This document shows positions 1-64,000 of a stretch of DNA of 64,000 bases, one piece after another. A model generated the notes under the pieces. It did no database searches. It had not been told where the DNA came from and worked only from the letters and a program-made list of their open reading frames with translations. The first letter of the stretch is position 1. Each line of letters opens with the position of its first letter. Both the position numbers and the translations under genes were made by a program. The stretch spans positions 111,669 to 175,668 of the forward strand of contig JAIPGN010000001.1 in NCBI GenBank assembly GCA_021735685.1, written 5' to 3'. The stretch is from Patescibacteria group bacterium (GTDB lineage: Bacteria > Patescibacteriota > Patescibacteriia > UBA2591 > UBA6264).

Positions 1-171
1 GTTAATTTTACCAAAAAGCAAATTGCCTTGGTTCTTAAAATTGACACTAATTTTGTGCCAGTAATGGAGTATTTTGAGATTTTTACTGAGCGAATGGCTT
101 ATTGTCGCAAGGCAGCTGAGTATTTGGGTTATAAGTTTGGTTTGATTGTGAATGGTTTTAAATTGTTGTAA
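1..171 (+). CDS. C-terminal fragment (56 aa) of an upstream gene cut by the window edge; product not recognised
   Basis: Open frame 1 runs from the window edge to TAA at 169-171 (...GYKFGLIVNGFKLL*). It lies immediately upstream of rbfA, as in nusA-infB-rbfA neighbourhoods, but the tail does not match an IF2 C-terminus. Confidence 0.3.
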   Translation, partial: VNFTKKQIALVLKIDTNFVPVMEYFEIFTERMAYCRKAAEYLGYKFGLIVNGFKLL

Positions 172-176
172 TTTTT

Positions 177-464
177 ATGGATTCTTTGCGTCAGAATAAA
201 ATTAATGAGTTAATTAAAAGGGAGTTAAGTGAAATTTTGATTAAAAATTTTGATTTTCCTTTAGATTGTTTGGTTACTATTTTAGATGTAGAAACTTCTT
301 CAGACTTGAGCAAGTCTAAAATATTTTTTAGTATTTTTCCCTTGGAGCAATCTTTGTCTGTTTTTAATCTTTTAAAAAAAGATATTGGGACTTTACAGAA
401 AGCTCTCAACAGGAGATTAAAAATGAAGGTGGTTCCTCATCTTAAACTTTATCTAAAGCAATAA
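177..464 (+). CDS. rbfA: ribosome-binding factor A
   Basis: 95 aa. Size and residue pattern (acidic/basic N-terminal helix, central 'S.DL...K.F' block, C-terminal 'VP.L.F..D') are typical of RbfA. It sits next to translation genes. Confidence 0.75.
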   Translation: MDSLRQNKINELIKRELSEILIKNFDFPLDCLVTILDVETSSDLSKSKIFFSIFPLEQSLSVFNLLKKDIGTLQKALNRRLKMKVVPHLKLYLKQ

Positions 465-466
465 AA

Positions 467-1807
467 ATGGATCATTTTTTAAAAAAAATTGTTAATCTTT
501 GCAAAAGGCGAGGCTTTGTCTTTCCTTCTTCTGAAATTTATGGTGGCTTTGAAAGTTGCTATGATTATGGCTTTTTGGGCACACTGTTAATTAATAATAT
601 TAAGCAAGAATGGTGGAAATCAATGACTCAGTATCGTGATGATGTAGTGGGTCTAGATGCAAGTATTTTAATGGCTCCGCAAGTTTGGAAAGCTTCTGGT
701 CACTTAACCGCTGGCTTTAGTGACGCTTTAGTAGAATGTAAAAAGTGTCATCATCGTTTTCGTTTAGATTATTTATCAGAAAATAAATGTCCAGATTGCG
801 GAGGAGAATTAACTCCGGAAAAGAAATTTAATTTAATGATGAAAACTTTTGTCGGTTCTGCAGAAAATGAAGCTGCTGTCACTTTTCTGCGAGGAGAAAC
901 TTGTCAAGGGATTTACATGAATTATCGTTCTCTAAGAGATAGCTTGCGTCTTAAGGTTCCTTTTGGGATTGCTCAAATAGGTAAGGCCTTTCGTAATGAA
1001 ATTAGCCCACGTTATTTTATTTTTAAAACTAGAGAATTTGAACAAATGGAAATGCAATATTTTGTTTCACCTCAACCCGAAAAGAAAGATCAATGGTTTA
1101 ATTATTGGAAAGAGGAGCGCTTAAATTGGTATTTAGGATTAGGGGTTAAAAAGGAAAATTTGCGTTTCCGGAAACATGCTGAAGACGAATTAGCTCATTA
1201 CGCCCAAAAGGCATTGGACTTGGAATACAAGTTTCCTTGGGGTTGGGACGAAATAGAGGGGATTCATGATCGAGGAGATTGGGATTTATCTAATCATAGT
1301 CGACATAGTGGGCAAGACTTAAGCTATCTTGATCCACAAACTAACGAAAGATTTATTCCTCATGTTATCGAAACCTCGGCTGGAGTGGCTCGTTCTTTTT
1401 TGGTTTTTATGGCGGAAGCTTATACGGAAATAGAGGGAGGAAGAACGGTTACTACTAAATCTAATAAGGAGAAAGAAGTTTTTTTGAGCTTTGACCCTCG
1501 TTTAGCGCCTATTAAAATAGCAATTTTGCCTTTAAGCAAGAAAGAGCCTTTAGTAAATTTGGCTCGCGAGATTCAAAAAAAATTAAGACAAAATTGGATG
1601 ACTCAGTATGACCAAAGCTCTTCTATCGGTCGTCGTTATCGTCGTCAAGATGAAATTGGTACTCCTTATTGCTTGACCGTTGACTTTGATAGTTTAGAAG
1701 ATAAAAAAGTTACAGTTAGAAGTCGAGACACAATGCAACAAGAAAGAATAGAAATTTCTCAATTAGTTGACTTTTTCAGAAAAAAGATGAACTCAGCTGA
1801 GAATTAA
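467..1807 (+). CDS. glyQS: glycine--tRNA ligase, dimeric class II type
   Basis: 446 aa. The N-terminus 'KRRGFVFPSSEIYGG' and class II motifs (FRNE, 'GIAQIGKAFRNEISP') match alpha2-type GlyRS. A zinc-ribbon-like insertion CxxC...CxxC is present. Confidence 0.9.
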   Translation: MDHFLKKIVNLCKRRGFVFPSSEIYGGFESCYDYGFLGTLLINNIKQEWWKSMTQYRDDVVGLDASILMAPQVWKASGHLTAGFSDALVECKKCHHRFRLDYLSENKCPDCGGELTPEKKFNLMMKTFVGSAENEAAVTFLRGETCQGIYMNYRSLRDSLRLKVPFGIAQIGKAFRNEISPRYFIFKTREFEQMEMQYFVSPQPEKKDQWFNYWKEERLNWYLGLGVKKENLRFRKHAEDELAHYAQKALDLEYKFPWGWDEIEGIHDRGDWDLSNHSRHSGQDLSYLDPQTNERFIPHVIETSAGVARSFLVFMAEAYTEIEGGRTVTTKSNKEKEVFLSFDPRLAPIKIAILPLSKKEPLVNLAREIQKKLRQNWMTQYDQSSSIGRRYRRQDEIGTPYCLTVDFDSLEDKKVTVRSRDTMQQERIEISQLVDFFRKKMNSAEN

Positions 1808-1911
1808 AAAAACGGGCGTTTTTTCGCCATTTTTAAAAAATGGGGCGGAAGTTAGCTCGGAGAGCGACTTCTGCGCCGAAAAAAAAGGGGGACTGTCCCC
1901 GATAAAAAAAT
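1808..1911. repeat. ~100-nt mosaic repeat element (copy A) ending in the palindrome GGGGGACTGTCCCC (1887-1900), followed by an A-run
   Basis: Direct homology (~75% identity by eye) to 26909-27023. It shares the blocks AACGGGC..TTTYTCGCCA..AAAAAA..GGCGG..hairpin..CTGCG..AAAAA-GGGGACTGTCCCCG-TAAAAAAAT. It sits between the glyQS stop and the M16 peptidase start. Confidence 0.55.
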
Positions 1912-3189
1912 ATGTTGGAGAAAAATTTAGCTAATGGTTTAAAATTAATTAAAGTCCCCTTAAAAAACACCAAAACAACTACTGTTTTGGTGCTTTTGCC
2001 TGTGGGCTCTCGTTACGAAGGTCCGGAATTGTATGGTGCCTCTCATTTTATTGAGCACCTGATGTTTAAAGGGACCAAAAAGAGACCCAATAATTTAAAG
2101 ATTGCTCGTGTTTTAGATGCTATTGGCGCTCAATTTAATGCTTTTACTTCCAAGGATCACACTGGTTATTGGATTAAATCGGCAGCTGATAAGGTAGAAA
2201 CTAGCTTTGACCTTCTCTCTGATATGCTTTTTCATTCGCTTTTTCATTCAAAGGATTTTCAACAAGAAAAGGGAGTGATTGTTGAAGAAATTAAAATGTA
2301 TCAAGAGAATCCTTTGTTTTATATTGAAGATTTTTTCGAACAAACTCTCTACAATGGTCATTCTTTGGGAAGAACAATTAGTGGGCGGAGCACAGATGTT
2401 CGAAAGATGAAATTATCTAAATTATTGAATTATAAAAATAAATTTTATCAACCTGGGCAAATGGTCGTGGCAGTGGCTGGACAAATAGACCAGAAGCAGA
2501 TAAATAGTTTAGTGAAAAAATATTTTTTTCCTCAGGAATCTCAAAAAAAGAAGCAGAATCAGTATTCAGCTTTTTCTGCTCCTTCAAACCCAAAAACAAA
2601 GGTTAAAATTTTGCGGAGAAAAATTAATCAAGCGCAAATTGCTTTGGGAGGATTGGGTTGCGCTTATCATGATCAACGCCTAGAAGCTTTAATGCTTCTT
2701 CTTATCATCTTAGGAGGGAATATGAGCTCTCGTCTTTTTAACGAAGTTCGAGTTAAGAGAGGTTTAGCTTATTTTGTTAAAGCCGACCTCGATCTTTATC
2801 AAGATGTCGGAAGTTATTCTATTAGGGCGGGAGTAGACAAAAATAAGGTCTTAGAGACCTTAGAAGTAATTGCTACGGAGTTGCACCGAGTCAAAAAATA
2901 TGGAGTTAGTTCTTCAGAGCTCAAAAGAGCTCAGGATTATTTTCAAGGGACAATGCTCCTTTCTTTGGAAGATCCTTCTTTGTTGGCTTCTTGGTATGCG
3001 AAGCAAGCTCTTTTTTCTTTGGAGAAAATTACTCCAGCTCAAAGGATTAAAAAAATTAAAAAAGTTAAAGCTGAGGAAATTCAAGATTTAGCTAATCATT
3101 TTTTTCAAAAAAGTAAAATTAATCTAGCTTTGATTGGCCCTTTTCAGAATCCAAAACCCTTCTTGCGGGTTTTAGAGAATAAAGTATAA
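1912..3189 (+). CDS. M16 family zinc peptidase (insulinase/pitrilysin-like)
   Basis: 425 aa. The inverted zinc motif HxxEH ('HFIEHLMFKGT') is near the N-terminus, and two M16 domains are present. Confidence 0.8.
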   Translation: MLEKNLANGLKLIKVPLKNTKTTTVLVLLPVGSRYEGPELYGASHFIEHLMFKGTKKRPNNLKIARVLDAIGAQFNAFTSKDHTGYWIKSAADKVETSFDLLSDMLFHSLFHSKDFQQEKGVIVEEIKMYQENPLFYIEDFFEQTLYNGHSLGRTISGRSTDVRKMKLSKLLNYKNKFYQPGQMVVAVAGQIDQKQINSLVKKYFFPQESQKKKQNQYSAFSAPSNPKTKVKILRRKINQAQIALGGLGCAYHDQRLEALMLLLIILGGNMSSRLFNEVRVKRGLAYFVKADLDLYQDVGSYSIRAGVDKNKVLETLEVIATELHRVKKYGVSSSELKRAQDYFQGTMLLSLEDPSLLASWYAKQALFSLEKITPAQRIKKIKKVKAEEIQDLANHFFQKSKINLALIGPFQNPKPFLRVLENKV

Positions 3190-3263
3190 TAGAGAAGAGA
3201 GGATTTGATTAATCTGGAATTAAAATTAGATTTTAAAATAATAATTAGAATAATTTTAGTTAT

Positions 3264-4295
3264 ATGTCTGCGGAAAAAATTACTATTATTAAGCCAGATT
3301 TTGGGTCAATTCTAAAAATAGTTGGCATTGGTCTTGGCCTTTGGGTTCTTTATTTGATTAGAGAAATTATTTTAATTGTTTTAGCGGCTAGTCTTTTGTC
3401 TACTATTATTTCGCCGGCAGTTAATTATTTAGAAAAAAAGAAATTGCCTCGTTGGTTGGGCGCTTTTTTTGTTTTTCTTGGCATTTTGGCAGTAGTGGCT
3501 TTAATTTTTTCAGCAATTGTTCCCATGGCTATTAGTCAAAGTAGGGTTTTTGTTCAGCAAATTCCCTCTATTGTTACTTCTTTTTTCAATAATCTCTCTT
3601 TAGAGATTCAGACTGAGCTGTCTGCTCTTTTAAAGCAATGGTTTGAAACTTCTCCTCTTGACGGACGGGTCGTTTTTTCTCTTTTGGGTAATGTGGCTGG
3701 CCAAATTTTTTCTTTTTTCACTATTTTAATTATTGCTTTTTACTTAACAGTTCGGGATCGGCAAAAAAACAAGACTTTTGTTTCTTTTTTGCCTCAAAAA
3801 TATCAAAAGTTTTTTGAAAGTTTTATCGATTCAACCAAAAAGCAAATTGGTGACTGGGGAAGGGGGTTATTGTTTCTTTCTTTGTTTGTTGGAATTTTAG
3901 CTTATCTTGGTTTATCAATTTTGGGAGTTAAATTTGCTTTAACCTTAGCTTTGATTGCGGCTTTAACCGAAGTTATTCCTTATATTGGTCCTTGGTTGGG
4001 AGCAATTCCAGCGGTGATGATTGCTTTTTTACAGTCTCCTACCTTAGCTTTGCTAGTTATTATTCTTTATATTGTTATTCAACAAGTGGAAAATGTTTTA
4101 TTAACTCCTAATATTATGCATCGGGCTGTAGGGCTTGATCCTTTGGTGATCATTATTATTCTTTTGATTGGCGGAAAATTAGCTGGTCCCTTGGGTATGA
4201 TTTTAGCTGTTCCTTTAGCTACCATTTGCTCTATCCTGATTAAGGAATATCAAAAATATCAGGAAACGGTTCCAAAAACAGTCTTTAAAGATTAA
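3264..4295 (+). CDS. AI-2E family transporter (PerM/UPF0118) membrane protein
   Basis: 343 aa and highly hydrophobic, with about 8 predicted TM segments. The C-terminal glycine-rich block 'IGGKLAGPLGMILAVPLA' is typical of the AI-2E family. Confidence 0.65.
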   Translation: MSAEKITIIKPDFGSILKIVGIGLGLWVLYLIREIILIVLAASLLSTIISPAVNYLEKKKLPRWLGAFFVFLGILAVVALIFSAIVPMAISQSRVFVQQIPSIVTSFFNNLSLEIQTELSALLKQWFETSPLDGRVVFSLLGNVAGQIFSFFTILIIAFYLTVRDRQKNKTFVSFLPQKYQKFFESFIDSTKKQIGDWGRGLLFLSLFVGILAYLGLSILGVKFALTLALIAALTEVIPYIGPWLGAIPAVMIAFLQSPTLALLVIILYIVIQQVENVLLTPNIMHRAVGLDPLVIIIILLIGGKLAGPLGMILAVPLATICSILIKEYQKYQETVPKTVFKD

Positions 4296-4318
4296 ATAAT
4301 TTTGAAGAATAAGTTTAT

Positions 4319-5326
4319 ATGTTTGTTAAAAAAATAGGAATAGATTTGGGAACCACTAATGTTTTGGTTTATCTTCCTCATAGGGGGATTGTAACTAATG
4401 AACCTTCGGTGGTGGCTATTTCTACCACTGATAAAAGTATTTTGGCGGTTGGTGATGATGCTAAGGAAATGATTGGGCGAACTCCTGACACCATTATTGC
4501 TAAAAGACCTTTAAAGGATGGAGTGATTGCTGATTACAAAACCACGGAGGCGATGTTGCGTTATTTCGTGGGCAAGGCAGTGGGCCGTTTTAGTTTTTTC
4601 CGTCCAGAAGTTATGGTGGCAGTACCCGGCGGAATTACTTCTACTGAAAAAAGGGCGGTAGTGGATGCAACTATGCGAGCAGGGGCAAAAGCAGCTTACA
4701 TTATTAAAGAACCAATTGCGGCGGCTATTGGCTCTAACATTCCTATCGGTTCAGCTTCGGGTCATATGATTATTGATATTGGCGGAGGCACTACTGAGGC
4801 GGCAGTTATTTCTTTGGGTGGGATTGTAGCTTGCACTTCGGTCCGCGTGGCTGGCAATAAATTGGATGCTGCCATTGCTAGCTTTGTTCGTAAAAAATAT
4901 AATTTAGCGGTGGGTGAGAGGACGGCCGAGCAAATTAAAATTAAGATAGGTTCAGCCCTGCCTCTAGAGAAAAAGATGAAATTAGATATTAAGGGCCGAG
5001 ATATGATTTTAGGTTTGCCTCGTATTATTACAATTAACTCTGATGACATTACCGAAGCGATTCAAGATGAGTTAGACGCTATTATTACTGCAGTTAAATC
5101 AGTGCTTTATGACACCCCTCCTGAGTTGTCTGCAGATGTGATGAGTAAAGGGATGGTCCTTTCTGGAGGAAGTTCTTTGCTTAAAAATTTAGACAAGTTA
5201 TTAACTGATGCTATTGGAGTGCCAGCTTATTTATCTGAAGAACCCCTTTTATCCGTAGCTAAAGGAACAGGCATGGCTTTGGACAATTTGGAATCATATA
5301 AAAGGAGCGTATCTTCTAATAAATAG
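4319..5326 (+). CDS. mreB: rod shape-determining protein MreB (actin homologue), copy 1
   Basis: 335 aa. Carries the phosphate-1 motif 'IGIDLGTTNVLVY', the 'DIGGGTTE' motif and the adenosine motif 'SGGSSLLKNLDKLL'. Confidence 0.9.
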   Translation: MFVKKIGIDLGTTNVLVYLPHRGIVTNEPSVVAISTTDKSILAVGDDAKEMIGRTPDTIIAKRPLKDGVIADYKTTEAMLRYFVGKAVGRFSFFRPEVMVAVPGGITSTEKRAVVDATMRAGAKAAYIIKEPIAAAIGSNIPIGSASGHMIIDIGGGTTEAAVISLGGIVACTSVRVAGNKLDAAIASFVRKKYNLAVGERTAEQIKIKIGSALPLEKKMKLDIKGRDMILGLPRIITINSDDITEAIQDELDAIITAVKSVLYDTPPELSADVMSKGMVLSGGSSLLKNLDKLLTDAIGVPAYLSEEPLLSVAKGTGMALDNLESYKRSVSSNK

Positions 5327-5391
5327 AAAAAAAGATTTATTCCCTTTTTTGTTGGGAATATAAGGAGAGAAAGATTATAATTTCATAAAGC

Positions 5392-6507
5392 ATGATTATT
5401 GGCATTGACGCCTCTCGGGCCAACCAAGAACAAAAAACTGGCGTGGAATGGTATTCTTATTATTTAATTGAAGAATTAAAAAAAATACCATTAAAATCAC
5501 AGGAGAAGATTATTTTATATTCTCCGCACAAGTTAAAGGGAAAATTGGGTGTTTTGCCTTCGGGCTGGGAGGAAAAAGTTTTATCATGGCCAATTGTTTA
5601 TTTATGGACACAGATTAGATTAGCCGGGGAAATGTTATTTCGCTCCCCGGATCTTTTATTTGTCCCCTCTTCAGGCCTTCCTTTTTTGCTCCCCAGGAAA
5701 AAAGTGATTACTGTTCATGATTTAGGTTTTAAACACTTTCCTGAATCTTATACTCTTTTTCAAAGATTTTATTATTTTTTGGTTCACTTTTGGTCAATTC
5801 GAATTGCAAGTCGAATCATTGTTCCTTCGGAATTCACTAAAAAAGATATTCAAAAGGAGTTTGGAATAGCAAAGGAAAAGATTAAAGTAATTCCTCTTGG
5901 CTTTCAACAACAAAATCGTAAAAATTTAAAAAAAGAGGTTATTAGTCTTTTGAACAAGTATGAGTTAAATTCGCCATTTTTTCTTTACGTAGGACGATTA
6001 GAAAAGAAGAAGAATATAGTTGGTTTAATTGAAGCTTATCAACGTTTTAGAAGGTCAACTTCGAAATCATTAATTCCAAAATTAATTTTGGTGGGGCGAC
6101 CTGGTTATGGTTATTCAGATATTCAAAAAAGCATTTTTTCCACTCCAGGAGTTAAAGAGTTGGGCTATCTGTCCTCTAAAGAATTATCTTTAATTTATTC
6201 TCAAGCTTTGGCTTTTGTTTTCCCTTCTTTTTATGAAGGTTTTGGAATCCCCTTACTGGAGGCTATGGCTAATGGTTGTCCAATTTTGTCTAGTTGGGCT
6301 GGTTCTCTGCCAGAAATAGGAAGAGATGCCGTTCTTTATTGTGATCCATTAAACTTAGATAGTATAACTCAGGGAATGTTAACTCTTTTTGAGAAGGAAG
6401 AGAAAAGGAAGGCTTTAATTAAAAAAGGTTATCAAAGAGTACAGTTTTTTTCTTGGAAAAAATGTGCCCAGGCCACAAAAAAAGTTTTATTTTCTTCATT
6501 AAAATGA
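5392..6507 (+). CDS. glycosyltransferase family 4 (GT-B fold, retaining)
   Basis: 371 aa. The C-terminal GT4 signature 'FPSFYEGFGIPLLEAMANGCPIL' (E-x7-E) is present. TGA stop at 6505-6507. Confidence 0.8.
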   Translation: MIIGIDASRANQEQKTGVEWYSYYLIEELKKIPLKSQEKIILYSPHKLKGKLGVLPSGWEEKVLSWPIVYLWTQIRLAGEMLFRSPDLLFVPSSGLPFLLPRKKVITVHDLGFKHFPESYTLFQRFYYFLVHFWSIRIASRIIVPSEFTKKDIQKEFGIAKEKIKVIPLGFQQQNRKNLKKEVISLLNKYELNSPFFLYVGRLEKKKNIVGLIEAYQRFRRSTSKSLIPKLILVGRPGYGYSDIQKSIFSTPGVKELGYLSSKELSLIYSQALAFVFPSFYEGFGIPLLEAMANGCPILSSWAGSLPEIGRDAVLYCDPLNLDSITQGMLTLFEKEEKRKALIKKGYQRVQFFSWKKCAQATKKVLFSSLK

Positions 6508-7469
6508 AAATTATTGGTCATCAAAAAATTATAGATTATTTGGTTAAAAGTGTTCATCGTAAAAAGCTGGCTCAATCTTATTTGTTTTGTGGACCAGCAC
6601 AGGTAGGAAAAAAAATGGTAGCCAAATATTTTGCAGCTACGATTCTTTGTGAACAAGAAGAGAATCCTTGTCTTCAGTGTGATTCTTGTTTACGAGTGGC
6701 TCAAGACGAACACCCAGATATTTATTATGTTCAGCCAGAAGAAAATAAGGAAATTATTGGCATTAATCAGATTAGATCTATGAAAAATGCCGCTATCTTT
6801 AGCCCCTTTTCTGGTTCGGCTAAAATTGTTATAATAGAGAAGGCTGATAATTTAAGTAAGGCGGCGGCAAATTCTTTGTTAAAAATTTTAGAAGATCCTC
6901 CTGATCGTGTTTTTATAATTCTTTTAGCTCAAGGATTGGCTAATTTACCTTCTACCATTTATTCTCGATGTCAAGTTTTAAGACTTAAGCCCCCCCATTC
7001 TTCAGAGATAATTTCTTTTTTGCAAGAAGAATTCAATTTTGATCAAGAAAAAGCTGAAAAAATAACAAGTTTATCTTGGGGTTTGCCGGGGCGGGCGATT
7101 AATTTAGTCAAAAATAAAGAGTTGGGTCTAAAAAAACAAGAAGAATTAATTTCTAAATTTTTATTTTTTCTAACCGAGAGAGACAATTTAGAAAATAAAA
7201 TAAAATTATCAGATTTGATATTAAAATCAGAGAGTCAAGAATCTTTGTTTGTTTTACTGCAAGTAGTTCGTGACTTTTATTTGATTAAAGCTGGATTAAA
7301 TTCGGCCACAGCCCTGAAAGAAGAGCAAAAAAAAAAATTAGCTCAAATGTATTCTTTTCTTGAGTTACGTCTTTTCGCCCAAGAGATTATGCGGGTACGA
7401 AATCAGTTAACTGCGCCTTTGAATAAAAAATTATTAATTGAAAATTTGTTTTTTAATAACTTTACTTAA
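6504..7469 (+). CDS. holB: DNA polymerase III delta-prime subunit (clamp loader)
   Basis: 'MKIIGHQKIIDYL...SYLFCGPAQVGKK' is an AAA+ Walker A with the characteristic G-H-Q/E start. A zinc module 'CLQCDSC' is present. The start was chosen at the internal ATG forming an ATGA overlap with the GT4 stop. The ORF track's longer 5' extension overlaps the upstream gene. Confidence 0.7.
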   Translation: MKIIGHQKIIDYLVKSVHRKKLAQSYLFCGPAQVGKKMVAKYFAATILCEQEENPCLQCDSCLRVAQDEHPDIYYVQPEENKEIIGINQIRSMKNAAIFSPFSGSAKIVIIEKADNLSKAAANSLLKILEDPPDRVFIILLAQGLANLPSTIYSRCQVLRLKPPHSSEIISFLQEEFNFDQEKAEKITSLSWGLPGRAINLVKNKELGLKKQEELISKFLFFLTERDNLENKIKLSDLILKSESQESLFVLLQVVRDFYLIKAGLNSATALKEEQKKKLAQMYSFLELRLFAQEIMRVRNQLTAPLNKKLLIENLFFNNFT

Positions 7470-7480
7470 ATTTATTTAAT

Positions 7481-8536
7481 ATGATTTTTAAAAAAAATAT
7501 TTTAATTTTTCTTGTTCCTCTTTGTTTAGTTTTGGTTACAGCCTGCACTTCTAAGCCTCAGTATGGAGGGGGAGTTTTTAAAACTTTAGATGCTGGAAGT
7601 TCTTGGCAGCAAAAAACAAATGTTTGCGTTTTAGAAAACGAAAATAGAATTTTAGATCGGGTTGACGTCAATGTTTTAATTCTAGACCCTCAAGATCACC
7701 AAACTCTTTATTTGGGAACTAAAAGAAATGGCCTTTTTGTTAGCACCGATAGGGCTGAAAGCTGGGGAAAGTTGAGGAGTTTACCTAAAGGAGAGATTCA
7801 TGCCATTGCCATCCATCCTCAAGCTAAACATATTATTTTTGTATCTCTTGATAATCAGGTTTTTAGAAGTATAGACGCGGGTCGGACTTGGGAAATTGTT
7901 TACCTAGAGGCTTTACCCAAGGTTTATGTTAAAAAAATCTCCATTGATTCTTTTTCCCCAGAAAGAATTTATCTTGGCCTTTCTGATGGTCGTTTGATTC
8001 GGAGCGAAGATGAAGCTTTTAGTTGGGCTACTTTAAATAATTTTAAAGATAGTATTGAAGGGGTTTTAATTAACGCTGTCAGTCCTGAAAGAATTTATGT
8101 TGCCACTGCACAAAAGGGTATTTTTCGGTCAGACAATATGGGACTAGATTGGATTTCTTTAAGTGATTCTTTAAGTGATTATAATGGAGCAAAAAAAGTA
8201 TCTAAAATTTTATTTCAATCTTTCGATCCAGAGATTCTGGTCGCCTCCAGTAATTACGGGCTTTTAAGCACTAATAACCAGGGGCAAACCTGGCAAGACC
8301 ACAAATTGTTAACTGATTATGGAGATTTAAAGATAATTTCCTTTGATGTTCATCAGAGTAATCCTCAGATTATTTATTATACGGTTAAGGGAAGGAATTT
8401 AGTTTTTCAGTCTTTAGACGGAGGAATGAATTGGACTCCTAAATCAGTGCCTACCAAAAATCAATTATCAGCAATAATTATTGATCCTTTTAATCCTTAT
8501 CTTCTCTATTTGGGTTCAAATTCGGCCGAGAATTAA
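7481..8536 (+). CDS. lipoprotein with BNR/Asp-box repeats (Ycf48/sortilin-like beta-propeller)
   Basis: The signal peptide plus lipobox 'LVLVTAC' is present. At least 7 S-x-D-x-G-x-(S/T)-W repeats are visible (TLDAGSSW, STDRAESW, SIDAGRTW, SEDEAFSW, RSDNMGLDW, STNNQGQTW, SLDGGMNW). Confidence 0.6.
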   Translation: MIFKKNILIFLVPLCLVLVTACTSKPQYGGGVFKTLDAGSSWQQKTNVCVLENENRILDRVDVNVLILDPQDHQTLYLGTKRNGLFVSTDRAESWGKLRSLPKGEIHAIAIHPQAKHIIFVSLDNQVFRSIDAGRTWEIVYLEALPKVYVKKISIDSFSPERIYLGLSDGRLIRSEDEAFSWATLNNFKDSIEGVLINAVSPERIYVATAQKGIFRSDNMGLDWISLSDSLSDYNGAKKVSKILFQSFDPEILVASSNYGLLSTNNQGQTWQDHKLLTDYGDLKIISFDVHQSNPQIIYYTVKGRNLVFQSLDGGMNWTPKSVPTKNQLSAIIIDPFNPYLLYLGSNSAEN

Positions 8537-8581
8537 AGACATAAATTTATAATTTATTTATTAATTTATTTTTTTAGTCAT

Positions 8582-9133
8582 ATGGATTTCATTAAGAATA
8601 ATCAAGAAAAATTTACTAAAGTTGTCGATTTTCTAAAGAAGGATGTTCAAAGTTTGAGAACTAATCGGGTTAGCACAGAATTAGTGGCGCCTATTTTAGT
8701 TGAAGCTTATGGAGTTAAAACGAGATTGGATCAGCTGGCCTCTCTTAGTATTCCTGAGCCTCGTTTGATCTTGATTCAGCCTTGGGACAAAAGCATTTTT
8801 AAAAACATTGAACAAGCCTTAATTAAAGCTGAAATCGGGGTTATGCCAGTGATTAGCGATGGCTTTATTCGTTTAAAAATGCCTTCTTTAAATGAAGAAA
8901 GCAGGAAACATTTAGTAAAAATTTTGCACGAGAAGTTAGAAAATAGTCGACGAAATTTACGAGGAATTCGAGATGAGGTTAAGGAGGAAATTGTGAATGC
9001 GGAAAAAAACAAAGAAATCAGCGAAGATGACAAGTATCGTTTTTTCGACGAACTTGACCAGACAACCAGAGAAGAGCAAGAAAAAATTAAAGAAATCGGA
9101 GAGAAAAAAGAAAAAGAAATTATGGAAATTTAG
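8582..9133 (+). CDS. frr: ribosome recycling factor
   Basis: 183 aa. The block 'LIQPWDKS....IEQAL' and the coiled C-terminal half are typical of RRF. Confidence 0.9.
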   Translation: MDFIKNNQEKFTKVVDFLKKDVQSLRTNRVSTELVAPILVEAYGVKTRLDQLASLSIPEPRLILIQPWDKSIFKNIEQALIKAEIGVMPVISDGFIRLKMPSLNEESRKHLVKILHEKLENSRRNLRGIRDEVKEEIVNAEKNKEISEDDKYRFFDELDQTTREEQEKIKEIGEKKEKEIMEI

Positions 9134-9138
9134 TATTT

Positions 9139-10302
9139 ATGTTTATTGTTTTAGCCCTTCTTGCTCTTAGTGTTTTGGTTTTTTTTCATGAGCTTGGCCA
9201 TTTTTTAATGGCTAAGATTTTTAAGGTTAAAGTAGAAGAGTTTGGAATTGGCTATCCTCCTCGTCTTGGGGGTTTCGTTTTTGACAATTCAAAAATAAAA
9301 TTTTTTCGCGGCCAGAGAAAAAAGAAGTTTTCTTCTTCTCGGACAATTTATTCACTTAATTTAATCCCCTTAGGAGGGTTTACTAAACTTAAAGGAGAGA
9401 TGGGGGGGGATGAAAGCCCAGATAGTTTCGCTACCCAAGTTTGGTGGAAAAAGGCTTTAGTAGCTGGAGGAGGAGCTTTAATGAATGTTTTTTTAGCTAT
9501 TCTTCTTCTCTCTTTTCTTGGTTTAGTGGGAATTCCTCGGGATTTGAGTCAAGAAGATTTAAATACAGTTCAGGTTATAAGTGAACCTAAAATTCAAATT
9601 GGAGCAGTTTTTGCTGATTCGCCGGCAGCGCAAGCCGGTTTGGAGATTGGAGATGTTTTGTTGGCCATTGATGGTCAAGAATTTTCTCAACTAGATAAGG
9701 TTCAGAGTTATATTCAAGAAAAAGTCGGTCAATCTATTAACCTTAAGTATCAAAGGGAAGAAAAGATTTTTCAACAAAGTTTGCTAGTCTCCACTTATGA
9801 TGAGGCTTTCCAAGGACAAGAATCAACTCAGCCCCCTAACGACGCGGACAAAGGTTTTATTGGAGTCTTTTTGTCTCAAACTGCTTTGGTAAGATATCCG
9901 TGGTATCAAGCTTTGGGCCAAGGGGTTTCCATGACTTTTTCTCTTTTGGGGCAAATTTTTTCAGGAATCTTTCTACTTTTAAAAAGTTTATTGACTAAGC
10001 AGGAAATGATGGGAGGGGTGGTTGGTCCAGTAGGAATTACTCGGATGATTAGTGACACTGCCCGTTTGGGCTTTATTTATCTAATACATTTTGCCGCTAT
10101 ACTTTCGGTTGCCATTGGAGCTTTTCAATTAATCCCTTTTCCAGCTTTAGATGGCTCCAGAATTGTTTTTTCTTTAGTTGAGGGAGTGCGGAGCCGTCGT
10201 TTTCGTCCACAGACAGAGGCAATGATTATGGGATTAGGTTTCTATTTGTTATTAGCCCTTTTGGTTATTGTTAGTTTTCGGGAGATAGTAAATTTATTTT
10301 AA
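9139..10302 (+). CDS. rseP: RIP site-2 protease, M50 family (RseP-like) with PDZ domain
   Basis: HExxH 'HELGHFLMAK' lies in the first TM segment. A central PDZ-like segment and the C-terminal 'LDGS' motif region are present. Confidence 0.8.
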   Translation: MFIVLALLALSVLVFFHELGHFLMAKIFKVKVEEFGIGYPPRLGGFVFDNSKIKFFRGQRKKKFSSSRTIYSLNLIPLGGFTKLKGEMGGDESPDSFATQVWWKKALVAGGGALMNVFLAILLLSFLGLVGIPRDLSQEDLNTVQVISEPKIQIGAVFADSPAAQAGLEIGDVLLAIDGQEFSQLDKVQSYIQEKVGQSINLKYQREEKIFQQSLLVSTYDEAFQGQESTQPPNDADKGFIGVFLSQTALVRYPWYQALGQGVSMTFSLLGQIFSGIFLLLKSLLTKQEMMGGVVGPVGITRMISDTARLGFIYLIHFAAILSVAIGAFQLIPFPALDGSRIVFSLVEGVRSRRFRPQTEAMIMGLGFYLLLALLVIVSFREIVNLF

Positions 10303-10307
10303 GCCTT

Positions 10308-11549
10308 ATGTTACAATCTAATTTTTTATCAAAAACTTTACGCAAAAATCCCAAAGATAGCGTGGCGATTAGTCATCAATTTTTGGTTCGTGGAGGATAC
10401 ATTCAGCAATTAACTAGCGGTATTTGGAGTCTTTTGCCTCTTGGTTTTCGAGTTTATCAGAAAATAGAGAATATCATTAGAGAAGAGATGACAGCAGTAG
10501 GAGGAGAAGAATTGAGGATGCCCGCCTTGCAACCAAAGGAAATTTGGACAGCGAGTGGGCGCTGGAATAGCATTGATCCTCCTTTGTTTAAATTTAAGGA
10601 TCGTCACAAAAAAGAATTGGCTCTAGGATCTACTCATGAAGAGGTGATAACTAAAATAGCCGGATCTTTCATAGATTCTTATAAGGATTTACCAAAATAT
10701 GTTTTTCAGATTCAGAATAAGTTCAGAAACGAATTGCGTCCTACAGCTGGTTTATTGCGGACTAGGGAATTTGTAATGAAGGACATGTATAGCTTTCATG
10801 CCACTAACCAAGACCTGGACGCTTATTATTTAAAGGTTGCTCAATCTTATAAAAAGCTTTATTCTCGTTGTGGTTTAGAGGCGATGATGGTCAATGCTTC
10901 TTCTGGGACTATTGGCGGAGACTCTTCCAATGAGTTTATCGTAGCCGCGGATTCAGGAGAAGATAATATTTTTCTTTGTCCTGACTGTGGTTGGGCCACC
11001 AACTCCGAAGTAGGAGGCTCTCTTTCTGTTTGCCCTCAATGTCAAGCAAAATTAATTGCCAAAAAGGGTATAGAGGTTGGACATATTTTTAAATTAGGAG
11101 ATACTTATAGCCAAAAGATGAAAGCTTTATTTATGGACGAGAGGGGCAACAAGAAGCCAATTATAGCCGGTTGTTACGGGATTGGCCTAGAAAGACTAAT
11201 GGCCACGGTTATTGAGGTTAATCATGATTCTAAGGGCATTATTTGGCCTCAGGAAATAGCCCCCTTTCAGGTTCATCTTTTGGGGTTAGATTTAGAGGAC
11301 GAAAAGGTTTTATCTCGAGCTCAAGAAATTTATCAAAAACTTAAGTCAATAAATATTGAAGTTTTATTCGATGATCGCAAAGAAACCGCTGGTGTTAAAT
11401 TTAAGGATGCGGACTTAATTGGCATTCCCTGGAGATTGGTGGTCAGCAAGAAAACAGGAGATAAGATAGAGGTCAAAGAGAGGAGAGAAGGAAAAGAAGA
11501 GTTATTTACAGAAAATCAATTATTAGATAAAGTAAAAGCAATTTTTTGA
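10308..11549 (+). CDS. proS: proline--tRNA ligase (short form lacking the INS editing domain)
   Basis: The N-terminus 'ISHQFLVRGGYIQQLTSGIWSLLPLGFRVYQKIENIIREEM' matches bacterial ProRS motif 1. At 413 aa it is about 160 aa shorter than E. coli ProRS. Confidence 0.9.
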   Translation: MLQSNFLSKTLRKNPKDSVAISHQFLVRGGYIQQLTSGIWSLLPLGFRVYQKIENIIREEMTAVGGEELRMPALQPKEIWTASGRWNSIDPPLFKFKDRHKKELALGSTHEEVITKIAGSFIDSYKDLPKYVFQIQNKFRNELRPTAGLLRTREFVMKDMYSFHATNQDLDAYYLKVAQSYKKLYSRCGLEAMMVNASSGTIGGDSSNEFIVAADSGEDNIFLCPDCGWATNSEVGGSLSVCPQCQAKLIAKKGIEVGHIFKLGDTYSQKMKALFMDERGNKKPIIAGCYGIGLERLMATVIEVNHDSKGIIWPQEIAPFQVHLLGLDLEDEKVLSRAQEIYQKLKSINIEVLFDDRKETAGVKFKDADLIGIPWRLVVSKKTGDKIEVKERREGKEELFTENQLLDKVKAIF

Positions 11550-11601
11550 ATTGCTGGCAGGCTTGCCTGATAATTTTTAAATAATTGTTTAATCAGAAAT
11601 T

Positions 11602-12633
11602 ATGTTAAAAAAAATTTTTTCTAAAGATATTGCTTTAGATTTAGGGACAACCAATGTTAGGGTTTATGTTCGCGGTAAGGGTTTGGTGGTTAATGAGCCT
11701 ACAGTGGTCGCCATTAATACGAGAAATGATCAAATCGTAGCTATTGGGAGCAATGCTCTTAGGATGTTGGGAAAGGCGCCGAAACATATTTCCGTGATTC
11801 AGCCCTTGGTTAATGGTGTTATTTCTGATTTTGAGGTTACGGAAAAGATGTTGAGGATGATTTTTAATAAAGTTCACCATGATAGCTTTACTTTAATTCC
11901 TCGCCCACGAGTAGTAGCTTCTGTCCCTTTAGATGTTACAGAAGTAGAAAAGAAATCTTTAGAGGATGTTATTTTACAGGCTGGAGCGCGCACGGTTTTT
12001 TTGGTTGAACGGCCAGTGGCATCAGCCATTGGAGCGCGTTTGCCAGTTCAAGAATCAATTGGAAATTTAATTGTAGAACTGGGTGGAGGAATTTCAGAGA
12101 TAGCAGTTATTTCTCTTAATGGAATCGTTGCTCACAAATCATTAAAAGTGGGTGGAGAGTTATTGAGTAAAAATATTATTGATTATGTTCGGGAAAACTT
12201 TGGAGTGTTATTAGGCCAGCAAACCGCAGAAGCCGTGAAAATTAAGATTGGTTCGGCGGCTTCGGTTAGTAAATCACAGGAAATGAAAATTAAGGGTCGA
12301 GATTTAGTCAGTGGATTACCGCGCGAGGTGGTTATTACCGATACTCAAGTTCGAGAAGCGGTTCTGCCTAGTTTAAAAATTATCACGGAGGGAGTTCGAG
12401 ATACAATTGAATCTACACCGCCAGAATTGGTTTCTGATATTTATGAGAGAGGAGTCATTCTTTCTGGAGGAGCCTCTCTTTTAAAGGGATTAGATAAATT
12501 AATTAGAAAAAAAATTAATATTTCAGTTTATTTAGTTGATGATCCTTCCACGGCGGTTATCAGAGGAATGGGCTTAATTTTAGAAGATTTTGATAATTTA
12601 AAAAGCGTTATCATTCCTTCGGCTCGAGATTAA
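11602..12633 (+). CDS. MreB/Mbl-like actin homologue, copy 2
   Basis: 343 aa. Carries 'LDLGTTNVRVYV', 'ELGGGISE' and 'SGGASLLKGLDKLI'. It is a divergent paralogue of the copy at 4319. Confidence 0.85.
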   Translation: MLKKIFSKDIALDLGTTNVRVYVRGKGLVVNEPTVVAINTRNDQIVAIGSNALRMLGKAPKHISVIQPLVNGVISDFEVTEKMLRMIFNKVHHDSFTLIPRPRVVASVPLDVTEVEKKSLEDVILQAGARTVFLVERPVASAIGARLPVQESIGNLIVELGGGISEIAVISLNGIVAHKSLKVGGELLSKNIIDYVRENFGVLLGQQTAEAVKIKIGSAASVSKSQEMKIKGRDLVSGLPREVVITDTQVREAVLPSLKIITEGVRDTIESTPPELVSDIYERGVILSGGASLLKGLDKLIRKKINISVYLVDDPSTAVIRGMGLILEDFDNLKSVIIPSARD

Positions 12634-12953
12634 AAAAATATTAGTTATATTAGAAAAGCGAGTTCTGGTTAGGGGCTCGTTTTTTTAGTGGTGACAAAAA
12701 TCATCATCCTTCGTCTTCTTTTAAAGAAGCTTAAAGTTTAATAATAAATGATAAATTATGACTTTTCTCTTTGGCTGCTATTTAGAAAATAAAAAAAGGA
12801 AAATGACTTATTGGGAGGGAGCCCAAAAAGTTTCCTTATTTAATTTTATTTTTAAATTTAGGTGATAATCTTTCCTCTTTTTGATAAAGTTTATACTTTT
12901 TGAGCCCCGGTCATAAGCAAGCAAAGGGGCTTTTATCTTTTAAAAGGAATAAT

Positions 12954-13784
12954 ATGGAAAATATCATAATTAAATTTTTAATAACTGGTTTAACTGCCCT
13001 AGGGTTGACGGTTTTTCATTCCTTGATTTATGCTTTTTACCTTGAGAGCTCTTTTTTAGCCAAAGAAGAAGTTAATTTACTTAACATTTTTTATTTATTA
13101 TTTTTTGTTTTTCTGGGAAATTGGGGTAAGCGTTTTGTCGACTTTTGGGGAACAAGGTTTTCTTTCTTGCTTTCTTCATTTAGTCAAGGATTAGGATTGA
13201 TTCTTTATGCTTGGGCTTATAGCTTTCTATCTCTTTTATTAGCGGATGCTTTTTTAGCTACAGGAATAATTATTTTTTTAAGTATATTTAGGAAATGGAC
13301 TATTGATTCTTTTTCTGGATCTCCCTTAAAAGAGGAAACGGAAGGCGATCAGTTTGTTTCCGGTTTGAAGCTTTTGATTCTTTGGTCAAGCTTTCTTTGG
13401 GGACAGAAGAATTTAGTTTTGTCTTTTAGTCTTTTTAACTTAATTTATTGGATGACCATGATAGTAGTTGTCTCTTTTCAAGAAGAGAAAAAAAGACAAG
13501 AATTGAAATGGGGGTTTGAATTTAATCGGATTGTAAGAAAAAACATTCTTCTTTTTTGGCAAGCTGATATTTTTTTGTTGACAATCGGTCTCGGATTTTT
13601 GATTGCCCTTAGTTCTTATTTCGTTCAATGTTTTTCTTTTTCTTTACTTGAGATGGTTAGCAAGAAAGAATTTCCTTTGACTAAAATTCAAATTCATTCT
13701 TTAAGGGAAAAATTTTTCAGCATTGGAAAGAAAATGACTTTTTCCTATCCCCGGACCCATACGCTTTATCAAGTAGTGAGATAG
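12954..13784 (+). CDS. hypothetical polytopic membrane protein
   Basis: Hydrophobic throughout, and no family recognised. The start was placed at the ATG (MENIII...) with upstream AAAAGGAATAAT. The track's longer ORF uses a TTG start that runs through a 5' hairpin. Confidence 0.4.
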   Translation: MENIIIKFLITGLTALGLTVFHSLIYAFYLESSFLAKEEVNLLNIFYLLFFVFLGNWGKRFVDFWGTRFSFLLSSFSQGLGLILYAWAYSFLSLLLADAFLATGIIIFLSIFRKWTIDSFSGSPLKEETEGDQFVSGLKLLILWSSFLWGQKNLVLSFSLFNLIYWMTMIVVVSFQEEKKRQELKWGFEFNRIVRKNILLFWQADIFLLTIGLGFLIALSSYFVQCFSFSLLEMVSKKEFPLTKIQIHSLREKFFSIGKKMTFSYPRTHTLYQVVR

Positions 13785-13869
13785 AATAAGAGGATTTGAG
13801 ACAAAAAGGCTTTCTTTTAGAGAAAGAAAGCCTTTTGTTGTGATCATAAAAATGTTATGATGTTTAAAT

Positions 13870-15222
13870 ATGAATGAAGCTTTAAATAAGACTCAAAAAT
13901 TTTTTTTGCGCCTGATTCGTCATAAAGCCTATGGCTTAGCTTTTAATATTATTCGCAAAGGAAGAGCCTCTGATTTGGCTGATTTATTTCGTTATTTAAC
14001 GCCTAAGCAGAAGCAATGGTTTGCTGATAGTGTTTTAAAGTCTCATCAATTAGCGGCAGTTTTAAGCGAAATGGAAGATGACCTGGTTGTTCAATTTATT
14101 TCTTTGATTAATAAGAAAGATTTAATTCCAGCTATAGAGAAAATGAATCCAGATGACGCCGCTGATCTTTTTTTGACTCTTAAAGAAGAAGAAAGGCAAA
14201 CTTTACTTCGGAAATTAAATAAAGAGCAAAGATTAACAATTTCGCGCCTTTTGGGCTTTGGGCCTCACACAGCTGGAGGAATTATGACCACGGATTTTTT
14301 AGCTTTGTCTGAGGATGTGACTTCGGCTAAGGCTATTAGTTTGATCAAAAAACAGGAAAGAAGATCAGAAATATTATATATTTACGTTATTGATCATCAT
14401 CAGCAATTAGTGGGAGTGATTTCTTTTCGTCAACTGGTTTTAGCCCAAAGAAACCAGAGGTTATCGAATTTAATGGAAAAGGATCCTATTTCCATTTCTG
14501 TAGACGAAGATCAAGAAGAAGCTAGTTCTAAGATTGCTAAATATAACTTATTAGCTTTGCCGGTAGTTGACGATCATCATTGTTTGGTGGGACAAATTAC
14601 CGTGGATGACGCTATGGATGTTCTTTATGAAGAAGCTACCGAGGATATCTATCATTTGGCTAGTTTGGACACAGAGGAGCATGTTAGCACGCCGGCGCTT
14701 CATTCTACTCGTTTAAGATTTCCTTGGTTAGTTCTCAATCTTTTAACTTGTATTTTGGCGGCTTTGTCAGTTAGTTTTTTTGAAGAAACTATAGAAAAAT
14801 ATGTGGTTCTGGCTGTACTGTTGCCGGTGGTGGCGGGCATGGGAGGTAATGCTGGTACACAATCTTTGGTAGTAGTCACCAGAGGGTTGGCTCTAGGAGA
14901 GATTGATTGGCGTTCAGGCATAAAGACCATCTTTAAAGAAATTAAAGTTGGCTCTCTGAATGGTTTTCTTTTGGGAGTGATGATGGCGGTAATCACTTTT
15001 CTTTGGTATCATAATTTAGCCTTAAGTTTGGTTATTTTTTTGGCCATGTTGGGCAATTTGTTTATTGCTGGACTTTTTGGTTCTTTGGTTCCGCTTTTCT
15101 TAAGAAAATTAAAATTAGATCCTGCTTTAGGATCTTCAATTTTTGTGACCACAGCCACAGATGTTTTTGGCTTTGTTTTTTATTTAGGTTTGGCGACTTT
15201 ATTGATAAATTTTATTATTTAA
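13870..15222 (+). CDS. mgtE: magnesium transporter MgtE
   Basis: 450 aa. Shows the N-domain, a tandem CBS pair and a 5-TM C-terminal domain with 'GGNAGTQS' and the 'ATDVFGFVFYLGLA' pore-region motifs. Confidence 0.85.
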   Translation: MNEALNKTQKFFLRLIRHKAYGLAFNIIRKGRASDLADLFRYLTPKQKQWFADSVLKSHQLAAVLSEMEDDLVVQFISLINKKDLIPAIEKMNPDDAADLFLTLKEEERQTLLRKLNKEQRLTISRLLGFGPHTAGGIMTTDFLALSEDVTSAKAISLIKKQERRSEILYIYVIDHHQQLVGVISFRQLVLAQRNQRLSNLMEKDPISISVDEDQEEASSKIAKYNLLALPVVDDHHCLVGQITVDDAMDVLYEEATEDIYHLASLDTEEHVSTPALHSTRLRFPWLVLNLLTCILAALSVSFFEETIEKYVVLAVLLPVVAGMGGNAGTQSLVVVTRGLALGEIDWRSGIKTIFKEIKVGSLNGFLLGVMMAVITFLWYHNLALSLVIFLAMLGNLFIAGLFGSLVPLFLRKLKLDPALGSSIFVTTATDVFGFVFYLGLATLLINFII

Positions 15223-15233
15223 TTTAATTAATT

Positions 15234-15455
15234 ATGATTTTAGAACAACTTTCTTCTCAAGATTTTTGGTTTCTCTTGATTTTGGGTCTTTGGATTTTGC
15301 CTTGGAAAGGAATTGCACTTTGGCGAGCCGCTCGCCGTTCTGAAAAATGGTGGTTCGTGGTTTTATTAGTTTTAAACACTTTAGCTGTTTTAGAAATTAT
15401 ATATATTTTTGTTTTCAGCCGGAACAAAAGAAAATTTTTTCCTGAGGAGAATTAA
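15234..15455 (+). CDS. small hypothetical membrane protein (2 TM)
   Basis: 73 aa with two hydrophobic helices. It is tightly linked downstream of mgtE. No family assigned. Confidence 0.3.
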   Translation: MILEQLSSQDFWFLLILGLWILPWKGIALWRAARRSEKWWFVVLLVLNTLAVLEIIYIFVFSRNKRKFFPEEN

Positions 15456-15506
15456 TTTTTTAAAACAAAAAAGACAAAAGGAAAAAACTTTTTGTCTTTT
15501 TTGTTT

Positions 15507-17714
15507 TTAATTTTCTAGCTTCAAAGAGATTAATTTTGAGGTTCCATTCTTTTGCATACTTACTCCGTAAAGAACATCTGCAATCTCAATGATTTCTTGA
15601 TTATGAGTAATTACAATGAATTGAGTATGGGGACGAAGCTCTTTAATGATTTGGGCGAATTTTGCTGAATTTTCAGGATCTAGAGAAGCTGCTACTTCAT
15701 CTAAGATGACAAAAGGGGGTTTATTAATGGAGATAATAGCAGCAATGAGAGCGAGAGATGTTAAGGCCTTTTCCCCGCCAGAAAGCATGGAAATATTTTT
15801 TATTTTTTTGTTAGGAGGGGTAGCCAAAATTTCAATTTCTTTTTTCTCTTCCGGAGAAGAATCTTCTTTTAATTGGATTTTAGCTTGACCTCCGTTAAAT
15901 ATAATTTTGAAATATCGATCAAAAGCTTGGTTAATTTTATGGAAACTTTCTCGAAACTGATTTTTGATTTTTTCTTCTAACTCTTGGTTGATTTTATTTA
16001 AAGATTTAATACTAGTTTTTAAGTCGTTGCTTTGTTTTTCCAAGAAATTATATCGTTGCTGAACGCGGGGATATTCTTGAAGAACCTCGGGGTCAATTCC
16101 TCCAATAATTTCTAATTGATATTTTAATTGTTCTATTTTTTGTCGGGAAATATCTGAAGAGACATTTATCTCTTTTTTTGTTTTTTCTTCTTTGATTAGA
16201 TTGATTGTGTTTTGGTCTAGATTTTTAATTTCATTTTTGATTTCTTCTTCCAGGCCCTGTTCCTTGGTTTCGAAGCGAGCTAGTTCAATTTTAAGTTGGT
16301 TGGTTTGGTATTCAATCTCTCCTAATTTTTTTTGTGAATTTGATATTTTTTCTTGCCAGTCAAAAATCTCTTTTTCTTTTTCATTAATGGCGTGAGAAAG
16401 GTCTTTAATCTCTTTTTGAAATTTTTCTAATTTTTGGTTAGCAATTATTATTTTTTCTTTAATCTCTTCTTGTTGTTTTTTGAGCCCTTGTAACTCTCCT
16501 TTTTCTTCAAGATTATCGGAGGTAGTTTCTGCTGAAGGCTCTTTTTCTTGTAAGGAGTCAATAATTTCTTGTATTTGGGCTTGAGATTTATCTATCCATT
16601 TTTCAATTTCTCCCCAATTTTTTTCTTTACTGCTTGCACATTTTTTTATTTTTTCTTGAATGATTTGTAAATTTTTGATGGAATTTATTAATTCTTCTCG
16701 ATCAATTTCTGGCAATTCTTTTATTTTTGCTTTAATGGTGTTTTGAATTTTATTTTGAATCTCGTTTGTTCTTTGACTGAGATTAGCTTGCCGAGAAAGA
16801 AGATTATTTTTTTCTTCTAGCCATTGTTGATATTTTTCTTGAGTTTTTTGGTAGCCTTCTCGGGAAGATTTTTGAAAGGACTGTTTTGAATCTTCTTGGA
16901 ATTTTTTTAATTCTCGAGAAATTTCTTCTTGTTTTTCTTGGTTTATTTTTATTTTTTTTTGAATTTCCTCATTTCTTTGGTGTAATCTTTGCCAAGAATA
17001 TTGGTAATATTTTATTTGTTCCTCAGTTAATTCTTTTTCGATTTCTTTTCTTTTCTCCAGTCTTTTGATTTGGCGAGACAGGGAATTGAGAAGTGGTCTT
17101 ATTTCCGAAAGAATGATAGCTGTTTTTTTAAGGTTTTCTTGGCTTTTAATGATTTTCTTTTGAGCTTTTTCTTGTTTAATTTGGTATTGCTTAACGCTGG
17201 TAGCTTCATCAAAAAAATTCTGTCTTTCTTGGGGTGATAATTCTAGTATTTTTTGTATAGTTCCTTGACTGATAATGCTGTAGCTTTTTTGACCAAATCC
17301 GCTTTTAGCCATAAGAAGAGATATGTCCTGAAGTCTAACTTTATTTTTATTAATCAAATATTCGCTTTCTCCGTTACGATAGAGGCGACGAGTAATAGTA
17401 AACTCTTGATAAGGAAAATCTTGATTATTGTTTTTTTCGTTATTAAAAAATAAAACAACCTCAGCTAAGTTGAGGTGTTTTTTTAAGCCAGATCCAGAGA
17501 AGATAATATCTTCTGATTTTTTCCCGCGCAAGGATTTAAGGCTTTGTTCTCCTAGAGCCCAACGAATAGATTCTCCTAAATTAGATTTTCCTGAACCATT
17601 AGGGCCAATAATAGCGGCGATGCCAGATTGACCAGAGGCGGATCGACTAAATTCAATTACTGTTTTTTGAGCAAAGGACTTAAACCCAATTAACTCTAAG
17701 CGCTGAAGGTACAT
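15507..17714 (-). CDS. smc: SMC-family chromosome partition ATPase, short hinge-less form
   Basis: The N-terminus 'MYLQRLELIGFKSF...GPNGSGKSN' is a Walker A. The C-terminus carries 'LSGGEKALTSLALIAAI' (ABC signature) and 'ILDEVAASLD' (Walker B). A long K/E-rich coiled coil lies between, with no recognisable hinge. The start was chosen at the internal ATG, 1 nt from the rnc stop. Confidence 0.8.
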   Translation of the reverse strand: MYLQRLELIGFKSFAQKTVIEFSRSASGQSGIAAIIGPNGSGKSNLGESIRWALGEQSLKSLRGKKSEDIIFSGSGLKKHLNLAEVVLFFNNEKNNNQDFPYQEFTITRRLYRNGESEYLINKNKVRLQDISLLMAKSGFGQKSYSIISQGTIQKILELSPQERQNFFDEATSVKQYQIKQEKAQKKIIKSQENLKKTAIILSEIRPLLNSLSRQIKRLEKRKEIEKELTEEQIKYYQYSWQRLHQRNEEIQKKIKINQEKQEEISRELKKFQEDSKQSFQKSSREGYQKTQEKYQQWLEEKNNLLSRQANLSQRTNEIQNKIQNTIKAKIKELPEIDREELINSIKNLQIIQEKIKKCASSKEKNWGEIEKWIDKSQAQIQEIIDSLQEKEPSAETTSDNLEEKGELQGLKKQQEEIKEKIIIANQKLEKFQKEIKDLSHAINEKEKEIFDWQEKISNSQKKLGEIEYQTNQLKIELARFETKEQGLEEEIKNEIKNLDQNTINLIKEEKTKKEINVSSDISRQKIEQLKYQLEIIGGIDPEVLQEYPRVQQRYNFLEKQSNDLKTSIKSLNKINQELEEKIKNQFRESFHKINQAFDRYFKIIFNGGQAKIQLKEDSSPEEKKEIEILATPPNKKIKNISMLSGGEKALTSLALIAAIISINKPPFVILDEVAASLDPENSAKFAQIIKELRPHTQFIVITHNQEIIEIADVLYGVSMQKNGTSKLISLKLEN

Positions 17715-17715
17715 A

Positions 17716-18420
17716 TCAATTAAATTTCTTTTCTTTTTTAATTTTTTGGAGAGCTTTTTTAGCGGCATTAACTTCGGCAGCTTGTTTGCTTGAGCCTTGG
17801 CCTACGCTAATTAATTTTTTTTCAAAAAAAACTCCACTTTCGAATTTTTTGGAATGATCGGGACCTTTTTCTTTAAGGATCTGATAAGAAGGAGTGTAGC
17901 CGTATTTTTCTTGTGTTAATTCCTGTAAGTGGCTTTTAGGATCCAAGTAAAGTTCTAGCTTGAGAATCATTTCTAATTGGGTCCATAAATATTTTTCAAT
18001 AAATTTTTGAGCTCCCCCTAGGCCCTGATCTAGATAAAGGGCTCCAATAATTGCTTCAAAAGTATTAGCTAAGACAGCTTGATTTTGTTGATTGTGGAGT
18101 CTAGATTCACCTTTGCTTAAATAAAGATATTGGTTAATTTTTAACTGACCGGCTACTCGAGCTAGAGACTTGGTGTTCACTAGACTAGCGCGCAAAGAGG
18201 TTAGCTCTCCTTCTGGTTTCTGCGGGAATTTTTTATATAATAATTTGGTAATTATTAGCTCTAAAACAGCGTCTCCCAGAAATTCTAATCTTTCGTTATG
18301 TTTCCAGCCAGAAGAAGGGTGCTCGTTGAGATAAGAACGATGAGTTAAGGCTTCTTGTAAAAGAGAATTGTTTTTAAATTCTACTTCAATTTTTTCTTGA
18401 AACTGTTTTAGTTTATTCAT
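17716..18420 (-). CDS. rnc: ribonuclease III
   Basis: The RNase III signature 'ERLEFLGDAVLEL' is present, with a C-terminal dsRBD (..AAKKALQK..). Confidence 0.9.
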   Translation of the reverse strand: MNKLKQFQEKIEVEFKNNSLLQEALTHRSYLNEHPSSGWKHNERLEFLGDAVLELIITKLLYKKFPQKPEGELTSLRASLVNTKSLARVAGQLKINQYLYLSKGESRLHNQQNQAVLANTFEAIIGALYLDQGLGGAQKFIEKYLWTQLEMILKLELYLDPKSHLQELTQEKYGYTPSYQILKEKGPDHSKKFESGVFFEKKLISVGQGSSKQAAEVNAAKKALQKIKKEKKFN

Positions 18421-18847
18421 TTTTTTTTATTTCTTCATAAATAGCTCCGAGCACTCCATTGATAAACTTACCGGAAGTATCGCTTCCAAAAGATTTAGCT
18501 ATTTCTACGGCTTCGTTAATGATTACGCGGGGAGGATTTTCTGGAGAAATTAAAAGTTCAAAGATGCCTATTCTAAGAATGTTGCGATCGGTTAAAGTTA
18601 TTTTTTCTAAGGGCCATTGAGGGGCGTATTTAACAATGAGAGAATCTATCTCTTTAACATTGGCTAGAATTTCTTTGACTAATTTTTCAAAAAATTTTTT
18701 TTCTTTAAAAACCGGAGGAGCAAATTCCTTTAAAATGTATTGAATAGTGTTCTCGGTTTCAGTTTTTGGAGAGAGAAAAGATTGATTAAAGTCCCATTGA
18801 CTTAAGACTTGCAGGGCTAGAGTACGGGCTATTCTTCGAGAAGACAT
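18413..18847 (-). CDS. nusB: transcription antitermination factor NusB
   Basis: 144 aa. The N-terminus 'RRIARTLALQVLSQWDF' and the all-helical profile are typical of NusB. Confidence 0.8.
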   Translation of the reverse strand: MSSRRIARTLALQVLSQWDFNQSFLSPKTETENTIQYILKEFAPPVFKEKKFFEKLVKEILANVKEIDSLIVKYAPQWPLEKITLTDRNILRIGIFELLISPENPPRVIINEAVEIAKSFGSDTSGKFINGVLGAIYEEIKKNE

Positions 18848-18857
18848 AAGTCTTTAG

Positions 18858-19118
18858 TTAATTTTTTATTTTTTTGGAATCTGAAGGATCCTTTTTGGAG
18901 GATGCGGATTTTGTTTTTTTGTTTTCAGCGGATTTTGTTTTTTTATCTAAATCAATAACGTCTCGACCAGAATAAGTCCCGCAAAAAGGACAAGCTTGGT
19001 GGGGTTTTTTTGGTTTTTGACATTGCGGACAAATCGATAAGTTTAATTTTTTAAGTCTAAATTGGTATTGTCTTGTTTTCTGGCGAGTTTTTGATCTTTT
19101 TTGTTTTGGTAAAGCCAT
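18858..19118 (-). CDS. rpmF: 50S ribosomal protein L32 with lysine-rich C-terminal extension
   Basis: The N-terminus 'MALPKQKRSKTRQKTR' and the zinc ribbon CPQC...CPFC match L32. The C-terminal ~30 aa form a K/S-rich tail. Confidence 0.75.
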   Translation of the reverse strand: MALPKQKRSKTRQKTRQYQFRLKKLNLSICPQCQKPKKPHQACPFCGTYSGRDVIDLDKKTKSAENKKTKSASSKKDPSDSKKIKN

Positions 19119-19327
19119 ATTATTGTTGATTTATTACTAATTGATTTTATTATATCAGCTTTAATGGTCTTGGCAAGAGAAAGTTAAAGGGGTTGTTAAT
19201 ATTTAAGATTTGTAATATGATGTTAAGGGGATTATTCACAATTTATTCACAATTTATTAACCTTATTTTTCTTATTTTTTCAAAGAGATTGTGTTATCAT
19301 GAAAATTGAAACTAAGTAATATTTTTT
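19119..19327. promoter_or_regulatory. putative chromosomal replication origin (oriC) / dnaA promoter region with tandem DnaA boxes
   Basis: An AT-rich non-coding gap lies between the divergent rpmF(-) and dnaA(+). Two direct TTATTCACA boxes at 19233-19241 and 19243-19251 are each one mismatch from the TTATCCACA consensus. A third degenerate copy TTATTAACC follows, then an AT-rich tract. Confidence 0.5.
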
Positions 19328-20698
19328 ATGGACAAAAAGCAAATCTGGAATATAGTTTTGTCGGAATTAGAGCTTTTGATTTCTAAAGCTAATTTTAAGA
19401 CATGGTTGCAAAATACTTATATTTTGAGTTTGGAGAATGAGGGAAAAAAAGTAATAGTTGGAGTTCCTAATAGTTTTGCTAAAAGTTGGTTAGAAAATAA
19501 GTACCACAAGTATATTTTGGAAGCTTTGCGGGGAGCCACAGAGGAAAAGGTTAAAGAGGTGGTTTATAAAATAAATGCAGATTCAAATAAAAAAGGACAT
19601 TCAAGTAACAATATTGCTCCTCGTCCCCAAAAGAAAAAAACAGAAGAAAGCGAAGGGGCTTCAGCCAATAATCATGGTTTAAATCCTCGTTACACTTTTG
19701 AGAATTTTGTAGTAGGTGAGGGCTCAGAGTTGGCTTATGCTGCTTGTCAAGCGGTTTGCGATAATGCTGGCAAAAAATATAATCCTCTTTTTATTTACGG
19801 AGGTGTGGGATTAGGCAAAACTCATCTTTTGCAGGCTGTGGGCCATTCAATTTTAAAGAAAAGTCCTAAAAGTAAATTATTTTACACTAATGCTGAAAAA
19901 TTTACTAATGATTTTATTACTGCCATTGGAAACGGCACTATGGAAAAATTTAAAAAATTTTATCGCCAATTAAAAGTTTTTTTAATTGATGATATTCAAT
20001 TTATGACCGGCAAGGATCGAACCCAAGAAGAATTTTTTCATACTTTTAATGCTCTTTATCAAGAAGAAAGGCAAATTATTATTGCTTCTGATCGCCCCCC
20101 TAAAGAAATCCCTGCCCTCCAAGATCGTCTGACATCTCGTTTAACTTGGGGTTTAATCGCTGATATTGCTCCGCCAGGCTTGGAAACTAGAATTGCTATC
20201 TTAAAAGCTAAATGCGAAGAGAAAGAATATCCTTTAAGTGAAGAGATTCTGGGGTATTTGGCTACCCATATTCAAAGTAATGTGCGTGAATTGGAAGGAG
20301 CTCTAAATAAATTAATTGCTTATCAGGAATTTCATCAACAGCAAGAGCTGGATTTGGAAACAGTTAAGAATATATTAAGCACGCTTAATAATAGTAAAAA
20401 TAAAACAGGGTTTGTTCACCCTCGGCAATTAATGGAAGTGGTGGCTAATTTTTATGGATTAGAACTATCAGATATGATTAGTTCTTCACGAAAAAAAGAG
20501 TTTGTTCTACCTCGGCAAATAACTATGTATTTAATGAGAGAAGAGAATAAGGCTTCTTTTCCTTTTATCGGCAAAGAACTAGGGAAAAGAGATCATACTA
20601 CAGCTATGCATGCTTGTGAAAAAATTAAAAAAGCTATTGACAAAGATCCTAAATTAAAAAAAGAAATAGATTTAATTAAAGAAAGGTTATATAATTAA
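19328..20698 (+). CDS. dnaA: chromosomal replication initiator protein DnaA
   Basis: 456 aa. Shows the AAA+ Walker A 'GGVGLGKTHLLQA', sensor motifs and the C-terminal DnaA-box-binding HTH 'KELGKRDHTTAMHA'. Confidence 0.95.
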   Translation: MDKKQIWNIVLSELELLISKANFKTWLQNTYILSLENEGKKVIVGVPNSFAKSWLENKYHKYILEALRGATEEKVKEVVYKINADSNKKGHSSNNIAPRPQKKKTEESEGASANNHGLNPRYTFENFVVGEGSELAYAACQAVCDNAGKKYNPLFIYGGVGLGKTHLLQAVGHSILKKSPKSKLFYTNAEKFTNDFITAIGNGTMEKFKKFYRQLKVFLIDDIQFMTGKDRTQEEFFHTFNALYQEERQIIIASDRPPKEIPALQDRLTSRLTWGLIADIAPPGLETRIAILKAKCEEKEYPLSEEILGYLATHIQSNVRELEGALNKLIAYQEFHQQQELDLETVKNILSTLNNSKNKTGFVHPRQLMEVVANFYGLELSDMISSSRKKEFVLPRQITMYLMREENKASFPFIGKELGKRDHTTAMHACEKIKKAIDKDPKLKKEIDLIKERLYN

Positions 20699-20708
20699 TA
20701 AAAGTTTT

Positions 20709-21548
20709 TTGGTTTTTATGTACGTAATTAAGGCTTCTGGAGAAAAAGTTAAATTTAATTCTTCTAAAATTAGAAAGACTTGCTTGCGAGCTGGCGCTCC
20801 CAAAGATGTTTGTCGGAAGGTTGAGCAATTGGTAAAAGATCAGGTCCGAGAAGGAATGTCCACTCAAGAAATTTTAAAAATTACTTTGGAACATTTAGAA
20901 AAATATAGCCCTTTGACTTCAATTCGTTATGGTCTTAAAAGAGCTATTTTTGGTTTAGGTCCCACTGGGTTTGTTTTTGAAAAATTTGTAGCTTATCTTT
21001 TTCAAGCTTATGGCTTTAGCGCTTATTGTCCTCCCATCCTAAAGGGTCGTTGTGTTGAACAAGAGGTGGATGTAATTGCGATTAAAAAAAGGAAAGGGTC
21101 TCAAAAAAAATCTCAACAAAAATATTTAATCGAGTGCAAGTATCGTAATACTGCGGGCTTGAAGGTGGATCTTCAAGATGCTCTTTGTCTCTGGGCTCGA
21201 TTTAAGGATTTAGAGAAGGAAAATTTTACTCAACCTTGGTTGGTTTCTAATGCTAAATTTACTAAAGCCGCTATTCAATATGGACGTTGTCAGGGAATTA
21301 AACTATTGGGTTGGAGATATCCTTCTCGCCAAAGCCTCAATGCTTTAATTGAGAAAAAAAAGCTTTATCCGATTACAATTTTGAAAGAAGTGAGCGGGAA
21401 ATTGGCTCAAAATTTTTTTAATCAAGACGTTATTATACTTAGTCATCTGTGCTCTTCTCATATAAATAATTTGTCTTCACGAGTGGGAATTAGTTCAGGC
21501 AAAATGAAGAGAATAGTCGAAGCGGCTCAATTGATTTTAAAAAGCTAA
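20709..21548 (+). CDS. ATP-cone domain fused to Mrr-like restriction-endonuclease (PD-(D/E)xK) domain protein
   Basis: The N-terminal ~90 aa 'VIKASGEKVKFNSSKIRKTCLRAG...' follow the ATP-cone pattern (as in NrdR/NrdD). The next region 'GPTGFVFEKFVAYLFQAYGF...EVDVIAIKK...YLIECKYR...VSNAKFTKAAIQYG' matches the Mrr catalytic-core D-x(n)-E-C-K topology. Confidence 0.55.
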   Translation: MVFMYVIKASGEKVKFNSSKIRKTCLRAGAPKDVCRKVEQLVKDQVREGMSTQEILKITLEHLEKYSPLTSIRYGLKRAIFGLGPTGFVFEKFVAYLFQAYGFSAYCPPILKGRCVEQEVDVIAIKKRKGSQKKSQQKYLIECKYRNTAGLKVDLQDALCLWARFKDLEKENFTQPWLVSNAKFTKAAIQYGRCQGIKLLGWRYPSRQSLNALIEKKKLYPITILKEVSGKLAQNFFNQDVIILSHLCSSHINNLSSRVGISSGKMKRIVEAAQLILKS

Positions 21549-21577
21549 TCACAATCATTAATTAAAATAATCAAAAG

Positions 21578-23275
21578 ATGTTAAATATTGATGATTTATT
21601 AAAATATGATCAAAATTCTAATTTCGATGACAGCAAGGAAAGACAATTAAAGAATAAGCTTTCCCATTTGGAAGATGAGGAAATAGAAGAAAAAGTAAGC
21701 ACTCAAGCCCGTTCAATGGGTTTGCCTTATATGAATTTAACTGATTTTCCTGTTTCTGAAGAAGCCTTGCGGATGATTCCCAAGGAAGGGGCTTTGAATT
21801 ATCAGGCAATTTGTTTTTATCGTACTGATCGTTTAGCTAAAATTGGCTCTCTGGATCCACAAAATAATTCTTTTAGTGAGTTTTGTCGCCATTTTGAAGC
21901 GGCTCATGATTTAAATATAGAAATCTATTTGATTTCAGCTAATAGTTTTAATGCGGTTTTGAAGAGATATGAAACTTTGCCTAAAATTAGAGAGATGGCC
22001 AAAGGAGTTGAAATCAGTGCCGAAGATTTTAAAAAATTCGAAAATAAAATTCAAAGTTTTCAAGATCTTAATCAAGAAATTCAAAAAACAGATATTTCTA
22101 ATTTGATTACTTTAGTTATTGCTAGTTCAGTTAAATCTCGAGCCTCAGATATTCATATTGAGGCCGAAGAAGACGGAATTAAACTAAGATTTAGAGTTGA
22201 CGGTATTTTGATTGATGTGGCGGAGATTGATAAGAAATTTTGGCTTCAAGTTATTTCACGGATTAAGCTTTTGTCGGGATTAAAAATTAATGTTGTGGGG
22301 CGACCGCAGGACGGAAGATTTGTTATTAAATTAGAGAAAGAAAAAATAGACGTAAGAGTTTCTTGCCTGCCCACTTCTTATGGAGAAAGTGTGGTGATGC
22401 GTCTCTTGCGTTCTTCTACTGCTGGATTAAGCTTTGAGGATTTAGGATTAAGGGGAAGAAGTTATCAGATTTTAAAAAGAGAAGTAGAGCGCCCCAATGG
22501 TATGATTATTACCACCGGTCCTACTGGATCCGGCAAAACCACTACTCTTTATGCCATTATTAATAAATTGAATGACGAGGAAACCAAAATTATTACTTTA
22601 GAGGATCCAATTGAATATCGAGTTAAGGGAGTTAATCAAAGTCAGGTTGACCAATCCAAGGATTATACTTTTGCTAATGGATTGCGCTCTATTTTACGTC
22701 AAGATCCAGACGTAGTTATGGTGGGAGAAATTAGAGATGCGGAGACAGCAAAAATTGCTATTCAGTCCGCTTTAACCGGACATATGGTTGTTTCTACTTT
22801 ACATACTAATGATGCCGCCGGAGCCTTGCCTCGTTTTCTTTCCATGGGCGTTAAGCCCTTCCTTTTAGCCCCCGCCTTAAACGCTGTTATTGGGCAAAGG
22901 TTAGTGCGTAGAATTTGCGAAAAGTGCAAAAAAGAAGTTCAATTAACTTCTGAAAAATTGGAAAGAGTTAAGGCTCTTTTGAAGGACATTCCCTCTTCAG
23001 CTGAGGTTAAGATAGATTTTAACAATTTAAAATTTTACCAAGGAGAAGGTTGTCCAGCTTGTCAGGGCTTGGGTTATCATGGACGAATTGGTATTTATGA
23101 AGTTCTGGCGGTTAATGCTGAAGTTGAAAAAGCAATTTTAGAAGGAAGTTTATCTGAATACAAGGCGCGAGAATTGAGTCAACAACAGGGAATGGTTACA
23201 ATGGTTCAAGATGGTTTATTAAAGGCTTTAGATGGCATTACTAGCATAGAGGAAGTTTTCCGAGTAGCTGAATAA
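21578..23275 (+). CDS. pilB: type IV pilus assembly ATPase PilB / GspE family
   Basis: Walker A 'TGPTGSGKTTTLYA' is present, along with Asp/His boxes, the tetracysteine motif CEKC...CPAC and an N-terminal GSPII_E_N-like domain. Confidence 0.85.
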   Translation: MLNIDDLLKYDQNSNFDDSKERQLKNKLSHLEDEEIEEKVSTQARSMGLPYMNLTDFPVSEEALRMIPKEGALNYQAICFYRTDRLAKIGSLDPQNNSFSEFCRHFEAAHDLNIEIYLISANSFNAVLKRYETLPKIREMAKGVEISAEDFKKFENKIQSFQDLNQEIQKTDISNLITLVIASSVKSRASDIHIEAEEDGIKLRFRVDGILIDVAEIDKKFWLQVISRIKLLSGLKINVVGRPQDGRFVIKLEKEKIDVRVSCLPTSYGESVVMRLLRSSTAGLSFEDLGLRGRSYQILKREVERPNGMIITTGPTGSGKTTTLYAIINKLNDEETKIITLEDPIEYRVKGVNQSQVDQSKDYTFANGLRSILRQDPDVVMVGEIRDAETAKIAIQSALTGHMVVSTLHTNDAAGALPRFLSMGVKPFLLAPALNAVIGQRLVRRICEKCKKEVQLTSEKLERVKALLKDIPSSAEVKIDFNNLKFYQGEGCPACQGLGYHGRIGIYEVLAVNAEVEKAILEGSLSEYKARELSQQQGMVTMVQDGLLKALDGITSIEEVFRVAE

Positions 23276-23360
23276 ATAGATTATTTTTGTAAAATAAAAA
23301 GTTTGGGAGTTTAAATCCCAAACTTTTTTATTTTAAGTTCTTGGAAATAGAAATATTTTT

Positions 23361-25709
23361 TTATTGTAATTTAGCTAAATTTTGAATAATTTTTTTCTCC
23401 TCTCCAGAAAAAGAAGCAAAACTTTTTTGGAATTGAGAGGGAAGAGAGACAATTTCTTTAGGATTGATCTCCTTTTCTTTGCGCCATTTTCTGATTTCAC
23501 TAACTAATTCTTTCAGCTCGGTAAATTTTTTTTCTGTGGTTTTATTAATTTGAGAAAATTCAACCTCTGGCCAAGGAGCAATAATCAACAATCGGGCATA
23601 GTCTTTTTTCTTTATTTCATTAAGCTGCAAATTAATGGTTTCTGTAACAAAGGGGATAAAAGGATGTAACATTTTTAAACATTCTTTTAGGACTAGACGC
23701 AGAATAGCATAAGTTTGCGCCTCTAAAGAACTGTTTTCTTTTTGGAATTTAGAAATTTCTAGATACCAATCAGCAAAGTCATGCCAAACAAATTCATAAA
23801 TGTCTTTAGCGGCTGAACTTAGATTATTGTTTTCAATTTGAGGCCCAACTTCTTTAATCAAATTGTTGAGTCGAGAGAGAATCCATTGATCGGCAATAGT
23901 AGGTTTCTTGATTTTCTTATTTTCCGAATTAGAAGGGTCCATCATTTCTACAAAACGAGAAATGTTCCAAAGTTTGTTAATAAAGTTACGAGCAGCCAAG
24001 ATAGTGCGTTCATCAAAACGAATTTCTTGTTGATCGCGATTAGCTTGTAGGATGATGCCCAAACGAGTGGCATCAGCTCCGTATTTTTCGACAAAATTTA
24101 AAGGGTCGATTCCAGTTTTTAGAGACTTGCTCATCCTCTTTCCATCGATAGTCAGAATTGTTCCATGGATATATACTTTTTTGAAAGGAATATCTTCTAA
24201 AAACTCAAAGCCAGAAAAAATCATTCTAGCAACCCAGAGATAAAGGATATCTCGAGCCGTAGAAAGCAAAGAGGTTGGGTAATATTCTTGTAAATCTTTT
24301 GTCTTTTGAGGCCAACCTAAAGTGGCGAATGGCCAAAGGGCAGAAGAAAACCAAGTGTCCAGAACATCAGCTGATTGTTGCATTTTACATTTTTGGCAAT
24401 AAGGGCAAGCTTGGGGAGCTTCGGCAGCTACAATATATTTTTCTTTTTGATTTTGACAAAACCAAACTGGCAATTGATGCCCCCACCATAATTGGCGAGA
24501 AATGCACCAATCTTCTATGTTTTCCATCCAATTTAGGTAGATTTTTTTATAGCGAGAAGGAATTATTTTAATTTTATTCTCCTGAACGCTTTTGATGGCT
24601 GGCTGGGCAAGTTCTTTCATTTTTACAAACCATTGAGTAGATATTTGTGGTTCAATTGGAGAAGAACAGCGATCACAAAGAGAAATTTGATGTTGATATT
24701 CTTCAGTTTTAACCAAAAGTTCTTTTTTTGTTAATTCTTCAATAATTTTTTCTCGAGCCTCTAAGGCGCTTAAGTCAGCATAAATTCCAGCCTCTTTAGT
24801 CATTTTTCCTTGAGGTCCAATTACGTTAATGACGGGAAGTTGATGGTCTTTGCCGATTTGCCAATCGGTTTGATCATGCGCTGGAGTGATTTTAAGGGCG
24901 CCGGTGCCAAAATCAGATTTGACTAGATGGTGCTTGATAATTGGAATCTCTCTTTCCACTAAAGGAACAATTGCTTTTTGATTAATCAGTTCTTTATATT
25001 TTTTGTCTCTTGGGTTAACAGCAATGGCGGTATCGCCAAGCATAGTTTCGGGTCGAGTGGTGGCAATAGTAATGAATTTTTTTGGATTATTCTTTAGGGG
25101 GTATTTGATATACCATAATCTGCCTTTTCTTTCTTGATATTTGATCTCAATATCCGAAATAGCGGTTTCGCATCGCGGACACCAATTGACAATTCGGGGC
25201 CCTCTGTAGATATATCCCTTTTGATGATAATGTATAAAGGCCTTAAGAACTGCTTGAGCATATTGTTGGTCAAGTGTAAAGCGTAAACGAGACCAATCAC
25301 AAGAATATCCCAATTTTTTTAATTGTTTCAGAATAATATCGCCATATTCTTTTTTCCATTCCCAGACCTTTTCTGTGAATTTTTCTCTTCCTAATTGATG
25401 ACGAGAGAGTCCTTCTTGGGCTAATTTTTTTTCTACTACATTTTGTGTAGCAATGCCAGCATGATCAGTTCCTGGTAGCCAGAGGGTTTTATCTCCTTGC
25501 ATGCGATGATATCTGATTAAAATATCTTGAATAGTGTTATTAAGAGCATGACCCATGTGCAGTGATCCCGTAACATTAGGGGGTGGAATAGTGACACAGT
25601 ATTTATTTTTTCGAGTTCCTGGCAATTTATCTGGATTAAAAAAATCGCTCTTTTCCCAGAGTTGATATATTTCTTTTTCAAATTCTTGGGGAATGTATTT
25701 TTTTTGCAT
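23361..25709 (-). CDS. valS: valine--tRNA ligase (short form without C-terminal coiled coil)
   Basis: 'PPPNVTGSLHMGHALNNTIQDILIRYHRMQG' (HIGH) and 'KMSKSLKT' (KMSKS) are present. At 782 aa it is shorter than E. coli ValRS (951 aa). Confidence 0.9.
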   Translation of the reverse strand: MQKKYIPQEFEKEIYQLWEKSDFFNPDKLPGTRKNKYCVTIPPPNVTGSLHMGHALNNTIQDILIRYHRMQGDKTLWLPGTDHAGIATQNVVEKKLAQEGLSRHQLGREKFTEKVWEWKKEYGDIILKQLKKLGYSCDWSRLRFTLDQQYAQAVLKAFIHYHQKGYIYRGPRIVNWCPRCETAISDIEIKYQERKGRLWYIKYPLKNNPKKFITIATTRPETMLGDTAIAVNPRDKKYKELINQKAIVPLVEREIPIIKHHLVKSDFGTGALKITPAHDQTDWQIGKDHQLPVINVIGPQGKMTKEAGIYADLSALEAREKIIEELTKKELLVKTEEYQHQISLCDRCSSPIEPQISTQWFVKMKELAQPAIKSVQENKIKIIPSRYKKIYLNWMENIEDWCISRQLWWGHQLPVWFCQNQKEKYIVAAEAPQACPYCQKCKMQQSADVLDTWFSSALWPFATLGWPQKTKDLQEYYPTSLLSTARDILYLWVARMIFSGFEFLEDIPFKKVYIHGTILTIDGKRMSKSLKTGIDPLNFVEKYGADATRLGIILQANRDQQEIRFDERTILAARNFINKLWNISRFVEMMDPSNSENKKIKKPTIADQWILSRLNNLIKEVGPQIENNNLSSAAKDIYEFVWHDFADWYLEISKFQKENSSLEAQTYAILRLVLKECLKMLHPFIPFVTETINLQLNEIKKKDYARLLIIAPWPEVEFSQINKTTEKKFTELKELVSEIRKWRKEKEINPKEIVSLPSQFQKSFASFSGEEKKIIQNLAKLQ

Positions 25710-25713
25710 AGAT

Positions 25714-26190
25714 TTAGAGGCCTTTAATTTTAATTATTCTTTCTGATTCTTGGTGGCCATTCTCTATTTTAACAGAAATATGATCTTCTGGCAAAATGTT
25801 TTTAATTTTTTCAGCCCACTCAATTATGGTAATAGTTTCTTTTTGCCTTAAGAAATCAAGGGCTCCAATAGCCATCAACTCTTCTTCAGAATTAAGACGA
25901 TAGGCATCAATGTGACAAAAGTTTTTCAGATTTTTATTCGAAGAAAGGGGGTAAATTTTCATTAAAGTAAAAGTAGGACTATTGACGTTTTTTTTAATTT
26001 TAAGTCCCTGGGCAATTCCTTGAGCAAAGACAGTTTTTCCTGCTCCGAGATTTCCGTGTAAAGCTAAAACATCTCCTCCTTTTAACTTCAGAGCCGTTTT
26101 TTTAGCCAGTTTAATAGTTTCTTGAGGGGAATGACTCTGGAAATTGACGTTTTCTTTTTTTTCTTTTTTCATATTTTTTAAAATTAGCAC
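25714..26190 (-). CDS. tsaE: tRNA threonylcarbamoyladenosine biosynthesis protein TsaE
   Basis: 158 aa. The P-loop 'LHGNLGAGKTVFAQG' is present, and the size is typical of YjeE/TsaE. Confidence 0.8.
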   Translation of the reverse strand: MLILKNMKKEKKENVNFQSHSPQETIKLAKKTALKLKGGDVLALHGNLGAGKTVFAQGIAQGLKIKKNVNSPTFTLMKIYPLSSNKNLKNFCHIDAYRLNSEEELMAIGALDFLRQKETITIIEWAEKIKNILPEDHISVKIENGHQESERIIKIKGL

Positions 26191-26201
26191 ATTTTATTAA
26201 A

Positions 26202-26216
26202 AGGGGACAGTCCCCC
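26202..26216. repeat. REP-like palindrome GGGGACAGTCCCCCC, inverted orientation relative to the copies at 1887 and 26994
   Basis: A perfect 6+6 palindrome around a central A/T. It lies in the divergent gap between tsaE(-) and the RAYT gene(+). A second hairpin CCTGACtgcttGTCAGG is adjacent. Confidence 0.5.
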
Positions 26217-26314
26217 CTGACTGCTTGTCAGGATGCTACTCCAATAGTATAATATAAGGCAGAAAATACGATTTGGCGAAAAATCAGCAAAAAATATTTT
26301 TTAGAATTTATTTT

Positions 26315-26908
26315 ATGCCAAGAAAAGCTCGTAAATATATTGATTACCGAGAAACAATTTATCACGTTGTTTGCCGTGGCAATAATCAAAAGAAAATTTT
26401 TTCAGGAGTTCGAGATTATAAAAAATTATTAAGTATTATTAGAGAAACCAAAAAGAAAATGCCTTTTTGGTTTTATTCTTATAGTTTTTTGCCCAATCAT
26501 TTTCATTTATTGATTGAAACTCGCGATTTTTCTCTCTCTAAGATTGTGGGACGAATTAATTTTTTGTACGCAGTTTATTTTAATCACCGTCATCATCGCT
26601 CGGGGCATCTTTTTCAGGACAGGTTTTACAGCAGTGTAATCAACAAAGAGGATTATTTTTGGACCGTTAGCTGTTATATTGACCTAAACCCAGTTCGGGC
26701 CAAAATAGTTATTTTGCCAGAAAATCATCGCTGGGGAAGTTTCAAAATTTATAAAGAAAAGATTATTAAGGATGATTTGATTGACAGAAATAAATTTTTA
26801 TCTTATATTGGAAGAAAAGGCCCAGAAGAATGTCGTCAGGAATATTTAAATTTTGTGCAAGGAAAAATTATCTCTGATGATAAAAAAATTCTTACCTTTC
26901 TTAATTGA
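26315..26908 (+). CDS. IS200/IS605-family Y1 (HuH) transposase-like protein, RAYT-like
   Basis: HuH motif 'HFHLLIE'. The downstream 'YIDLNPVRAKIV' resembles the RAYT 'Y..NPV.AGLV' catalytic-Tyr block. The start was placed at the internal ATG (MPRKARKYIDY...). The track ORF begins 14 codons earlier. Confidence 0.65.
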   Translation: MPRKARKYIDYRETIYHVVCRGNNQKKIFSGVRDYKKLLSIIRETKKKMPFWFYSYSFLPNHFHLLIETRDFSLSKIVGRINFLYAVYFNHRHHRSGHLFQDRFYSSVINKEDYFWTVSCYIDLNPVRAKIVILPENHRWGSFKIYKEKIIKDDLIDRNKFLSYIGRKGPEECRQEYLNFVQGKIISDDKKILTFLN

Positions 26909-27023
26909 TTTTGGAAAACGGGCCATTTCTCGCCAAATTAAAAAAAGAGGCGGGAAATTCGCTTGGGAAGCGGCTGCTGCGTTGCAAAAAGATGGGGACT
27001 GTCCCCGGTAAAAAAATAAAAAT
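26909..27023. repeat. ~100-nt mosaic repeat element (copy B) ending in the palindrome GGGGACTGTCCCC (26994-27006), followed by an A-run
   Basis: Homologous to 1808-1911 (see that feature). It lies directly between the RAYT stop and the korA start. Confidence 0.55.
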
Positions 27024-28718
27024 ATGGAGAAAGATTTTTCAATTATAATCGGAGGGGCAGCTGGACAAGGTTCACGCCGAGCCGGTCTATTAATAGCCAA
27101 GGCTTTTCAGTCTTTAGGCTATTATGTTTTTGTCTATGACGAGTATCAGTCTTTAGTGCGAGGTGGGCATAGTTTTTCTAGCATTAGGGTCTCTTCAACT
27201 AAAAAAAACTCTTCCTCTTCGGAAATAGATTTTTTGATAGCTTTAGATCAGCGAACCTGGGAAGAGCATCGTCATTCTTTAAAAAAAGAAGGTCAAGTTT
27301 TTTACAACCATGATTATTTTCAAATTGAAAAAGAAAAGAGGGCTCAAGGTATTGTTGCTACGCAAATAGTAGAGAAAGAAAAAGGTAAGAAAATTATGGA
27401 AAATATTTCTTTAGTTGCTTTTTTCTTGGGCAGTTTAGGCTTCTCTGAAGAAGCTTTGAAGACTCTTTTTAGAAAAGAATTTAATAAATTCCAAGAAATT
27501 AATTTAAAAATTGCTCAGAAATCTTTTGAAAAAAGTATTTTAATTAAGAAGATTCCTCTTAGAAAGAAAAAACAGGAATTTTCTCTTCTTACTGGCAATC
27601 AAGCTTTGGCTCAGGGAGCAATTAAGGCTGGACTTGAATTTTATTTTGCTTATCCCATGACTCCAGCCACAGGCATTTTGCACTATTTAGCTGGTTCAAC
27701 GGGAAGAAAGGCGGGAATAAAAACAGTTCAAATGGAAAACGAATTAGCTGTTGCTAATGCCGCTCTAGGCAGTGCTTACGCTGGTAAGCCCACTATGTTA
27801 GCCACTTCGGGTGGAGGTTTAGCCTTAATGGGAGAGGCTTTTAGTTTGGGGGTACAAGCGGAAATTCCTTTACTTTTTATTAATAGCCAGAGACCAGCTC
27901 CAGCTAGTGGCGTTCCTACTTACACAGCTCAGGGAGATTTATCCTTTAGTTTAGGATTAGGACATGGAGATATTGTAAAGTTTTTAGTAGCTCCGGGCGA
28001 TGCCGAAGAAGCGGCTTATTGGGCGGGGAAGCTTCTTTCTCTCTCTTGGGAATATCAAACACCTTCTTTACTTTTAATTGATAAGCAAATTTCTGAAAGT
28101 ACTTTTAGTTTTGATCCCGAAATTTTAAAAAAAATTTCTCCAATTCAAATTTTTCCTCAATCAAAAAATAAGAGTCTTAATTATCAAAGGTATGAGATTA
28201 CTAAAAATGGCACTTCTTCTTTAGCTTTTCCGGGTCAAAAAGGAATAGTGGTTAAGGCTAATAGTTATGAGCATCTAGAAAATGGTTTAACTACAGAGCA
28301 AGAAATAGAAATTCAAAAAATGCAAGACAAAAGATTGCGCAAATATCAAGCTATGCAAAAAGTTGTTAACCAAGTTGATGCGGTGAAAGTTTATGGTAAC
28401 AAAAAATCTTCTCAAGCTATTTTAGTTTGGGGCTCAACTAAAGGTCCAGCCCGAGAAGTGGCAGAAGAATTAAAGATTAAAATGATTCAACCTTTATTTT
28501 TGGAACCGTTCCCAGAGAAAAGAATTAAAGCTGCTTTGCAAGGGGTTGAGCATTTAGTTTTAATTGAAGGTAATGCTTTGGGGCAATTAGAGGGTCTTTT
28601 AAAATCTTATCAGATTATTCCTCAAGAAAAGATTTTAAAATACAATTCTCGTCCTTTCTTGGCTTCAGAAATTAAAGCTGCTTTAAATAAAATTTACAAA
28701 AATGAGCGATCAAAATAA
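27024..28718 (+). CDS. 2-oxoacid:ferredoxin oxidoreductase, fused gamma-alpha subunit
   Basis: The N-terminal 'IIIGGAAGQGSRRAGLLIAKAF' is the gamma-type domain. 'GNQALAQGAIKAGLEFYFAYPMTPAT' is the alpha POR_N domain. The TPP-binding beta subunit is encoded immediately downstream. Confidence 0.8.
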   Translation: MEKDFSIIIGGAAGQGSRRAGLLIAKAFQSLGYYVFVYDEYQSLVRGGHSFSSIRVSSTKKNSSSSEIDFLIALDQRTWEEHRHSLKKEGQVFYNHDYFQIEKEKRAQGIVATQIVEKEKGKKIMENISLVAFFLGSLGFSEEALKTLFRKEFNKFQEINLKIAQKSFEKSILIKKIPLRKKKQEFSLLTGNQALAQGAIKAGLEFYFAYPMTPATGILHYLAGSTGRKAGIKTVQMENELAVANAALGSAYAGKPTMLATSGGGLALMGEAFSLGVQAEIPLLFINSQRPAPASGVPTYTAQGDLSFSLGLGHGDIVKFLVAPGDAEEAAYWAGKLLSLSWEYQTPSLLLIDKQISESTFSFDPEILKKISPIQIFPQSKNKSLNYQRYEITKNGTSSLAFPGQKGIVVKANSYEHLENGLTTEQEIEIQKMQDKRLRKYQAMQKVVNQVDAVKVYGNKKSSQAILVWGSTKGPAREVAEELKIKMIQPLFLEPFPEKRIKAALQGVEHLVLIEGNALGQLEGLLKSYQIIPQEKILKYNSRPFLASEIKAALNKIYKNERSK

Positions 28719-29487
28719 ATTAAAATTAGAAACCAATGCCCTTAATACTTGGTGTCCAGGTTGTGGGAATTTTGGCATTTTGTTTGCTTTCAAAAAGGCA
28801 ATTTCTTCTTTAATTCAAGAAGGAACTCCTCGAGAAAATATAGTCTTAAGTAGTGGTATTGGTTGCTCTTCCAAAATAGTTGATTATCTTAATTTAAATA
28901 GTTTTTGTTCTTTGCATGGCCGTCCTTTGGCAATAGCCGAGGGGGTTAAAATTGCTAATCCTAAATTAAAGGTAATAGTTTTTGCTGGGGACGGAGGCAC
29001 ATATAATGAAGGAATTTCTCATTTGATCCATGCTGCTAAAAGAAATATTGATCTCACGGTTTTAGTGCATGATAATCGCTGTTTCGCCTTGACCACTGGT
29101 CAATTTACGGCTACTTCTCCTCAGGGCTTCAAAGGAAAGTCAACTCCGCAGGGTTCTCGCGAAGAACCTTTTGATCCTTTGCGATTGATGTTAGCTTCTA
29201 ATGCTAGTTTTATTGCGCGGGGTTATTCGGGTAAAATTGTTCATTTGCAAAAGATAATTTCAGCGGCTCTTAAGCATCCAGGTTTTTCCTTTGTTAACAT
29301 TCTTCAGCCCTGTGTTTCTTTTTTTAACACTACTGACTTTTACAATCAAAGAGTTTACGAAATGAAAGATTGCGACTTGGGCTCTCGCCAGAAAGCTTTG
29401 GCTAAAATGCAAGAATGGAATTATCAAGAAAACGAAAAGAAAATCCCTTTGGGAATTTTCTTGCAGGTTAAACGTCCTGTCTATTAA
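28702..29487 (+). CDS. 2-oxoacid:ferredoxin oxidoreductase beta subunit (TPP-binding)
   Basis: 'WCPGCGNFGIL' and 'GDGG.YNEG' TPP motifs are present. It overlaps the alpha gene, as is typical of a kor/por operon. Confidence 0.85.
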   Translation: MSDQNKLKLETNALNTWCPGCGNFGILFAFKKAISSLIQEGTPRENIVLSSGIGCSSKIVDYLNLNSFCSLHGRPLAIAEGVKIANPKLKVIVFAGDGGTYNEGISHLIHAAKRNIDLTVLVHDNRCFALTTGQFTATSPQGFKGKSTPQGSREEPFDPLRLMLASNASFIARGYSGKIVHLQKIISAALKHPGFSFVNILQPCVSFFNTTDFYNQRVYEMKDCDLGSRQKALAKMQEWNYQENEKKIPLGIFLQVKRPVY

Positions 29488-29508
29488 TCTTTTTATTGAT
29501 TCATTTTT

Positions 29509-30555
29509 TTAGCTTTCCTCTATCTCTAAGTTGGGGTTAGCTTTTATTTTACGCCAATTATTTTTTAGATTTTGTTTTTTAAGGGAATTTAATTTTTGGT
29601 ATTGAAAATAAGCGGCAACAGCAATCATGGTGGCATTATCCATACAAAATTCTAAAGGAGGGATTAAAATTTTTGGAGAAGAGCTCATTTTTTCGGCTTG
29701 AATCAAAAACTGTTTTCTTAATTCTTGATTAGCGATTACTCCGCCACCTAAAATAATTGAATTAACTTTAAACTCTTGGGCAGCTCGAAAAGTTTTTTTA
29801 AGGAGGACGTCAATGATTGCTTGCTGAGACTCATAGCAAATTTCAGCGATGAATTTTTGATTTTGAAGAAAAGCTTTTCTTTTCTGAATGGTATAAAGAA
29901 CGGCTGTTTTTAGGCCAGAAAAGCTGAAATCATAGTTTTTGCTCTGAATCATGGGCCGGGGCAGTTTAGTTTTTATTTGATTGGGCTTAGCTTGAGCAGC
30001 GTATTGAGAAACAATTGGTCCGCCTGGATAGCCCAGACCAAGTAATTTGGCAATTTTGTCAAAACATTCTCCAGCGGCATCATCACGAGTTTGTCCGATT
30101 TTTTTTTGATGGTGATAATCTTGGAGTAAAATTAATTCCGTGTGTCCGCCAGAGACAATCAAACCGAGAGCGGGGAAAGAGGGGGTTTCCTTAAGAAAGT
30201 TGGCTGCTAAGTGTCCTTGAAGATGATTGACACCTAAAAGAGGTTTTTGCCAAGCCAAAGAAAGAGTTTTGGCTGTTTCTACTCCCACCAAAAGAGAGGT
30301 AATTAGTCCAGGTCCCTCGGTAACCGCAATTAGATCAATAAGCTTTGGTTTAACGCTTAAGGCTTTTTCAATAACAGGAATAATTTTTTTAATATGTTCG
30401 CGGGCCGCTAACTCTGGGATGATTCCCCCGTATTGATTATGTAGAGAAATCTGAGAGGCAATTACTTTTTTTAAAACTTTAAACTTGCCTCGCTCTATTT
30501 TTAAGAGAGAGGCTGCGGTTTCGTCACAAGATGTTTCTATGCCAAGAATAAGCAT
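29509..30555 (-). CDS. tsaD: tRNA N6-adenosine threonylcarbamoyltransferase TsaD (Kae1/YgjD)
   Basis: 'MLILGIETSCDETAASL' is present together with the two His metal-binding region 'HLQGHL'. Confidence 0.9.
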   Translation of the reverse strand: MLILGIETSCDETAASLLKIERGKFKVLKKVIASQISLHNQYGGIIPELAAREHIKKIIPVIEKALSVKPKLIDLIAVTEGPGLITSLLVGVETAKTLSLAWQKPLLGVNHLQGHLAANFLKETPSFPALGLIVSGGHTELILLQDYHHQKKIGQTRDDAAGECFDKIAKLLGLGYPGGPIVSQYAAQAKPNQIKTKLPRPMIQSKNYDFSFSGLKTAVLYTIQKRKAFLQNQKFIAEICYESQQAIIDVLLKKTFRAAQEFKVNSIILGGGVIANQELRKQFLIQAEKMSSSPKILIPPLEFCMDNATMIAVAAYFQYQKLNSLKKQNLKNNWRKIKANPNLEIEES

Positions 30556-30713
30556 AATTGAATAATTTGTTATTAATAATTAATTATTAATGATGAAATT
30601 ATAACTGTTTAATTATTTAAGTCTCAATCCCTGTTTTCTCGCGACTTAGCCTTTGACAAATCTCTAATTTATAATTAAAATATAAATTAATAATTTTATC
30701 AACAAAGTTATTT

Positions 30714-32336
30714 TTGTTTATGCCTAAAATTTCTTCAGGCCTTCAAAAATTAATCAAAGATTATCAATTTTGGCAGAAATCTTTATCTTTGCCTCCTGGA
30801 GCTATTGTTATTCAGGCTGATGAGGTAGCTAGCAAGCTTGCCTCTCTTTATGAGCGTATCAGAAAAGTGGTGGATTGGAAAGAGCAACATTTAATGAGAA
30901 GAGTGGCTATTGAGAGAATTCTAAAAAGAAGGCTTCTTTTAAGAACCAAAGGACAGCAAATTGCTGAGCCTTTTGTTTTAGAATTAGTGCGAGGCGGTTA
31001 TTTTCCTTCTACTCCGATTGAGAAACAAAAAATATCAGTTGTTCAAAAGGTTTTAGATAAGTACATCTTTATTCTTGATCGCCTAAAAAAAATTGATTTA
31101 AAGGGCAAAAATCAAGGAGAGGTTTATACAGATATTTTGGGAATTGCCGCTTGTGAAATTGAAGAAGTTCTGGCGCCTAATTTTTACTTAAAACAAAATG
31201 CTTTAATTCGTTTTGCCGAAGGAGTGATGAGAGAAAGAATCAAAGTGGGAAGCCGAGCGCGGGAATTAACTCAGATCACAGATGAAGAAATTAAAATTCA
31301 AATTTATATTAGCTTACAGCAATCCCTCTTTAAATTAGATGCGCCGATTATTAGTTATAATTTAATTAAGCGTTATTATCCTTTTTGGTCTCATCCTACT
31401 CCTGAGCAAATTAAACCTTTTGCAGAAAGACTGGGGCAAGTTTTGGAAGATATTGAGACTCAACTTAATCATCCTTTAGCTAATAAGTTTTACAAAATAA
31501 TGGAACGCTACAATACTCCTTATTTGTTGTTGGATGATATTCTTAGCGAGGATCCTCAGGTTTTGTCTTCTGATAAAATTGAAGAGCCTTCAGATTTGAA
31601 TCGTTATGTGAGTCGAGCTTATTCGGATCGTTTAAAGACTTTGCGTTCTCGTTTAGGGCGAGCTGCTTTTTACAGCACGCTTTCTATTTTTTTAACCAAC
31701 CTTTTCACTCTTTATGTTTTAGAGTTTCCTTTTGCTAAATACGTGATGGGAAGCATCAATCCTTTGGCGGCAGTAATTGATGTTTTGGGGCCTACTTTTT
31801 TAATGCTTTTTTTAGTTTCTACGGTTAGAACTCCTTCTTCGGGGAACAAAAAAATAGTTTTAGAAGAAGTGCAAAAAATAGTTTACGAGGACATGGAAAA
31901 AGTAAGTTATGAGGTGGAGGTTTATCGTAAAGGTAATTTTGTTTTCCGTTTGATTAATAATTTAATTTATGGCATTAGTTTTGCTGCTTGTTTTGGTCTT
32001 ATTCTTTTTGCTCTTTATAAATTAAATTATCCGCCCCTTTCTTATCTCCTTTTGATTATGTTTACTTCTTTAATTGCTTTTACCGGGAATAAAATTAGAA
32101 AAAGGTCACGTGAATTGCACGTGACTGAAAAGAAAGATAGTTTTTTTCAAGTTATTATTGATTTATTTTCTGTGCCAGTGATGAGTTTAGGGAAATGGTT
32201 TTTGGCCCGTTGGAAAAAGATTAATATTTTGGGAGTAGCCTTTAATGTTTTGATTGACACTCCTTTTTTAATTTTTGTTCAGTTCCTAGAACAATGGAGA
32301 TATTTTTTAAAAGAAAAAAAAGAGAATTTAAGATAA
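30714..32336 (+). CDS. hypothetical protein, soluble N-terminal half plus ~4-TM C-terminal half
   Basis: 540 aa with no recognisable family. The C-terminal half is hydrophobic. It contains an intragenic perfect palindrome GTCACGTGaattgCACGTGAC at about 32105-32126. Confidence 0.4.
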   Translation: MFMPKISSGLQKLIKDYQFWQKSLSLPPGAIVIQADEVASKLASLYERIRKVVDWKEQHLMRRVAIERILKRRLLLRTKGQQIAEPFVLELVRGGYFPSTPIEKQKISVVQKVLDKYIFILDRLKKIDLKGKNQGEVYTDILGIAACEIEEVLAPNFYLKQNALIRFAEGVMRERIKVGSRARELTQITDEEIKIQIYISLQQSLFKLDAPIISYNLIKRYYPFWSHPTPEQIKPFAERLGQVLEDIETQLNHPLANKFYKIMERYNTPYLLLDDILSEDPQVLSSDKIEEPSDLNRYVSRAYSDRLKTLRSRLGRAAFYSTLSIFLTNLFTLYVLEFPFAKYVMGSINPLAAVIDVLGPTFLMLFLVSTVRTPSSGNKKIVLEEVQKIVYEDMEKVSYEVEVYRKGNFVFRLINNLIYGISFAACFGLILFALYKLNYPPLSYLLLIMFTSLIAFTGNKIRKRSRELHVTEKKDSFFQVIIDLFSVPVMSLGKWFLARWKKINILGVAFNVLIDTPFLIFVQFLEQWRYFLKEKKENLR

Positions 32337-32388
32337 ATAATAGAAATAATTGATTGTTCTCTAGCAGTCAATGTAATTTATGTTTGTT

Positions 32389-34008
32389 ATGACAAAATAT
32401 GTTTTTGTAGTCGGAGGAGTAATGTCGGGATTAGGTAAGGGAGTGGCCACTGCCTCTATGGGTCGGCTTTTACAAAGCAAAGGTTATCGTGTTTCTGCGA
32501 TCAAAATTGATCCCTACATTAATGTTGATGCTGGTACTATGAATCCCGTAGAGCACGGTGAGGTTTTTGTTACTGAAGATGGCTTAGAAACTGATCAAGA
32601 TTTGGGTAATTATGAGCGTTTTTTGAACAAGGATATTACTAGCTTAAATTACATGACCACGGGAAGTGTTTATAGTAGCGTTATTCAGAAAGAAAGAAAT
32701 CTAGAATATCAGGGTCGTTGTGTAGAGGTAATCCCTCATATTCCCAATGAAGTTATTGAGCGCATTAAAAAAGTGGGGCAAGAAACTAAATCCGATATAG
32801 TTTTGATTGAAGTTGGAGGAACTGTTGGAGAATACCAAAATGCTATTTTTTTAGAAGCTGCTCGGATGATGAAGTTAGAAAATCCAGGCCATGTTGTTTT
32901 CGTAATGCTTAGTTATTTGCCCGTGCCCCCTAAAATTGGAGAAATGAAAACTAAACCGACTCAATATGCGGTTCGTACTTTAAATTCAGCTGGCTTGCAA
33001 CCGGATTTTATTTTAGCACGTTCGGTTGTCCCTTTAGATGCGGTGCGCAAAGAAAAAATTTCTACTTTTTGTAATATTTCTCCGGAAAATATTATTTCAG
33101 CGCCAGATGTGGACTCAATTTATAAAGTTCCGCTTAATTTTGCTAAAGATAATTTAGGAGAAAAGATTTTAAAAAAATTGAAATTACCAGCGCGTGCTAG
33201 TGATTTGAAAAAATGGCGGCGTATTGTTAAGACCGCTGCGCAAGCTTCTAAGAAAGTGAATGTTGGTTTAGTTGGTAAATATTTTGCTACTGGTAAATTT
33301 ACTTTAACCGATTCTTATATCTCGGTAATCGAAGCGGTTCGTCATGCTGCTTGGGCCAATAATTGTCGCCCTGTTTTTCATTGGATTAATAGCCAACAGA
33401 TTGAAAAACAAGGAGTTAAGGCTCTCAAAGATTTAGATGGTGTAATCATTACTCAGGGCTGGGGCAAAAGAGGCTCGGAAGGAATGATTAAAGCCATTCA
33501 ATTTTGTCGCGAGAATAAAAAGCCCTGTTTTGGACTTTGTTATGGACTACAAATGGCTGTTATTGAGTTTGCTCGTCATGTTTGCGGGATTAAGGGAGCC
33601 ACTTCAGAAGAAATTGACCCGCAAGCCAAGGATCAAGTTATTCATATTATGCCTGACCAAAAAGATATGGTTGCCCGTAAGCGATATGGAGGAACTATTA
33701 GACTAGGAGCTTATCCTTGTTGTTTACAGCCCAAAAGCCGGGCTGCTAGCATTTATCGACAAAAAAAGATTTTTGAAAGACATCGTCATCGTTATGAATT
33801 TAATAATCAATATCGAAAAGATTTCGAAAAAAAAGGTTTAGTGGTTAGTGGAGTTTCTCCAGATAATAAATTGGTAGAAATCGTTGAAATTTCTGATCAT
33901 CCCTTTTTTCTGGCTACTCAATTTCATCCTGAGTACAAATCACGGCTTTTGGCTCCTCACCCTTTATTTAAAGCTTTTGTTAAAGCCTCTTTATTAACCA
34001 AGAAATAA
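32389..34008 (+). CDS. pyrG: CTP synthase
   Basis: 'MTKYVFVVGGVMSGLGKG' N-terminus, and the GATase domain with 'GLCYGLQ' and 'H..RYE'. Confidence 0.9.
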   Translation: MTKYVFVVGGVMSGLGKGVATASMGRLLQSKGYRVSAIKIDPYINVDAGTMNPVEHGEVFVTEDGLETDQDLGNYERFLNKDITSLNYMTTGSVYSSVIQKERNLEYQGRCVEVIPHIPNEVIERIKKVGQETKSDIVLIEVGGTVGEYQNAIFLEAARMMKLENPGHVVFVMLSYLPVPPKIGEMKTKPTQYAVRTLNSAGLQPDFILARSVVPLDAVRKEKISTFCNISPENIISAPDVDSIYKVPLNFAKDNLGEKILKKLKLPARASDLKKWRRIVKTAAQASKKVNVGLVGKYFATGKFTLTDSYISVIEAVRHAAWANNCRPVFHWINSQQIEKQGVKALKDLDGVIITQGWGKRGSEGMIKAIQFCRENKKPCFGLCYGLQMAVIEFARHVCGIKGATSEEIDPQAKDQVIHIMPDQKDMVARKRYGGTIRLGAYPCCLQPKSRAASIYRQKKIFERHRHRYEFNNQYRKDFEKKGLVVSGVSPDNKLVEIVEISDHPFFLATQFHPEYKSRLLAPHPLFKAFVKASLLTKK

Positions 34009-34198
34009 ACAACTTATCCACATTGACTAATTAAGTTTTTGAGATATAATAATAATTAATTAAAAGAACTTCCCAGCTGGTCATATAATTTGATTTAGCT
34101 GAAAAAAGATTATTGCGAAATGTTTACTTTTGTAAAAATTATTGAGCATATTTTTCTGTCGGATGGTTAATTTTTTTTGATTGTAGAAAAAAATGATA

Positions 34199-34221
34199 AC
34201 CGCCGGCTCGGCGGTTTTTTT
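34199..34221 (+). terminator. rho-independent terminator-like hairpin
   Basis: ACCGCCG-GCT-CGGCGGT followed by TTTTTTT. It lies between pyrG and the 23S rRNA gene. Confidence 0.5.
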
Positions 34222-34324
34222 AATTGTTCTTTGAAAATTAAAGAAGAAAAAGCATCTTAAGCTTTAATTATTATATTAAAGCTCACGCCAAAAACATTTA
34301 ATTATTATGAATTAAATGATGAAT

Positions 34325-37360
<3,036 letters not shown>

Positions 37361-37409
37361 CTAATTTATCATTTAGTTCATAATTTATTTTTCCTAAGGA
37401 CAATAGAAT

Positions 37410-37518
37410 TCTGGTGATTCTGCCGGGGAGGAAACACCTGTTCCCATCCCGAACACAGAAGTTAAGCTCCCTAGGGCCGATGGTAGTCTTTAAGGCGAGA
37501 GTAGGTAATCGCCAGAAT
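37410..37518 (+). rRNA. rrf: 5S ribosomal RNA
   Basis: 'TCTGGTGATTCTGCCGGGGAGGAAACACCTGTTCCCATCCCGAACACAGAAGTTAAGC...GAGAGTAGGTAATCGCCAGAA' shows the conserved 5S blocks. Helix I ends pair. Confidence 0.85.
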
Positions 37519-37536
37519 TCTGTTGTTCTTTTTCTA

Positions 37537-37566
37537 AAACCGCTATTTTTATTTAGCGGTTTTTTT
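37537..37566 (+). terminator. rRNA operon rho-independent terminator
   Basis: A 9-bp stem AAACCGCTA/TAGCGGTTT with an 8-nt loop, followed by T7. Confidence 0.6.
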
Positions 37567-37618
37567 GTTAAAATCAAAATACCTTTTTTAATGTATTATA
37601 TAATAATATTTAATTTCT

Positions 37619-37657
37619 CTGCCTACCGGTAGGCAGGCTTGTCTGCCGGTAGGCAGA
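37619..37657. promoter_or_regulatory. pair of operator-like palindromes CTGCCTACCGGTAGGCAG and TCTGCC-GGTAGGCAGA
   Basis: The first 18-mer is a perfect palindrome. The second is an imperfect copy about 22 bp downstream (roughly two helical turns). The pair lies about 45 nt upstream of the EndoQ-like gene start. Confidence 0.35.
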
Positions 37658-37699
37658 AAGGCTCTGCGAATAAAGTGAGCAGGTTTTTGTTATAAACAT

Positions 37700-38938
37700 A
37701 TGCAATATATAGCTGACTTTCATATTCATTCTAAGTATTCACGAGCTACCTCGCCCCAAATGGACTTGGAGCATTTAGATTATGAGGCTGCTCGCAAAGG
37801 AATCCAGGTTTTGGGAACCGGGGATTTTACTCATCCTGCTTGGTTTAAAGAATTAAAAGAGAAATTACATCTAGTGTCCGAAGGTATTTATCAAGTTAAA
37901 AACAGTAAATATTTGACTAATTTCATTTTGACTTCGGAATTATCTTGTATCTATAAAAAGAATGGAAAATGTCGCCGAATTCATTTGGTTTTTTTGGCTC
38001 CCAGCTTGGAGGTGGTTGAAAAGATTAACAAAAAATTAGACCAGAGATTTAATATAAGGTCAGACGGTCGTCCTATTTTGGGTGTTGATGCCGAAGAGTT
38101 AGCTAAGCTCATTTTTGATATTTCTCCGAAATGTTTTTTAATTTGCGCCCATATTTGGACTCCCTGGTTTTCTTTGTTTGGCGCTAAATCGGGATTTGAT
38201 ACAGTAGAAGAATGCTTTGGAGAAATGAGTTCCAAAGTTTATGCTATGGAAACGGGTTTAAGTTCTGACCCGGCCATGAATTGGCGCTTGTCAGCTTTGG
38301 ATAAATACACCCTACTTAGTAATTCTGATGCTCATAGTCCTCGCAATTTAGGCAGAGAAGCTAACGTTTTTGATTTAAAAAAATTAACTTATTCTAATCT
38401 AATTAATGCCATTAAAACCAAAAAAGGCCTAGAATATACTATTGAATTTTATCCAGAAGAAGGAAAATATCATTTAGATGGTCATCGAGCCTGTGACATT
38501 AAAATGACCCCTCAGGAATCAATAAAGAACAAAAATATTTGTCCGCAATGTCATCGTCCTCTGACTATTGGCGTCTTGCATCGTGTTAATGAACTAGCTG
38601 ATCGTCCCGAGGGTTTTATTCCTTCGAAAGCCATCCCATTCAAGAGTATTATCCCTTTGCCTGAATTGATTTCCGAAATAAAAGGAGTGGGCCCCAAATC
38701 TAAAACAGTTCAAAAAGAATATGATTCTTTAATTTCTAAGGGCCAAAGTGAATTTAATATTTTACTTCATCTCTCTTTTTCTCAATTAAAAGAAATTACT
38801 TCTTTAGAATTAGCTCGGGCCATTATTAAGGCGAGAGAAGGAAAGGTGATTAAAGAAGCTGGTTATGATGGGGTTTATGGAAAGATAAAAGTGTCCGAGT
38901 CAGAAGATGGTAAAATTTCTCAAAAAAAACTTTTTTAA
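37700..38938 (+). CDS. PHP-domain endonuclease, EndoQ-like (TIGR00375-like) with C4 zinc ribbon
   Basis: The N-terminus 'ADFHIHSKYSRATSP' is a PHP metal-binding motif, with further His/Asp PHP motifs ('HIWTPWFS', 'NSDAHSP'). A Cys4 ribbon 'CPQCHRPLT' is present, and the ~410 aa size matches archaeal/bacterial EndoQ. Confidence 0.55.
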   Translation: MQYIADFHIHSKYSRATSPQMDLEHLDYEAARKGIQVLGTGDFTHPAWFKELKEKLHLVSEGIYQVKNSKYLTNFILTSELSCIYKKNGKCRRIHLVFLAPSLEVVEKINKKLDQRFNIRSDGRPILGVDAEELAKLIFDISPKCFLICAHIWTPWFSLFGAKSGFDTVEECFGEMSSKVYAMETGLSSDPAMNWRLSALDKYTLLSNSDAHSPRNLGREANVFDLKKLTYSNLINAIKTKKGLEYTIEFYPEEGKYHLDGHRACDIKMTPQESIKNKNICPQCHRPLTIGVLHRVNELADRPEGFIPSKAIPFKSIIPLPELISEIKGVGPKSKTVQKEYDSLISKGQSEFNILLHLSFSQLKEITSLELARAIIKAREGKVIKEAGYDGVYGKIKVSESEDGKISQKKLF

Positions 38939-38998
38939 CCCAAATGTTTTTTCACAAATTAAATTAATCAGCAAATACCTTGGATTGTTCCAAAATAA

Positions 38999-39045
38999 AT
39001 GTACGAGGTCGAACCTCGTACATACTTAGGGGTTCAGCCCCTAAG
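38999..39045. repeat. two adjacent perfect hairpins (ATGTACGAGGT-cga-ACCTCGTACAT and CTTAGGGG-ttca-GCCCCTAAG) lacking T-runs
   Basis: 11-bp and 8-bp perfect stems lie back to back, 60 nt downstream of the EndoQ-like stop. Further partial dyads (GGTTGACCCCTGGGTTAACC) follow up to 39100. Confidence 0.3.
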
Positions 39046-39182
39046 CTCTACTGAGCCTTAACCTTGCAATGTCAATTTGTTAAAAAACTGTAAATGGTTG
39101 ACCCCTGGGTTAACCGACAAAAGATTTCCTCGCGGGTTTGACTTATGAGGAAGTGAAAAATAAAAAATTAAGAACAAAAATT

Positions 39183-39923
39183 ATGAAAACAAAAATACAA
39201 GGCAAAGAGTCGGTCATGGATTATTATCAAGATGATGAGGTGGCCTCGAAATACATAGAGCAAAGATATAGCTCTCTTTTTGGAAAACTAAGGAATGAAA
39301 TAGAGATTAAAGTCATCAATTCTTTTTTGAAATATTTAAATCCTAAAACGACCTTAGATTTGGCTACAGGCACAGGAAGAATAACTAAAAGTTTGAAAAA
39401 CTATGGCCAGGGTTATGCACTTGATACGAGTGGAGAAATGTTAGAACACGCTAAAAAGGATATAAATAATTGGACGTTAAGAAAATCAGATGCATTTGAT
39501 ACGCAATTTGAGGATAATTTTTTTGATGTTGTTATATCAACTCGCTTTATCTGGCATTTTGATAAATCTAATAGAATTAAGTTATTTGCAGAAATCCGCA
39601 GAATATTAAAAGATAATGGTCACCTTATTTTTGACTTCCCAAACGCAAATATAAAAAGATTTATTCGAAAAAAGGCAAAAATAGGCTTCAAAAGAATTTA
39701 TACTCAATCCTGGACCACGGCAGGAATCAAAGAAGAATTGTTTAAGAATAATTTTCAGATTGTCTCCATAAAAGGCATTTTGCATAATCCTAAAATATTG
39801 CGTAATATGTCTGACAAATCGAGTTCCATGGTTAATTTTTTTAAAATGAAATTGGCAAATATATTAAGTCGCAAAGAGGCTTATAATTATGTAGTTCTTG
39901 CCATAAAGACTAAAGAGAGTTGA
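39183..39923 (+). CDS. class I SAM-dependent methyltransferase (type 11/12, small-molecule or RNA type)
   Basis: Motif I 'LDLATGTGRIT' and the post-I acidic 'ALDTS' are present. It is not a DNA MTase (no DPPY/NPPY or TRD). The start is uncertain: ATG at 39183 or 39216. The track's ORF uses a TTG start at 39138. Confidence 0.65.
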   Translation: MKTKIQGKESVMDYYQDDEVASKYIEQRYSSLFGKLRNEIEIKVINSFLKYLNPKTTLDLATGTGRITKSLKNYGQGYALDTSGEMLEHAKKDINNWTLRKSDAFDTQFEDNFFDVVISTRFIWHFDKSNRIKLFAEIRRILKDNGHLIFDFPNANIKRFIRKKAKIGFKRIYTQSWTTAGIKEELFKNNFQIVSIKGILHNPKILRNMSDKSSSMVNFFKMKLANILSRKEAYNYVVLAIKTKES

Positions 39924-40072
39924 ATCATGGGAAAATAAGAATAATTTACCTTTAATTAAAATTGTTTTATGCCTCCTGGAGGCATCACCAAAAATTTTTA
40001 CGGGATGAATGATATTACGCAAGAGTTTCATAAGTTATTAGATTTAGTGAAAGATAAGTTAATTTTTATCTT

Positions 40073-40228
40073 ATGAGCATTAATAAATTTCCTTATCAAA
40101 TTCATCTATGTTTGGGAATTATTTGGATTCTGGTCGGAATATTTTTTCATTCAGGGATAGAGCTAATCGTCTGGACGATTGGTGGTCTAGTGATGATTGT
40201 GATTGGTTTGATAAACAAAGGCTCTTGA
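40073..40228 (+). CDS. possible small membrane protein (51 aa, 2 TM), not in the ORF track
   Basis: ATG...TGA frame encoding MSINKFPYQIHLCLGIIWILVGIFFHSGIELIVWTIGGLVMIVIGLINKGS, with two hydrophobic helices. It is below the 60-aa track cutoff. Confidence 0.2.
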   Translation: MSINKFPYQIHLCLGIIWILVGIFFHSGIELIVWTIGGLVMIVIGLINKGS

Positions 40229-40240
40229 GAGAAAATCAAG

Positions 40241-41053
40241 ATGATATTAAAAGAAATTGAGGCAAAATCAATTATCGTTAAATCAAATCTCCCGGAGGGG
40301 GATTTCGTTATTAATCCTTATACTGGTTGTGGTCACGCTTGTCTTTATTGTTATGCTAGGTTTATGAAGAGATTTACTAATCACTCTGAATCTTGGGGAG
40401 ACTTTATCGATATAAAAATTAATGCTCCAAACTTAATTCCCGAAAATACTGAAAAATTCAAGAACAAATCAATAGTCTTTGGCTCGGTGACAGATGCTTA
40501 TCAGCCATTAGAGGGGAAGTATAAGTTAACTCGGCAAATTCTTCAAAAGTTAATACCATTACAGCCGAATTTGGATATTATTACCAAGTCAAACCTTGTT
40601 TTGAGAGATATTGATTTATTGAAACAATTTGACAATTGCACAGTCGCTATTTCTGCTTCTTTTCTAGACGAAAAGGTTAAGAATAAATTAGAGCCTCAAT
40701 CAATTGCCACAAAAAAGAGGATAGATATCCTAAAACAATTGCGTAAAGCCGGTATCAAAACCGTTTTGTTTGTCTCGCCAATTTTTCCTGAAATTAGTGA
40801 TTGGAAAAAATTAACAGATTCAACTCAAGATTTCGTTAATCAGTATTGGTTTGAAAGTTTAAATCTTTATCCATCAATCAGAAAAGAGGTTTATAAATTT
40901 TTAAAAGGATATAATCCCGATTTAATCTCTAGATATAAAGAGATTTATTCTTCTAATAGTCATTATTGGGATAGAACAGAAGACGAAATACAAGATTATT
41001 GTAAGCAAAATAAATTGGATTATCGAATTTATTTTCATCACAAGAGTAAATAA
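40241..41053 (+). CDS. radical SAM protein, spore-photoproduct-lyase/'DNA repair photolyase' (SplB, COG1533)-like
   Basis: 'NPYTGCGHACLYCYARF' is a CX3CX2C radical-SAM cluster motif embedded in the SPL-family context. 270 aa. Confidence 0.65.
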   Translation: MILKEIEAKSIIVKSNLPEGDFVINPYTGCGHACLYCYARFMKRFTNHSESWGDFIDIKINAPNLIPENTEKFKNKSIVFGSVTDAYQPLEGKYKLTRQILQKLIPLQPNLDIITKSNLVLRDIDLLKQFDNCTVAISASFLDEKVKNKLEPQSIATKKRIDILKQLRKAGIKTVLFVSPIFPEISDWKKLTDSTQDFVNQYWFESLNLYPSIRKEVYKFLKGYNPDLISRYKEIYSSNSHYWDRTEDEIQDYCKQNKLDYRIYFHHKSK

Positions 41054-41148
41054 GAATTTTGTTTGCAAATGGTTGATCTCTGGAGTTAATCAATAAAAAT
41101 TCAATTATCAAAGAGTTAAGCATAAATTATTTTGTTAATTAATCATTT

Positions 41149-41535
41149 ATGAGAGTTGCAATCAGCGCTGTAATTATTGAGGATAAAAAACTTTTATTAG
41201 TAAAAAAAAGGAAAACATGGATATTACCTGGGGGAAAACCAGAAGAGAATGAAACCGATTTAGAATGCCTCCGAAGAGAAGTTGAAGAAGAGTTATCTGG
41301 AACAAAATTGAGCAATATTAAATATTACAATAGTTTTGAGGGCAGAACTCCTCATAAAGGAGATATTCTTCGAGCCAAGGTATACTTTGCAAATATTGAT
41401 GGACAACTACATCTTCCGTCTAAAGAGATTACAGATTCTCAGTGGGTAGATGATTTTTTAAAATATAATTTGTCGGACATTACTATGAAAATTGTAAATT
41501 TTTTAAAAAAAGATAAATATTTAAATAAAGCATAG
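41149..41535 (+). CDS. Nudix hydrolase
   Basis: The Nudix box 'GGKPEENETDLECLRREVEEELSG' (GX5EX7REUXEEXGU) is present. Confidence 0.85.
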   Translation: MRVAISAVIIEDKKLLLVKKRKTWILPGGKPEENETDLECLRREVEEELSGTKLSNIKYYNSFEGRTPHKGDILRAKVYFANIDGQLHLPSKEITDSQWVDDFLKYNLSDITMKIVNFLKKDKYLNKA

Positions 41536-41594
41536 GTCGAATTGACGGGAAACATGGAAAGATAAATAAAAATTTTAATAAAAATTATAACCCA

Positions 41595-42830
41595 ATGACC
41601 CAACAGCAAGCACTTAAAATCTTGAAATCTGGAGTAAATGTTTTTTTAACAGGTTCGGCGGGAACAGGAAAAACCTTTTTGTTAAATCAATTCATTTCAT
41701 ATCTAAGGAAATCTAATAAGAAAATTGGTATAACGGCCTCTACAGGAATTGCTGCTACTCATCTTGAGGGCCGAACAATTCATTCTTGGTCGGGGATTGG
41801 CATAAAAAAAGAAATGGATGAAAAATCTTTAAAGCACATCGCCAAAAATAAGAGAATCAACAAAAGAATTAAAGAGACACAGACTTTGATTATTGATGAA
41901 ATATCAATGCTAGATGCTAATCGATTGACCTTAGTTGATCGAGTTTGCAAAAAAATTAAAGACCCCTTCCTTCCTTTCGGGGGTCTGCAAATAATAATGT
42001 GCGGTGATTTTTTTCAGCTTCCTCCAGTAAGCCAGGGAGAAAAGTCGCAATTTGCTTATGAGTCACCAGTTTGGCAAAATTCAAATATTAGGGTTTGCTA
42101 TCTTAGTAAGCAGTTTCGCCAAAATGATTCCGCATTTACTGACATTTTGAATAAAATTAGAGAAAATAAGGCTGGTTTAGAAGAGTTAAATTTATTAAAG
42201 ACACGGTTAAACCAATCTATAAATCTTTCTGTAAGACCCACTCAGCTATACACGCACAATGTTAAAGTTGACATAATCAACGATTTGGAATTATCCAGAA
42301 TTCCCAAAAAAGAAATGACTTATTATATGATCGGTCAAGGAGAAAAGCGCTTAGTTGATCTTTTGAAAAAGAATTGTTTAGCTCCCGAAGAATTGAAATT
42401 GAAAATTGGAGCGATGGTAATGTTTGTTAAGAATAATTTTGAGGCCGGTTATGTTAATGGCACCCTTGGTAAGGTGGTTGATTATGATGATGATAAATGT
42501 CCGATTATTGAGACAACTTCTGGTCAACACATTATAGCTTCTCCTGTTACTTGGAATATGGAAGAAAATAATGAGGTTGTTGCGAGCGTTAAGCAGGTTC
42601 CTCTACGTTTAGCTTGGGCTATTACTGTTCACAAGAGTCAAGGTATGAGCCTAGATGCTGCGGAAATTGATTTGTCAAAATCATTTGAACACGGCATGGG
42701 CTATGTGGCCTTGTCTAGAATAAGAAGATTAGATAATGTTAGATTGATGGGTATTAATCAAATAGCTTTACGAGTTAGCCCAGAAGTTGTAGAGAAAGAT
42801 AAAGAATTCAAAAAATTATCAGAAATATAA
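41595..42830 (+). CDS. Pif1/RecD-like SF1 5'-3' DNA helicase (compact, 411 aa)
   Basis: Walker A 'VFLTGSAGTGKTFLL', 'LIIDEISML' (Walker B) and 'GDFFQLPPV' (motif III typical of Pif1/RecD) are present, along with a C-terminal 'VHKSQGMSLD' motif V/VI region. Confidence 0.75.
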   Translation: MTQQQALKILKSGVNVFLTGSAGTGKTFLLNQFISYLRKSNKKIGITASTGIAATHLEGRTIHSWSGIGIKKEMDEKSLKHIAKNKRINKRIKETQTLIIDEISMLDANRLTLVDRVCKKIKDPFLPFGGLQIIMCGDFFQLPPVSQGEKSQFAYESPVWQNSNIRVCYLSKQFRQNDSAFTDILNKIRENKAGLEELNLLKTRLNQSINLSVRPTQLYTHNVKVDIINDLELSRIPKKEMTYYMIGQGEKRLVDLLKKNCLAPEELKLKIGAMVMFVKNNFEAGYVNGTLGKVVDYDDDKCPIIETTSGQHIIASPVTWNMEENNEVVASVKQVPLRLAWAITVHKSQGMSLDAAEIDLSKSFEHGMGYVALSRIRRLDNVRLMGINQIALRVSPEVVEKDKEFKKLSEI

Positions 42831-42879
42831 ATTATGAATTTTTTTAAGGGTCAGATTTTTAAGTATAAAAATAAAAAAT

Positions 42880-44076
42880 ATGAAAAAAATATATTTAGAT
42901 TATAGTGCGACCACTCCTGTGGATCGAAGGGTGATGAAATCGATGCAACCTTATTTTTCTAAAACATTTGCCAATGCTTCTAGTTTGCATAGTGCCGGAA
43001 AATTAGCTCAACAAGCTCTTGTTGACTCTCGTCAAAAAATAGCTAATTTACTGGGAGTTTCTCCAGAAGAAATTATTTTTACAGCTAGTGGGAGCGAAGC
43101 TAATAATTTAGCTTTCAAAGGTATTTTTAATGCTATAGACCTACCAAAGAAACATATTATCACTTCTTCAATTGAGCATTCTGCTGTTTTGAATCCAGCT
43201 CGTTTTTTAGAAGGGCAAGGGGCTCAAGTAACTTATTTGGGTGTTAGTCAAGAAGGAATCATAGATTTAGGAAAATTAAAAAATTCTCTTAAGCCCCAAA
43301 CTGTTTTAATTTCCATTATGCACGCTAATAATGAAATGGGGGCAATTCAGCCTCTTGCTGAGATTGGCGAAATCATTAAACAGGAAAAAGAAAAAAGAAA
43401 AAAAGAGAAAAATAATTATCCTCTTTATTTTCACACAGACGCTGTACAAACTTTGGGGCATCTTCCTTTTCTGGCTCAGAAGTGGGGCGTTGATTTATTC
43501 TCGGGGTCAGCTCATAAATTATATGGACCCAAGGGAGTTGGATTGCTTTATTTAAAAAAAGGCATTAAAATTATTCCTCTTTTTCATGGCGGAGCTCATG
43601 AAAATGGAAAGCGAGCTTCAACCGAAAATATTCCGGGAATCGTTGGTTTTGCTCGCGCTCTAGAGTTGGCTTATCAAGAAATGGATTCAGAGGTAAAGCG
43701 TTTAAAAAAGTTGAGAGATTATTTAATTGAAAGTGTTTTGAAAAAAATAGAAAACTCTTGTCTTAATGGGCCGCAAGCTCAAAGATTGCCCAATAATGCT
43801 AATTTAAGTTTTGCTGGAGTAGAGGGAGAGGCTTTGTTAATGTATTTAGATCGTCAACAAATTTATTGCTCTACGGGTTCAGCTTGTTCGTCGGCAAGTT
43901 TAGCACCATCACATGTTTTAACTGCCCTAAACCTTCCTCCAGAGATATCTCATTCTTCTTTGCGTTTTTCTTTGGGGCGCTGGACTAATAAAAAAGAAAT
44001 AGATTATCTTTTAGAAAAATTAATTTTAGCCGTTAAGAACTTGAGAGAAATTTCTGCTTTAAAGATCAATTACTAA
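42880..44076 (+). CDS. iscS: cysteine desulfurase (IscS/NifS class)
   Basis: The PLP-lysine block 'SGSAHKLYGPKGVG' and the active-site Cys loop 'GSACSS' are present. A K/E-rich insertion is also seen. Confidence 0.85.
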   Translation: MKKIYLDYSATTPVDRRVMKSMQPYFSKTFANASSLHSAGKLAQQALVDSRQKIANLLGVSPEEIIFTASGSEANNLAFKGIFNAIDLPKKHIITSSIEHSAVLNPARFLEGQGAQVTYLGVSQEGIIDLGKLKNSLKPQTVLISIMHANNEMGAIQPLAEIGEIIKQEKEKRKKEKNNYPLYFHTDAVQTLGHLPFLAQKWGVDLFSGSAHKLYGPKGVGLLYLKKGIKIIPLFHGGAHENGKRASTENIPGIVGFARALELAYQEMDSEVKRLKKLRDYLIESVLKKIENSCLNGPQAQRLPNNANLSFAGVEGEALLMYLDRQQIYCSTGSACSSASLAPSHVLTALNLPPEISHSSLRFSLGRWTNKKEIDYLLEKLILAVKNLREISALKINY

Positions 44077-44092
44077 TATTTAATGAGTATTT

Positions 44093-44479
44093 ATGTCTAA
44101 TCATTTTCAAGACAATGATAAAATAATGGATCATTTTTTTAATCCTCGTAACTTGGGGACCATGAAAAATCCTGATGCTTTTGGGCAAGTGGGAAATCCC
44201 CGCTGTGGAGACATTATGCATATTTATTTAAAAATTGATAATGATATTATTAAAGATATTAAGTTTCAAACTTATGGTTGTGCGGTGGCTATTGCCTCTA
44301 CATCTATTTTGACTGAGATGGTTAAGGGAAAGACTTTGTCTGAAACTCAAAAAATATCAAGTCAAAGAATCAGAGAAGCTTTGGGAAAGATGCCAGCCTA
44401 TAAGCAACATTGCACGGTCTTAGCTGAACAAGCTTTAAAAAAGGCAATTGAGGATTATCAAAAAGAAAAAAATGCTTAA
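44093..44479 (+). CDS. Fe-S cluster assembly scaffold (NifU/IscU N-terminal domain type)
   Basis: 'GNPRCGDIMHIYLKI...FQTYGCAVAIAS' with three conserved Cys. 128 aa. Confidence 0.8.
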   Translation: MSNHFQDNDKIMDHFFNPRNLGTMKNPDAFGQVGNPRCGDIMHIYLKIDNDIIKDIKFQTYGCAVAIASTSILTEMVKGKTLSETQKISSQRIREALGKMPAYKQHCTVLAEQALKKAIEDYQKEKNA

Positions 44480-45554
44480 GGCTCAAAATCAAAAAAAGAT
44501 AGCAGTGGCCATGTCTGGCGGAGTTGATTCATCAGTGGCTGCTTTTTTATTAAAAGAAAAAAATGGAATTAAAAATGTTTTTGGTATGACCATGCGGGCC
44601 GGACGCTTTCATCAGTTAGCGGTAGAGAGGGCTAAAATTATTTGTCAGAGATTAAAAATTACTCATTATGTGGTTAATTTAGAAAAAGAATTTCAACAAG
44701 AAATTATTAAACCTTTTGTTGATGAATATTGCCAATCACACACCCCTAATCCTTGTGTTTGGTGTAACCAGAAAATAAAATTTGGAGTTTTGTTGGAAGC
44801 TGCTCAAGAATTGGGAGCTAATTATTTAGCTACTGGACACTATGTTCGTCAAGAAAGTAAAGAGGGTAATTATATTTTAAGAAAAGCCCTCTCTTCCAAA
44901 AAAGATCAATCTTATTTTCTTTATCGTTTGAATCAAAAGCAGTTAAGTTCAGCAATTTTTCCTTTAGGAATTTACTCTAAGGAGGAGGTTAAGGAAACGG
45001 CCCAAAATAATAGTTTATCTTTTGAAAAACAAAAAGAATCTCAAGACATTTGTTTTTTGCCGGATAATGATTATCGAAAACTTTTGCAAAGAGACTCTTC
45101 TGTTTTTGTGCCTGCGGGGAGTTTTAAAGATTTAGAGGGTAATGTTTTAGGGCGACATCAAGGTTTACCTTTTTATACTATTGGTCAGAGAAAAGGTTTG
45201 ATTTCTGGACAAAAGGAACCTTTTTATGTTTTAGAGATTAATCAAGAAAAAAACGAGATTATCCTCGGTCCGGAAAAATATTTATATCAAAAAAAATTAA
45301 AATTTGAAAATTGTTCTTGGGTTAACCCTTCTTTTGTTTTAAAAAACAAAGAAGAGTCTTTTTTTCTTGATCAAATCAGGGGTAAAATTAGATACCAACA
45401 TCCAGTTGCTCAAATTGAAAATTTTAATCTTAGTAACAATCTCAAACAAGGAGAAGTTAGATTCAAAAGTCCGCAGCGAGCCATTACTCCTGGTCAATCT
45501 GTGGTTTTTTATCTTCAGGATCAAGTTTTAGGAGGAGGTTTTATCAGCAAATAA
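44472..45554 (+). CDS. mnmA: tRNA-specific 2-thiouridylase MnmA
   Basis: The PP-loop 'IAVAMSGGVDSSVAAFLL' and catalytic Cys residues are present. The start was placed at the internal ATG overlapping the nifU stop by 8 nt. Confidence 0.85.
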   Translation: MLKAQNQKKIAVAMSGGVDSSVAAFLLKEKNGIKNVFGMTMRAGRFHQLAVERAKIICQRLKITHYVVNLEKEFQQEIIKPFVDEYCQSHTPNPCVWCNQKIKFGVLLEAAQELGANYLATGHYVRQESKEGNYILRKALSSKKDQSYFLYRLNQKQLSSAIFPLGIYSKEEVKETAQNNSLSFEKQKESQDICFLPDNDYRKLLQRDSSVFVPAGSFKDLEGNVLGRHQGLPFYTIGQRKGLISGQKEPFYVLEINQEKNEIILGPEKYLYQKKLKFENCSWVNPSFVLKNKEESFFLDQIRGKIRYQHPVAQIENFNLSNNLKQGEVRFKSPQRAITPGQSVVFYLQDQVLGGGFISK

Positions 45555-45632
45555 TTTATTAAAGATAAATTTAATTTATTTTTTTAATAAAAAAGCACAG
45601 AGACTAATTCCCTGTGGTTTTTTAAGTAAAGA

Positions 45633-45717
45633 TGGTGCCGAAGGTGGGACTTGAACCCACAAGCCTTACGGCACATGGTCCTAAACCATGCGTGTTTACC
45701 AATTTCACCACTTCGGC
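45633..45717 (-). tRNA. tRNA-Leu (anticodon TAG), 85 nt with long variable arm, CCA encoded
   Basis: The reverse complement folds as acceptor GCCGAAG/CTTCGGC, a D-arm, anticodon stem CATGG with loop TTTAGGA, a 14-nt variable arm and T-arm GTGGG-TTCAAGT-CCCAC, then A-CCA. Confidence 0.8.
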
Positions 45718-45791
45718 CCTAAATAAATAATGTGGAGTTTTAACCTCCACATAGTATTGACTTGGGAGTTGAGCTCCTAAGTAATTAAAGA

Positions 45792-45878
45792 TGGTGCCGG
45801 AGGCGGGACTTGAACCCGCACGGACTTGCGTCCACAAGATTTTAAGTCTTGCGTGTCTACCAATTTCACCACCCCGGC
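45792..45878 (-). tRNA. tRNA-Leu (anticodon TAA), 87 nt with long variable arm, CCA encoded
   Basis: The reverse complement is GCCGGGGTGGTGAAATTGGTAGACACGCAAGA-CTTAAAA-TCTTG..GGTTCAAGTCC..CTCCGGC-A-CCA. Its D-arm is almost identical to the neighbouring tRNA-Leu. Confidence 0.8.
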
Positions 45879-45973
45879 TACTTTTTACAACTTTAATTTT
45901 AATCAGATAATCTAAAAATGTCAACATTGTCAGAAATGTTTTTTTTTGCTAAGATAATATTATTAGAGTCTTT

Positions 45974-46046
45974 GCCGGGGTAGCTCAGGGGCCAGAGCAA
46001 TAGTTTTGTAAACTATCGGTCGTGGGTTCGAATCCCACCCCCGGCT
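45974..46046 (+). tRNA. tRNA-Thr (anticodon TGT)
   Basis: GCCGGGG-TA-GCTCAGGGGCCAGAGC-A-ATAGT-TTTGTAA-ACTAT-CGGTC-GTGGGTTCGAATCCCAC-CCCCGGC-T. The cloverleaf fits. CCA is not encoded. Confidence 0.8.
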
Positions 46047-46073
46047 CTCTACTAAAAAATAAAAAATAAATTT

Positions 46074-46229
46074 ATGTCTCAAGCAAATTTGATCAAATTA
46101 GAATGCAGTGAATGTCATCGCATCAATTATTATTCTCAAAAAAATAAGAAGACTAATAAAGATAGATTAGAGCTTAAAAAGTATTGTCGTTGGTGCAAAA
46201 AACACACCTTGCATAAAGAAACTAAATAA
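46074..46229 (+). CDS. rpmG: 50S ribosomal protein L33 (zinc-ribbon form), missed by the ORF track
   Basis: Translates to [51 protein letters not shown] (51 aa). This fits the L33 pattern with CxxC...CxxC. It sits between tRNA-Thr and tRNA-Trp, a common rpmG context. Confidence 0.8.
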
Positions 46230-46241
46230 AAACAAAAAAAA

Positions 46242-46314
46242 GGGGGCGTGGTGAAGTGGTATCATAAGAGTCTCCAAAACTTTTGTCAGAGGTTCGATTC
46301 CTCTCGCCCCTGCC
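46242..46314 (+). tRNA. tRNA-Trp (anticodon CCA)
   Basis: GGGGGCG-TG-GTGAAGTGGTATCAT-AAGAG-TCTCCAAAA-CTTTT..GAGGTTCGATTCCTC-TCGCCCCT-G-CC. The anticodon loop CTCCAAA gives CCA. It closely resembles canonical bacterial tRNA-Trp. Confidence 0.8.
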
Positions 46315-46333
46315 TCGTTAAATCTTGATAATT

Positions 46334-47437
46334 ATGGCTGATTATTACGAAACTTTAGGAGTTGAAAAAAATGCTTCTGCTGCGGAAATCAAGAAAGCTT
46401 TTCGTCGACTTGCTCAAAAATATCATCCTGATAAAGCCAAGGGAGATGCTCAGAAATTTAAAGAAGTAAATTCTGCTTATCGCACTCTTTCGGATCCAGA
46501 AAAACGCCGCATGTATGACCAATATGGTCCTAAATTTGAACAAGCTCAAAATAAAGGAGGCTTTTCTGGTTTTGATTTTAATGATTTTGCTTCTTATGCT
46601 AACGCTCAGAGAGAGTCTGGTTCACAAAAAGGTTTTGATTTCGGGGGAACTGGGTTTGAAGACATATTTGAAAATTTATTTGGCGGATCGGTTAATTTTA
46701 ATCAAGGGCGCGGAAGATCTTCTTTTGCGGGAAGGGATTTACAGATTCGGCTTTTGATTGAATTCAAAGAAGCTATTTTTGGAGCTGAAAAAGAATTGCG
46801 TTTTGAGCGTTATGTGCGTTGTCCCAAGTGTCAAGGACAAGGAGCAGAACCAGGTAGTAAAATGAAGACTTGCCCAACTTGTCATGGACAAGGTCAAATA
46901 ACTCAGAGCCAGTCTACCTTTTTAGGTAATTTTAGAACTAGAAAAATTTGCCCAGAGTGTCGAGGTCAAGGAAAGATTTCTGAAAAAAAATGTCGTTATT
47001 GCCATGGGCAAGGTCGGGTTAAGGAGTTCTCTAAAGTAAAAATTAAAATTCCGGCTGGAGTTCATGATCAGCAAGTTATTCGTTTTCACGGTCAAGGAGA
47101 AGCAGGTCAATGGGGATCGGAGGCTGGAGATTTATATGTTATTGTTGCTATTAAATCGGATTCTTTCTTTAGTCGTCAAGGAAACAATATTCTTTCTCAA
47201 GAAGAAATATCTATTTCTCAAGCAGTTTTGGGAGACAAAATCAAAGTTCGCACTTTATACGGAAACGTTAAATTAAAAATTCCACCCGGAACATCTTCGG
47301 GCCAAGAGTTTCGTTTGCGTGGCAAGGGAGTAGCTAAGCAAGGAGACCAAATTGTTAAAATAAAGATCAAAATTCCTCAGCGCTTAACGTCTAGTCAGAA
47401 AAAAATATTGGACAAATTGCGTGAAGAGGGGTTATAA
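46334..47437 (+). CDS. dnaJ: molecular chaperone DnaJ
   Basis: The J-domain has 'YHPDKAKGD' (HPD). A G/F-rich linker is followed by four CxxCxGxG zinc-finger repeats (CPKCQGQG, CPTCHGQG, CPECRGQG, CRYCHGQG). Confidence 0.9.
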   Translation: MADYYETLGVEKNASAAEIKKAFRRLAQKYHPDKAKGDAQKFKEVNSAYRTLSDPEKRRMYDQYGPKFEQAQNKGGFSGFDFNDFASYANAQRESGSQKGFDFGGTGFEDIFENLFGGSVNFNQGRGRSSFAGRDLQIRLLIEFKEAIFGAEKELRFERYVRCPKCQGQGAEPGSKMKTCPTCHGQGQITQSQSTFLGNFRTRKICPECRGQGKISEKKCRYCHGQGRVKEFSKVKIKIPAGVHDQQVIRFHGQGEAGQWGSEAGDLYVIVAIKSDSFFSRQGNNILSQEEISISQAVLGDKIKVRTLYGNVKLKIPPGTSSGQEFRLRGKGVAKQGDQIVKIKIKIPQRLTSSQKKILDKLREEGL

Positions 47438-47446
47438 TTCTTATAT

Positions 47447-48832
47447 ATGAATCTTGATTTTTTAACTAATCAGTATCTTCTTTTATTTTATCTGGAACAA
47501 GGTATTTATTATTTTGTTCGTTTTTTTTTCGGTTATGGAATTTGGATTCTTTTGACCCTTTTTATTTTAAGGATTTTTTGGAAACGTTGGACCAAAAAAA
47601 ACAAAAAAAAATATTTAGCTCAACAAAAATATGTACTTTTGGGTATCATCATGCCAAAGTATAATGAACAGGGACCAGAAACTCTAGAAAGATTTTTTGC
47701 TCACTTGTCAGGCATTAGAGAAAAATTCAGTTGGTGGGCGAAGAAAATTGAAGGAAAAACCCAGCTTAAGATATCTTTAGAAATAGTTAGTTTTGGTGGT
47801 AAGGTGCAATTTTTTATTCACACCCCAGTACAGTTTCAAGATTTAGTAGAATCTGCTATTTATACTTGTTATCCTTTTTTAGAAATTTTTGAGGCGCAGG
47901 AAGATTATGCCGTTAAGACGCAAGAGAAGTTTAATGAAGGAGAGGTAGATATCTGGGGAGCAGATTTGCATTTAGCAGAAAAAAATCCTATCCCTATTAG
48001 CACCTATCTTCAATTTGAACATAAATTAAGCAAAGAGTTAAAAGATCCTTTAACTGATTTATTAGAAATTTTGGGGAGAATGAGGGAAGGAGAAGAAGCT
48101 TGGGTTCAGTATGTAATTAGTCCCATTGATTCAGGTCTAAAAAAAGAGGGAGAGGGCATGATCGCCGATCTTTTGGCTGGCAAAAAGAGCAATAGTGGCA
48201 AAAATAATATTATTGACAAAATTGTTGCTGGATTAATGAAATTGTCCCAAGATGCGGTTGAGTTTATTAAGAATGTTTTTGACTTGCATCCCACCACTGA
48301 CGAATTTGAAGACAAGAAGAAGGGGGATTCGAAAACTTCTTCTGTTGACAAGCGTTTAATTGAAGCTATTCAAAACAAAATAGCAAAAATAGCTTTTCGG
48401 GCTGTAGTCCGCATAGTTTATGTAGCAGAAAGAGAAATTTTCGTCAAAAATAAAGGGTCAGTAAGTTTATTTAGTTCTTTTAATTCTTTTCAATCCATGA
48501 ACCTTAATAGGTTTAAAAAATCTTCTTGGGCTAAGGTTTCCAAGGGTGATTGGAACAAAAACAAGGTTTTAAATTTAAAAAAAGCTAAACTTTTGAAGAC
48601 TTACCAAAAAAGAGACTTTTCCTGGCGGGTGAGAACAGGCTTACCTAAAATAATAGATGACGTTAAGAAGTTTTTGGCTATCTCTGGATCTTCTCCTGAA
48701 GAAAAAACTATTTTAAATATTGAAGAACTCGCAACCCTTTATCATTTTCCAACCGATATTACCAAGTCTTCTGCCATCAGAAAGAGTACTGGCAAAAAAG
48801 CTGAATCGCCAACCGATTTACCAGTAGGTTAA
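47447..48832 (+). CDS. hypothetical protein with N-terminal membrane anchor
   Basis: 461 aa. The N-terminal ~45 aa are hydrophobic (1-2 TM) and the rest is hydrophilic and K/E-rich. No family recognised. Confidence 0.4.
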   Translation: MNLDFLTNQYLLLFYLEQGIYYFVRFFFGYGIWILLTLFILRIFWKRWTKKNKKKYLAQQKYVLLGIIMPKYNEQGPETLERFFAHLSGIREKFSWWAKKIEGKTQLKISLEIVSFGGKVQFFIHTPVQFQDLVESAIYTCYPFLEIFEAQEDYAVKTQEKFNEGEVDIWGADLHLAEKNPIPISTYLQFEHKLSKELKDPLTDLLEILGRMREGEEAWVQYVISPIDSGLKKEGEGMIADLLAGKKSNSGKNNIIDKIVAGLMKLSQDAVEFIKNVFDLHPTTDEFEDKKKGDSKTSSVDKRLIEAIQNKIAKIAFRAVVRIVYVAEREIFVKNKGSVSLFSSFNSFQSMNLNRFKKSSWAKVSKGDWNKNKVLNLKKAKLLKTYQKRDFSWRVRTGLPKIIDDVKKFLAISGSSPEEKTILNIEELATLYHFPTDITKSSAIRKSTGKKAESPTDLPVG

Positions 48833-48973
48833 GTAGAGTTAAAAAAATGTTAAAAAATTGACATTTTTCAAAAATTACCTCTAAAAACCTTTCCTTGATT
48901 GGTTTTTAGAGAAGCAGTTTTTGGGGTCTGGCCCCATTTGAAAAATTAAAATTTGGTTTGTTTATTTGATTAT

Positions 48974-49645
48974 ATGAAGCTTTATATTGTGGCTACTCCT
49001 TTAGGTAATTTGCAAGATTTGAGTCCTCGTGCTTTGGGGGTTTTTCAAAAAGTTAAATTTTTACTTTGCGAAGATACGAGAAAAACTCGTAAATTATTTT
49101 CCGCTTATCAAATTTCTGCGCCTCGTTTAATTAGTTATCATCAACATTCTAATCCCCAAAAAGTAAAAGAAATTATCCAATTATTGAAAAAGGGAGAAGA
49201 TTTAGCTCTGGTTTCTGATGCTGGGACGCCAGGAATTTCTGACCCCGGTAATAAATTAATTAGCCTGGCTTTAAAAGAAATTAATAATTTAGAGGTGGTT
49301 CCCATTCCCGGACCTTGTGCTCTCATTGCTGCTTTGTCTGTAGCTGGTTTTCCGTCAGATCGTTTTCTTTTCTATGGTTTTCTGCCTCGAAAAAAGGGAA
49401 GAAAGAAAATTTTACAGGAAATTAAAGAAAGTTCTTGGACGATTGTTTTTTATGAATCTGGCTACAGGATCAAAAAAACTCTAGAGGAATTAGAAGAAAT
49501 AGAGATGGAGAAAGATCTTGTGGTGGCCCGAGAGTTAACTAAAAAATTTGAAAGTATTTATCGGGGGTCAATTAAGGAAGTTCAACCCCTTTTAAAAGGA
49601 AAAAATTTAAAGGGAGAATTTACGGTAGTCATTAATAATCAATAA
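48974..49645 (+). CDS. rsmI: 16S rRNA (cytidine1402-2'-O)-methyltransferase RsmI (tetrapyrrole-methylase fold)
   Basis: 'LYIVATPLGNLQDLSPRALGVFQKVKFLLCEDTRKTRKLF' is the RsmI N-terminal signature. The start was placed at the internal ATG (MKLYIV). Confidence 0.8.
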   Translation: MKLYIVATPLGNLQDLSPRALGVFQKVKFLLCEDTRKTRKLFSAYQISAPRLISYHQHSNPQKVKEIIQLLKKGEDLALVSDAGTPGISDPGNKLISLALKEINNLEVVPIPGPCALIAALSVAGFPSDRFLFYGFLPRKKGRKKILQEIKESSWTIVFYESGYRIKKTLEELEEIEMEKDLVVARELTKKFESIYRGSIKEVQPLLKGKNLKGEFTVVINNQ

Positions 49646-49653
49646 TTTTTCTT

Positions 49654-51159
49654 ATGAATAAGTTTTATATTACTACTCCTATTTACTATGTTAATTCTTA
49701 TCCGCATTTAGGGAGCGCTTATACTACAGTGGCTGCTGATGTTTTGGCCCGTTTTCATCGAATGAGAGGAGAGGAGGTCTTTTTTTTAACTGGTACGGAC
49801 GAACACGGATCTAAGGTGGCTGAAGCCGCAGCTCAGAAAAAAACTGAACCGCAGAAATTATGCGATCAAGTTACAGCCAAATACGAAGAAGTTTGGGATA
49901 CTCTAAAAATATCTTATAATTATTTTATTCGCACCACTGATTCTCAACATGCTCAGACGGTGCGTTATTTTTTAAATTCTTTAAAAGAAAAAGGACTAAT
50001 CTACAAAGGTCAATATCAAGGTCTTTATTGCCTTGGTTGCGAGCGATATTATACGGAAAAGGAATTAGTGGACGGTCAATGTCCTTTTCATAAGAAAAAG
50101 CCAATCAGTTTTTCCGAAGAGTGCTATTTTTTTAAATTATCTGCTTTTCAAGAAAAATTATTAAAACTAATTCGGAGCCAGAAGTTAATAATTGAGCCTC
50201 AGGAGAGAAGAAATGAGCTTTTGTCTTTCTTGGAACGCAATCAATTGGAAGATTTGGCAGTTTCTCGAGCTAATGTAAAATGGGGAATTCCTTTGCCTTG
50301 GGATTCTCAGCAGACAGCTTATGTCTGGATAGATGCTCTTCTTAACTATCTTTCTGGTTTAGGTTGGCAAGGAGATTCTCAAAAAATATCAGATTTTTGG
50401 CCACCTGATGTTCAGCTTTTAGGAAAAGATATTTTGCGTTTTCATTTGGTAATTTGGCCAGCTTTGCTTTTGGCTTTAGATATTCCGTTACCTCGTCGAC
50501 TTTATGTGCACGGTTTTTTCACTATTAATGGTCAAAAAATGGGCAAATCTTTGGGCAATGCTCTTGATCCAGAGAAAATGGCTGAAGTTTTTGGAGTGGA
50601 TGCTTTGCGTTGGTTAATGCTTTCTTCTTTTCCCTTTGGGCAAGATGGTGATATTTCTCAATCTAAATTTTATGATCAGTATCAAGCCCAATTAGCCAAT
50701 GGTCTGGGAAATCTTTTCCGTCGAGTTTTAACCTTGGCGGCTAAAAGTGATCAAGATTTTACTCCTCCTCAGAAAGAAGAGAAAAAAATAATAAAAATTT
50801 TACAACAGACTTGGAAAATTTATGAAAAATCTTTAGATGATTTAAAGTTTGAAGCAGCCATTGAAAGTGTTCGAAAAGTAATAGCTGAAGCTGATCGGTA
50901 TGTGGATCAAAATAAGCCTTGGGAATTACTGAAAAAAGATTTTTCTCGTTATCAAGAAGTAATTTATCATCTTTTGGAAATCTTACGCCATTTGGGTTGG
51001 CTAATTCGCCCCTTTATGCCCGACAAGAGCGATCTTATTTTTAAAGGTTTGAATTTAGAGCTTGCTGAAAAAAAGAAAAGTTTAATTCAGGGCAAGAAGT
51101 GGGGAGGCACAATTTTTTCGCCAACACCCTTGGAAGAAATTTTATTTCCCCGTCTTTAG
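49654..51159 (+). CDS. metG: methionine--tRNA ligase (short form without C-terminal tRNA-binding domain)
   Basis: 'YITTPIYYVNSYPHLGSAYTTVAADVLARFHRMRG' (HLGS variant of HIGH), a zinc knuckle CLGCERY...CPFH and 'KMGKSLGN' (KMSKS) are present. Confidence 0.9.
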   Translation: MNKFYITTPIYYVNSYPHLGSAYTTVAADVLARFHRMRGEEVFFLTGTDEHGSKVAEAAAQKKTEPQKLCDQVTAKYEEVWDTLKISYNYFIRTTDSQHAQTVRYFLNSLKEKGLIYKGQYQGLYCLGCERYYTEKELVDGQCPFHKKKPISFSEECYFFKLSAFQEKLLKLIRSQKLIIEPQERRNELLSFLERNQLEDLAVSRANVKWGIPLPWDSQQTAYVWIDALLNYLSGLGWQGDSQKISDFWPPDVQLLGKDILRFHLVIWPALLLALDIPLPRRLYVHGFFTINGQKMGKSLGNALDPEKMAEVFGVDALRWLMLSSFPFGQDGDISQSKFYDQYQAQLANGLGNLFRRVLTLAAKSDQDFTPPQKEEKKIIKILQQTWKIYEKSLDDLKFEAAIESVRKVIAEADRYVDQNKPWELLKKDFSRYQEVIYHLLEILRHLGWLIRPFMPDKSDLIFKGLNLELAEKKKSLIQGKKWGGTIFSPTPLEEILFPRL

Positions 51160-51211
51160 GAGAAGAACCAAGCAACTAAGTTTATTTTTTAATTAATTTC
51201 AATTAATTGTT

Positions 51212-51712
51212 ATGACTTTATTTGATTTAATTTTATTTCTCATTTTGTTTGGTTTTATTTGGTTTGGCTTGTGGCACGGATTAATTAGAACCATTAGTGG
51301 TATTGTGGGCTTTGTTTTGTCTTTGATCGTGGCGGGTCGTTGGTATGAATTTTTAGCAATTAAGCTTTTGCCTTTTTTGAATGATAATTTTTTGTTTGCT
51401 CGGATTTTGGGTTTCCTGATTATTTTTGCCTTAGCCCAGGCTGTTTTCTTTTTTATCTTTCGGGCCTTGAACAAAATTTTCGATTTTTCTATTCTTAAAA
51501 TTTTTAATCGTTTGGCTGGAGCCTTATTTGGATTTTTCCAAGGAGCTTTAATTGTTGGTTTGGTTTTGTATTTTTCCTCTAAACTTCCTTTAGGCTCCAC
51601 TTGGTCTCAGCTTTTAGAGAATTCTTTTTTGGCTGGAATTTTAATGAGTTTAAGCAACATTTTGTTGCCTTTAATTCCGCGAGCCATTAAAGAAGTGCAA
51701 TCATTAATTTAA
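51212..51712 (+). CDS. cvpA: CvpA (colicin V production) family membrane protein
   Basis: 166 aa with 4 TM segments. The N-terminus 'LFDLILFLILFGFIWFGLWHGLIRT' is typical of CvpA. Confidence 0.7.
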   Translation: MTLFDLILFLILFGFIWFGLWHGLIRTISGIVGFVLSLIVAGRWYEFLAIKLLPFLNDNFLFARILGFLIIFALAQAVFFFIFRALNKIFDFSILKIFNRLAGALFGFFQGALIVGLVLYFSSKLPLGSTWSQLLENSFLAGILMSLSNILLPLIPRAIKEVQSLI

Positions 51713-51739
51713 TTAATAAGCTAAGTAAATTATATAATT

Positions 51740-53830
51740 ATGTCTTCAAACATCTCTAAAATCAAGAAAAGGAATAACAAGATCGTTGATTTTAATAAAA
51801 CTAAAATTGTGGAAGCTATTTATAAGGCCATTCTCGCAGTAAAAGGAGAAGATGGTAAAGATTCTAAAAAATTAGCCGATCAAGTAGTTAAAATTTTAGG
51901 AAAGCGTTTCTCTAATAAAATTCCCCACGTAGAAGATGTGCAAGACATAGTAGAGCAAGTTTTAATTCATGCCGACTTGGCTGATGTGGCTCGCGCTTAT
52001 ATTCTTTATCGAGAACAAAGACGTCAGGCTAGAGAAATTATTAATGAGAGCGACAAAAGCGTTGATTTAGTAGAAAAATATTTGTCGGAAGGAGATTGGG
52101 AGATTAAGGAAAACGCCAATATGACTTATTCTTTACAAGGATTGAATAATTATATCGCGGGTCTGGCTAGTAAAAAATATTGGTTAAATAAAATTTATCC
52201 TCAAGAAATCAGAAAGGCGGTTGAGGATGGTAATTTTCATATTCATGATTTGAGCTCTTTGAGCACATATTGCATGGGTTGGGATTTGCAAGATTTTTTG
52301 CTCAAGGGATTTACTGGAGTAGCGGGTAAAATATCATCTGGGCCGGCCAAACATTTTCGTTCTGCCCTGGGGCAAGTGGTAAACTTTTTCTACACCTTGC
52401 AAGGAGAGGCAGCTGGAGCGGAAGCCTTTTCTTCCTTTGACACTTATTTGGCTCCTTTTATTGCTTACGACAAGCTTAATTATCGACAAGTGAAGCAGGC
52501 CTTACAAGAATTTTTGTTTAATTGTAATGTTCCTACTCGAGTTGGCTTCCAAACTCCCTTTACTAATATTACTTTAGACCTCAAAGTCCCTCGCAATATG
52601 TCTAAACAACCGGTTATTATTGGAGGAGAGCTTCAAAAAAAGACTTATGGCGAGTTTCAAAAAGAAATGAACATGCTTAATCGTGCCTTTTATGAATTAA
52701 TTATGGAGGGTGATTCCAGCCAAAGAGTTTTTACTTTTCCTATTCCTACAATTAATATTACCAAGGATTTCGATTGGGATAATCCCGATTATGAGCCGAT
52801 GTGGGAAGCGACCGCTAAATATGGCATTAACTATTTTTCTAATTTTATTAATTCGGACTTAGACCCCGAAGATATCAGAAGTATGTGTTGCCGCTTGCGT
52901 CTTAATAATAAAGAGCTTCATCACCGTGGCGGCGGGCTTTTTGGAAGCGCTCCTTTGACTGGGAGCGTGGGGGTGGTCACGATTAATCTTCCTCAGATTG
53001 GATATTTAACTCAAACTAAAAAAGAATTTTTAGATCGTTTGGGACTTTTAATGGATTTAGCCAGAGAGAGTTTGGAGATCAAAAGAAAGGTTTTAGAAAA
53101 TTTTATGCAAAAAGGGCTTTATCCTTATTCTAAATTTTATTTATCCAGTATTAAAAAAATGCGAGGAACTTATTTGGCTAATCATTTTTCAACAATTGGC
53201 TTGGTGGGGATGAATGAAGCTTTATTAAACTTTAAAGGAGAAGACATTACTTCATCCAAGGGCCAAAAATTAGCTTTAGAGATTTTAGATTATATGCGTC
53301 AGCGTTTATTAAAATATCAAGAGAAGACTGGGCATATTTATAATTTAGAAGCCACCCCTGCCGAAGGAACCAGTTATCGTTTGGCCAAAATAGACAAAAA
53401 GAAATACCCAGACATTATTACTGCTGGCAGTGGGACATTTTACTATACTAATTCCAGTCAATTGCCGGTTGATTATTCGGGAGGTTTGTTTAATGCCCTG
53501 GAATTGCAAGATAAAATACAAATTAAATACACAGGAGGAACAGTTTTTCACGCCTTTTTGGGAGAGAAAATTTTTGATTCAGCAGTAGTTAAGAGTTTAA
53601 TTAAAAAAGTTTTTACTAAATTTCGTTTACCTTACTTTACCCTAAGCCCGACTTTTAGCATTTGTCCAGAACATGGTTATTTAAGCGGTGAACATTTTAC
53701 TTGCCCTCATTGTCAGGCTCGAGCGGAAGTTTATTCTCGTATTGTTGGTTATTTGCGGCCAGTGCAGCAATGGAACAAAGGTAAGCGAGAAGAGTTTGGA
53801 GAAAGAGAGACTTTTGATCCTAAATTATGA
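51740..53830 (+). CDS. nrdD: anaerobic ribonucleoside-triphosphate reductase (class III RNR)
   Basis: Shows an N-terminal ATP-cone. The C-terminus has the zinc ribbon 'CPEHGYLSGEHFTCPHC' and the glycyl-radical motif 'RIVGYLRPVQQWNKGKREE'. Confidence 0.9.
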   Translation: MSSNISKIKKRNNKIVDFNKTKIVEAIYKAILAVKGEDGKDSKKLADQVVKILGKRFSNKIPHVEDVQDIVEQVLIHADLADVARAYILYREQRRQAREIINESDKSVDLVEKYLSEGDWEIKENANMTYSLQGLNNYIAGLASKKYWLNKIYPQEIRKAVEDGNFHIHDLSSLSTYCMGWDLQDFLLKGFTGVAGKISSGPAKHFRSALGQVVNFFYTLQGEAAGAEAFSSFDTYLAPFIAYDKLNYRQVKQALQEFLFNCNVPTRVGFQTPFTNITLDLKVPRNMSKQPVIIGGELQKKTYGEFQKEMNMLNRAFYELIMEGDSSQRVFTFPIPTINITKDFDWDNPDYEPMWEATAKYGINYFSNFINSDLDPEDIRSMCCRLRLNNKELHHRGGGLFGSAPLTGSVGVVTINLPQIGYLTQTKKEFLDRLGLLMDLARESLEIKRKVLENFMQKGLYPYSKFYLSSIKKMRGTYLANHFSTIGLVGMNEALLNFKGEDITSSKGQKLALEILDYMRQRLLKYQEKTGHIYNLEATPAEGTSYRLAKIDKKKYPDIITAGSGTFYYTNSSQLPVDYSGGLFNALELQDKIQIKYTGGTVFHAFLGEKIFDSAVVKSLIKKVFTKFRLPYFTLSPTFSICPEHGYLSGEHFTCPHCQARAEVYSRIVGYLRPVQQWNKGKREEFGERETFDPKL

Positions 53831-54528
53831 TTTTTTGCGGTTGGCAAAAAGAATCTTTTAACGAATGGCCTGGTAAAATTTCTTCGGTTGTTTTTGTAAG
53901 TGGTTGTAATTTTCGTTGCCCTTTTTGTCATAATGCCGGCTTGATTTTTAGGCCAGATAATTTTCCTCAGATTAAAGAAAAAGAGGTTATTGATTATTGT
54001 AGGAAAAATAAAGATTTTTTAGACGCCCTAGCCTTGACTGGAGGAGAGCCTTTATTAAGGCCTATTTCAGAAATAAAAGATTTTGTTCAAAAAATAAAAT
54101 CTTTAGGATTGTTGGTCGCTATTGAAACTAATGGTTCCCAACCCAAGATAATTTCTGCTTTAATGCGTACCAGATTGGTTGATTATTGGGCGATGGACAT
54201 TAAGGCACCTTTAGAGGAAGACAAGTATTATTTTTCCACTGGCGTTAAAATTGACTTGAATGATATTAAGAAAAGTATTAAGATAATAATGGATTCAGCT
54301 CAAGATTATGAATTTCGGACTACGGTTGTTCCTTCTCTTTTAAAAAAAGAAGATTTAATGAAAATAGGAAAAGAAATTAAGGGAGCTCGTTGTTATTATC
54401 TTCAGCAATTTCGAAATCAAAACACCCTTGATCAATCTTGGCGAGAGATTAAGCCTTATGATTTAGAATGGTTTAAAGATGTTCAATCCAAAATTAAAGG
54501 CCCGCAAAAAATTAAAATTCGTATTTAA
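53827..54528 (+). CDS. nrdG: anaerobic ribonucleotide reductase activating protein (radical SAM)
   Basis: 'GCNFRCPFCHN' (CX3CX2C) is present. Its start overlaps the nrdD stop (ATGA). Confidence 0.85.
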   Translation: MIFCGWQKESFNEWPGKISSVVFVSGCNFRCPFCHNAGLIFRPDNFPQIKEKEVIDYCRKNKDFLDALALTGGEPLLRPISEIKDFVQKIKSLGLLVAIETNGSQPKIISALMRTRLVDYWAMDIKAPLEEDKYYFSTGVKIDLNDIKKSIKIIMDSAQDYEFRTTVVPSLLKKEDLMKIGKEIKGARCYYLQQFRNQNTLDQSWREIKPYDLEWFKDVQSKIKGPQKIKIRI

Positions 54529-54559
54529 TTATGTTGTTTAATTTTTAAAAATAGATAAT

Positions 54560-55960
54560 ATGTTTTTCAAGAAAATATTTTCTCCTTCCAAACCTGATTT
54601 TTTAAAGGACGGAGAAGAGGCTAAAGTTATTTGGACTGAAAAAAAACCAGCCCCCAAAAAGAAAACTGGTACTTTTTTTACTTTACGTTTCAAGTTAAGG
54701 CCGATTATGGTTATGATGATAGTGAGTATGATTATTGGTGCTCTTGCTGGCGGCTTTTCTGGTTATTATTCGGCTAGTTATTTTGTTGCCGAATTTATGA
54801 CCACCCCCTCTCAATTAAATTCTTCTTCTATTTTCTTGCAGCGATATCAAGAGCAAAAAGAGTTTTCAGCAACAAGTGGAGAAGATCAAGCTGTGGAGGA
54901 GATAGTAGAATTGATTAGTCCTTCGGTTGTTAATATTATTGTAACTAAAGAAGTTTCTTCTTATAGCAGCCCAGACCCTTTTAATAATTTTTTCTGGGAC
55001 TTGCCTTCTTGGCCGGATAATTTTTTTGGTCCTCAAATTCCAGAAAATTCTGGACCAGAACAACCGCAACAAGAAAAAAAGGAGAAAAGACAAATTGGCG
55101 GAGGAACTGGTTTTGTGATTTCTTCTCAAAAGGGCTTAGTTTTAACTAATAAACATGTGGTTAGCGATTTGGAAGCAGAGTATACGGTCACCACTAATGA
55201 CGGAGAGAGTTTTACGGCCACAGTTTTAGCTCGCGACCCCTTCAATGATATTGCTATTTTACAAGTTGAGGGTTTAGATTTATCAGCAGTTAAATTAGGG
55301 AATTCAAATCAATTAAAAATTGGGCAAACCGTTATTGCCATTGGTAATGCTTTGGGAGAATATCGAAATACAGTTACCAAGGGAGTGGTTAGTGGAATTA
55401 GTCGCAAGGTGATTGCTGGAGACGCTTATGGCTCTTCTGAAATTTTAGAAGACGTGATTCAAACCGACGCTGCCATTAATTTTGGTAATTCCGGAGGGCC
55501 TTTAATTAACCTCAAGGGAGAGGTGATTGGAATTAATACAGCTATCAATCGAGAAGGACAATTGATCGGTTTTGCTATTCCAGTCAATCAAGCCAAAAGG
55601 GCCATTGAAAGCGTTGAGGAGTATGGTTATATTGTTCGTCCTTATATTGGAGTTAGGTATATTTTAATTAATAAGGATATTGCCGAGAAAAATAATTTAG
55701 ATATAGATTATGGTGCTTTAATTGTGCGGGGTTCGGAAACCTCAGAATTGGCAGTTATTCCCGGATCACCAGCTAATGAGGTGGGCTTAGTTGAAAATGA
55801 TATTATTTTAGAGGTGGATGGGCAAAAAATAACAGAAGATTATTCTTTGTCACGGATAATTCAGGAACATCAACCTGGTGATGAAGTGGGGTTAAAAGTT
55901 TTTCATCAAGGAGAAGAGAAAATGGTTAATATCATTCTAGGTGAATATCAGGCTGATTAA
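54560..55960 (+). CDS. htrA: HtrA/DegP-family serine protease (S1C) with N-terminal membrane anchor and C-terminal PDZ
   Basis: The catalytic triad context 'TNKHVV' (His), 'DIAIL' (Asp) and 'GNSGGPLIN' (Ser) is present, followed by a PDZ domain. Confidence 0.85.
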   Translation: MFFKKIFSPSKPDFLKDGEEAKVIWTEKKPAPKKKTGTFFTLRFKLRPIMVMMIVSMIIGALAGGFSGYYSASYFVAEFMTTPSQLNSSSIFLQRYQEQKEFSATSGEDQAVEEIVELISPSVVNIIVTKEVSSYSSPDPFNNFFWDLPSWPDNFFGPQIPENSGPEQPQQEKKEKRQIGGGTGFVISSQKGLVLTNKHVVSDLEAEYTVTTNDGESFTATVLARDPFNDIAILQVEGLDLSAVKLGNSNQLKIGQTVIAIGNALGEYRNTVTKGVVSGISRKVIAGDAYGSSEILEDVIQTDAAINFGNSGGPLINLKGEVIGINTAINREGQLIGFAIPVNQAKRAIESVEEYGYIVRPYIGVRYILINKDIAEKNNLDIDYGALIVRGSETSELAVIPGSPANEVGLVENDIILEVDGQKITEDYSLSRIIQEHQPGDEVGLKVFHQGEEKMVNIILGEYQAD

Positions 55961-56043
55961 CCTTATGAATAAAAATAAAAATATTGAAAAAGTTTGGAGC
56001 CGGAGTCTCTAAACTTTTTAATTTTTGTTATAATATATAGTAT

Positions 56044-57138
56044 ATGGAAATGTCTGAATTAATTTCAGAGTTAAATGATTTTCATCAGAGATTATCTCAG
56101 ATGCGAGATTTTTTTGATATTGAAGGCCTTAAGAATAAAATTAAAAGCTTAGAAATAGAAATGACTCAACCAGACTTTTGGAGTGAGAACAAAAGAGCTT
56201 CCAAAAAATCAAAGGAATTAGCGGACCATAAAGGCACTTTAGAGGAATGGCAAGATTTAACTAATTCCATAAATAATTGTTTAGAAATAGCGACTTTGGA
56301 TCAAGAAAATCAAGAGGTTAGTCTAAGGAAAGACTTAGAGAAAGAATTAGGAAGAATCAAGAAAAAATTATTACGCCTAGAGAGAGCCACTTTTCTTTCT
56401 GGTCAATATGATCGTAAGGATGCCTTGCTTTCTATTTTTGCCGGAGCTGGCGGAGTTGATGCTCAAGATTGGTCGGAAATATTGGCTCGAATGTATTTGC
56501 GTTTTGCAGAAAAAATGAACTGGAGTTTTGAAATCGTTGAGCAATCTAAGGGCACGGAGGCAGGAATTAAAAGCGCAACTATAGAAATTAAAGGGCGTTT
56601 TGCTTACGGATTTTTAAAAGAAGAATCAGGGGTTCATCGTTTGGTTCGGATTTCTCCTTTTGACGCGGAAAAAATGAGACACACTTCTTTTGCTATGGTG
56701 AGTGTTTTGCCAGAATTAGAGGAAGTAGAAGTGGATATCAATCCTGATGATTTGAGAATTGATACTTTTTTAGCTTCTGGGCACGGAGGGCAAAATGTAC
56801 AAAAGAATGAAACCGCAGTGCGTATTACTCATTTACCCACTAAGCTTACCGCCGCTTGTCAAAGTGAGCGATCACAGAGTCAAAATAAAGAAAACGCATT
56901 AAAAATTTTAAAATCCAAACTATATTATTATTTACAATTAGAAAGAGAAGAAGAAAAGGAGCGTTTGAGGGGTGAATTTAAATCAGCCTCTTGGGGCAAT
57001 CAAATTCGTTCTTATGTTTTACATCCTTATAAGATGATCAAAGATTTGCGCAGCGGTTATGAGAGTAATGACCCTGAGAAAATTTTAGATGGAGATTTGG
57101 AAGAAGTTATTGAAAGTTGCCTTCGTCAACAAAAATAG
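56044..57138 (+). CDS. prfB: peptide chain release factor 2 (encoded in a single frame, no programmed +1 frameshift)
   Basis: The SPF tripeptide ('RISPFDAEK') specifies RF2. The GGQ motif 'SGHGGQNVQKNETAVRITHLPT' is present. A continuous 364-aa ORF. Confidence 0.9.
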   Translation: MEMSELISELNDFHQRLSQMRDFFDIEGLKNKIKSLEIEMTQPDFWSENKRASKKSKELADHKGTLEEWQDLTNSINNCLEIATLDQENQEVSLRKDLEKELGRIKKKLLRLERATFLSGQYDRKDALLSIFAGAGGVDAQDWSEILARMYLRFAEKMNWSFEIVEQSKGTEAGIKSATIEIKGRFAYGFLKEESGVHRLVRISPFDAEKMRHTSFAMVSVLPELEEVEVDINPDDLRIDTFLASGHGGQNVQKNETAVRITHLPTKLTAACQSERSQSQNKENALKILKSKLYYYLQLEREEEKERLRGEFKSASWGNQIRSYVLHPYKMIKDLRSGYESNDPEKILDGDLEEVIESCLRQQK

Positions 57139-57185
57139 ACATTAAAGGCATGGGAATTGGAATTTTATATTAATCATTTAATTTT

Positions 57186-59027
57186 ATGTGTGGTATTATT
57201 GGTTATCTTGGTCCGGGCGATGGTATTAGTTTAAGCCTGAGAGGGCTAGAGCGCTTGGAATATCGAGGTTATGATTCTGCCGGTTTAGCTGCTTGGCAAA
57301 AGGGGAAGATTGTTTGTCAAAAAACAAAAGGTCAGGTTAAGATTCTACGTCAAAAAATTCTTTCTTTACCGGAAAGCAAAAGCCATTTGGTTATTGCCCA
57401 TAATCGCTGGGCTACCCATGGAGAGCCCAGTAAAATTAATGCTCATCCTCAAAGTGATTGTTCGCGAAAAATATTTTTAGTCCACAATGGGGTGATTGAA
57501 AATTATCAATCTTTGAAAAAGTGGTTAAAGGAAAGGGGCCACTCTTTTTTTTCCCAAACTGATACTGAAGTAATTGCTCATTTAATTGAAGAAAATTATC
57601 AAGGAAATTTATTAGAAGCAGTTCAAAAAACTCTTCCTTTGTTATCGGGAGCATATGGCTTAGCTGTAATTTCAGAATCAGAGCCAGAGCGATTGGTAGT
57701 AGCTAAGAAGGGGAGTCCCTTAGTGATTGGCGTTTGCCAAAAGGGAGAATATATTGTAGCTTCTGATCCAGTGGCTATTATTGAGCACACGCGGAAGATA
57801 ATTTATCTTGACGATGAAGAAATTGGAGTTTTAAGCCCTCAAGGGGTAAGAATTACTAATTCTTCTAACTCTCTAGTTAAAAAAGAAGCTCAAAGCGTTG
57901 AATGGGATTTAGCTAAGATTGAAAAAGAGGGTTTCCCTCATTTTATGCTTAAGGAAATTTTTAAACAACCGGAAACCATTAAGAATGCTCTGCGCGGGAG
58001 GGTGAATAAAAAACAAGGAAAGGTTAAATTAGGTGGACTTAAAGATTGGCTTAGCTTTATTGCTAATTGTCCGCGAGCAGTTTTTTTAGCCTGCGGTACT
58101 TCTTGGCACGCTGGCTTAATTGGTAAATACTATTTTGAGAATTTAGTAGGCTTACCAGCTAATGCTGAGTATGCTTCTGAATTCAGATATTCTCAACAAC
58201 CCATTGATCCGCAAGTTGCTTATTTTGTTATCAGTCAGTCGGGAGAGACTGCTGACACTTTAGCTTCTTTGCGCAAAATTAAAAAGCACGGAGGTCATGT
58301 TTTCGGCCTAATTAATGTAGTGGGTTCTACTATTGCCCGGGAAGCTGATGCCGGTGTTTACATTCATGCCGGGCCAGAGATAGGAGTAGCCTCAACTAAA
58401 GCCTTTACTTCTCAGGTTACCTTGCTTTCAATTTTAGCCCTATCTTTGGTTCAGGAGAAAAAACTCTGGCCTTTATCTGAAATGAAGAAATCTTTAATAG
58501 CCTTAGAACAAATTCCTCAACAAGTAGAAGAAGTGTTGAAAAATGCTAAGAGAATTAAATCTTTGGCTAAAAAATATTATCAATTTCAAAATGCTTTGTA
58601 TTTGGGAAGAGAATATAATTTTCCGGTTGCTCTAGAGGGAGCCTTAAAGTTAAAAGAGATTTCTTATATTCACGCCGAAGGTTATCCTGCTGCGGAAATT
58701 AAGCACGGGCCAATCGCTCTTATTGATCAAAATATGCCGACCTTTGTGGTGGCTACTAATCCTGATGATTTGGTTTATCAAAAAGTAATTACTAACATAG
58801 AGGAAATTAAAGCTCGGGGAGGTAATATTTTGGCTGTTGCCAATTCGGGCGATAAGGTTATTGAAAATTTAGCTAATCAAGTTATTTTAGTTCCTCAAAC
58901 TCTTGATTTTTTGTCGCCGATTATTAATATTATTCCTTGGCAACTTTGGTCCTATTACGTAGCTGTTCAGAGGGGTTGTGATGTGGATAAGCCCCGTAAT
59001 TTAGCTAAAAGCGTGACCGTAGAATAA
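57186..59027 (+). CDS. glmS: glutamine--fructose-6-phosphate aminotransferase (isomerising)
   Basis: 'MCGIIGY' N-terminal nucleophile Cys, plus two SIS domains. 613 aa. Confidence 0.9.
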   Translation: MCGIIGYLGPGDGISLSLRGLERLEYRGYDSAGLAAWQKGKIVCQKTKGQVKILRQKILSLPESKSHLVIAHNRWATHGEPSKINAHPQSDCSRKIFLVHNGVIENYQSLKKWLKERGHSFFSQTDTEVIAHLIEENYQGNLLEAVQKTLPLLSGAYGLAVISESEPERLVVAKKGSPLVIGVCQKGEYIVASDPVAIIEHTRKIIYLDDEEIGVLSPQGVRITNSSNSLVKKEAQSVEWDLAKIEKEGFPHFMLKEIFKQPETIKNALRGRVNKKQGKVKLGGLKDWLSFIANCPRAVFLACGTSWHAGLIGKYYFENLVGLPANAEYASEFRYSQQPIDPQVAYFVISQSGETADTLASLRKIKKHGGHVFGLINVVGSTIAREADAGVYIHAGPEIGVASTKAFTSQVTLLSILALSLVQEKKLWPLSEMKKSLIALEQIPQQVEEVLKNAKRIKSLAKKYYQFQNALYLGREYNFPVALEGALKLKEISYIHAEGYPAAEIKHGPIALIDQNMPTFVVATNPDDLVYQKVITNIEEIKARGGNILAVANSGDKVIENLANQVILVPQTLDFLSPIINIIPWQLWSYYVAVQRGCDVDKPRNLAKSVTVE

Positions 59028-59036
59028 AATTTAATT

Positions 59037-60506
59037 ATGTCGAGGTCAAAGAAATTTTTTTATTACCTTTTTTGCTTTGGGGGAGGTATTGGCGTCGCTT
59101 CTTTTTGGAAGATTTCTCTTTTTTATTTGGGAAGTTTTTTTATAATTTTATTTTTCTTATTTTTTCTTTTAAGGAAATATAATCTTGGGCCCATTTTTTT
59201 GAGCCTTATTTTTTTAGGGGGAGGAATTTTTTATTATCAATGGCGAGCTGAGGAAGTAGACCAGAATCATATTGCTTTTTTTGCAAACCAAGAGGTTGTT
59301 TTTCAAGGAAGAATAGAGAGGGCTAGAGATTCAACAGTAAGAGGAGAGGAGGTTGTATTGGGGGAGATAAAGATGATGGGAGAAGAGAAACAAGGGCGAG
59401 TCTTACTTAACCTTCCTTTGTATTCAGATTTTCAATATCAAGATTTAGTAGAAGTAAACTGTTTTTTGCAGGGACTTTCTAGTACAGAAGATTCTTATGC
59501 TCGTTATTTAAAAGGGAAAAGAATTTTTTCTTTTTGTTTTTGGCCTAAAGTTGAATTAAAGAGCCGGCCATCTTCGCCAAATTTTTATGGTCGAATTTTG
59601 GCTATTAGAAAGAAGGCACAGCATTTTATTTTAACTAAATTTTCTGAGCCGCAAGCCAGCTTTTTGGGGGCTATTCTCTTGGGAGTCAAAAAGAGAGTTT
59701 CTTCAAAGATTAGGAATTGGTTTAGTTTGACAGGAGCTTCTCATTTATTAGCTGTTTCCGGCTTGCATATTGCTATTTTAGTTCAGATGATTGGCTTTTT
59801 TTTAATTAATTTTCTGCGGATCAAAAGAACCAAAGTTTGGTTGCCAATAAGTTTGATTGTTCTTTTTTTTATTCTTTTGACCGGAGCAGCTCCAGCCACC
59901 ATTAGGGCGGGATTAATGGGGTTGTCTTTGTTTTGGGCTCAAAAAAACGAAAGGGGCTATAATTCTTTAAATTTTTTGTTTTTAATAGGAGTAATAATGC
60001 TTCTTTTTAATCCTAATTTTTTAGTTTTTAATATAGGTTTTCAATTGTCCTTTTTGGCGGTTTTGGGAATTGGGCTTTTTTATAATTTTTTTCAAGAATT
60101 ATTTAGGAAAATTCCTGATTATCGTTTTTTGGCTGGACGTACTTTTTTGAGCTTAACTTGCAGCGCTCAGATTTTAATTTTGCCCTTGGTTCTATATTAT
60201 TTTGGAACATTTTCTTTAATTGCTCCCTTGGTTAATGTTTTTTTACTTTTAGTCATGCCTAGTTTAATGCTTTTGGGTTTTTTGTTTCTTATTGGCAATT
60301 TTCTTAATTTTTACTTGGGTCAATTATTTTTTTATCCTCTTTGGCTATTAGCTACTTATGTGATTTTAATAGTCAAAGTTAGTGCTAAAATTCCTTATTC
60401 TTCTTTTATAATCAGTAGTTTTTCAAGGATGGGAGTTTTTCTCTCTTATTTGTTCTTATTTTTATTTTATTTTTATTTACGCTCCTTCTCTTTTTTTGAA
60501 AAATGA
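59037..60506 (+). CDS. comEC: ComEC/Rec2 DNA-uptake channel, N-terminal DUF4131 plus Competence domain (separate ORF)
   Basis: 'LTGASHLLAVSGLHIAIL' is the competence-domain signature within a polytopic TM protein. It ends with an ATGA overlap to the next ORF. Confidence 0.75.
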   Translation: MSRSKKFFYYLFCFGGGIGVASFWKISLFYLGSFFIILFFLFFLLRKYNLGPIFLSLIFLGGGIFYYQWRAEEVDQNHIAFFANQEVVFQGRIERARDSTVRGEEVVLGEIKMMGEEKQGRVLLNLPLYSDFQYQDLVEVNCFLQGLSSTEDSYARYLKGKRIFSFCFWPKVELKSRPSSPNFYGRILAIRKKAQHFILTKFSEPQASFLGAILLGVKKRVSSKIRNWFSLTGASHLLAVSGLHIAILVQMIGFFLINFLRIKRTKVWLPISLIVLFFILLTGAAPATIRAGLMGLSLFWAQKNERGYNSLNFLFLIGVIMLLFNPNFLVFNIGFQLSFLAVLGIGLFYNFFQELFRKIPDYRFLAGRTFLSLTCSAQILILPLVLYYFGTFSLIAPLVNVFLLLVMPSLMLLGFLFLIGNFLNFYLGQLFFYPLWLLATYVILIVKVSAKIPYSSFIISSFSRMGVFLSYLFLFLFYFYLRSFSFFEK

Positions 60507-61390
60507 AAAAGAATCTAAATTTTAAAATTATAAATTCTTGGATTAGAATTTGCGGATTATTGCTTTTGGTATTTTTAATTATTGCCGGCTATTTTTATTT
60601 TTTTCTAACACCTCTGGAATCAGAGTTAAGAGTAATTTTTTTGGATATTGGTCAAGGAGATGCCATTTTAATTCAGACTAAAACAAAAAATATTTTAATT
60701 GACGGTGGGCCGGATCGAGAAATTATTTACAAGCTGGATCAATACATAGCTGCTCATCAAAGAAAAATAGATTTAATGATTCTTACTCATCCTGACGGAG
60801 ATCATTTGAATGGCTTGGTTGAGGTCTTGCGGCGTTGGCCAGTTGATAATTTTTTGGAAACAGGAATAAAGGGCTCCTCGCCTGCCTATCTTGATTTACA
60901 ACGATTGATCTCTGAACGAGATTTGCCAGTTTATTATTCTGTTAATTTAAAGAAAATAGTTTTGAGCCCAGACCTAGAAATGGAAATTCTTTGGCCCTTG
61001 AATTCGGGAAATAACTTGATTAAAGAAGACCCCAATTCTCTTTCTTTGGTTCTAAAATTAAGCCACCAAGATAACACTTTTCTTTTGACCGGAGATGCTG
61101 ATCATGAAGTCGAAGAAAAAATATTAGACATTTATCCTTGCCTAGAATCTTTAGTTCTTAAAGTAGGGCATCATGGCTCTAAATACTCTTCTGGTTTAAG
61201 TTTTTTGCAAAAAGTTAAGCCAACTTATGCCGTTATTTCCGTTGGGCAAGACAATAACTTTGGTCATCCTAGTTTAAGAGTTTTAGATAATTTGCAACAA
61301 GTTTCCGCTCAGGTCTTGCGTACAGATCAAAAAGGTGATATAATATTTGAAAGCAATGGACAAAATTTGAATTTAAAGACAGCAAGGTAG
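60503..61390 (+). CDS. ComEC-associated metallo-beta-lactamase-fold domain protein (C-terminal ComEC module as separate ORF)
   Basis: It has an N-terminal TM helix. MBL motifs 'LDIGQGDAILIQT', 'THPDGDHLNGL' (HxHxDH variant) and 'VGHHGSK' are present. Confidence 0.7.
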   Translation: MKKNLNFKIINSWIRICGLLLLVFLIIAGYFYFFLTPLESELRVIFLDIGQGDAILIQTKTKNILIDGGPDREIIYKLDQYIAAHQRKIDLMILTHPDGDHLNGLVEVLRRWPVDNFLETGIKGSSPAYLDLQRLISERDLPVYYSVNLKKIVLSPDLEMEILWPLNSGNNLIKEDPNSLSLVLKLSHQDNTFLLTGDADHEVEEKILDIYPCLESLVLKVGHHGSKYSSGLSFLQKVKPTYAVISVGQDNNFGHPSLRVLDNLQQVSAQVLRTDQKGDIIFESNGQNLNLKTAR

Positions 61391-61454
61391 AGATAGATTT
61401 TATTTTAAATTTACCTTAAATTTTTGAGGGTATTTTATTTTTAATTATTTTCTT

Positions 61455-61919
61455 ATGGAGAAAACGTTGATTTTGCTAAAACCAGATTCTTTGCAGAGAA
61501 ATTTATTGGGACAAATTATGTCTCGTTTCGAAAATAAGGGACTCAAGATTGTTGGTCTCAAGATGATGAAATTGAGTGATAGTTTGCTTTCTGAGCATTA
61601 TGCTCACCACCAAGATAAACCTTTTTTTAAAGATTTGGTTAATTTTATGGGCAGTGCCCCGGTAATTGCTATGGTTTTAGAGGGAGTTGAAGCAATTAGC
61701 ACGGTTCGCATTCTTTGTGGTCCTACTTCCGGAAGAAAGGCTGACGTGGGAAGTATCCGAGGAGATTTTTCCATGAGCGGACAACATAATATTATCCATG
61801 CCTCTGATTCTTTAGAAGCTGCTCAACAAGAAATTAAACGTTTTTTCCAAGATGATGAAATTTTTAACTACCAAAAGCTAGATCTTTCCGCTATTTATGC
61901 CCAAGAGGAATTAAGCTAG
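61455..61919 (+). CDS. ndk: nucleoside-diphosphate kinase
   Basis: 'TLILLKPDSLQRNLLGQIMSRFENKGLKIVGLKM' and the active-site 'NIIHASDS' are present. Confidence 0.9.
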   Translation: MEKTLILLKPDSLQRNLLGQIMSRFENKGLKIVGLKMMKLSDSLLSEHYAHHQDKPFFKDLVNFMGSAPVIAMVLEGVEAISTVRILCGPTSGRKADVGSIRGDFSMSGQHNIIHASDSLEAAQQEIKRFFQDDEIFNYQKLDLSAIYAQEELS

Positions 61920-61953
61920 AGCGTTTTTGGGATAAAATGTGGAAAAGTAAAGC

Positions 61954-61981
61954 TTGTCAAAAGATTATAATCAGATATAAT
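61954..61981 (+). promoter_or_regulatory. candidate sigma70-type promoter for tuf (TTGTCA - 16 nt - TATAAT)
   Basis: The -35-like TTGTCA at 61954-61959 and a perfect TATAAT at 61976-61981 lie about 90 nt upstream of the tuf start. This is a sequence match only. Confidence 0.3.
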
Positions 61982-62069
61982 AACTTTGGTTTAATATAAA
62001 ATAAATAAAAAAATAAACTAATTTCGTGGCTACCGCTTTAACGGAGCGCGAATTAATGAGGTAAATAAT

Positions 62070-63278
62070 ATGGCAGAAAAAGCGAAATTTGAAAGAGGTA
62101 AGACTCACGTTAATGTAGGAACCATTGGTCATGTTGATCATGGAAAAACTACTTTAACGGCGGCTATTTTAAAATGTCTAAAGGCGTCTGGAAAAACTAT
62201 TGATCGCGAAATGTCAGTTGATCAAATTGACGGAGCGCCCGAAGAAAAAGAAAGAGGAATTACTATTGCCTTGGCGCACGTAGAGTATGAGACTGATAAG
62301 CGTCACTATGCTCACATTGATTGTCCCGGGCATGCCGATTATATTAAAAATATGATCACAGGAGCCGCCCAGATGGACGGATCCATTTTAGTAATTTCCG
62401 CTACTGATGGGCCTATGCCCCAGACTCGAGAGCACATTCTTTTGTCTCGTCAGGTGGGAGTGCCGGCCATTGTTGTTTTCTTGAATAAAACTGATATGGT
62501 TGAAGACAAAGAATTAGTAGAGTTGGTCAAAGAAGAGGTGAAAGACTTGTTAAAGAAATATGAATATCCTGGCGACGAAATTCCAATCATTGAGGGGTCT
62601 GCTTTAAAGGCCTTAGAGTGTGGTTGTGGTAAAACTGATTGTCCTCATTGTGGACCAATTTTAAAATTAATTGAAGCTTTAGATGAATATATCCCAGAAC
62701 CCCAAAGAGACATAGAGCAACCTTTCTTAATGCCGGTAGAAGATATTTTTACTATTGAAGGAAGAGGAACTGTAGTTACTGGAAAGATTGATCGAGGAAA
62801 GGTGAAGTTAAATGATGAAGTAGAAATTGTTGGTTTAAAAGCAACTACTAAAACCGTAGTTACTGGAATTGAAATGTTTAGGAAATCCTTAGATGAAGGT
62901 TTGGCTGGGGACAATGCTGGTATTCTTTTAAGAGGAATTAAAAAGACTGATATAGAAAGAGGACAGGTCTTAGCTGCTCCGGGAACAGTAACTCCTCACA
63001 CGGAATTTGAAGGAAAAGTTTATATCCTTTCTAAGGAAGAAGGCGGAAGACACACCCCTTTCTTTAACGGTTACAAACCACAGTTTTATATTCGAACTAC
63101 TGATGTTACTGGTGAAGCTGATCTTCCCGAGGGAACAGAAATGGCAATGCCAGGCGATACTTTAAGCTTAAAAATTAAATTATCTAAGCCAATTGCCTTG
63201 GAAGAACAACAGAGGTTTGCTATTCGTGAAGGAAGTCGTACTGTCGGAGCAGGAGTAGTTACTAAAATTATTAAATAA
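62070..63278 (+). CDS. tuf: elongation factor Tu, with a Cys-rich insertion in domain I
   Basis: '[17 protein letters not shown]', 'DCPGHADY' and 'NKTD' G-motifs are present. '[22 protein letters not shown]' replaces the usual acidic '..EGDAEWEAKILEL..' segment. Confidence 0.95.
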
Positions 63279-63297
63279 GAAAAAAAAGAAGAAAGCT

Positions 63298-63318
63298 GCC
63301 CCAACTTTAAGTTGGGGC
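63298..63318 (+). terminator. strong hairpin between tuf and rpsJ (terminator/attenuator-like, weak T-run)
   Basis: GCCCCAACT-tta-AGTTGGGGC forms a 9-bp perfect stem, followed by TTGCTTAAATT. Confidence 0.4.
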
Positions 63319-63360
63319 TTGCTTAAATTAAGGCTATCATCTTTAGTCAGTTGAAAATTT

Positions 63361-63723
63361 ATGACCACCAAGAATCAAGGCCAAAAGAAAAAATCAGCTC
63401 AGCAAGATAAATCTGCGGATGCTCCTCGCATTCGGATTAAGGTTAGATCTTATGATCATCGAGTTATTGATCAAGCCTTAAAAGAAATTATTTCTGCAGT
63501 TAGTCGTTCTGACGCTAAAATAACCGGACCCATTTTTCTGCCCACTAGCAAGAAAAAATATACTGTTTTGCGGTCTTCTTTTGTTCATAGCCGTTCTCAA
63601 GATCAATTTGAAAAAAGAATCCACAACCGTTTGATTGATATTACTGATTTTAATCCCCAAACTTTAGAAGTTTTAAGGGGATTAAATTTACCGGCTGGAG
63701 TGGATGTGGAAATTAAAATGTAA
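63361..63723 (+). CDS. rpsJ: 30S ribosomal protein S10 with short K/Q-rich N-terminal extension
   Basis: 'RIRIKVRSYDHRVIDQALKEIISAV...TGPIFLPT...RLIDI' closely matches the S10 signature. Confidence 0.9.
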   Translation: MTTKNQGQKKKSAQQDKSADAPRIRIKVRSYDHRVIDQALKEIISAVSRSDAKITGPIFLPTSKKKYTVLRSSFVHSRSQDQFEKRIHNRLIDITDFNPQTLEVLRGLNLPAGVDVEIKM

Positions 63724-63936
63724 AAAATAATTAATGGTTTTTCTTTTTTTTTGATAACCACTAAATTTAATAAGTGAAGTGTCCAAGAAAATTAAAAGCC
63801 CCATAGAGAGAAAAAATTCTTTGAACTTAAACTAATCAGACCATAATAAATAAAAAGCCGGATTGATAACCGGTCTTCTCCAAAAGTCTGGTTTTCCGGA
63901 TTTTTTTATTCAAAGCTTTTTTAAATTAAGCCAATC

Positions 63937-64000
63937 ATGAAATTTATTTTAGGAAAAAAAATAGAAATGACGCAGATTTTTCAAGAAGAAAAAGTTGTTC
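63937..64000 (+). CDS. rplC: 50S ribosomal protein L3, N-terminal fragment (runs off the window)
   Basis: MKFILGKKIEMTQIFQEEKVV matches the L3 N-terminus (GxKxGMTxIF). It lies downstream of rpsJ, as in the S10 operon. Confidence 0.7.
   Translation, partial: MKFILGKKIEMTQIFQEEKVV

What the first reader, a model, noticed from the sequence alone, without database searches (positions are those of the whole stretch)
62070..63278. EF-Tu with a Cys4 zinc-knuckle-like insertion ([13 protein letters not shown]) in the G domain
In the loop where E. coli EF-Tu reads ..LEGDAEWEAKILEL.., this protein has ..[23 protein letters not shown]... That gives four cysteines plus a histidine in a CxC-x4-CxHC arrangement, typical of a small metal-binding knuckle. 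Zinc-binding variants of universally conserved translation proteins can be lineage markers and may be redox or metal sensitive.
Basis: seen in the sequence. Interest (0 to 1): 0.5.

Follow-up and report, generated by a model that had tools for sequence, protein, structure and literature searches.

The report
Cysteine-knuckle form of elongation factor Tu
This Patescibacteria genome encodes a normal translation factor EF-Tu with a conserved four-cysteine loop, probably a metal-binding site, that occurs in EF-Tu of at least 13 bacterial phyla, is missing from every EF-Tu structure solved so far, and appears undescribed.

Summary
ORF 62070-63278 (+) is a bona fide EF-Tu (TIGR00485, 684 bits). It carries C184-G-C186-G-K-T-D-C191-P-H-C194 (window 62619-62651) just after the G5 motif, between the last two G-domain helices. 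It is not an assembly error: 118 of the 120 closest database homologues keep all four Cys. It is not a lineage marker either. These include cultured Moorella, Sulfobacillus, Caloramator, Desulforudis and Thermosulfurimonas. Within Patescibacteria, Cys-less forms fall in about seven separate groups. No PDB EF-Tu has the motif, and ten full-text literature searches found no description. His193 is not conserved. Best reading: a structural Zn(Cys)4 staple, giving EF-Tu Cys-containing and Cys-less forms, as in adenylate kinase lids and zinc-ribbon ribosomal proteins. Metal binding is inferred, not shown. The AlphaFold confidence for the loop was no higher than in a Cys-less control. This is a new variant of a known kind, of moderate interest.

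The parts
62070..63278 (+). tuf gene, EF-Tu, 402 aa
   Evidence: ORF and translation. NCBIfam TIGR00485 EF-Tu equivalog scores 683.7 bits against a cut-off of 522.4. Pfam finds GTP_EFTU, D2 and D3. 100% identical to NCBI 'elongation factor Tu [Patescibacteria group bacterium]'. The model matches GTP-form EF-Tu structures at TM 0.88.
62100..62696 (+). G domain (residues 11-209) with intact G1 GHVDHGKT (20-27), G3 DCPGH (84-88), G4 NKTD (139-142) and G5 SAL (177-179)
   Evidence: Pfam GTP_EFTU covers residues 11-209. The motif residues are read from the translation and are invariant in alignment A1.
62598..62606 (+). G5 motif S177-A178-L179 (guanine-base contact), five residues upstream of the first Cys
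   Evidence: Translation. G176 and S177 are invariant in A1. The role of G5 comes from established EF-Tu knowledge.
62619..62651 (+). Cys4 knuckle C184-G-C186-G-K-T-D-C191-P-H-C194
   Evidence: Conserved in 118/120 Patescibacteria homologues and 115/120 Moorella-type homologues. Found at the same site in 114 species genomes. In the model, C184 ends helix 178-184, residues 185-194 form a loop, and C194 precedes helix 195-207.
62652..62690 (+). last helix of the G domain (residues 195-207), which the knuckle caps
   Evidence: DSSP on the AlphaFold2 model; block pLDDT is 97.
62175..62186 (+). helix A residues C36-L-K-A39, which co-vary with the Cys4 state
   Evidence: C36 occurs in 102/117 Cys4 forms and 0/31 Cys-less CPR forms. 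Position 39 is small (A/S/G) in Cys4 forms and mostly Leu in Cys-less forms. This is not general Cys avoidance, because Cys-less forms carry Cys at 69 and 141. Spatial contact with the knuckle is inferred only.
63361..63723 (+). rpsJ (ribosomal protein S10), start of the S10 operon directly downstream of tuf
   Evidence: Pfam Ribosomal_S10. The same order occurs in relative L121, where the operon continues to a 61-aa zinc-ribbon-type S14 (CWRCG..CRIC).

Best explanation
The gene is the organism's ordinary, functional EF-Tu. Its loop between the short helix after the G5 guanine-binding motif and the last G-domain helix has been built into an 11-residue Cys4 knuckle (C184, C186, C191, C194). This most likely chelates one Zn2+ tetrahedrally. 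The metal would act as a structural staple. It would tie the end of helix 178-184 to the start of helix 195-207 and pack against the end of helix A, stiffening the scaffold that holds G5. I do not think it is a catalytic or RNA-binding element. EF-Tu therefore exists in a Cys-containing (C+) and a Cys-less (C-) form. The C+ form is old and widespread, mostly but not only in anaerobes and thermophiles. It has been lost repeatedly, with compensating hydrophobic changes in helix A. Shown: identity as EF-Tu, position of the motif, its conservation, its phylogenetic spread and the repeated losses. Inferred: metal binding, zinc as the metal, the stabilising role and the contact with helix A.
For: The protein is EF-Tu with all G motifs intact. 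All four Cys are kept in 118/120 closest homologues and 115/120 relatives of Moorella EF-Tu. Neither search required the motif. The same motif sits at the same site in 114 of 120 pattern hits, on lineage-typical EF-Tu backbones from at least 13 phylum-level groups. The flanks differ by lineage, for example RVSALK..SIKGRGTVPTGR in Dehalococcoidia, TITGRGTV in Bacillota and [12 protein letters not shown] in CPR. Identity to the window protein outside the motif is only 64-87%. The second half is a C-P-x-C-G-type knuckle. The first half, CxCGx3C, has the same spacing as the ROK-kinase GH..CxCGxxxC motif, which turned up as an off-target hit and has solved homologues 2QM1 and 3VOV. That it ligates zinc is my own knowledge. 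Graded degenerate forms exist: 3 Cys plus Glu (P0219), 2 Cys (P0121, P0122), 1 Cys (P0090) and none. C- forms fall in 7 separate groups in a tree built without the motif region. Helix A positions 36 and 39 switch together with the Cys state. A close relative uses the zinc-ribbon form of S14. The window encodes the anaerobic ribonucleotide reductase NrdD/NrdG, so the cell is a reducing, zinc-using setting. Adenylate kinase gives a precedent for a structural Zn(Cys)4 site that alternates with a metal-free form (PMC11526920).
Against: No metal was or could be measured. AlphaFold2 coordinates were not exposed, so the S-S geometry was not checked. The high loop confidence (pLDDT 96-97) is matched by a Cys-less control of the same length (93 and 97), so it is not evidence for a metal site. 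Only four residues separate the two half-sites, which is tighter than most zinc ribbons. The C- forms work without the site, so whatever it adds is dispensable. The 7-loss count rests on an unsupported neighbour-joining tree and on a sample biased toward C+ sequences. The genome scan forced the motif and was cut at 120 rows, so frequencies among bacteria are unknown.
Confidence: 0.6

Rival explanations
1. Redox or zinc-responsive switch. The Zn(Cys)4 site is a sensor as well as a staple. Oxidants or zinc starvation would strip the metal and loosen the G5 scaffold. That would reversibly shut down the most abundant translation factor in oxygen-sensitive organisms.
For: Most carriers named in record titles are anaerobes: Dehalococcoidia, Moorella, Desulfo- taxa, Omnitrophota, Scalindua and CPR. 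The window organism has NrdD/NrdG. Zn(Cys)4 sites react quickly with oxidants (PMC6021785, listed). Cysteine-based redox control of EF-Tu has a precedent in cyanobacteria (PDB 8YLY/8YM3, 'EF-Tu in regulating photoinhibition'). The CxC...CxxC layout resembles the Hsp33 redox-switch zinc centre (own knowledge).
Against: Carriers also include taxa that I recall as largely aerobic (own knowledge): Sulfobacillus, Thermoleophilia, Leptospiraceae and Gemmatimonadota. Nothing in the sequence separates a sensor from a passive staple. No linked regulator or repair gene lies next to tuf.
Confidence: 0.15
2. The site binds iron (a rubredoxin-like Fe(Cys)4 centre) or another thiophilic metal rather than zinc, possibly with electron-transfer or iron-sensing meaning.
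For: Four Cys with a CxxCG knuckle also describes rubredoxin-type sites. The carriers are iron-rich anaerobes. Cys4 sites are often promiscuous between Zn, Fe and Co (own knowledge, for example Desulfovibrio adenylate kinase).
Against: The first half-site is CxC, not the CxxCG knuckle of rubredoxins. The same CxCGx3C spacing occurs in the ROK zinc motif. No aromatic core typical of rubredoxin is present. A one-electron centre on a GTPase loop has no obvious partner.
Confidence: 0.1
3. No metal is bound. The cysteines form disulfides or only shape a loop that serves as a lineage-specific docking surface for another protein.
For: Metal binding is unproven. AlphaFold models the loop confidently with or without Cys. 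The loop is a known indel hot-spot with many solutions.
Against: Simultaneous conservation of exactly four Cys with fixed spacing across at least 13 phyla is not expected for a mere spacer. When one Cys goes, the others decay too. Stable disulfides are unlikely in the cytoplasm of strict anaerobes. No conserved partner gene is nearby.
Confidence: 0.1
4. Sequencing or assembly artefact, or a pseudogene.
For: None found.
Against: The ORF is intact. An identical protein exists in NCBI, and hundreds of independent assemblies carry the motif.
Confidence: 0.01

Closest known systems
Canonical bacterial EF-Tu (E. coli 1EFC/1DG1; Thermus 1EXM/1TTT/1EFT)
   Same: Orthologue with 63-71% identity. It has the same three domains, the same G1-G5 motifs and the same tuf-rpsJ synteny. 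The model superposes on GTP-form structures at TM 0.88.
   Different: The loop after G5 carries four Cys. E. coli has a 5-residue shorter Cys-free loop (GDAEWEAK). Thermus has a 5-residue longer Cys-free loop. None of the 59 distinct PDB sequences matching this segment has the motif.
Thermus/Thermotoga-type 'thermophile' insertion in the same EF-Tu loop
   Same: Same insertion point between the G5 helix and the last G-domain helix. It is presumed to have a stabilising role (own knowledge of the Thermus EF-Tu structure papers).
   Different: It is longer, has no cysteines and no metal. Stabilisation comes from packing and charge rather than a chelated ion.
Adenylate kinase LID: Zn(Cys)4 lids versus hydrogen-bond lids
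   Same: A housekeeping nucleotide-binding enzyme whose surface loop is either a structural Cys4 zinc site or a metal-free equivalent. Both forms are active and are spread across bacteria (PMC11526920). A Cys3 plus acidic variant occurs in both systems (EF-Tu P0219; Cys3Asp in Bacillus Adk is own knowledge).
   Different: Unrelated fold element. The Adk lid is a mobile catalytic lid, whereas the EF-Tu loop is not known to move or to touch substrate.
C+/C- zinc-ribbon ribosomal proteins (S14, L31, L33, L36, S18)
   Same: Translation proteins with Cys-containing and Cys-less forms and recurrent loss of the Cys set. A close relative has the C+ S14. Zinc paralogues are discussed in PMC9825181 and PMC13343924.
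   Different: Those often occur as co-resident paralogue pairs switched by Zur. Where two tuf copies were seen in one genome, both were C+: L006/L026, and Moorella sp. ACPs, M. humiferrea and Zhaonella pairs. No Zur link was seen.
ROK-family sugar kinase/repressor zinc motif GH..CxCGxxxC
   Same: Near-identical peptide (CGCGKMDC in L005, CGCGKREC in L035) and identical C-x-C-G-x3-C spacing, in a family with solved structures (2QM1, 3VOV). There the three Cys plus one His hold a structural zinc (own knowledge).
   Different: Not homologous. The fourth ligand there is an upstream His, whereas here it is a downstream Cys in a CxxC turn.
Zinc knuckle in the G domain of archaeal/eukaryotic initiation factor aIF2/eIF2 gamma
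   Same: A paralogous translational GTPase of the EF-Tu superfamily (TIGR03680 hit at 122 bits) with a Cys4 knuckle in domain I (own knowledge; not verified with the tools).
   Different: It is inserted at a different place in the G domain, near switch 1, and in a different protein family and domain of life.
Cysteine-based redox control of cyanobacterial EF-Tu (PDB 8YLY/8YM3)
   Same: EF-Tu activity linked to cysteine chemistry (entry titles).
   Different: It uses the single conserved Cys of the DCPGH motif and no metal site. The loop in 8YLY is Cys-free (alignment).

Membership tests
EF-Tu (TIGR00485 equivalog) | Whole-protein score above the curated equivalog cut-off | tested here: met
   683.7 bits against a cut-off of 522.4. 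EF-1alpha, SelB and aIF2-gamma models all score below their cut-offs.
EF-Tu (TIGR00485 equivalog) | Three-domain architecture: G domain, domain II, domain III | tested here: met
   Pfam GTP_EFTU covers 11-209, D2 covers 233-302 and D3 covers 307-400. Foldseek TM is 0.88 to Thermus EF-Tu-GTP structures.
EF-Tu (TIGR00485 equivalog) | Intact G1-G5 nucleotide motifs and the catalytic His of DCPGH | tested here: met
   GHVDHGKT 20-27, DCPGH 84-88, NKTD 139-142 and SAL 177-179 are in the translation. They are invariant in A1.
EF-Tu (TIGR00485 equivalog) | Genomic position next to the S10 ribosomal protein operon | tested here: met
   rpsJ lies at 63361-63723. The full S10/spc operon follows tuf in relative L121.
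Structural Zn(Cys)4 knuckle | Four invariant Cys ligands with fixed spacing | tested here: met
   C184, C186, C191 and C194 are kept in 118/120 and 115/120 homologues.
Structural Zn(Cys)4 knuckle | Knuckle signature C-(P)-x-C-G | tested here: met
   The second half-site is C-P-H-C-G here. Position 195 is G in 71, K in 28 and S in 12 of 115 across phyla. The first half-site is CxC, as in ROK proteins.
Structural Zn(Cys)4 knuckle | Stoichiometric zinc and tetrahedral S4 geometry | not testable with these tools
   There is no metal assay and model coordinates are not exposed. pLDDT does not discriminate.
C+/C- dimorphic translation proteins (ribosomal-protein type) | Orthologues with and without the Cys set, with recurrent loss | tested here: met
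   31 Cys-less or Cys-poor CPR EF-Tu sequences fall in 7 groups among Cys4 forms.
C+/C- dimorphic translation proteins (ribosomal-protein type) | Co-resident C+ and C- paralogues, the C- copy induced under zinc limitation | tested here: not met
   In every genome where two tuf copies were seen, both are Cys4 (L006/L026; P0157/158, P0159/160, P0200/201). Whole genomes and Zur sites were not examined.
Rubredoxin-like Fe(Cys)4 | Two CxxCG knuckles on a small beta-sheet with an aromatic core | tested here: not met
   The first half-site is CxC, the whole site spans 11 residues and the model shows no beta-sheet there.
aIF2/eIF2-gamma zinc knuckle | Cys4 knuckle inserted near switch 1 of the G domain | not tested
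   The position here is after G5. The aIF2-gamma position is recalled from memory only.

The most novel reading that the evidence does not exclude
The Cys4 form may be the ancestral bacterial EF-Tu and may bind zinc stoichiometrically in vivo. Because EF-Tu is usually the most abundant cytoplasmic protein, it would then be the largest single zinc pool in these cells. It would also be a redox- and zinc-sensitive throttle on translation. Its repeated loss would record adaptation to oxygen or zinc scarcity.
Probability: 0.15. Interest if true: 0.75.

Novelty: new variant of a known kind. Interest (0 to 1): 0.5.

Why it matters
EF-Tu is one of the most studied and most abundant proteins in biology. 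Yet all 59 distinct solved sequences lack this site. They come from E. coli, Thermus, Pseudomonas, Mycobacterium, Mycoplasma, Synechococcus, mitochondria and reconstructed ancestors.

If the knuckle binds zinc one-to-one, organisms with this form would commit a large share of their zinc quota to one protein. That bears on zinc economy, on the oxygen sensitivity of translation in anaerobes, and on the accuracy of ancestral EF-Tu reconstructions used to infer ancient temperatures. The reconstructed ancestors in the PDB have a Cys-free loop of almost the same length.

The question is directly testable. Cultured carriers exist, including Neomoorella thermoacetica, Thermanaeromonas toyohensis, Sulfobacillus harzensis, Thermosediminibacter oceani and Thermosulfurimonas dismutans.

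If the site is only a passive staple, it is a tidy addition to the list of housekeeping proteins with metal-bound and metal-free forms, and not more than that.

Tried and rejected
1. AlphaFold2 confidence as evidence for a metal site. The Cys4 model gave pLDDT 96-97 in the loop. A Cys-less control of the same length, P0090 modelled on a Cys-less alignment, gave 93 and 97. I rejected this as evidence. Coordinates are not returned, so S-S distances could not be measured.

2. Looking up the window protein's own contig failed twice, with nothing on record. I used the 96%-identical P0002 locus instead.

3. Literature. Eight looked for a description of a Cys4 or zinc EF-Tu, and looked for analogues. 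I also checked two papers that mention EF-Tu and zinc. Nothing was found. One table lists a single Zn-containing EF-Tu PDB entry out of 175, with no such site described. A DOI lookup for the ROK-family motif paper failed. The aIF2-gamma zinc knuckle was not confirmed in the review I read. Both points stay marked as own knowledge.

4. Sequencing error: rejected.

5. A CPR-specific lineage marker: rejected.

6. Histidine as a ligand: rejected because it is not conserved.

7. General cysteine purging as the reason C36 disappears with the knuckle: rejected, because Cys-less forms gain Cys at positions 69 and 141.

8. A zinc-sparing paralogue pair: not seen in the few genomes with two visible copies.

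9. A protein comparison with wrong coordinates failed and was replaced by the script-based alignment.

Full report
**Observation**

The ORF at 62070..63278 (+) encodes a 402-aa protein that reads ...[36 protein letters not shown].... The cysteines are C184, C186, C191 and C194, at window 62619-62651. A degenerate DNA pattern for CGCGKx[DE]CxxC matches once in the window, with none expected in shuffles.

The protein is EF-Tu by every test:
- The NCBIfam equivalog TIGR00485 scores 683.7 bits against a cut-off of 522.4.
- The motifs [17 protein letters not shown] and SAL are intact.
- S10 lies directly downstream.
- An AlphaFold2 model (mean pLDDT 82.7) superposes on GTP-form Thermus EF-Tu at TM 0.88.
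- The sequence is identical to an NCBI entry from a Patescibacteria group bacterium.

**Position of the motif**

The motif begins five residues after the G5 motif S177-A-L. In the model, C184 ends a short helix (178-184), residues 185-194 are loop, and C194 precedes the last G-domain helix (195-207). Relative to E. coli-type EF-Tu the loop is 5 residues longer. Relative to Thermus it is 5 shorter. The site is therefore a known length-variable loop rather than a unique insertion.

**Is it real and conserved?**

Among the 120 best database homologues (77-100% identity), 118 keep all four Cys, with consensus E-C-G-C-G-K-x-[DE]-C-x-x-C-G-P. The exceptions are informative:
- P0090 has the same loop length but only one Cys.
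- P0062 has three Cys.
- P0067 has a different C-x2-C...C-x2-C layout.

**Distribution**

I scanned one genome per GTDB species with the degenerate pattern. Translation showed that 114 of the 120 hits lie in EF-Tu at exactly this site. By record title they break down as follows:
- about 32 Chloroflexota, mostly Dehalococcoidia
- about 26 'Deltaproteobacteria', including Desulfobacterota, Binatus and Deferrimicrobium
- 16 Bacillota, including Moorella mulderi, Sulfobacillus harzensis, Caloramator and Desulforudis
- 7 Actinomycetota, mainly Thermoleophilia
- 6 Patescibacteria
- about 6 Omnitrophota
- 4 Planctomycetota, including Scalindua
- smaller numbers of Nitrospirota, Aquificota, Thermodesulfobacteriota (Thermosulfurimonas), Gemmatimonadota, Leptospiraceae, Armatimonadota and Ratteibacteria

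The flanking residues are lineage-typical. Identity to the window protein outside the motif is 64-87%. This argues against recent transfer of one allele.

A protein search with the Moorella mulderi EF-Tu did not require the motif. It found the motif in 115 of 120 relatives. These include cultured Neomoorella thermoacetica, M. glycerini, M. humiferrea, Thermanaeromonas toyohensis, Syntrophothermus lipocalidus, Zhaonella formicivorans and Thermosediminibacter oceani. In that group the Lys after the second Cys varies, so my DNA pattern under-samples the family. The motif is not a marker of one lineage.

**Loss of the site**

A search seeded with the Cys-poor P0090 brought in about 30 Patescibacteria-type EF-Tu sequences without the site. 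Typical loops are ALEAKSADDEAAKPILEL, 2-6 residues shorter. Intermediates with two Cys also appeared.

I built a neighbour-joining tree from columns outside residues 180-200. The Cys-less forms fall in seven separate groups among Cys4 forms. Two caveats apply: there are no support values, and the sample is biased toward Cys4.

Two helix A positions change in step with the site. C36 is present in 102/117 Cys4 forms and 0/31 Cys-less forms. Position 39 is small in Cys4 forms and mostly Leu in Cys-less forms. This is not general Cys avoidance, because the Cys-less forms carry other Cys. I infer that helix A packs against the knuckle, and that Leu fills the space when the knuckle is gone. This was not checked in three dimensions.

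**What it most likely is**

Four invariant Cys in 11 residues best fit a mononuclear tetrathiolate metal site. The second pair forms a C-P-x-C-G turn at a helix start.

Two off-target hits of the DNA pattern are ROK-family glucokinases (Pfam ROK; PDB relatives 2QM1 and 3VOV). Their GH..CxCGxxxC motif has the same C-x-C-G-x3-C spacing. That this motif binds a structural zinc is my own knowledge.

The closest functional analogy is adenylate kinase, whose lid is either a Cys4 zinc site or a hydrogen-bond network (PMC11526920). The zinc-ribbon and Cys-less forms of ribosomal proteins are a second analogy. A relative 96% identical in EF-Tu, with the same gene order, has the 61-aa zinc-ribbon S14.

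A Cys3-plus-Glu variant (CGCGSRDEEWC; P0219, P0227, P0240) occurs in independent assemblies, as expected for a metal site that tolerates one carboxylate ligand.

I therefore favour a structural zinc staple that stiffens the helix pair supporting G5 (confidence 0.6).

**What is not shown**

Metal binding, the identity of the metal and any effect on stability or nucleotide binding are all inferred. The loop's high model confidence is not evidence, because the Cys-less control scores equally well. The rivals are a redox or zinc-responsive switch (0.15), an iron or other metal centre (0.1), and a metal-free loop or docking surface (0.1). An artefact is excluded.

Unlike ribosomal proteins, I saw no pairing of Cys4 and Cys-less copies in one genome. 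Where two tuf copies were visible, both were Cys4.

**Novelty**

None of the distinct EF-Tu sequences in the PDB carries the motif. The best match to the loop segment is a reconstructed ancestor with a Cys-free loop one residue shorter. The library lacks most subscription journals, so an older mention cannot be excluded.

I rate this a new variant of a known kind. It is an ordinary EF-Tu with a widespread, apparently unstudied putative metal site. Interest is moderate (0.5). It is not mechanistically startling, but it is unexpected in so heavily studied a protein, it is testable in cultured organisms, and it could matter for zinc budgets and the oxygen sensitivity of translation.

**Context**

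The window is a housekeeping stretch of a Patescibacteria genome. It contains dnaA, several aminoacyl-tRNA synthetases, RRF, a release factor, GlmS, ComEC, NDK, tuf and S10. It also encodes the anaerobic ribonucleotide reductase NrdD with its activase, which is consistent with an anaerobic lifestyle.

Noticed in passing
window 20709-21548 (+): Directly after dnaA (19328-20698) lies a 279-aa protein combining an ATP-cone, an Mrr-type restriction-endonuclease catalytic domain and an AF1548-like C-terminal domain. This is an unusual fusion of a nucleotide-sensing domain with a nuclease.
   Followed up: no
window 59037-61390 (+); L121 7131-9321: ComEC appears split into two overlapping ORFs: a DUF4131 plus Competence channel part (59037-60506) and a separate metallo-beta-lactamase part (60503-61390). 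The same split is seen in the 96%-related genome.
   Followed up: partly
window 51740-54528 (+): The anaerobic ribonucleotide reductase NrdD (with an ATP-cone) and its radical-SAM activase are present, indicating an anaerobic lifestyle.
   Followed up: partly
window 4319-5326 and 11602-12633 (+): There are two MreB/Mbl paralogues within 7 kb (441 and 403 bits to PF06723) in a small-genome organism.
   Followed up: no
window 12900-13784 (+): This 294-aa ORF has no Pfam match at E <= 1e-5.
   Followed up: no
window 45633-46314: A cluster of four tRNA genes on both strands: Leu-tag, Leu-taa, Thr-tgt and Trp-cca.
   Followed up: no
window 62175-62186 (EF-Tu residues 36-39): Helix A residues C36 and A39 switch to V/I and L whenever the Cys4 knuckle is absent in Patescibacteria EF-Tu. 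C36 also occurs in Moorella and some Dehalococcoidia and Saccharibacteria Cys4 forms (11 of 62 non-CPR loci).
   Followed up: partly
L005 and L035 (off-target pattern hits): ROK-family glucokinases carry CGCGKMDCLEC and CGCGKRECVEC in their GH..CxCGxxxC motif (Pfam ROK 214 bits; PDB 2QM1, 3VOV). The first eight residues have the same peptide pattern as the EF-Tu knuckle.
   Followed up: partly
L054 3876-3908 (+): A Verrucomicrobiia protein with a RAMP-like GSSLKGKMRSE motif carries CGCGKEDCLIC. It may be a CRISPR-associated RAMP protein with a small Cys knuckle.
   Followed up: no
P0219, P0227, P0240 (Syntrophomonadaceae-type EF-Tu): In this variant the third Cys is replaced by Glu (CGCGSRDEEWC). 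It is seen in several independent assemblies and may be a Cys3-carboxylate version of the site.
   Followed up: partly
P0067: This Patescibacteria EF-Tu has a re-spaced site, C-L-Q-C-x5-C-P-D-C (two CxxC pairs), in place of CxC...CxxC.
   Followed up: no
L027 and L040: In these tuf genes the reading frame breaks just after the Cys motif. Both come from 'contig_'-named MAG assemblies (MFD isolates). These are probably assembly indel errors rather than pseudogenes.
   Followed up: no
P0168 (508 aa), P0173 (514 aa): Two over-long EF-Tu-like entries among Moorella relatives lack the motif. They may be gene-call fusions or chimeric contigs.
   Followed up: no
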